From Streptomyces sp. NPDC059785 (lineage in GTDB: Bacteria > Actinomycetota > Actinomycetes > Streptomycetales > Streptomycetaceae), in assembly GCF_042732375.1 (NCBI RefSeq), contig NZ_JBHWHV010000010.1:170403-194402 (forward strand): DNA of 24,000 bases, given 5' to 3'. Position numbers and translations under genes: made by a program. Positions within the stretch are counted from its first letter, which is position 1. Every line of letters starts with the position of its first letter. Positions 1 through 24,000 of this stretch are shown here, in pieces. The notes beneath the pieces are model-generated. The model searched no databases and was not told the origin of the DNA. It was given only the letters and a program-made list of their open reading frames with translations.

Positions 1-463
1 TGTCGAAGGACAGGACGAGCGGGAGTTTCTCCAGCCCGTCGGTGGACTCGCACGCGAGCGCCACGGCGGCGTAGCCGCCGGGATCCGCGCTGGAACAGTC
101 GTGCAGGTCCCCCGTCGTGACCTTCTTCGCCAGTGCCTGTTCGGCGCCGGTCAGCCGGGTCCCGGGCTCGTCCCCCGGATCCGTGGCGGCATCGGTCCCG
201 CCGTCGCTCCCGTCGCTGCCACTGCTCTCATCGCCCCCGTCGCTTCCGCCGTCCCCGGATCCGTCGCCGTCGGTGCCCGAGCCGGGGACCACCACGATCG
301 GATTCGTGCTCGGGCCGTTGTCGTCGGACCGCGAGACGATGAACGGGACGACCCCGGTGATCACCGCACTGATCAGACCGATGATCGAACCCCAGAAGGC
401 CACGCGGTGCCCTCTGCCGCCGCCCCCGCCGGAGCCCGGACCGGGCTCGGGATCGTTCTCCAT
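1..463 (-). CDS. membrane-anchored protein, N-terminal part (gene runs off the left edge)
   Basis: Absent from the ORF track because no stop lies inside the window. A reverse-strand ATG sits at 463..461, 5 nt after GAGGAAGGGGGA (rc of 469-480). My translation is MENDPEPGPGSGGGGGRGHRVAFWGSIIGLISAVITGVVPFIVSRSDDNGPSTNPIVVVPGSGTDGDGSGDGGSDGGDESSGSDGSDGGTDAATDPGDEPGTRLTGAEQALAKKVTTGDLHDCSSADPGGYAAVALACESTDGLEKLPLVLSFD. It shows one TM helix, an acidic Gly/Ser/Asp linker and then a Cys-containing ectodomain. Third codon positions are almost all G/C. Confidence 0.6.
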   Translation of the reverse strand, partial: MENDPEPGPGSGGGGGRGHRVAFWGSIIGLISAVITGVVPFIVSRSDDNGPSTNPIVVVPGSGTDGDGSGDGGSDGGDESSGSDGSDGGTDAATDPGDEPGTRLTGAEQALAKKVTTGDLHDCSSADPGGYAAVALACESTDGLEKLPLVLSFD

Positions 464-676
464 CGAGGTCCCCCTTCCTCGGTGCCCGCGGAACGGGCCG
501 GAGGAACCGGGATAGCACACGCAGCGTGATCGTTGCAGATCGATATGGGCGGTTGCGCCGGTTGCGCGGCGTGGGGTGACTGAGCTGACAGTAACCGTGA
601 CGGTGTGGGCCGATGGTGACGGCGGCCGCGCGGACCGGGCGGGGACGGCGCGGACCGGCGGTGGCGGTCTGGCGGG

Positions 677-3418
677 TCAGGGGCGGTCGTCGGCCAGTTC
701 CGCCACGCCTGTGACGCGGTGCAGGGGGTAGGTGCGGACCTCGTCGGCCGTGTGGTCGTACGCCGTGACGAAACCGCCCTCGACGCGGATCGGGGCGATC
801 ACGCGCTGGCTGGCGGCGCCCTCCGCGTTGACGTAGCCGATCCACAGGGCCTCGCCGGTGAGGACGGCGGCCTGCATGGTCGCCAGGGTGTCGGCGGAAC
901 TGGTGCGGGGCAGTGCGCCGTTCCCGGCCGGCGCCGCGTCCGCCTCGGGCGCGGGCTTGCGCGCCGCCGTGGACGCCAGGTCACCGGCCCGGACCGCCCG
1001 GATCGCGGCGCCGAGGAGTGTGGCGTCCGGCACCGGCGGGCCCTCGGGCACCGGCTCCGGCGCGCTGCGCGGCGGGGTGCGGTGGGCCAGCGCCCGGCTG
1101 ATCAGTACGTCGCCCTCCGCGGACTCGGCGGCGGGCGCGAAGCCCATCGCGCGCAGCCCTTCGAGCAGCGTCGCCGGGTCCGCCTGGGCGGCCAGCACGG
1201 TCGGGGCGAGTCTGCGCAGCCGCAGACCGGCCGAGCGCCGGTCGGCCAGGATCTCGTTGAGCAGCGCGTCGTCGTCGCAGCGCACGTACGCGGAGGCCGC
1301 GCCGATCCGCAGGTGCCCGTGGCGCCGCGCCACGTCGTCGATCAGATACGTCAGCGGCTGCGGGACCGGCGTGCGCGAGTGCGCGGCGAGGAAGGCGTGC
1401 AGGTCGGCCGCCGCCCGGCCCGCGTCGAGCGCCCGCCGCACCGACCCGGGCGTGAACCGGTACACCGTCGCGCCGCCCTTCGACTCCACGTCCGCGAGCA
1501 CGCCGAGCATGTCGGCCAGCGGCCGCCGCAGCGGCCCCGGCGCGACCGCCGTCAGGTCGGCCTGGAGCAGGACGTGGTCCAGCGGCTCGGGCAGCAGCGG
1601 GGCGAGGAGACCGGCGGCCCGGGCGGCGTTCGCGGCCAGTTCGGCGGGGGTGCCGGGGGCCGGGAAGGCGGGTGCCGCCGCGGGGACCGCTCCGGGTGCC
1701 GGCTCCGGGGGGCGGCTGCGGTGGGTGGGCGGCTCGTCGCCGGGGCCACGGCCGGTGGGCAGGCCGTGGCCGGGGGGACGGCCGTCGGGGCGCTCGCCGC
1801 CGGTGTGCTCATGGCCGGTGCCGGCGGGCTCGGGCCCCGGTACTGGTGACGGTGGCAGGCCGAGCAGGGCGCGGCCGTGGGTCGACAGTGCTCCGCGGCC
1901 GGTCACCCCCAGCAGCTCCGCCTCGGACAGCGTCCACCGGGCGAGCCGGGCGCGCAGGTCCTCCGGCTCGGGCGCGGTGCCCGCGGCGGGGGCGCGCGGC
2001 GGCTGGGCGGTGCCGCGCAGCGCCCGCTCCCAGCGCAGCCGGGCCAGTACGGAGTCGGGCCGCGCGGCGGCGCCCTCGGGGAGCGCGCCGAGCAGCGCGA
2101 GCACCCGGTGGCGCACCTCGGGCGCGGCCGACCGGTCCAGGCCGGGGCCCAGCGCCGAGAGCGTACGGTCCCGGGCGTCCCGGCCGCCGATCAGGCCCGC
2201 CGTGCGCGTCGCGGCCAGCCAGGCGACGGCCAGCCGCGACCAGCGCTCGGCGGCCGGCAGCTCCAGCCACTCGTCGTACGCGGGCGTCGCGGCGTACCGC
2301 TCGTCGGCCTCGCCGTCGGACGCCAGCAGGCCCGCCGCGTAGGCGAGTTCGACCCAGAAGGCGGCCACCTGCTCGGTCACGTCCAGGGCGACCGAGGTCC
2401 GCTTCAGGTCGCGCACGCTCAGCCCGCCCGCGCGCAGCACCGCGGGGCCGCCCTCGTCCCAGTCCTTGAGCAGTTCCTCCACGGTCGCGAGCGCCGTGTA
2501 CGCCTGGCCCGCCGCCGTCGCGTCCACCACCGTCGGGCGGTGCGCTGCGGCGGCCTCGACGGCGGGCGGCAGCGGCTCCGTCCCGCGGTGCGCGCGGCCC
2601 GCCCGCAGGTGCAGGGCGACCTCCCGGGGCAGTACGACGGTGCCGGGCGCGGTCGGCAGCAGCAGCCCGCGGTCGAGCAGCCAGCGCAGCCGGGGCGCCG
2701 GATCGGCGGTCACCTGGCCGTAGGGCGGGCCCCAGACCAGGCGGGACAGGACCTCCACGGAGTCGGCCGGGGCCTCGTCGAGCAGCGCGGACATCCGCTC
2801 CCGGTCGGTGAACAGTTCCGTCAGCGCCGCCACCGCCGACACCGCGTCGTGCGTCGACGGCAGCCCGGCCGTCGTCACGATCTCCTGGATCCGGCCGGGC
2901 GACATGCCCGGCGTGGCCTCCGCGACCGTCGGGCCGAGGCCGGTCGGGGACGGGTGCTGCGGGGACGGCGTGAGCAGTTCGCGGGCGGTGCGCACCAGCC
3001 GGACGCGGTCGTCGGGGCCCCAGACGAGGGCCTGTTCGCGCAGCGTGCCGAGGGCCCGGGGCAGCGCCCGCGCGACCACCTCGCCGCCCTCGTCGCCGTG
3101 GTCGTCGCCCGCCATCAGACCGAGGAGCTCGTCGTACGTCGCCGGGTCCCGCGCCACCGCCAGGGCCTCCGCCGTCTGGAGCGCGAAACGGTCGAGGCGT
3201 TCCAGGGCGCGCACCACGGAGGCCCGGGTACCGGCCCGGGTGGCGAGCTGCGTCAGATCCGTGGGGACGGGGGTGACGAGATCGGGGCGGGCCCGCAGCA
3301 GCGCGGCGAGGGAGGCGTCGTCCCGCGCGCGGAGGCTTTCCGCCAGGGAGCGCGGGGTCGTCCCGGCCCCGGCGTGCTCCTGTTCCGGCTGCGCCGGGTG
3401 CTGCTCCTCGGTGCTCAT
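677..3418 (-). CDS. helicase-associated domain protein (type encoded near XPB/ERCC3 in actinobacteria, Rv0862c-like), 913 aa, with a WYL-like C-terminal barrel
   Basis: This is the C-terminal 913 codons of the 1324-aa track ORF 677..4651. The internal ATG at 3418 (MSTEEQHPAQ...) is where GC3-rich coding starts; the upstream extension overlaps the opposite-strand gene 3593-4697. The N-terminus (LAALLRARPDLVTPVPTDLTQLATRAGTRASVVRALERLDRFALQ) and the C-terminal block (TPVPQPLTYLIDDVARRHGHLRIGAASAYVRCDD...LRAMGFAP) match my memory of XPB-associated helicase-accessory proteins. The tail ALWIGYVNAEGAASQRVIAPIRVEGGFVTAYDHTADEVRTYPLHRVTGV looks WYL-like. A Pro-rich disordered linker lies in the middle. 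Confidence 0.8.
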   Translation of the reverse strand: MSTEEQHPAQPEQEHAGAGTTPRSLAESLRARDDASLAALLRARPDLVTPVPTDLTQLATRAGTRASVVRALERLDRFALQTAEALAVARDPATYDELLGLMAGDDHGDEGGEVVARALPRALGTLREQALVWGPDDRVRLVRTARELLTPSPQHPSPTGLGPTVAEATPGMSPGRIQEIVTTAGLPSTHDAVSAVAALTELFTDRERMSALLDEAPADSVEVLSRLVWGPPYGQVTADPAPRLRWLLDRGLLLPTAPGTVVLPREVALHLRAGRAHRGTEPLPPAVEAAAAHRPTVVDATAAGQAYTALATVEELLKDWDEGGPAVLRAGGLSVRDLKRTSVALDVTEQVAAFWVELAYAAGLLASDGEADERYAATPAYDEWLELPAAERWSRLAVAWLAATRTAGLIGGRDARDRTLSALGPGLDRSAAPEVRHRVLALLGALPEGAAARPDSVLARLRWERALRGTAQPPRAPAAGTAPEPEDLRARLARWTLSEAELLGVTGRGALSTHGRALLGLPPSPVPGPEPAGTGHEHTGGERPDGRPPGHGLPTGRGPGDEPPTHRSRPPEPAPGAVPAAAPAFPAPGTPAELAANAARAAGLLAPLLPEPLDHVLLQADLTAVAPGPLRRPLADMLGVLADVESKGGATVYRFTPGSVRRALDAGRAAADLHAFLAAHSRTPVPQPLTYLIDDVARRHGHLRIGAASAYVRCDDDALLNEILADRRSAGLRLRRLAPTVLAAQADPATLLEGLRAMGFAPAAESAEGDVLISRALAHRTPPRSAPEPVPEGPPVPDATLLGAAIRAVRAGDLASTAARKPAPEADAAPAGNGALPRTSSADTLATMQAAVLTGEALWIGYVNAEGAASQRVIAPIRVEGGFVTAYDHTADEVRTYPLHRVTGVAELADDRP

Positions 3419-3592
3419 CCGGCCAACGGTAGCGGGTGGGCCTGTCCACCGGGTGTCGCGCGGACCGCTGTGACCTCTGCCGCACTGGCCGCCGTCACAG
3501 CGGGCGGCGGGCCCGGCGCTACGTGTGCCGGATGTCCACGTTGTACGGTCGTGCCACGGGGTACACAACGCGCCCGCCCCGGAGGGGACTTC

Positions 3593-4697
3593 GTGGGGAT
3601 CGAGAGCGACCAGCTCGTACTGGATTATCTGAGCCGGGTCGGCGACCTGGCCCAGCAGCGGCTGCTGCCGTCGTCGGACCGGATGCGGCTCGTGTCGGAG
3701 CTGCGGAGCGAGATCGACCGGCGCCGGGCGAAGGCCCCCGTCGACAGCCCCGCCTCCGTACGCCGCATCCTGTCCCGGCTCGGCACCCCGGAGGAGGTCG
3801 TCACGGCGGCGGGGACGGGCGGCGCGGGCGGCAGCGGCGGGGCGAGCGGCGCGAGTGGTACGGGCCCGGCCGGCGACATCGCCGAGCCGCGCACGGCCCT
3901 TCCCTCCCAGCGTGACAGTGACCGCGACTTCGACCGGGGACGGTCCGGCGGCCGTACCGGCGAGAACCGCCCCCGGGGTCTGCGCCGGGTGGTGCCGCGC
4001 CCGCGCTCCGCGGAGCCGGAACCGGTCCGGCCGCCCTCCGACGCCCCGTCCCCGCCGCACCTGGCCGGCACCCACGAACTGGGCGACAGCGCCACGCAGC
4101 CCGACTGGTGGCGGGTGGACCACAGCGTGTTCGGACCGGGGGAGAGCGTGCCGGGGTTCGTCGGCGGCGTGGAGATCCCCGAACTGCTCAAGCCGCCGCC
4201 ACGGGACCCGGAAGCCAAGGCCCCGGCGAGCGCCCAGGGATCGCAGGACGGGGCGAAGGACGCCAAGGACGAAGGTGGTGCCGGACGGGCGGAGGGCGGC
4301 GGCCCGGCCGTGGAGACGGCTCCCGCGCGCGGCGCGCGCCGTCTGCTGCCCCGGCCCGGCCAGTGGAGCAACCCCCTGCTCCTGCTCGCCGCCGCCCTGC
4401 TGGTGGCGGGCGCGATCCTGGGGAGCTGGCTCGCGCTGGGCCTCGGCTGGCTCATCGCGTACGGTTCGCGCCGGCTGACGCCCGCCGAGTCGAAGTGGGC
4501 GGTGGTGATGCTGCCGAGCCTGGCCGCCACCGCCGGGATCATCTGGCTCTGGGGCCGCAGGGAGGGCCGCTGGGGCGCCCCCCATCGCCGAGGGCCACAT
4601 GACCGACGCGCTCACGGAGACCTGGCCCTGGGTCGTCCGCGGCGCCGCCACAGCCTCGGCCCTCTACCTGGCCTGGCGCTCCCAGCGCCCCCGCTGA
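3593..4697 (+). CDS. Pro/Gly-rich membrane protein; reading frame broken by an apparent 1-nt insertion in a C6 run (4578-4583)
   Basis: GTG at 3593 sits 5 nt after GGAGGGG (3581-3587). The product begins VGIESDQLVLDYLSRVGDLAQQRLLPSSDRMRLVSELRSEIDRRRA, continues through a long disordered Pro-rich region, then has TM helices (NPLLLLAAALLVAGAILGSWLALGLGWLIAYG; WAVVMLPSLAATAGIIWLW). After 4583 the track frame (to 4753) falls to about 68% GC3. The +1 frame reads PIAEGHMTDALTETWPWVVRGAATASALYLAWRSQRPR* (stop 4695-4697), with 37 of 38 codons ending in G/C and one more TM helix. Confidence 0.65.
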
Positions 4698-4756
4698 CCG
4701 CACGAAGGCAACGGCAGGAGCGCCACCGCCTCGCGGCCGGCGCACCGGTATGAGCG

Positions 4757-4798
4757 CTGCTGCCTGCTGCCTGCTGCCTGCTGCCTGCTGCCCGCTGC
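4757..4798. repeat. heptanucleotide tandem repeat (CTGCTGC) x5 perfect plus 1 degenerate copy, intergenic
   Basis: Read directly: 4757-4791 is CTGCTGC five times, and 4792-4798 is CCGCTGC. It lies between the gene ending at 4697 and the HAD gene starting at 4947. Confidence 0.9.
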
Positions 4799-4896
4799 CC
4801 GCGCCGCGGACCGGCCCAGGCGCGGCCGGCGGGCAGTGGGCGCGCCGACCGGTGACGCCTCCGTCGGCAGAGCGGCACGCAAGCGCTGACCCGCGG

Positions 4897-4916
4897 CTGC
4901 CGGGCCGGCCCGGCAG
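4897..4916. promoter_or_regulatory. perfect 20-bp GC-rich palindrome CTGCCGGGCCGGCCCGGCAG (hairpin or operator) 30 nt upstream of the HAD start
   Basis: Read directly: CTGCCGGG (4897-4904), CCGG, CCCGGCAG (4909-4916). It could be a U-tail-less terminator for the upstream gene or a protein-binding site. Confidence 0.3.
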
Positions 4917-4946
4917 GGCCGTCGTAGCCGTGGGCAGAATGGTCGT

Positions 4947-5564
4947 ATGACTTCGCGCGCACCGGTCGTCGGGTTCGATCTCGACATGACCCTGATCGAC
5001 TCCCGGCCCGGCATCCACGCCTGCTACCAGGCACTTGCCGCGCGCACGGGGACGTACATCGACTGCGACCTGGTCGTCACCCGGCTCGGGCCGCCGCTCG
5101 AGGAGGAGCTCGCCAACTGGTTCCCGGCGGAGCGGGTGGCCCCGATGGCCGACCTCTACCGCGAGATGTACCCCACGCACGCCATCACGGGCACCCTCGC
5201 GATGCCGGGCGCCCGGGAGGCCGTCGCGGCGGTGCGGGAGCTGGGCGGCCGGGCCGTCGTCGTCACCGCCAAGTACGAGCCAAACGCCAAGCTGCACCTG
5301 GAGCACCTGCGCATCGACGCCGACGCCGTCGTCGGGAACCTGTGGGCCGAGCAGAAGGCGGAGGCGCTGCGCGAACACGGCGCGAGCGTGTACGTGGGCG
5401 ACCACGTCGGCGATGTGCGCGGCGCCCGCACCGCGCACGCGTACTCCGTCGCCGTCACCACCGGCCCCTGCTCCGCCGCCGAACTGCGGGACGCGGGCGC
5501 GGACGTCGTCCTGTCCGGCCTGACCGAATTCCCGGCCTGGCTGCGGGACCACACGTCGGCCTGA
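4947..5564 (+). CDS. HAD-superfamily hydrolase (phosphoglycolate phosphatase-like)
   Basis: Track ORF of 205 aa. HAD motif I is FDLDMTLIDS (DxDxT), motif II is VVVTAK, and motif IV is VYVGDHVGDV. GC3 is high. Confidence 0.9.
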   Translation: MTSRAPVVGFDLDMTLIDSRPGIHACYQALAARTGTYIDCDLVVTRLGPPLEEELANWFPAERVAPMADLYREMYPTHAITGTLAMPGAREAVAAVRELGGRAVVVTAKYEPNAKLHLEHLRIDADAVVGNLWAEQKAEALREHGASVYVGDHVGDVRGARTAHAYSVAVTTGPCSAAELRDAGADVVLSGLTEFPAWLRDHTSA

Positions 5565-5748
5565 GGAAGGGAACGGCGGGGCGGTCCGCGGAACGAACGG
5601 CAGGGCGGCCTGTGGATCCGGGCCGTCCGACCCGCGCATTCCGGCCACTCGGGCACGGCGGCCCGCCGGGCGGCAGACCGGTCGCCCGCCCGGCCGTGCG
5701 GTCCGTCCGTACCGTCCGCGCGGCCCGTGCGCCCCGCGGAACTCCCCG

Positions 5749-6000
5749 CTACGAGCCGGAGGCGCGGGCGCGGCGGCGGCCCGCCGCGAGCGACTGGAAC
5801 ACCCCCGCTCCGGCCATCAGGAACCCGACGCCCATCAGCATGCTCAGACCGAACATGAACGTCGGAAAAGGCTCCGTTCCGAGCAGTAGCGGGGCCACGG
5901 TGACCAGAGTGGCCACGGCTCCGACGAAGAACACAATCGCACCGGCACGGATCAGCCAGTCACCGGCTTCGGCGGAATTCGGTTGGGTTTTGTCACGCAC
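5749..6000 (-). CDS. small two-TM membrane protein (83 aa), function unknown
   Basis: Track ORF with a GTG start at 6000. It has two hydrophobic helices (WLIRAGAIVFFVGAVATLVTVAPLLL; FMFGLSMLMGVGFLMAGAGVF) and a basic tail. GC3 is only moderate and there is no clear RBS. Confidence 0.5.
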   Translation of the reverse strand: MRDKTQPNSAEAGDWLIRAGAIVFFVGAVATLVTVAPLLLGTEPFPTFMFGLSMLMGVGFLMAGAGVFQSLAAGRRRARASGS

Positions 6001-6191
6001 CCGACCAGGGTAGTTCCCAGCGCGAAGGAACAGTCCGGGGACGTCTTGTCACCGGCCCCCGGACCATTAGCCTTGGTACCGGCGGGTCCGACGACCCGCT
6101 GTAGTGCTATCAAGAGCGGTTTCCCGGCCGTTGCGCTTGCGCCAGCAGTTCTTCCGAGCAGTTTCCGACGAGTACGAGGACGAGGACAGAC

Positions 6192-6575
6192 GTGCCTACC
6201 GGCAAGGTCAAGTGGTTCAACAGCGAGAAGGGCTTCGGCTTTCTCTCCCGCGACGACGGCGGCGACGTCTTCGTCCACTCCTCGGTCCTGCCCGCCGGAG
6301 TCGATGCTCTCAAGCCCGGCCAGCGCGTGGAGTTCGGCGTCGTCGCCGGCCAGCGCGGCGACCAGGCGCTCTCGGTGACCCTGCTGGATCCCACGCCGTC
6401 GGTCGCCGCCGCCCAGCGCCGCAAGCCCGACGAACTGGCCTCCATCGTGCAGGACCTGACGACCCTCCTCGAGAACATCACGCCGATGCTGGAGAAGGGC
6501 CGCTACCCCGACAAGGCCTCCGGCAAGAAGATCGCGGGCCTGCTGCGCGCGGTCGCCGACCAGTTGGACGTCTAG
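6192..6575 (+). CDS. cold-shock domain protein, long form (CspA-family CSD plus a C-terminal extension of about 60 aa; resembles mycobacterial CspB-type)
   Basis: GTG at 6192 sits 5 nt after GAGGA (6182-6186). The sequence MPTGKVKWFNSEKGFGFLSRDDGGDVFVHSSV carries the RNP1 (KGFGF) and RNP2 (VFVH) motifs. Confidence 0.9.
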   Translation: MPTGKVKWFNSEKGFGFLSRDDGGDVFVHSSVLPAGVDALKPGQRVEFGVVAGQRGDQALSVTLLDPTPSVAAAQRRKPDELASIVQDLTTLLENITPMLEKGRYPDKASGKKIAGLLRAVADQLDV

Positions 6576-6618
6576 CCGAACCAGAACGCGCCGCACCGGT
6601 ACGCGTACGGCCCTCCCC

Positions 6619-7545
6619 TCAGGGGAAGTCCAGCGCGTCGGGGCCGAGGGGCGGTACGAGTCCCTCGGCCGCCGCCCGCGTGAGCAGCCCGCGGACGGCG
6701 GCGTACCCGTCCTCGCCGAGGTCGGCGGTGAACTCGTTGACGTAAAGGCCGATGTGCTGGTCCGCGACGGACGGGTCCATCTCCTGGGCGTGTTCCAGGA
6801 CGTAGGGGCGGGAGACCTCGGGGTCGTCCCAGGCGGCGCGGACGGAGGCGCGGGCCGAGTCGGCGAGCAGCCGCAGCCGTTCCTCGCCCAGCGACCGCTT
6901 GGCGATGATCGCGCCGAGCGGGATGGGCAGCCCGGTGGTCCGCTCCCAGTGCTCGCCCATGTCGGCGAGGTTGTGCAGCCCGTAGTCCTGGTACGTGAAC
7001 CGGGCCTCGTGGATGACCAGGCCCGCGTCGACCTTCCCGTCCCGTACGGCGGGCATGATCTCGTGGAACGGCATCACGACGATCTCGCCGACCCCGCCGG
7101 GCACCGTGTCCGCCGCCCACAGCCGGAAGAGCAGGTAGGCCGTCGACTTCTCGCTCGGCACGGCGACCGTGCGACCGGTCAAGTCCGCGTCCGGCTCCCG
7201 CGTCAGCACCAGCGGGCCGCAGCCCCGCCCCAGCGCACCGCCGCACGGCAGCAGCGCGTACTCGCCGAGCACGTAGGGCAGCACGGCGTACGACACCTTC
7301 AGCACGTCGAACTCGCCGCGCTCGGCCATGCCGTTGGTGATGTCGATGTCGGCGAAGGTCACGTCGAGCGCGGGGGCGCCCGGCACCCGGCCGTGCGCCC
7401 AGGCGTCGAAGACGAAGGTGTCGTTCGGGCAGGGGGAGTAGGCGATCCGCAGCGGCGCGGAGTCGACGGCCCCGGCGGGCTCGACGCGCTCGGTGACGGG
7501 GGCGGTGGGATCGGTGGGCTCGATGGGGTCAGTCGGTGTGGTCAT
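6619..7545 (-). CDS. mqnD: 1,4-dihydroxy-6-naphthoate synthase (futalosine pathway MqnD)
   Basis: Track ORF of 308 aa. It has the MqnA/MqnD-family signature RIAYSPCPNDTFVFDAW and sits next to mqnB, as for SCO4326/SCO4327 (from memory). Its start overlaps the mqnB stop by 17 nt. Confidence 0.85.
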   Translation of the reverse strand: MTTPTDPIEPTDPTAPVTERVEPAGAVDSAPLRIAYSPCPNDTFVFDAWAHGRVPGAPALDVTFADIDITNGMAERGEFDVLKVSYAVLPYVLGEYALLPCGGALGRGCGPLVLTREPDADLTGRTVAVPSEKSTAYLLFRLWAADTVPGGVGEIVVMPFHEIMPAVRDGKVDAGLVIHEARFTYQDYGLHNLADMGEHWERTTGLPIPLGAIIAKRSLGEERLRLLADSARASVRAAWDDPEVSRPYVLEHAQEMDPSVADQHIGLYVNEFTADLGEDGYAAVRGLLTRAAAEGLVPPLGPDALDFP

Positions 7546-8266
7546 GTGGGTTCCAACTCTCCAGTACGGGCGCGAGCTTCCCGAAGGCGCCGGTCAGGGC
7601 CGCGAGGGCGGCACCGATCCGCCAGGCGGCCCGGTCGCGCGGGCCGACGGGATTGGAGACCGCGCGTATCTCCAGTACGGGCACGCCGTGCAGGGCGGCC
7701 GCCTCGGCGACGCCGAACCCCTCCATCGCCTCGGCGAGGGCACGGGGGTGGCGTGCGCGCAGTGCGGCGGCGCGGGCGGCGGTCCCGGTCACGGTCGAGA
7801 CGGTCAGCACGGTCCCGGTACGCGCTCCGGTGACCGCGGCGACGTCTCGTATGAGTGTTTCCGGCGGACGGTGGGTGACGGTGCCGAAGCCGAGGCCGGT
7901 GACCGGGACGAAACCGTCGGCGGTCTCGGCGCCCAGGTCCGCCGCGGTGATCTCGTCGGCGACGACGAGCGAGCCGACGGGGGCGCCGGGCGAGGCGGCC
8001 GCAGCGGTCGAGGCGCCGGATACGTCGGGCGTGAAGCCGCCGGCGATGCCTGCCGAGAGCACGAGCGCGTACGGCTCACCGGCCAGCGCGGCCGCGGTGA
8101 GCGCGGTGGCGGTGGCGGCGCCGGCCGGCGCGGGGCCCACCCCGGCGGCGAGCAGATCGTGGCGTCCGGTCCGGTGGAGCCTCACGCCGGGCAGGCTCAC
8201 CTCGACGGCCGGGTCCGCGAACGCCTGGGCCACCGCGTCCCGTTCGACGGGTACCGCGGTGGCCAC
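7529..8266 (-). CDS. mqnB: futalosine hydrolase (MqnB; PNP/MTA-nucleosidase fold)
   Basis: Nucleosidase-family motifs are present: LVLSAGIAGGF, EAMEGFGVAEAA and LEIRAVSNPVGPRD. The track ORF extends to 8566, but its upstream part overlaps the lipoprotein gene in a low-GC3 frame. The first plausible start is GTG 8266 (MATAVPVERDAV). GTG 8320 or a non-canonical start near 8293 cannot be excluded. Confidence 0.8.
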   Translation of the reverse strand: MATAVPVERDAVAQAFADPAVEVSLPGVRLHRTGRHDLLAAGVGPAPAGAATATALTAAALAGEPYALVLSAGIAGGFTPDVSGASTAAAASPGAPVGSLVVADEITAADLGAETADGFVPVTGLGFGTVTHRPPETLIRDVAAVTGARTGTVLTVSTVTGTAARAAALRARHPRALAEAMEGFGVAEAAALHGVPVLEIRAVSNPVGPRDRAAWRIGAALAALTGAFGKLAPVLESWNPHDHTD

Positions 8267-8289
8267 GAGGACACGAGGCGCAGACGTGG

Positions 8290-8787
8290 TCAGGACTTCT
8301 TCTTGAGCTTGAAGGACCACAGGCCGGTCACCGTCTTCTCGCCCGCCTTGACCGAGACGAGCGTGGAGTTCCCGCTGGCGCCGTACTGGGCGTTGAAGAA
8401 CACGCTGCCCGGGATCGTGCGGTACGTCTTCGTGCTGGAGTCGGTCAGCGCCTGACCGTTCATCAGGATCGTCCAGCCCTCGTCCGCGATGTCGGGGTCC
8501 ACACCGAAGCGGACGGTTTCGTCGGGGTCGACCTCGATGGACTTGATGTCCTTGGCCTTCAGGCACTTCGCCAGCTCCGCGGTCTTCACCTCCTTGCCGT
8601 CCTCGTAGCAGTCGGTCTCGGAGCTCACCGAGTTCTTGCCGACCGTGATGGTGGCAAGCGGCGTCGGCTTGTCACAGGCGGACAGGGCGAGCAGCCCGGC
8701 CGATACGGCGCCGACGGCGGCGACGGCGCGACGGCGGCGCGCAACACGGTGTCCATTAGCGGCACTGCCGCGGGGCAGGGTGGTCAT
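8290..8787 (-). CDS. secreted lipoprotein (DUF2771-like)
   Basis: Track ORF of 165 aa. A basic N-region and hydrophobic stretch end in the lipobox LLALSAC, followed by a hydrophilic beta-rich mature domain. The gene is unusually rich in Lys/AAG for this genome. Confidence 0.8.
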   Translation of the reverse strand: MTTLPRGSAANGHRVARRRRAVAAVGAVSAGLLALSACDKPTPLATITVGKNSVSSETDCYEDGKEVKTAELAKCLKAKDIKSIEVDPDETVRFGVDPDIADEGWTILMNGQALTDSSTKTYRTIPGSVFFNAQYGASGNSTLVSVKAGEKTVTGLWSFKLKKKS

Positions 8788-8861
8788 GGCGGAAGGCTAT
8801 CGGGCAGCTACGGCACTGCCCTCACGTGGGGTGCGGCGGCGTGCCGTGCCCGGCGTACGGC

Positions 8862-10298
8862 TCAGGCCACCCGGGAGCGGGCGCCCGCGCCGTGCCGGGC
8901 CGCGCCCAGCAGTCCGCGTGCCGTGGTGAGCCAGCCGGCCGCCACGATCGCGGCCGCGATCGCGAGCCCGAGGGTGCCGTTCAGCGGCAGCGCGATACCG
9001 ATCGCGCCGCCGAGCACCCAGGCCATCTGGAGCAGCGTCTCGGACCGGGCGAACGCGGATGTGCGGACCAGTTCGGGCACGTCGCGCTGGATGAGCGCGT
9101 CCAGGGACAGCTTGGCCAGGGCCTGCGCGAAACCGGCGACCGCGGCGAGACACGCGACGAGGAACGCCCCGAAGAACACCGCTGCGGTGATCGCCGCGCC
9201 GAGCACGACGGCGACCACCGTCACGATGATGACCTCGGGGGCGCGGGCCTTCAGCCAGGCCCCCACCGCGGTCCCGAGCGCGTTGCCCGTGCCCGCGGCG
9301 ACGCCCACGATGCCCAGCGACACCGCGGCGCTCTCCCCGGTGAGCGGGTGCACGCGCAGCAGGAACGCGAGGAAGAAGATCAGGAACCCGGACAGACAGC
9401 GCAGCGCGGCGTTGGCGGCGAGGGCGTGGGTCACCGCCGTACCGACCGTGCGCAGCCCCGGGCGCCGGCCCGCCCGCTCGGTGTGCGCGAGCCGCGGGCC
9501 GTGCAGATGCTCCTCGCCGGAGGCGAGCAGCGCCTTGTCCTCGCCTCTGGCGGAGTCGACCTTGCGCGGCATCGAGATGGACAGGAACGTCCCCGCGACG
9601 AACAGCGCGAAGGCCCCGTAGAGCGGCCAGCGGGCGCCGATCAGCTGGAGCCCGGCGCCGATCGGGGCGGCGATCCCGGTGGCGAGGAGCCCGCCGAGGG
9701 TGACCCGCGAGTTCGCCTTCACCAGGGAGAATCCGGGCGGCAGCAGCCGGGGCACGACCGCGCTGCGGACGACGCCGTACGCCTTGGAGGCGACGAGCAC
9801 GCCGAGGGCGGCCGGATACAGCTCGATGCCGCCCGTCACCACCGCGCCCGACAGCAGCAGCGCGAGCAGCGCGCGGGCCAGCATGGCGCCCGCCATGGCC
9901 GCCCGGCGGCCGTGCGGCAGCCGGTCGAGGAGCGGGCCGATCACGGGCGCGAGCAGCGTGAACGGCGCCATCGTGATGGCGAGGTACAGGGCGACGCGGC
10001 CGCGCGCCTCGTCCGTGGGCACCGAGAAGAACACGGTGGAGGCGAGCGCGACGGTGATCATGACGTCGCCCGCGCCGTTCACCGCGTGCAGCTCGATCAG
10101 CTTGCCGAGGCCCGACTCGCCCGCGCCGTGCGCGTGGGTCGCCTTGCGGATGCCGCGGGCGGTGCCCGTCACGGGGAAGTGCAGGGCACGGCCGACCGCG
10201 CGGACGGGGCCGTTCCGCCGGCCCGGCCCGCCACTCCGGTTGTTCCCCCTGGCCCCACCGGTCCCGGTGATCCCCTGGGGCGACCTCGCGGCTGCCAC
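8862..10298 (-). CDS. MFS-type transporter (about 478 aa)
   Basis: This is the C-terminal part of the 957-aa track ORF. It is polytopic, with the MFS motif-A-like loop GPLLDRLPHGRRAAM between early TMs. GC3-rich coding begins at in-frame GTG 10298; upstream codons end mostly in A/T. The start is uncertain (alternative GTG 10172). Confidence 0.75.
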   Translation of the reverse strand: MAAARSPQGITGTGGARGNNRSGGPGRRNGPVRAVGRALHFPVTGTARGIRKATHAHGAGESGLGKLIELHAVNGAGDVMITVALASTVFFSVPTDEARGRVALYLAITMAPFTLLAPVIGPLLDRLPHGRRAAMAGAMLARALLALLLSGAVVTGGIELYPAALGVLVASKAYGVVRSAVVPRLLPPGFSLVKANSRVTLGGLLATGIAAPIGAGLQLIGARWPLYGAFALFVAGTFLSISMPRKVDSARGEDKALLASGEEHLHGPRLAHTERAGRRPGLRTVGTAVTHALAANAALRCLSGFLIFFLAFLLRVHPLTGESAAVSLGIVGVAAGTGNALGTAVGAWLKARAPEVIIVTVVAVVLGAAITAAVFFGAFLVACLAAVAGFAQALAKLSLDALIQRDVPELVRTSAFARSETLLQMAWVLGGAIGIALPLNGTLGLAIAAAIVAAGWLTTARGLLGAARHGAGARSRVA

Positions 10299-10733
10299 TC
10301 CGTCATAGTGCCCCGATAAGGCCGAAGGTAGTGCGGTAACCGCGCGTATGGCGCTGTGGGAGAGAGGCGGGAAAGGGGCGGTGAAGCGGCGGAGAAGGGG
10401 TACGGATGGGGCGGCGGGGCGCTTCGGATACGGGTGGGACGGCGCCGCGCCGGGCACGCAGCCGCCGCTCAGCGGCCCTGTGTACATGCCCTGTGTGCCA
10501 ACCCGGCCGCACGCCGGTGTGGGCCCAGGCGCCGGGAGAAGGTAGCGTGCGTAGCGCGCCTGCGGCGGTTGTTCTCGGCCGCGCGCCTCTCGGTCATCCC
10601 GCAGAATGGATGGAGTAGGTGCGCCCGAGCGCGATCGGGCGCGGACGTCGACGCGGTCCCCAGGTCCGCTCCGTCCGCACCCCCTGCCGGTAGTGGCGCA
10701 CTCGTGAGACGGCGTAGGAGAGAAGCGATACCT

Positions 10734-11741
10734 GTGAGCGCAGCGACAACGCGAAGCCGCACCCCCGACCGCCTGTGCGCCGAGGCCGTCGACCTCGCCC
10801 GCGCCGCGGCGGAGGAGGCGGCCGCACCCGGCGTGGTCGGGGAGCACGTGGGCATGGTCTCCGAGGGTGACCGCGTTGTCACACACTTCTTCGAGTGCAA
10901 GGAGCCGGGCTACCGGGGCTGGCGCTGGGCGTCGACCGTGGCCCGGGCCTCCCGCGCGAAGATCGTGACGCTCGACGAGACGGTGCTGCTGCCCGGCTCC
11001 GACGCGCTGCTCGCCCCGGAGTGGGTGCCGTGGAGCGAGCGGCTGCGGCCCGGTGACATGGGGCCCGGCGATCTGCTGCCGACCGACGCCGAGGATCTCC
11101 GGCTCGAGCCGGGCTTCACCGGCGAGGACGAGCCGGCCCCGAACTCCGTCGTCTCCGGCAGCACCGCTGTCGCCGACAGCACGGCCTCCGACCTCGCGGC
11201 CGTCTCCGACGGGGCCGCCGGGCCGGCCGGGACGGAGGACGTGGCGGGGGACGTGACGGCGACGGCCGGGCGGGCCGCTGCGGGCGGGCCCGCGGTCGGG
11301 CTGCCGGGCGTCACCAGCCGCGGCGCGATCGCCGCGGTCGCCGACGAGGTCGGCCTCGGGCGCGCCCGCGTCCTGTCCCGCTTCGGGCTGCACACCGCGG
11401 CCGACCGCTGGGAAGATGCGTTCGGCCCCAAGACCCCGATGGCCCAGGCGGCGCCCGCGGCCTGCGTGAGCTGCGGCTTCCTGGTCAGGATGGGCGGTTC
11501 GCTCGGGCAGGCCTTCGGCGTCTGCGCGAACGAGTTCTCCCCGGCGGACGGCCGGGTCGTCTCCCTCTCGTACGGCTGCGGCGGGCACTCGGAGGCAGCG
11601 GTCATGCCGAAGCCGCCCCGCCCCGCGGCCCCCGTCATCGACGAGACCAGGGTCGACGAGTTCCCCCTCCGCCCGTCCCCCGACTCCGGCTCGGTCCCGG
11701 CGACGACGGACGAGACCACGGCGGAACTGGGCCACTCGTAG
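10734..11741 (+). CDS. DUF3027-family protein with a C-terminal Cys/His cluster
   Basis: GTG at 10734 sits 11 nt after AGGAGAG (10716-10722). The conserved-looking N-terminal block is LCAEAVDLARAAAEEAAAPGVVGEHVGMVSEGDRVVTHFFECKEPGYRGWRWA. The C-terminal block is CVSCGFLVRMGGSLGQAFGVCANEFSPADGRVVSLSYGCGGHSE. The family name is from memory. Confidence 0.8.
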   Translation: MSAATTRSRTPDRLCAEAVDLARAAAEEAAAPGVVGEHVGMVSEGDRVVTHFFECKEPGYRGWRWASTVARASRAKIVTLDETVLLPGSDALLAPEWVPWSERLRPGDMGPGDLLPTDAEDLRLEPGFTGEDEPAPNSVVSGSTAVADSTASDLAAVSDGAAGPAGTEDVAGDVTATAGRAAAGGPAVGLPGVTSRGAIAAVADEVGLGRARVLSRFGLHTAADRWEDAFGPKTPMAQAAPAACVSCGFLVRMGGSLGQAFGVCANEFSPADGRVVSLSYGCGGHSEAAVMPKPPRPAAPVIDETRVDEFPLRPSPDSGSVPATTDETTAELGHS

Positions 11742-11935
11742 GACACAGCGCGGGCAGGGGCGCCCTTCCCGCCCCGGGCCGGCGGGGCTCGCGACCGGCG
11801 AACGGCCGGATCGGCAGGGCCGGGAGCGCGCCGGCCCGCCCGTCGGGCCCAGTCACCGACCGGTGTGCGCGGTGGTGTGCGGCGGGGCGGTACCTTCGGT
11901 CTCACGTCGACGTGGGCCGATGAGGAGAGTGAACC

Positions 11936-14900
11936 GTGAGCAAGTTCGTGCGGTCTGCGGCCGAGGGCGCGGACCCGTTCGGTACGGCGCGTCTGCGGCG
12001 CGGAGTGCTGGACGCCTGGGCCACCAGCCCGGCCCGGTTCCGCGAGGACGCCAACGCCGAGGAGGACCTCGTACTCGGCGGGTACCGGGACCGGCTCGTC
12101 GTCGAGCTCGCCCAGAACGCGGCCGACGCAGCGGCCCGCGCGGGAGTGCCGGGCCGGCTGCGCCTCACCCTGCGCGAGGGGGTGCTCGTCGCCGCCAACA
12201 CCGGCGCCCCGCTCGACGCCGCGGGTGTGGAGTCCCTGTCGACCCTGCGGGCCTCCGCCAAGCGGGACGCCGAGACCGGCGGGGGCACGGCCGTCGGCCG
12301 GTTCGGCGTCGGCTTCGCCGCCGTGCTCGCCGTGACCGAGGAGCCGGCCGTCGTCGGCCGGCACGGCGGGGTCCGCTGGTCGCTCGGCGAGGCCCGGCTG
12401 CTGGCGGCCGACACCGCCCGGCACAGCCCCGGCCTCGGGGACGAGGTCCGCCGCCGCGACGGCCATGTGCCGCTGCTGCGGCTGCCGTTCGCCGCCGAGG
12501 GCAGCGCCCCGGGACCGTACGACACGGCGGTCATCCTGCCGTTGCGGGACGTCGCCGCCGGGGAACTGGCGGAAAGGCTTCTGCGCCAGGTGGACGACGC
12601 GCTGCTGCTCGCGCTCCCCGGCCTCGAAGAGGTCGTCGTCGAGATCGGCGACGAGGGCGAGGGCGACACCGGAGTACGTACGCTGCGGCGTCGGGCCGAT
12701 GAGCACGGCGTCGTCATCGAGGACTCCCGCGACGGCGTCACCCGCTGGCGTACCGCCGCCGCGCACGGCTCCCTCGACGCCGGGCTGCTCGCCGACCGTC
12801 CGGTCGAGGAACGGCTGCGCCCGCACTGGTCGGTGACCTGGGCCGTGCCCGTCGACGCCGACGGCGCCCCGGCCCGCCCCCGTACCAGCCCCGTCGTGCA
12901 CGCGCCCACCCCCAGCGACGAGCCCCTCGGTGTGCCCGCGCTGCTCATCGCCTCCTTCCCGCTCGACACCACCCGGCGGCACGCCGCGCCGGGACCGCTG
13001 ACCGACTTCCTGGTGGAGCGGGCGGCCGACGCGTACGCCGGACTGCTCGCCGGCTGGCGCCCCGTGGGCCCCGGGATCATCGACCTGGTGCCCGGCCCGC
13101 TCGGCAAGGGCGCCCTGGACGGCGCCCTGCACGGCGCGATCCTCGCCCGGCTGCCCCGTACCGCCTTCCTGCCGCCCGCCGTACCGCCCGAGGGCCCGGA
13201 CGCGCCCGCCGACTGGGCGGCCGAGCCCGGTGACACCGCGCCGGTGACCGTGCCCGTCGCGCTGCGGCCCCGGGACGCCGAGGTGGTCGAGGGCGCCGGC
13301 GCCGAAACCGTCCGCGTTCTCGCCGAGGTGCTGCCCAGCCTGCTGCCCGCCGGGCTCGAACGCCGGGCGGAGCTGCGCACCCTCGGCGTGGCCCGGGTGC
13401 CGCTGACCGAGGCCGTGGACCGCCTGGCCGGTCTGGAGAAGGAGCCCGGCTGGTGGCGGCGGCTCTACGACAGCCTGGCGGGCGTCGACCCCGACCGGCT
13501 CTCCGGCCTGCCCGTACCGCTGGCCGGTGACGCCACGGAGGAGGACGGCCCGGGTTCCGGCGCGGTGCGCACCACCATCGGGCCCCGGCAGGTCCTGCTG
13601 CCGTTGCCCGACGGCCCCCGGATCGCCTCCGACGTCCTCGCCCGGCTCGGGCTCAAGATCGCCCACCCGGACGCCGCGCACCCGCTCCTCGAGAAGCTGG
13701 GCGCCCTGCCCGCCACGCCCCGCGCCGTCCTGACCACCCCGCAGGTCCGGGCCGCCGTGGCCGCCTCGCTGGACGACGACGGCGGCTGGGACAGCGCGGG
13801 CCCCGACGCCGAGGAGCTCGCCGAGGCCGTGCTCGCGCTGGTCCGTGACGCCGCCCTGGAGCCGGGCGACGAGCCCTGGCTCGGCGCGCTCGCCCTGACC
13901 GACGAGGACGGCGAACTGGCGCCCGCCGGTGAGCTGGTCCTGCCGGGCAGCCCGTTCGCCCAGGTCATGCGTGAGGGGGAACTCGCCGCGGTGGACGCCG
14001 AGCTGGCCGGGCGCTGGGGCGAGCAGCCGCTCGCCGCCTGCGGGGTGCTGGCCGGTTTCGCCCTCGTCCGCGCCGCCGACGTCGTCCTCGACCCGGACGA
14101 ACTGGAGCCCCGCGACACCGACTTCGCCGAACCGGACGACGCCGGGCTGCTCGACGCCGTCGACGTGTGGTGCGAGGACGTCCTCGACCGGCTGCCCGAC
14201 AGCCCGGTACCGCCCGTCGCCACCGAGATCGTCGCCGTCCGCGACCTGGACCTGGTGGACGACGACCACTGGCCGCGGGCGCTGGCCCTGCTGTCCAAGC
14301 CGCCGCTGCGCGACGCGCTGACCCAGCCGGTACGGATCCTGCTGCCGGACGGGACGCACGAGATCGTCCGCCCGTACACCGCCTGGTGGCTGCGCGGGCA
14401 CCCGGTGCTCGACGGGCGGCGGCCCGCCGGGCTGCGCGCCGCGGGCGGCGACCCGCTGCTGCGCGGCCTGTACGACGAGGCCGACGCCACCGGCTTCGAC
14501 GACGAACAGGTACTGCGGGCCCTGGGCGTACGCACCTCCGTGGCCGCCCTGCTCGACGAGCCCGGCGGCGCCGCGGAACTCCTCGACCGCCTTGCCGACC
14601 CCGGCCGCGAGGTGACCTCCGCCCAACTGCACGCGCTCTACGCGGCGCTGGCCGAGCTGGAGCCCGACAAGGTGACCCTGCCGGACGAGCTGCGGGCCGT
14701 GGTCGACGGGCAGGTGCGGGTGGTCGACGCGGCCGACGCCGTGGTGGTCGACTCGCCCGACCTGCTGCCCTTCACGGACGGGGTGCCGCTGCTGCCCGTA
14801 CCGCCGGCGCGGGCGGCCGATCTCGCCGAGCTGTTCCAGGTGCGGCGGCTGAGCGAGTCGGTGCCCGGCGAGGTGACCTCGCCCGGCACCGAGCACGAGG

Positions 14901-15157
14901 TCCCCGAGTCCGTACGGACCCTGCTGGGCCCGGCCGCGCCCGCCTCGTACGTCGAGCACGAGGAACTGGTCGTGGACGGCACCGAGCTGGACTGGCGCCG
15001 CACCCGGGACGGTGTCCTGCACGCCGCCACCCTGGAAGGCGTGGCCGCGGGTCTCGCCTGGGCGGCCGGGCAGTGGCCGCGCCGCTTCGAGGTGGCCGCG
15101 CTCCTGGAGGACCCCTCCCGCACGGCGGAGCTGGCGCGGGACCGCTGGTTCGACTGA
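11936..15157 (+). CDS. large GHKL-type ATPase, sacsin N-terminal-like (HATPase_c_3-like), 1073 aa, function unknown
   Basis: GTG at 11936 follows GAGGAGAG. The Bergerat-fold N-box is VVELAQNAADAA, followed by VAANTGAPLD and the glycine box GRFGVGFAAV. The remaining ~850 aa are acidic with no motif I recognise. Confidence 0.85.
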   Translation: MSKFVRSAAEGADPFGTARLRRGVLDAWATSPARFREDANAEEDLVLGGYRDRLVVELAQNAADAAARAGVPGRLRLTLREGVLVAANTGAPLDAAGVESLSTLRASAKRDAETGGGTAVGRFGVGFAAVLAVTEEPAVVGRHGGVRWSLGEARLLAADTARHSPGLGDEVRRRDGHVPLLRLPFAAEGSAPGPYDTAVILPLRDVAAGELAERLLRQVDDALLLALPGLEEVVVEIGDEGEGDTGVRTLRRRADEHGVVIEDSRDGVTRWRTAAAHGSLDAGLLADRPVEERLRPHWSVTWAVPVDADGAPARPRTSPVVHAPTPSDEPLGVPALLIASFPLDTTRRHAAPGPLTDFLVERAADAYAGLLAGWRPVGPGIIDLVPGPLGKGALDGALHGAILARLPRTAFLPPAVPPEGPDAPADWAAEPGDTAPVTVPVALRPRDAEVVEGAGAETVRVLAEVLPSLLPAGLERRAELRTLGVARVPLTEAVDRLAGLEKEPGWWRRLYDSLAGVDPDRLSGLPVPLAGDATEEDGPGSGAVRTTIGPRQVLLPLPDGPRIASDVLARLGLKIAHPDAAHPLLEKLGALPATPRAVLTTPQVRAAVAASLDDDGGWDSAGPDAEELAEAVLALVRDAALEPGDEPWLGALALTDEDGELAPAGELVLPGSPFAQVMREGELAAVDAELAGRWGEQPLAACGVLAGFALVRAADVVLDPDELEPRDTDFAEPDDAGLLDAVDVWCEDVLDRLPDSPVPPVATEIVAVRDLDLVDDDHWPRALALLSKPPLRDALTQPVRILLPDGTHEIVRPYTAWWLRGHPVLDGRRPAGLRAAGGDPLLRGLYDEADATGFDDEQVLRALGVRTSVAALLDEPGGAAELLDRLADPGREVTSAQLHALYAALAELEPDKVTLPDELRAVVDGQVRVVDAADAVVVDSPDLLPFTDGVPLLPVPPARAADLAELFQVRRLSESVPGEVTSPGTEHEVPESVRTLLGPAAPASYVEHEELVVDGTELDWRRTRDGVLHAATLEGVAAGLAWAAGQWPRRFEVAALLEDPSRTAELARDRWFD

Positions 15158-15229
15158 GGGCCAGTGGCGGCCAGACTTCGAGCCGGTCACTGTCGGGGGC
15201 GTGACCCCGTTCCCGGCAATGACCTTGAT

Positions 15230-16607
15230 CACTTGTTCGTGGACCGTGTGTAGTGTGAACTGGGGAACGGCTGTTCCTGGCGACAGCCGATGCTGTGTGT
15301 TCGTACGATCCTCGCATGCAGCTTCGGTATGCCTTCCGGTTGTATCCGGAGCCCGGTCAACGCACGGCGTTGGCCCGGGCGTTCGGGTGTGCGCGGGTGG
15401 TGTTCAACGACGCGGTACGAGCCCGTCGGGACGCCCACGCGGCCGGGCTGCCGTTCCCGAGCGCGGCCGAGCTGTCGAAATGGCTGATCACCCAGGCCCG
15501 GCACACGCCGGAGCGTTCCTGGCTGGCCGAGGTCTCCGCGGTGGTGCTGCAGCAGTCCCTGCGAGATGCGGAGGTCGCGTACCGAAACTTCTTTGCCTCG
15601 CTGAAGGGCGAGCGCAGAGGGCCGAAGGTGAGGGCGCCGCGGTTCAAGTCGCGCAGGGATGCCCGGCAGTCGATCCGGTTCACCGCGAACGCCCGCTGGA
15701 AGATCACCGGCAAGGGGCGGCTGGTCCTGCCGAAGATCGGCGCCGTGCGGGTGGCGTGGTCGCGGTCCCTGCCCGCCGTGCCGTCCAGCGTGACGGTGAT
15801 CCTGGACGCGGCGGGACGGTACTTCGCGTCCTTCGTCATCGACAGCGATCCCGCCACGGACCGGACTCGCTTCGATGCTCCCGACTCCGACCGGGTCGTC
15901 GGCATCGACCTGGGCCTCACTCACTTCGCGGTACTTTCCGACGGCACGAAGATCGACAGCCCGCGGTTTCTGCGCCGGGCGGAGAAGAAGCTGAAGAAGA
16001 CCCAGCGGGAGCTGTCCCGCAAGCGGAAGGGGTCGAAGAATCGGGCCAAGGCCCGGCTGAAGGTCGCCCGCGCCCATGCGGCCGTGGCCGATGCGCGCAA
16101 GGAGTTCCACCATCAGTTGTCCACGCAGTTGATCCGCGAGAACCAAGCGGTCGCGGTGGAGGACCTGGCGGTCTCCGTCCTCGCGCGCACCCGGCTGGCC
16201 AAGAGTGTCCACGACGCGGGCTGGGCCCAGTTCGTGGCCATGCTCCAGTACAAGGCGCAGCGCTACGGGCGGACCTTCGTCAAGATCGGCCGGTTCGAGC
16301 CCACCAGCCAGGTGTGCTCGGCCTGCGGGTACCGGGACGGACCCAAACCCCTGCACGTGCGGCAGTGGACCTGCCCCGCTTGCGGTGCCGTCCACGACCG
16401 CGACCACAACGCCGCGATCAACGTCAAACAGGCCGCCGGACTGGCGGCATCGGCCTGCGGAGCGCCGGTAGGGCCAGAACCCGTTCTGGCACAGCGCGAA
16501 GAAACAGGAAGTTACGGAATCCCACCCCGACCCGTGCCGCGTAGCGGGACAGGTCGGGGCAGGGATGGCCAGAATCCTCGGATTTCAGTCCAAGGAGCGA
16601 GTCAATC
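15230..16607 (+). mobile_element. IS200/IS605-IS1341-type element carrying only tnpB (no tnpA); ends tentative (about +/-30 bp)
   Basis: It fills the convergent spacer between stops at 15157 and 16665. A left-side hairpin CGGCTGT-N8-ACAGCCG lies at 15268-15289, and a TTGAT sits at 15225-15229 just outside the proposed left end. The right side has GAATCC, an imperfect hairpin (16576-16595) and AGCGAGTCAAT (to 16606), resembling right ends of TnpB elements as I remember them. Confidence 0.5.
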
Positions 16608-16647
16608 CAAGCTCACCGTGAACACAACACACACTTCATCGACGTGA
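15316..16647 (+). CDS. tnpB: TnpB (IS605 OrfB family RNA-guided endonuclease), 443 aa
   Basis: The start MQLRYAFRLYPEPGQ is a typical TnpB N-terminus; the track ORF begins 7 codons earlier. The RuvC motifs are VGIDLGL, AVAVEDLAV and HDRDHNAAINV. A zinc ribbon reads CSAC-x15-CPAC. The last ~13 codons probably read into flanking DNA. Confidence 0.9.
   Translation: MQLRYAFRLYPEPGQRTALARAFGCARVVFNDAVRARRDAHAAGLPFPSAAELSKWLITQARHTPERSWLAEVSAVVLQQSLRDAEVAYRNFFASLKGERRGPKVRAPRFKSRRDARQSIRFTANARWKITGKGRLVLPKIGAVRVAWSRSLPAVPSSVTVILDAAGRYFASFVIDSDPATDRTRFDAPDSDRVVGIDLGLTHFAVLSDGTKIDSPRFLRRAEKKLKKTQRELSRKRKGSKNRAKARLKVARAHAAVADARKEFHHQLSTQLIRENQAVAVEDLAVSVLARTRLAKSVHDAGWAQFVAMLQYKAQRYGRTFVKIGRFEPTSQVCSACGYRDGPKPLHVRQWTCPACGAVHDRDHNAAINVKQAAGLAASACGAPVGPEPVLAQREETGSYGIPPRPVPRSGTGRGRDGQNPRISVQGASQSKLTVNTTHTSST
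16440..16607 (+). ncRNA. candidate omega-RNA (reRNA) scaffold overlapping the tnpB 3' end; the 5' limit is a guess
   Basis: Inferred by position from known TnpB biology. The terminal imperfect hairpin is CCTCGGA-TTTCAG-TCCAAGG (16576-16595), followed by AGCGAGTCAAT. The guide-equivalent flank would then be 16608-16627 (caagctcaccgtgaacacaa). Confidence 0.35.
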
Positions 16648-16650
16648 AGT
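16633..16650 (-). terminator. hairpin ACTTCA-TCGACG-TGAAGT; on the minus strand it is followed by GUGUGUGUUGUGUU, so it is the likely terminator of the P-type ATPase gene
   Basis: Read directly. It lies 15 nt downstream of the ATPase stop on the minus strand. The stem is only 6 bp. Confidence 0.4.
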
Positions 16651-16664
16651 AGTAAGAGGCAGCC

Positions 16665-19205
16665 TCACGCGGGAAAGCGGCGGTCGACCCACTTCCACAG
16701 GAACTCAAGGGCGGCCGCCGCCACCGCCGCGATGCCCACCGCGGTCCACGGCATCACCGAGCCCACCAGGCGCAGCGCGAAGAAGTGCTGGAGCCACGGC
16801 ACGGCGAGCACCAGCAGGAACGCCACCCCCATCGCCGCGACCAGGCAGACCCGCCACCAGGTGTAGGGCCGGGCGATGATCGCCAGGACCCACATGGAGA
16901 TCAGGAACAGGGTCAGCGTCGCCGCGCTGGTCTCCGCGCCCAGCGCCCCCGACCCGGTGTAGTAGTGGCGGGCGATCAGGTACGTGACGAAGGTGGCCAC
17001 CGCGGCCAGTACGCCGCCCGGGATCGCGTACCGCATGACCCGTTTGACGAAGTGCGGCCGGGCCCGTTCCCTGTTCGGGGCGAGGGCCAGGAAGAACGCC
17101 GGGACGCCGATCGTCAGCGTCGACAGCAGGGTCAGATGGCGCGGCAGGAACGGGTACTCCACCTGCCAGCACACCACGAACACCGCGAGCAGCACCGAGT
17201 AGACCGTCTTCACCAGGAAGAGGGTCGCGACCCGGGTGATGTTGCCGATGACCCGGCGGCCCTCCGCGACCACCGAGGGCAGCGGCGCGAAGCTGTTGTC
17301 GAGCAGCACGATCTGCGCGACGGCCCGGGTCGCCTCGGACCCCGAGCCCATGCTGACCCCGATGTCGGCGTCCTTGAGGGCCAGTACGTCGTTGACGCCG
17401 TCGCCGGTCATCGCCACCGTGTGGCCGCGGGACTGGAGCGCGCCCACCATGTCGCGCTTCTGCTGCGGGGCGACCCGCCCGAAGACGGTGCCCTCCTCCA
17501 GCGCCTTGCCCATCTCCTCGGCCCGCTCGGGCAGTTCGCGGGCGTCGACCGGTGTGGCGGCGCCCGGCAGCCCCAGTTTCCCGGCGACCGCGCCCACCGA
17601 GACGGCGTTGTCCCCGGAGATCACCTTGGCCCGGACGTTCTGCTCGTCGAAGTAGCGCAGGGTGTCGGCGGCGTCCGGGCGCAGCCGCTGCTCCAGGACG
17701 ACCAGGGCGGTGGCCCGCACCCCTTCCTTGACGTCCGGGGCGTCCAGTTCCCTGGCGGCGCGGGCCAGCAGCAGTACCCGCAGCCCCTGCTCGTTGAGCC
17801 GCTCGGTCTCGCGCAGCGCCGCGTCCCCGGCGGGCAGCAGTACGTCGGGGGCGCCGAGCAGCCAGGTGCTGGACTCCCCGTCGCCCTCGCTGAAGGTGGC
17901 CCCGCTGTACTTGCGCGCGGAGGAAAAGGGCAGCGACTCCGTGCAGCGCCAGTCGTCACTGTCGGGGAAGGCGGCGACGATGGCCTGGAGGGAGGCGTTG
18001 GGGCGGGGGTCCGACTCACCGAGCGCGCCGAGGACCTTGCGTATGTAGCCCATCCGCGCGTCGTCACCGTCGCCGTCGTCATGGCCGTCGTCATGGCCGT
18101 CGCCGTCGTCATGGCCGTCGCCGTCCTCATGGCCGTCGCCGTCCTCATGGCCGCCGTCGTCGTCATGGCCGCCGTCGTCGCCCAGGGGCCGTACCTCCGT
18201 GACGTCCATGCCGCCCTCGGTGAGCGTGCCGGTCTTGTCCAGGCAGACGGTGTCGACGCGGGCCAGTCCCTCTATCGCGGGCAGCTCCTGCACCAGGACG
18301 TGCTTGCGGCCGAGCCGGATGACGCCGATCGCGAAGGCGACGGAGGTCAGCAGCACCAGCCCCTCCGGCACCATCGGCACGATGCCGCCGACCGTCCGCG
18401 CCACGGACTCCTTGAAGGCGTTGTCCTTGACCACGAGCTGGCTGATGACCAGGCCGATCGCGGTCGGGACCATCATCCACGTCACGTACTTGAGGATCGT
18501 GGAGATGCCGCTGCGCAGCTCGGAGTGGACGAGGGTGAAGCGGGAGGCTTCCTCGGCGAGCTGGGCCGCGTACGCCTCGCGGCCCACCTTGGTCGCGGTG
18601 AAGGCGCCGCCGCCCGCCACCACGAAGCTGCCCGACATGAGCTGCTCCCCGGGGCGCTTGACGACGGGGTCGGCCTCGCCGGTGAGCAGCGACTCGTCGA
18701 TCTCCAGGCCGTCGGCCTCGGCGACGGCGCCGTCCACGACGATCTTGTCGCCGGGCCCGATCTCGATCACGTCGCCGAGGACGATCTCGGAGGTGCGGAC
18801 GCCGACGGCCTTCCCGTCCCGGCGGACGGTCGGCTTCGACTCGCCGATCACGGCCAGCGAGTCCAGGGTCTTCTTGGCCCGCCACTCCTGGATGATCCCG
18901 ATGCCGGTGTTGGCGATGATCACGTAACCGAAGAGGCTGTCCTGGAAGGGCGCCACGAAGAGCATGATCACCCAGAGCACACCGATGATCGCGTTGAAGC
19001 GGGTGAAGACGTTGGCGCGGACGATCTCCATCAGCGAGCGGCTGCTGCGGACGGGAACGTCGTTCACCTTGCCCTGCGCGACCCGCTCGGCCACCTCGGC
19101 GGCGGTCAGTCCGCGGGCCCGTCCGGGCGGTGCTGAGGGGCGGGCGGGGTCGACGTCCGTGCCCGCGTCGGTGTGCGTCATGGATCCGACGGTACGTGCG
19201 CACAT
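16665..19205 (-). CDS. cation-translocating P-type ATPase (PEGL/P2-like, CtpE-like), 846 aa
   Basis: Motifs present are TGEADPV (actuator), PMVPEGL (TM4), CLDKTGTLT (phosphorylation site) and MTGDGVNDVLALKDADIG (hinge). ATG at 19205 sits 6 nt after AGGTGA; the alternative start is ATG 19181 (MTHTD). Confidence 0.9.
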   Translation of the reverse strand: MCARTVGSMTHTDAGTDVDPARPSAPPGRARGLTAAEVAERVAQGKVNDVPVRSSRSLMEIVRANVFTRFNAIIGVLWVIMLFVAPFQDSLFGYVIIANTGIGIIQEWRAKKTLDSLAVIGESKPTVRRDGKAVGVRTSEIVLGDVIEIGPGDKIVVDGAVAEADGLEIDESLLTGEADPVVKRPGEQLMSGSFVVAGGGAFTATKVGREAYAAQLAEEASRFTLVHSELRSGISTILKYVTWMMVPTAIGLVISQLVVKDNAFKESVARTVGGIVPMVPEGLVLLTSVAFAIGVIRLGRKHVLVQELPAIEGLARVDTVCLDKTGTLTEGGMDVTEVRPLGDDGGHDDDGGHEDGDGHEDGDGHDDGDGHDDGHDDGDGDDARMGYIRKVLGALGESDPRPNASLQAIVAAFPDSDDWRCTESLPFSSARKYSGATFSEGDGESSTWLLGAPDVLLPAGDAALRETERLNEQGLRVLLLARAARELDAPDVKEGVRATALVVLEQRLRPDAADTLRYFDEQNVRAKVISGDNAVSVGAVAGKLGLPGAATPVDARELPERAEEMGKALEEGTVFGRVAPQQKRDMVGALQSRGHTVAMTGDGVNDVLALKDADIGVSMGSGSEATRAVAQIVLLDNSFAPLPSVVAEGRRVIGNITRVATLFLVKTVYSVLLAVFVVCWQVEYPFLPRHLTLLSTLTIGVPAFFLALAPNRERARPHFVKRVMRYAIPGGVLAAVATFVTYLIARHYYTGSGALGAETSAATLTLFLISMWVLAIIARPYTWWRVCLVAAMGVAFLLVLAVPWLQHFFALRLVGSVMPWTAVGIAAVAAAALEFLWKWVDRRFPA
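18057..18180 (-). repeat. in-frame tandem repeat (units of about 18 nt, GAC/GAG-GAC-GGC-GAC-GGC-CAT) encoding a His/Asp/Gly tract inside the ATPase
   Basis: Read directly. The plus strand shows GTCATGGCCGTCGCCGTC-like units about six times. The translation is GDDGGHDDDGGHEDGDGHEDGDGHDDGDGHDDGHDDGDGDD, 13 residues after DKTGTLT. Confidence 0.9.
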
Positions 19206-19324
19206 ACGGCTTCACCTGCCGAGTGCCCCAAACATCCATCCTGGGGAGGACGGGAAATCGCCGGGGATCGTGCGGTGGTAGTACTCGGCCCCCGGGAAGT
19301 GCCGGGGTATACGAAAACCGCGGC

Positions 19325-19597
19325 CTAGTCGGTGACGGCGGCCCTGTGGGCGGCGTCCCGCTTGATGGCCGCGTCGCGCCCGCGGACGTACCAGACGCCG
19401 ATCAGGCCGAGACCCCCGCCGGCCAGACAGGTCCACAGCCACCAGGTGTGCCCGTGGTCGTCGAACCAGCCGTAGAAGGGGAGCTGCACCAGGAAGAGGA
19501 CGAACCAGAGGATCGTGCCGCCGGTGATGGTGGCGACGACGGGCCCCTCCAGGGGCTCCGGCGCCTCGTGCTTGGGAGTCCACTTCGCCATGGACAC
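19325..19597 (-). CDS. small two-TM membrane protein (DUF2530-like), about 88-90 aa
   Basis: Track ORF with helices TGGTILWFVLFLVQLPFYGWF and WWLWTCLAGGGLGLIGVWYV and high GC3. The start is GTG 19597 or ATG 19591. The family name is from memory. Confidence 0.65.
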   Translation of the reverse strand: MSMAKWTPKHEAPEPLEGPVVATITGGTILWFVLFLVQLPFYGWFDDHGHTWWLWTCLAGGGLGLIGVWYVRGRDAAIKRDAAHRAAVTD

Positions 19598-19735
19598 AGC
19601 TTACGAGGGCGGGGCGGGGGCTTGGCCGGGGGCGGGTGCCGGTGCGGTCTCCGAAGGCCCGAGGCCGTCCGGACGAACGGTGCGCGCGCCCTTCGTCCCA
19701 GCGGTCTACGCGCGGAGATAGCGATTTCGACCTCA

Positions 19736-19786
19736 TATGTTCATACTGAAACAGTCTGAGACTGGCGCTTTATGTTCGTATGAAAC
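19736..19786 (+). promoter_or_regulatory. AT-rich island: duplicated motif TATGTTCATACTGAAAC / TATGTTCGTA-TGAAAC flanking the palindrome CAGTC-TGA-GACTG, 70 nt upstream of the NCS2 permease start
   Basis: Read directly: copies at 19736-19752 and 19771-19786, palindrome at 19752-19764. Each copy begins with a -10-like TATGTT. This is the most AT-rich stretch near this gene in an otherwise GC-rich window. Confidence 0.35.
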
Positions 19787-19855
19787 GCCAAAGGCAGCCG
19801 AGCCGGGGTACCCCACCCGCCGGCCCCCGTACCGGCCCCCGAAGGCCCCGCACGC

Positions 19856-21322
19856 ATGAGGACCCGCATGTCCCCCTCGGCCACCACCCAGGCCCCCGCC
19901 CCGGAAAAGCAGCCGTCCCCGCGGCCCGCGAACGGCGCACTCGACCGCTTCTTCAAGATCTCCGAGCGCGGCTCCACCCTGGGCCAGGAGGTCCGCGGCG
20001 GCTTCGCGACCTTCTTCGCGATGGCCTACATCATCGTGCTGAACCCGATCGTCCTCGGCAGCGCGAAGGACATGTACGGGCACCAGCTCGACAACGGCCA
20101 GCTCGTCACCGCCACCGCCCTGAGCGCCGCCTTCACCACCCTGCTCATGGGCGTCATCGGCAACGTACCGATCGCGCTGGCCGCCGGACTCGGCGTGAAC
20201 ACGGTCGTCGCGCTCCAGCTCGCGCCGCGCATGGCGTGGCCGGACGCCATGGGCATGGTCGTGCTCGCGGGCATCGTGGTGATGCTCCTCGTCGCCACCG
20301 GTCTGCGGGAACGCGTGATGAGTGCGGTGCCACTGGGTCTGCGCAAGGGCATCTCGATCGGCATCGGCCTGTTCATCCTGCTGATCGGCCTGGTCGACTC
20401 CGGTTTCGTCTCGCGCATCCCGGACGCCGCGCAGACCACCGTGCCGCTCCAGCTCGGCGCCGACGGCCACCTCAACGGCTGGCCCGTGCTGATCTTCGTC
20501 CTCGGCACGCTGCTCACGCTCGCGCTGATGGTCCGCAAGGTCCCCGGCGCGATCCTGATCTCGATCGTCGCGATGACCGTCGTCGCCCTGATCATCAACG
20601 CCGTCGCCGACATCCCGTCCTGGGGCCTGACCACCCCGACGTGGCCCGGCAACCCCGTCTCCACCCCCGACTTCGGCCTCCTCGGCAAGGTGAGCCTGTT
20701 CGGCGGCTTCGACAAGGTCGGCGTGCTGACCGGCATCCTGTTCGTCTTCACGGTCCTGCTGTCGTGCTTCTTCGACGCGATGGGCACGATCATGGGCGTC
20801 AGCGACGAGGCCAAGCTGAACGACGCCGACGGCAACATGCCCGGCATCAACAAGGTCCTGCTGGTCGACGGCATCGCGGTGGCCGCGGGCGGCGCCACCT
20901 CCTCGTCGGCCACCACCTGCTTCGTGGAGTCCACCGCCGGTGTCGGCGAGGGCGCGCGCACCGGCTTCGCGAACATCGTCACCGGCGGGCTCTTCGCCGT
21001 CGCGCTCTTCCTGACCCCCATCGCCACCATGGTTCCGTCGCAGGCGGCGACCCCGGCGCTGATCGCGGTCGGCTTCCTGATCATGTCCCACTCGATCAAG
21101 GACATCGACTGGACGGACTACACGATCGCCATCCCGGCCTTCGTGACGATGCTCCTGATGCCGTTCTCATACTCGATCACCAACGGCATCGGCATGGGCT
21201 TCATCACCTTCGTGGTGCTGCGCCTGGCGGCGGGTCGCGTCCGGGAGATCCCCGTGGCGATGTACGTGGTGTCGGCCGTGTTCGCCTTCTACTACCTGAT
21301 GCCGGCGCTCGGCCTGACCTGA
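19856..21322 (+). CDS. NCS2-family purine permease (AzgA / adenine-guanine-hypoxanthine permease type), 488 aa
   Basis: Track ORF. The sequence LDRFFKISERGSTLGQEVRGGFATFFAMAYIIVLNP is the characteristic N-terminus of this family, and the protein is polytopic. The alternative start is ATG 19868. Confidence 0.9.
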   Translation: MRTRMSPSATTQAPAPEKQPSPRPANGALDRFFKISERGSTLGQEVRGGFATFFAMAYIIVLNPIVLGSAKDMYGHQLDNGQLVTATALSAAFTTLLMGVIGNVPIALAAGLGVNTVVALQLAPRMAWPDAMGMVVLAGIVVMLLVATGLRERVMSAVPLGLRKGISIGIGLFILLIGLVDSGFVSRIPDAAQTTVPLQLGADGHLNGWPVLIFVLGTLLTLALMVRKVPGAILISIVAMTVVALIINAVADIPSWGLTTPTWPGNPVSTPDFGLLGKVSLFGGFDKVGVLTGILFVFTVLLSCFFDAMGTIMGVSDEAKLNDADGNMPGINKVLLVDGIAVAAGGATSSSATTCFVESTAGVGEGARTGFANIVTGGLFAVALFLTPIATMVPSQAATPALIAVGFLIMSHSIKDIDWTDYTIAIPAFVTMLLMPFSYSITNGIGMGFITFVVLRLAAGRVREIPVAMYVVSAVFAFYYLMPALGLT

Positions 21323-21341
21323 GCCGACAGCGCGTTGCGGA

Positions 21342-21366
21342 GCGGGGCCGGAGCCCGGCACCCCGC
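21342..21366. terminator. GC-rich hairpin GCGGGGCCGG-AGC-CCGG-CA-CCCCGC between the convergent permease and RHH genes
   Basis: Read directly. There is no U-tract, which is common for high-GC actinobacterial terminators. Confidence 0.35.
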
Positions 21367-21385
21367 GCATGGGGGGCCGGGGCCG

Positions 21386-21568
21386 TCATCTGACCCCGTA
21401 GAACCGCTCCGTCTCCTCGACCGCGGACTGGAAGCGCTGGTCGAAATCCTGCCGAATGAGCGTCCGGACGACATAGTCCTGGACGCTCATTCCGCTTCTG
21501 GCGGCGTGCTGCCGGAGCCGGTCGAGCAGCTCCCCGTCCATCCGCAGGCTGAGCACTCTGGTCCCCAT
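21386..21568 (-). CDS. ribbon-helix-helix (CopG/antitoxin-like) DNA-binding protein, 60 aa
   Basis: Track ORF. The RHH pattern is RVLSLRMDGELLDRLRQHAARSGMSVQDYVVRTLIRQ (beta strand, helix, G-x-S/T turn, helix). 53 of 60 codons end in G/C. There is no obvious RBS. Confidence 0.6.
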   Translation of the reverse strand: MGTRVLSLRMDGELLDRLRQHAARSGMSVQDYVVRTLIRQDFDQRFQSAVEETERFYGVR

Positions 21569-21622
21569 GCCGACGAGGGTTCCGGTCCCCGTGTGGGCGA
21601 CGGGTGGCTTTTTGTTACCAAC

Positions 21623-21638
21623 TCACTCATATGAGTGA
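21623..21638. promoter_or_regulatory. perfect 16-bp palindrome TCACTCATATGAGTGA in the RHH/marR divergent region (candidate operator)
   Basis: Read directly. A third ATGAGT half-site lies in GTAATGAGTTAC (21691-21702), nested in the inverted repeat CTTTAG...CTAAAG (21680-21709) just upstream of the marR ATG. Confidence 0.5.
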
Positions 21639-21712
21639 CGTACTGGTTCAGTGGCCCGATTCACGGGCAACCCGGTGGTCTTTAGTCAGAGTAATGAGTT
21701 ACCCTAAAGAAC

Positions 21713-22150
21713 ATGCCTGACCTCACCCATGGCGACGATGCGGCCGCTGTGAACGCACTGCGGTCCGCAGTGATGCGCCTGTCCCGTCGACTCAAGCACC
21801 AGCGGGTCGACGAGACGCTGAGCCCCACCGAGATCTCGGTGCTCGGCACCCTCGCCCGCTGCGGCACGGCGACTCCGGGCGAGCTGGCCCGCAAGGAGCA
21901 CGTCCAGCCGCCCTCGATGACCCGCATCGTGGCACTGCTCGAAGCCAAGGGCCTGGTCAGGCTGGAGCCGCATCCGGAGGACCGGCGCCAGAAGGTCGTC
22001 ACGCAGACGGAGCAGGCCGAGACCATGCTCGAGGAGAGCCGCCGCAAGCGGAACGCGTGGCTGGCCGGTCTGGTGGAGACTCTGGACGAGGACGAGTGGG
22101 AGAAGCTACGGGCGGCGGCGCCGGTGCTGGAGAAGCTCGCGCATCAATGA
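21713..22150 (+). CDS. MarR-family transcriptional regulator, 145 aa
   Basis: Track ORF. The winged-HTH core is LSPTEISVLGTLARCGTATPGELARKEHVQPPSMTRIVALLEAKGLVRLEPHPEDRRQKVV. Confidence 0.9.
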   Translation: MPDLTHGDDAAAVNALRSAVMRLSRRLKHQRVDETLSPTEISVLGTLARCGTATPGELARKEHVQPPSMTRIVALLEAKGLVRLEPHPEDRRQKVVTQTEQAETMLEESRRKRNAWLAGLVETLDEDEWEKLRAAAPVLEKLAHQ

Positions 22151-22159
22151 GGTGGGGCG

Positions 22160-22227
22160 GGGCGGGGCGGACCGACGGTAGGCCCGACCACCACCGGGCC
22201 GCCCGCCCAGCTCCGTCCGCCCCGCCC
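22160..22227 (+). terminator. 13-bp perfect GC stem (22160-22172 / 22215-22227) enclosing a nested hairpin GGCCCG-N8-CGGGCC (22181-22200), directly after the marR stop
   Basis: Read directly: GGGCGGGGCGGAC pairs with GTCCGCCCCGCCC. The left arm is part of the G-run GGTGGGGCGGGGCGGGGCGG (22151-22170). There is no U-tail. Confidence 0.35.
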
Positions 22228-22653
22228 GGCTCCGCCGGACCACCCGTCACCCGCGACCGTCCGCTGTCCGCCACTGCCGAACCACCCACGACCGTCGGCC
22301 GTCCGCCCGTCGCCCGCCTCCGCCGGATCACCCACCGGCTGCCGGGCCGCCGGGCCTTCGCTCCCCCCGCTTCCCAGCGAGCCCGCCCGCCACCACCGCC
22401 CTCGACCGCCGCCTCGGATCCCTACCCACCGCCCGCTGGGCCCCGGCCCCCGCTTCCCAGCGGGCCCGCCCGCCACCCCCCCCGGGCCACTGCCGTCTCG
22501 CCGCCTCCGACCGATCGCCTGCGGGCGACCCCTCCGACCGACCACCTCCGACCGATCGCCTCCAACCACCCGCCGACACCGCACCCACCGCCTACGGCCG
22601 CCCAAGCGTCCCGTTCGTCCCCACCGCACGTCCGCCCGAGGAGGCGAAAGCTT
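22228..22653 (+). repeat. C-rich, G-poor non-coding spacer containing direct repeats
   Basis: A 31-nt direct repeat CCCCCGCTTCCCAGCG(A/G)GCCCGCCCGCCACC occurs at 22364-22394 and 22447-22477 (1 mismatch). CCTCCGACCGA occurs three times (22504, 22531, 22545), two of them extended to the 17-nt CCTCCGACCGATCGCCT. Counted by hand, 22261-22320 has 33 C versus 14 G, and 22501-22560 has 32 C versus 14 G. Confidence 0.8.
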
Positions 22654-24000
22654 TTGAGTACGGGATCCGGAGCAGATTCCGCCCCCGCACCTGACACCCA
22701 CGACACCGCGTCCGCGCCGCAGGCCAAGTCGTCGATGTTCAGCTCGCTGAAGATCCGTAACTACCGCCTGTTCTTCATCGGCCAGGTCGTCTCCAACACC
22801 GGCACCTGGATGCAGCGCATCGCCCAGGACTGGCTGGTGCTCAGCCTGACCGGCTCGTCCGCCGCGGTCGGTATCACCACCGCGCTGCAATTCCTGCCGA
22901 TGCTCCTGTTCGGGCTGTACGGCGGCGTCCTGGTCGACCGGCTGCCCAAGCGCCCGACCCTGCTGGCGACCCAGACGGCGATGGGCCTGACGGGCCTCGC
23001 GCTCGCCGCCCTCACCCTCTCCGGGCACGTCCAGGTGTGGCACGTCTACCTCGCGGCCTTCGCCATGGGTCTGGCCACGGTCATCGACAACCCGGCCCGG
23101 CAGTCCTTCGTCTCGGAGATGGTCGGCCCCGGCCAGCTCCAGAACGCGGTCAGCCTGAACTCGGCGAACTTCCAGTCGGCCCGCCTGGTCGGCCCCGCCG
23201 TCGCGGGTCTGCTGATCACCGGCGTGGGCACCGGCTGGGCCTTCCTGCTCAACGGCGTCTCGTTCGTCGCCCCCATCACCGGTCTGCTGCTGATGCGTGC
23301 CCGCGAGCTGAACGTGGTGCGGCGCGCCCCGCGCGGCAAGGGCCAGCTCCGCGAGGGCCTGCGTTACGTCGCCGGGCGCCCCGAGCTGATCTGGCCGATC
23401 GTCCTGGTCGGCTTCATCGGCACCTTCGGTTTCAACTTCCCGGTGTGGCTGTCGGCCTACGCGGACGACATCTTCCACGCGGGCGCGGGCACGTACAGCC
23501 TCTTCAACACGTTGATGGCCGTCGGCTCGCTGGCGGGCGCGCTGCTCGCCGCCCGGCGCGGTACCGCACGGCTGCGGATGCTGATCGGCGCGGCCCTGGC
23601 CTTCGGTGTCCTGGAGATAGCGGCGGCCCTGGCTCCGTCGCTGTGGCTGTTCGCGCTGCTGATGGTCCCGATCGGGATCTTCGGCCTGACGGTGAACGTC
23701 ACGGCGAACACCACGGTCCAGATGGCCACCGACCCCGCCATGCGCGGCCGGGTGATGGCGCTGTTCATGATGGTCTTCATGGGCGGTACGCCGCTCGGGG
23801 CGCCCCTGGTCGGCTGGATCACCGACACCTACGGCTCCCGGGTGGGCTTCGCCGTCGGCGGCCTGATCTCGGCCGCGGCCGCGGTCACCGTCGGCCTGGT
23901 CCTGGCCCGCGTCGGCAACCTGCGGCTGTCGGTCGGCTGGCACCGCGGCCACCCCGAGGTCCGCTTCGTCCCGAGAGAGCGGCTGGCGACGGCGGCCTGA
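22654..24000 (+). CDS. MFS transporter (EntS/MFS_3-like efflux type), about 448 aa
   Basis: TTG at 22654 sits 9 nt after GAGGAGG (22638-22644); the alternative start is ATG 22735 (MFSSLKIRNYRLFFIGQ). The motif-A loop is GGVLVDRLPKRPTLL and the protein is polytopic. The stop is at 23998-24000. The Pro-rich upstream part of the 647-aa track ORF is rejected. Confidence 0.85.
   Translation: MSTGSGADSAPAPDTHDTASAPQAKSSMFSSLKIRNYRLFFIGQVVSNTGTWMQRIAQDWLVLSLTGSSAAVGITTALQFLPMLLFGLYGGVLVDRLPKRPTLLATQTAMGLTGLALAALTLSGHVQVWHVYLAAFAMGLATVIDNPARQSFVSEMVGPGQLQNAVSLNSANFQSARLVGPAVAGLLITGVGTGWAFLLNGVSFVAPITGLLLMRARELNVVRRAPRGKGQLREGLRYVAGRPELIWPIVLVGFIGTFGFNFPVWLSAYADDIFHAGAGTYSLFNTLMAVGSLAGALLAARRGTARLRMLIGAALAFGVLEIAAALAPSLWLFALLMVPIGIFGLTVNVTANTTVQMATDPAMRGRVMALFMMVFMGGTPLGAPLVGWITDTYGSRVGFAVGGLISAAAAVTVGLVLARVGNLRLSVGWHRGHPEVRFVPRERLATAA

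Follow-up and report, generated by a model that had tools for sequence, protein, structure and literature searches.

The window analysed here, a 24-kb stretch of Streptomyces sp. NPDC059785, contains an open reading frame for a TnpB protein, and its remaining genes are core genes according to Pfam (Table 1). The motifs that an earlier note on this DNA had picked out in the frame were all recovered, namely the N-terminus MQLRYAFRLYP, the RuvC motifs VGIDLGL, AVAVEDLAV and HDRDHNAAINV, and a CSAC-x15-CPAC zinc ribbon. Domain searches returned HTH_OrfB_IS605, OrfB_IS605 and Cas12f1-like_TNB above cutoff (PF12323, PF01385 and PF07282, respectively), that is, the HTH, RuvC (OrfB_IS605) and zinc-ribbon TNB architecture of TnpB, and the NCBIfam model guided_TnpB matched at 333 bits against a cutoff of 100. 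By phmmer, residues 5-379 aligned with ISDra2 TnpB (8exa/8h1j, E=1.5e-71), with an intact catalytic triad, D198, E282 and D363, opposite D191, E278 and D361 of ISDra2 (8exa/8bf8), whose roles have been described (PMC13639567). The protein deviates from its family at three of 229 near-invariant columns, where the family median is two. Judged from its sequence, the ORF encodes a genuine TnpB with an undecayed catalytic core, whose predicted activity is RNA-guided, TAM-dependent DNA cleavage.

Table 1. Features of the tnpB locus, in positions of the 24-kb window.
Feature	Position	Strand	Remarks
Left flank, outside the element	15158-15254		Contains a coincidental TTGAT (15225-15229)
Inner left end, retained	15255-15315	+	tnpB 5' region; outer ~131 nt deleted
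Small hairpin GGGAAC-GGCT-GTTCCT	15263-15278	+	Family-conserved; tnpB upstream region
-10-like hexamer TACGAT	15304-15309	+	Ends 6 nt before the ATG of tnpB
tnpB ORF	15316-16647	+	443 aa plus stop; core (aa 1 to ~402) intact, tail frameshifted
Right end and candidate omega-RNA scaffold	16429-16605	+	177 nt; overlaps the tnpB 3' end
1-nt deletion in a C-run	16523/16524	+	Column 162 of alignment A1; frameshift at codon ~403
TAG, normal family tnpB stop	16542-16544	+	In the loop of hairpin GTGCCGC-GTA-GCGGCAC; out of frame in the window copy
IS608-like right-end core	16572-16605	+	GAAT, subterminal hairpin and the 10-nt AGCGAGTCAA
GAAT	16572-16575	+	5' of the right-end hairpin; GAATCC spans 16572-16577
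Subterminal hairpin CCTCGGA-TTTCAG-TCCAAGG	16576-16595	+	One C·A mismatch
AGCGAGTCAA	16596-16605	+	Ends in the cleavage tetranucleotide TCAA (16602-16605)
AGCGAGTCAAT	16596-16606	+	Directly 3' of the right-end hairpin
Guide-equivalent TCCAAGCTCACCGTGA	16606-16621	+	16 nt, extendable to 16625; also first part of the gene remnant
Remnant of disrupted secreted-protein gene	16606-16652	+	Two pieces; ~270 nt between them deleted

At least 525 relatives of this TnpB were found in Streptomyces genomes. An adjacent, divergently oriented Y1 tnpA (NCBIfam transpos_IS200) is present in 32 of 80 family members, and the relatives nearest to the window copy (L007, L001, L002, L074, L003, L012 and L027) are tnpB-only, each with a full left end (LE) and a full right end (RE). 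In line with the earlier note, tblastn with a family TnpA (E<=10) detected no real tnpA in the 24-kb window, which leaves the copy without the Y1 TnpA in cis of a complete IS200/IS605-family element. The insertion is shared with one other strain only, the near-identical Streptomyces sp. NPDC059786 (L081), and the three differences between the two copies all lie in the omega-RNA region and include a CC>TT change at invariant positions. Exact-sequence look-ups of the TnpB, from both possible starts, and of the P-type ATPase of the window returned nothing on record.

Of 76 family copies, 75 have a TANNNT hexamer that ends 6-7 nt upstream of the tnpB start codon, whereas its background frequency is 0.1% per position; this suggests that the tnpB mRNA is leaderless, with TACGAT as the -10-like hexamer of the window copy. 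A scan for E. coli-type sigma-70 promoters gave no match, the expected outcome for Streptomyces. At its other extremity the ORF passes the right end by 39 nt before a TGA stop (16645-16647). This read-through into the flank had been noticed before and is real, but it is the effect of a frameshift and not a trait of the family, since of the 74 copies that could be evaluated, 69 have their stop codon ahead of the right end, in nearly all cases within codons 406-419 and mostly at codon 407 or 409, at the TAG; the tnpB of L077 stops earlier, at codon 392. The window ORF runs on because the 1-nt deletion shifts the frame past this TAG, and frame +2 still retains the ending ...NPTPTRAA followed by a stop. 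The altered C-terminal tail comprises 41 residues, and the matching region of ISDra2 TnpB is poorly resolved in the ternary structure (PMC13639567).

Homology to about 70-80 Streptomyces copies ends sharply at 16605, after GAAT, the hairpin and AGCGAGTCAA, and position 16606 is variable. GAATCC, the hairpin and AGCGAGTCAAT stand where they had been read, and the proposed boundary near 16606-16607 was right to within 1-2 nt; the putative guide, however, starts at 16606 and not at 16608, because family homology stops at 16605. A right-end profile built without the window copy matched 16430-16605 (E=9.5e-45); the invariant blocks of the region start at GGCCGCCGGACTGGCGG. Covariation across the family is pronounced: 96.4% of cells are paired, against 31-44% in slid controls, and 112 cells carry double changes, against 6-38 in the same controls, a value reached in none of 500 shuffles. 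In the subterminal hairpin, two base pairs each have both partners changed in 23 sequences. The predicted helices are all still formed in the window copy, whose minimum free energy of -83.1 kcal/mol ranks 14th among 79, ahead of the family median. The suggestion of a conserved omega-RNA-type 3' scaffold was thereby borne out: other copies conserve 16429-16605 as a structured RNA region, drawn from the tnpB 3' end and the right end, that finishes at the transposon boundary and would take its guide from the flank. An Rfam search over 14800-17200 at E<=10 found no omega-RNA family, the only hits being a weak antisense match to Sernc389 and a chance match to flavi_FSE.

The right-end core has the end geometry of IS608 of Helicobacter pylori, an IS200/IS605-family element that moves by single-strand transposition with a Y1 TnpA. 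IS608 has a GAAT guide sequence, and GAAT likewise lies 5' of the right-end hairpin in the window copy. As in IS608, where TCAA is found 10 nt 3' of the foot of this hairpin (PMC3201880), the spacing here is exactly 10 nt, and the left-end and right-end hairpins of the family are alike. On this side the copy thus retains the subterminal hairpin and TCAA of a mobilisable element. The same region carries an unusual number of changes: the window copy deviates at six of 106 near-invariant omega-RNA columns, where the family median is one and the maximum six. Because this is the highest load in the family, and because the copy has in addition lost 1 nt and has a C·A mispair in its terminal hairpin, a TnpB-omega-RNA ribonucleoprotein (RNP) may be impaired.

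The left end is truncated. With nhmmer, a 203-position LE profile from 23 solo copies matched the window only through its positions 132-203, at 15255-15325 (E=1e-08), and positions 1-131 found no match anywhere in the window. The left ends of solo family copies are about 170-220 nt long, and the nearest copies all have theirs in full. In the family, the outer left end reads ATTCATTCGCAGTGC and continues to a hairpin; by this comparison, the missing part includes the hairpin bound by TnpA and the cleavage site next to GCTAC, so that neither the subterminal hairpin nor the cleavage site by the target motif that mark a complete left end is present. It follows from the truncation that the left flank of this copy offers no left end or TAM to be read, and that the copy is not mobilisable in trans. 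The earlier note's impression of no decay holds for the catalytic core, but not for the left end with its ~131 missing positions, nor for the reading frame with its deletion, nor for the six deviating omega-RNA columns.

The small hairpin of the retained inner part is conserved as GGGAAC-GGGT-GTTCCC in all the nearest copies listed above (GGGAAC-N4-GTTCC in general form). It overlaps another hairpin, CGGCTGT-N8-ACAGCCG at 15268-15289, which had been pointed out on the left side; that sequence is present but specific to the window copy, and the TnpA-type hairpin belongs to the part that is missing. The left flank gave no match to the family LE profile, and its Smith-Waterman scores against the intergenic and promoter DNA of relatives stayed within the range of shuffles; a match seen there by eye, GATCAC...CGTGGACC, was dropped.

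In 55 copies, GCTAC is nearly invariant at positions -5 to -1 before the left end, and the sequence is variable from -6 onwards. TTGAT at 15225, which had been considered as a target or TAM or else a coincidence, is the latter: it lies in unrelated flank, 26 nt from the start of homology, and the copy does not belong to an ISDra2-like TTGAT subgroup. By analogy with the transposon target motif, GCTAC is the predicted TAM of this TnpB. The TAM and omega-RNA, previously called uncharacterised, can thus be given explicit predictions, GCTAC and 16429-16605.

The element was inserted within a gene, and the locus is not the plain spacer between convergent core genes that had been supposed. Relatives have a third gene at this place, a secreted-protein gene (weak DUF5707 match) between the sacsin-like and P-type ATPase genes. 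Its intact form in L083, L084 and the metagenome contig L085 contains the empty site, GCTAC joined to TCCAAGCTCACCGT, and reads ...CGCTAC followed by TCCAAGCTCACCGTCAAC; L082 has GCTTC. The element lies 3' of this specific target, without duplication. As L081, the one close relative, carries the insertion too, the empty site had to be read from a metagenome contig and from more distant relatives, with an ATPase of only ~83% identity. The two flanks of each of 59 copies were also joined and compared with the collected loci, with no match that spanned the junction. We predict that an intact allele from the same species would read GCTAC joined to TCCAAGCTCACCGTGAAC, without duplication; the junction predicted before, TTGAT joined to CAAGCTCACC, does not agree with the relatives, in which GCTAC is joined to TCCAAGCTCACC.

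Two pieces of the disrupted gene remain to the right of the element. The first (16606-16623) corresponds to codons SKLTVN, at about codon 207 of 310 in L083, to which it is identical at 17 of 18 nt at the insertion point; the second (16633-16652) is the last 20 nt of the gene including its stop, and in local alignment with the gene 3' end matches at 17 of 19-20 nt, a score about 6 sd above shuffles. L083, L084 and L085 each have, in their intact gene, an exact 14-mer of the guide-equivalent with GCTAC before it. Another match to the guide, on the minus strand within tnpB (15791-15806), has three mismatches and no adjoining GCTAC and is not significant. A 12-nt identity, AGCGAGTCAATC, that the right end of the window copy shares with the promoter region upstream of the intact L085 gene was judged to be a coincidence with a native motif, because L082 and L083 have GGAGTCAACAG there.

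Taken with the known systems, these features describe a familiar kind of element. ISDra2 TnpB and its omega-RNA (reRNA) from Deinococcus radiodurans (PDB 8exa, 8h1j, 8bf8) share the domain order, the DED triad and the CxxC...CxxC zinc ribbon, and likewise draw the guide RNA from the tnpB 3' end and right end and the guide from the flank. Unlike ISDra2, with its TTGAT, the window family has GCTAC as target motif, its RNA matches no Rfam model, its tnpA, where present, is divergently oriented, and the window copy has no left end and a frameshifted C-terminal tail. With respect to IS608, the target tetranucleotide, which in both cases lies outside the element about 18-20 nt 5' of the LE hairpin, is CTAC instead of TTAC (PMC3201880); the family target is moreover extended to 5 nt by an invariant G, the hosts are high-GC Streptomyces, and the window copy has neither left end nor TnpA. 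The nearest relatives fit the IS1341 type of the IS200/IS605 family, tnpB alone between full ends, from which the window copy differs in being incomplete.

We consider it very probable, from these sequence comparisons, that the segment 15255-16605 derives from an IS200/IS605-family element with IS608-like ends that is very common in Streptomyces, and that this copy, inserted 3' of GCTAC in a secreted-protein gene and affected by later deletions, is truncated at its left end and immobilised. The element is of an ordinary, already understood kind and not a new system, because its left end is lost even though the TnpB gene and the guide-RNA region are largely intact. It would have entered by single-strand 'peel-and-paste' immediately 3' of GCTAC. 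Later deletions would have removed the outer ~131 nt of the left end along with the 5' two-thirds of the secreted-protein gene, as well as ~270 nt of the 3' part of this gene. What remains would be the promoter or leaderless start region of tnpB, a TnpB with intact HTH, RuvC and zinc-ribbon core and DED triad but frameshifted last codons, and a complete right end encoding the putative omega-RNA scaffold, followed by a flank-derived guide from 16606 to about 16621. If expressed, the tnpB transcript would be processed into omega-RNA, and the resulting RNP would cut GCTAC followed by TCCAAGCTCACCGTGA, that is, the uninterrupted allele of the destroyed gene, which is the normal 'homing/retention' role of TnpB. 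As the left end is gone, TnpA could neither excise nor move the copy, and cleavage would have no remaining role in its own transposition.

It is quite conceivable, although we hold it only tentatively, that the copy is a functionally dead relic that looks intact because its immobilisation is recent, forms no active RNP and is drifting towards loss. The lost left end, the C-terminal frameshift, the highest substitution load of the family at invariant omega-RNA positions and the confinement of all three sister-strain differences, CC>TT among them, to the omega-RNA region point in this direction, and with the target allele gone from the genome no selection for activity would be expected. Against it, the protein core is not enriched in changes, the triad, the zinc ribbon and the -10-like element are kept, the RNA helices are all predicted to form with better than median free energy, and the frameshift touches only residues beyond the stretch that can be aligned with the structured core of ISDra2 TnpB.

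A more active fate for the truncated copy appears improbable, namely that its TnpB and omega-RNA still work as a heritable allele-exclusion or drive device against the intact secreted-protein allele. If so, whenever conjugation or recombination brought in DNA with the intact allele from related Streptomyces, this DNA would be cleaved, to the advantage of the disrupted locus; separately, the family of more than 500 members would supply TnpB nucleases with a GC-richer TAM, GCTAC, suited to high-GC genomes.

We regard as very unlikely a domesticated TnpB kept by selection for a host function, be it RNA-guided regulation in the manner of TldR, the nuclease-dead TnpB-like repressors, or exclusion of DNA carrying the intact allele. 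Like TldR and other domesticated derivatives, the copy is immobile, without tnpA and with a fixed guide, while its nuclease core and RNA scaffold are intact; in the lineage it is fixed, as far as the two available strains show, and in related species the intact allele has a match to its guide adjoining GCTAC. Yet the RuvC residues that TldR has lost are intact here, the copy has no conserved association with a regulated host gene, and its guide is the plain insertion flank found in any IS605-family copy; omega-RNA conservation is relaxed and not strengthened, and the presence of the copy in just two near-identical genomes gives no evidence of long-term retention. Finally, the reading that follows from the earlier note, a complete, potentially mobile solo-TnpB element of IS1341 type at ~15230-16607 with TTGAT as target or TAM, an LE hairpin at 15268-15289 and a plain intergenic setting, is hardly credible: both the TTGAT and the hairpin are present, the prediction of the right end was essentially correct and the nearest relatives are tnpB-only, but the first ~131 LE positions are absent, the hairpin is not conserved, family copies have GCTAC before their left end, and relatives have it at the empty site, within a gene.

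The truncated and stranded copy remains the reading that we favour, and it is biologically ordinary: an IS200/IS605 copy disrupted a gene and was afterwards left stranded. The annotation is corrected accordingly: the element is neither intact nor mobile, it does not target TTGAT, and its site is no simple spacer. The case also documents the IS-mediated loss of a secreted-protein gene in this lineage. For a very large Streptomyces family of TnpB, it defines the ends, a candidate target and TAM (GCTAC), the normal stop, a leaderless-type start and a covarying omega-RNA scaffold. The present toolkit for Streptomyces uses ISDra2 with TTGAT (PMC12415229), and this definition of the family could aid the search for native TnpB editors compatible with high-GC genomes.

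The tnpB ORF described in the earlier note, together with its motifs (MQLRYAFRLYP, VGIDLGL, AVAVEDLAV and HDRDHNAAINV) and its CSAC-x15-CPAC ribbon, was found in place. Its product matches HTH_OrfB_IS605, OrfB_IS605 and Cas12f1-like_TNB in Pfam, each over cutoff, and the NCBIfam model guided_TnpB at 333 bits (cutoff 100). Residues 5-379 match ISDra2 TnpB in the PDB (8exa, 8bf8, 8h1j; phmmer, E=1.5e-71), and in this alignment D198, E282 and D363 fall on D191, E278 and D361, the catalytic residues of ISDra2 TnpB (PMC13639567). When aligned with 74 family proteins, the window protein was off consensus at 3 of the 229 columns conserved at 95% or more (family median 2, maximum 8), and the TnpB core is therefore not decaying. 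On every sequence test applied, the element (15255-16605) is a member of the TnpB family, and of a known TnpB kind. Within tnpB, a weak match to the Rfam family Sernc389 (Saccharopolyspora sRNA 389, antisense type) lies on the minus strand at 15921-16111 (17.9 bits versus a gathering score of 74, E=0.09); the RNAs of this family probably lie antisense to a homologue of tnpB, which hints at antisense transcription of tnpB-type genes in actinomycetes.

Coordinates of features in and beside the element
Feature	Position	Strand	Remark
tnpB ORF	15316-16647	+	443 aa
TACGAT, a TANNNT hexamer	15304-15309		ends 6 nt before the ATG, in the retained 60 nt
1-nt deletion in a C-run	between 16523 and 16524		alignment column 162 (A1)
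Family TAG stop	16542-16544		out of frame in the window copy
Deviations at near-invariant omega-RNA columns	16471, 16473, 16512, 16513, 16548, 16599
P-type ATPase gene	16665-19205	minus
His/Asp/Gly-rich repetitive ATPase insert (GGHDDDGGHEDGDGHEDGDGHDDGDGHDDGHDDGDGDD)	18030-18152	minus	cytoplasmic domain

One scan of species-representative genomes yielded at least 525 loci encoding relatives, all in Streptomyces and close allies. The 80 best of these (73-87% protein identity) include 32 with an adjacent, divergently oriented 138-aa Y1 transposase (transpos_IS200 in NCBIfam, 149 bits). The closest relatives of the window copy (L007, L001, L002, L074, L003, L012 and L027) carry tnpB alone, between full ends. 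No tnpA was found in the 24-kb window, whose remaining genes are ordinary chromosomal ones (helicase/WYL, HAD, cold-shock, menaquinone synthesis, MFS, sacsin-like ATPase, P-type ATPase, DUF2530, permease and MarR). The 1073-aa protein of 11936-15157 (plus strand) had no Pfam match; in NCBIfam it hits the sacsin N-terminal ATP-binding-like domain at 75.8 bits. The order of its gene next to DUF3027 is conserved in relatives. The ATPase insert is length-polymorphic with respect to the near-identical strain Streptomyces sp. NPDC059786 (L081; 846 versus 821 aa) and holds most of the differences between the two.

At the right end, GAATCC (16572-16577), the hairpin CCTCGGA-TTTCAG-TCCAAGG (16576-16595) and AGCGAGTCAAT (16596-16606) were all present as previously read. 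When the window was aligned to 80 family loci by blastn, about 70 of the alignments broke off at 16604-16612. Family right ends read ...GGCCAGAAT-CCTCGGGCTTCAGCCCGAGG-AGCA(A/T)GTCAA, followed by unrelated sequence, and position 16606 is already variable among copies; the right end therefore lies at 16605, within 1-2 nt of the one proposed, and by family homology the guide starts at 16606 instead of 16608. A right-end profile, built from the last 187 alignment columns with the window left out, matches 16430-16605 (E=9.5e-45) and found no second right end within the 24-kb window. Invariant right-end blocks start at GGCCGCCGGACTGGCGG (16429-16445) and their conservation greatly exceeds that of synonymous sites in the coding sequence they overlap. 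In three relatives (L003, L075 and L018) the loop of the right-end hairpin carries a 5-nt duplication (CTTCA).

That this end encodes a structured RNA is supported both by RNAalifold and by counting the base pairs explicitly. At the predicted pairs 96.4% of cells are paired, versus 31-44% with partners slid by 1-3 columns; both sides have changed in 112 cells, versus 6-38 in the slid controls, and the observed value was reached in 0 of 500 shuffles. An internal helix (16474-16489), which is not a TnpA site, covaries with 28 GC-to-AU swaps, and so does the terminal hairpin (23 sequences at each of two pairs), which alone is no proof of an RNA role because it is also the TnpA-binding DNA hairpin. 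No Rfam family matched the right-end RNA. The window copy forms all hairpins (MFE -83.1 kcal/mol over the last 178 nt, rank 14 of 79) and is off at 6 of 106 near-invariant omega-RNA columns (family median 1, maximum 6). These deviations, a C·A mismatch in its terminal hairpin and the 1-nt deletion are signs of wear in the window copy. Within 15100-16720 it differs from L081 only at 16512, 16513 and 16585, all in the omega-RNA scaffold and including CC>TT in the window strain at family-invariant positions, with zero differences in the upstream 4 kb; this clustering, on very few differences, may mean that constraint on the RNA was relaxed once the element had become immobile.

The left end is largely missing. 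Intact solo copies read, from outside to inside, flank-GCTAC, CGGGATTCATTCGCAGTGC, the hairpin CCGGCCTTCAGGCCGG, which resembles the right-end hairpin, and GGTGAAGCGAATC, followed by two further small hairpins and then the region common to the window. A 203-position left-end profile matches the window at positions 132-203 only (15255-15325), and with all search filters off nothing else in the 24 kb matched it, so that the window copy has lost both the cleavage site and the hairpin bound by TnpA. Judging from its sequence, this copy can be neither excised nor mobilised, even in trans, and it is not a complete IS because both the left end and tnpA are absent. The hairpin CGGCTGT-N8-ACAGCCG reported at 15268-15289 exists and is not conserved in the family, where GGGAAC-N4-GTTCC (15263-15278) is conserved instead. 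A TANNNT hexamer stands 6-7 nt ahead of the start in 75 of 76 copies (background 0.1% per position); this suggests that tnpB is transcribed without a leader, from a promoter that outlived the truncation. The left end of L009 contains a (GGTGAC)n expansion (~5880-5950).

The five bases preceding the left end in 55 copies are G (55/55), C (51), T (55), A (53) and C (53), and position -6 and those further out are variable. CTAC lies about 18-20 nt 5' of the family left hairpin; in IS608, TTAC lies 19 nt 5' of the left hairpin, outside the element (PMC3201880). The TTGAT previously pointed out at 15225-15229 is present, and it is not the family target, which by these 55 copies is GCTAC; the element does not follow TTGAT targeting. 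In right flanks of the 80 family loci (L001-L080), G or C follows GTCAA at +3 in 69 of 78 and at +6 in 72 of 78, which suggests that most copies lie within ORFs, directly after the TAC (Tyr) codon of GCTAC.

The closest genome, L081, shares the insertion, with 3 of 1621 nt differing around the element. The next relatives, whose ATPase is about 83% identical, have a gene for a 283-309-aa secreted protein (weak DUF5707 hit) between the sacsin-like gene and the ATPase, and their homology to the window stops exactly at both flanking stop codons. The 14 nt directly to the right of the element in the window (TCCAAGCTCACCGT) recur exactly and colinearly within this gene in three relatives, preceded by GCTAC in L083 and L084 (...CAGCGCTAC/TCCAAGCTCACCGTCAAC...) and by GCTTC in L082. 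In a metagenome contig (L085), found by searching with the joined pattern, this gene is likewise intact and reads GCTAC/TCCAAGCTCACCGTCAAC. In the window, the gene's final 20 nt with the stop codon are kept at 16633-16652 (17 of 19-20 nt match, about 6 sd above shuffles). Insertion of the element would have taken place behind GCTAC, around codon 207; a later deletion would have taken the outer left end along with the 5' part of the gene, and about 270 nt of the gene's 3' part would have been lost as well. For the empty site proposed earlier, TTGAT joined to CAAGCTCACC, the left half is refuted and the right half is 2 nt off. Upstream of the intact DUF5707-like gene in L085 (~1075-1086, minus-strand reading), the 12-mer AGCGAGTCAATC is identical to window 16596-16607, which covers the right-end terminus and the 2 nt beyond it; the corresponding sequence in L082 and L083 is GGAGTCAACAG, and the 12-mer looks like a native promoter-region motif matching by coincidence.

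The read-through of tnpB into the flank noted earlier was also seen, the ORF running 39 nt past the element to a TGA at 16645, because the 1-nt deletion shifts the frame from codon ~403 on. Of 74 evaluable copies, 69 have their tnpB stop ahead of the right end, and nearly all of these end at codons 406-419, most often 407 or 409. Their usual stop is a TAG situated in a conserved hairpin loop (GTGCCGC-GTA-GCGGCAC), behind C-termini of the form ...REETGSHGxPxRxxAA-stop, and window frame +2 still gives ...NPTPTRAA-stop. [quoted passage not shown] Read-through is recurrent yet exceptional in the family (5/74 copies). The normal TAG is also lost by frame changes in L001, L005 and L080, which run past it; the ORFs of L001 and L005 extend into flanking DNA, the latter as a 487-aa fusion ORF.

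TnpB reportedly cuts the TAM-flanked donor joint, favouring transposon retention. If this element behaves like the IS200/IS605 elements already characterised, the omega-RNA produced from its tnpB transcript would consist of the 16429-16605 scaffold and about 16 nt of flank, and the RNP would recognise TCCAAGCTCACCGTGA behind GCTAC. Its target would be the uninterrupted allele, now absent from the window genome, and the element copy itself would be spared because the DNA matching the guide is preceded by GTCAA, not GCTAC. Since the left end is lost, the nuclease no longer has a role in the element's mobility. The chances that the RNP is still made and active are nearly balanced: the intact TnpB core, a start region that has been kept and RNA helices that still form speak for activity, the frameshifted tail and the omega-RNA substitutions against it. 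The element would work like the TnpB systems of ISDra2 (structure and residues in PMC13639567) and IS608; it is not TldR-like, because its catalytic residues are intact. The practical value lies in what is explicitly predicted for a large family of Streptomyces TnpB proteins: a GCTAC TAM, the limits of the scaffold and the normal stop codon.
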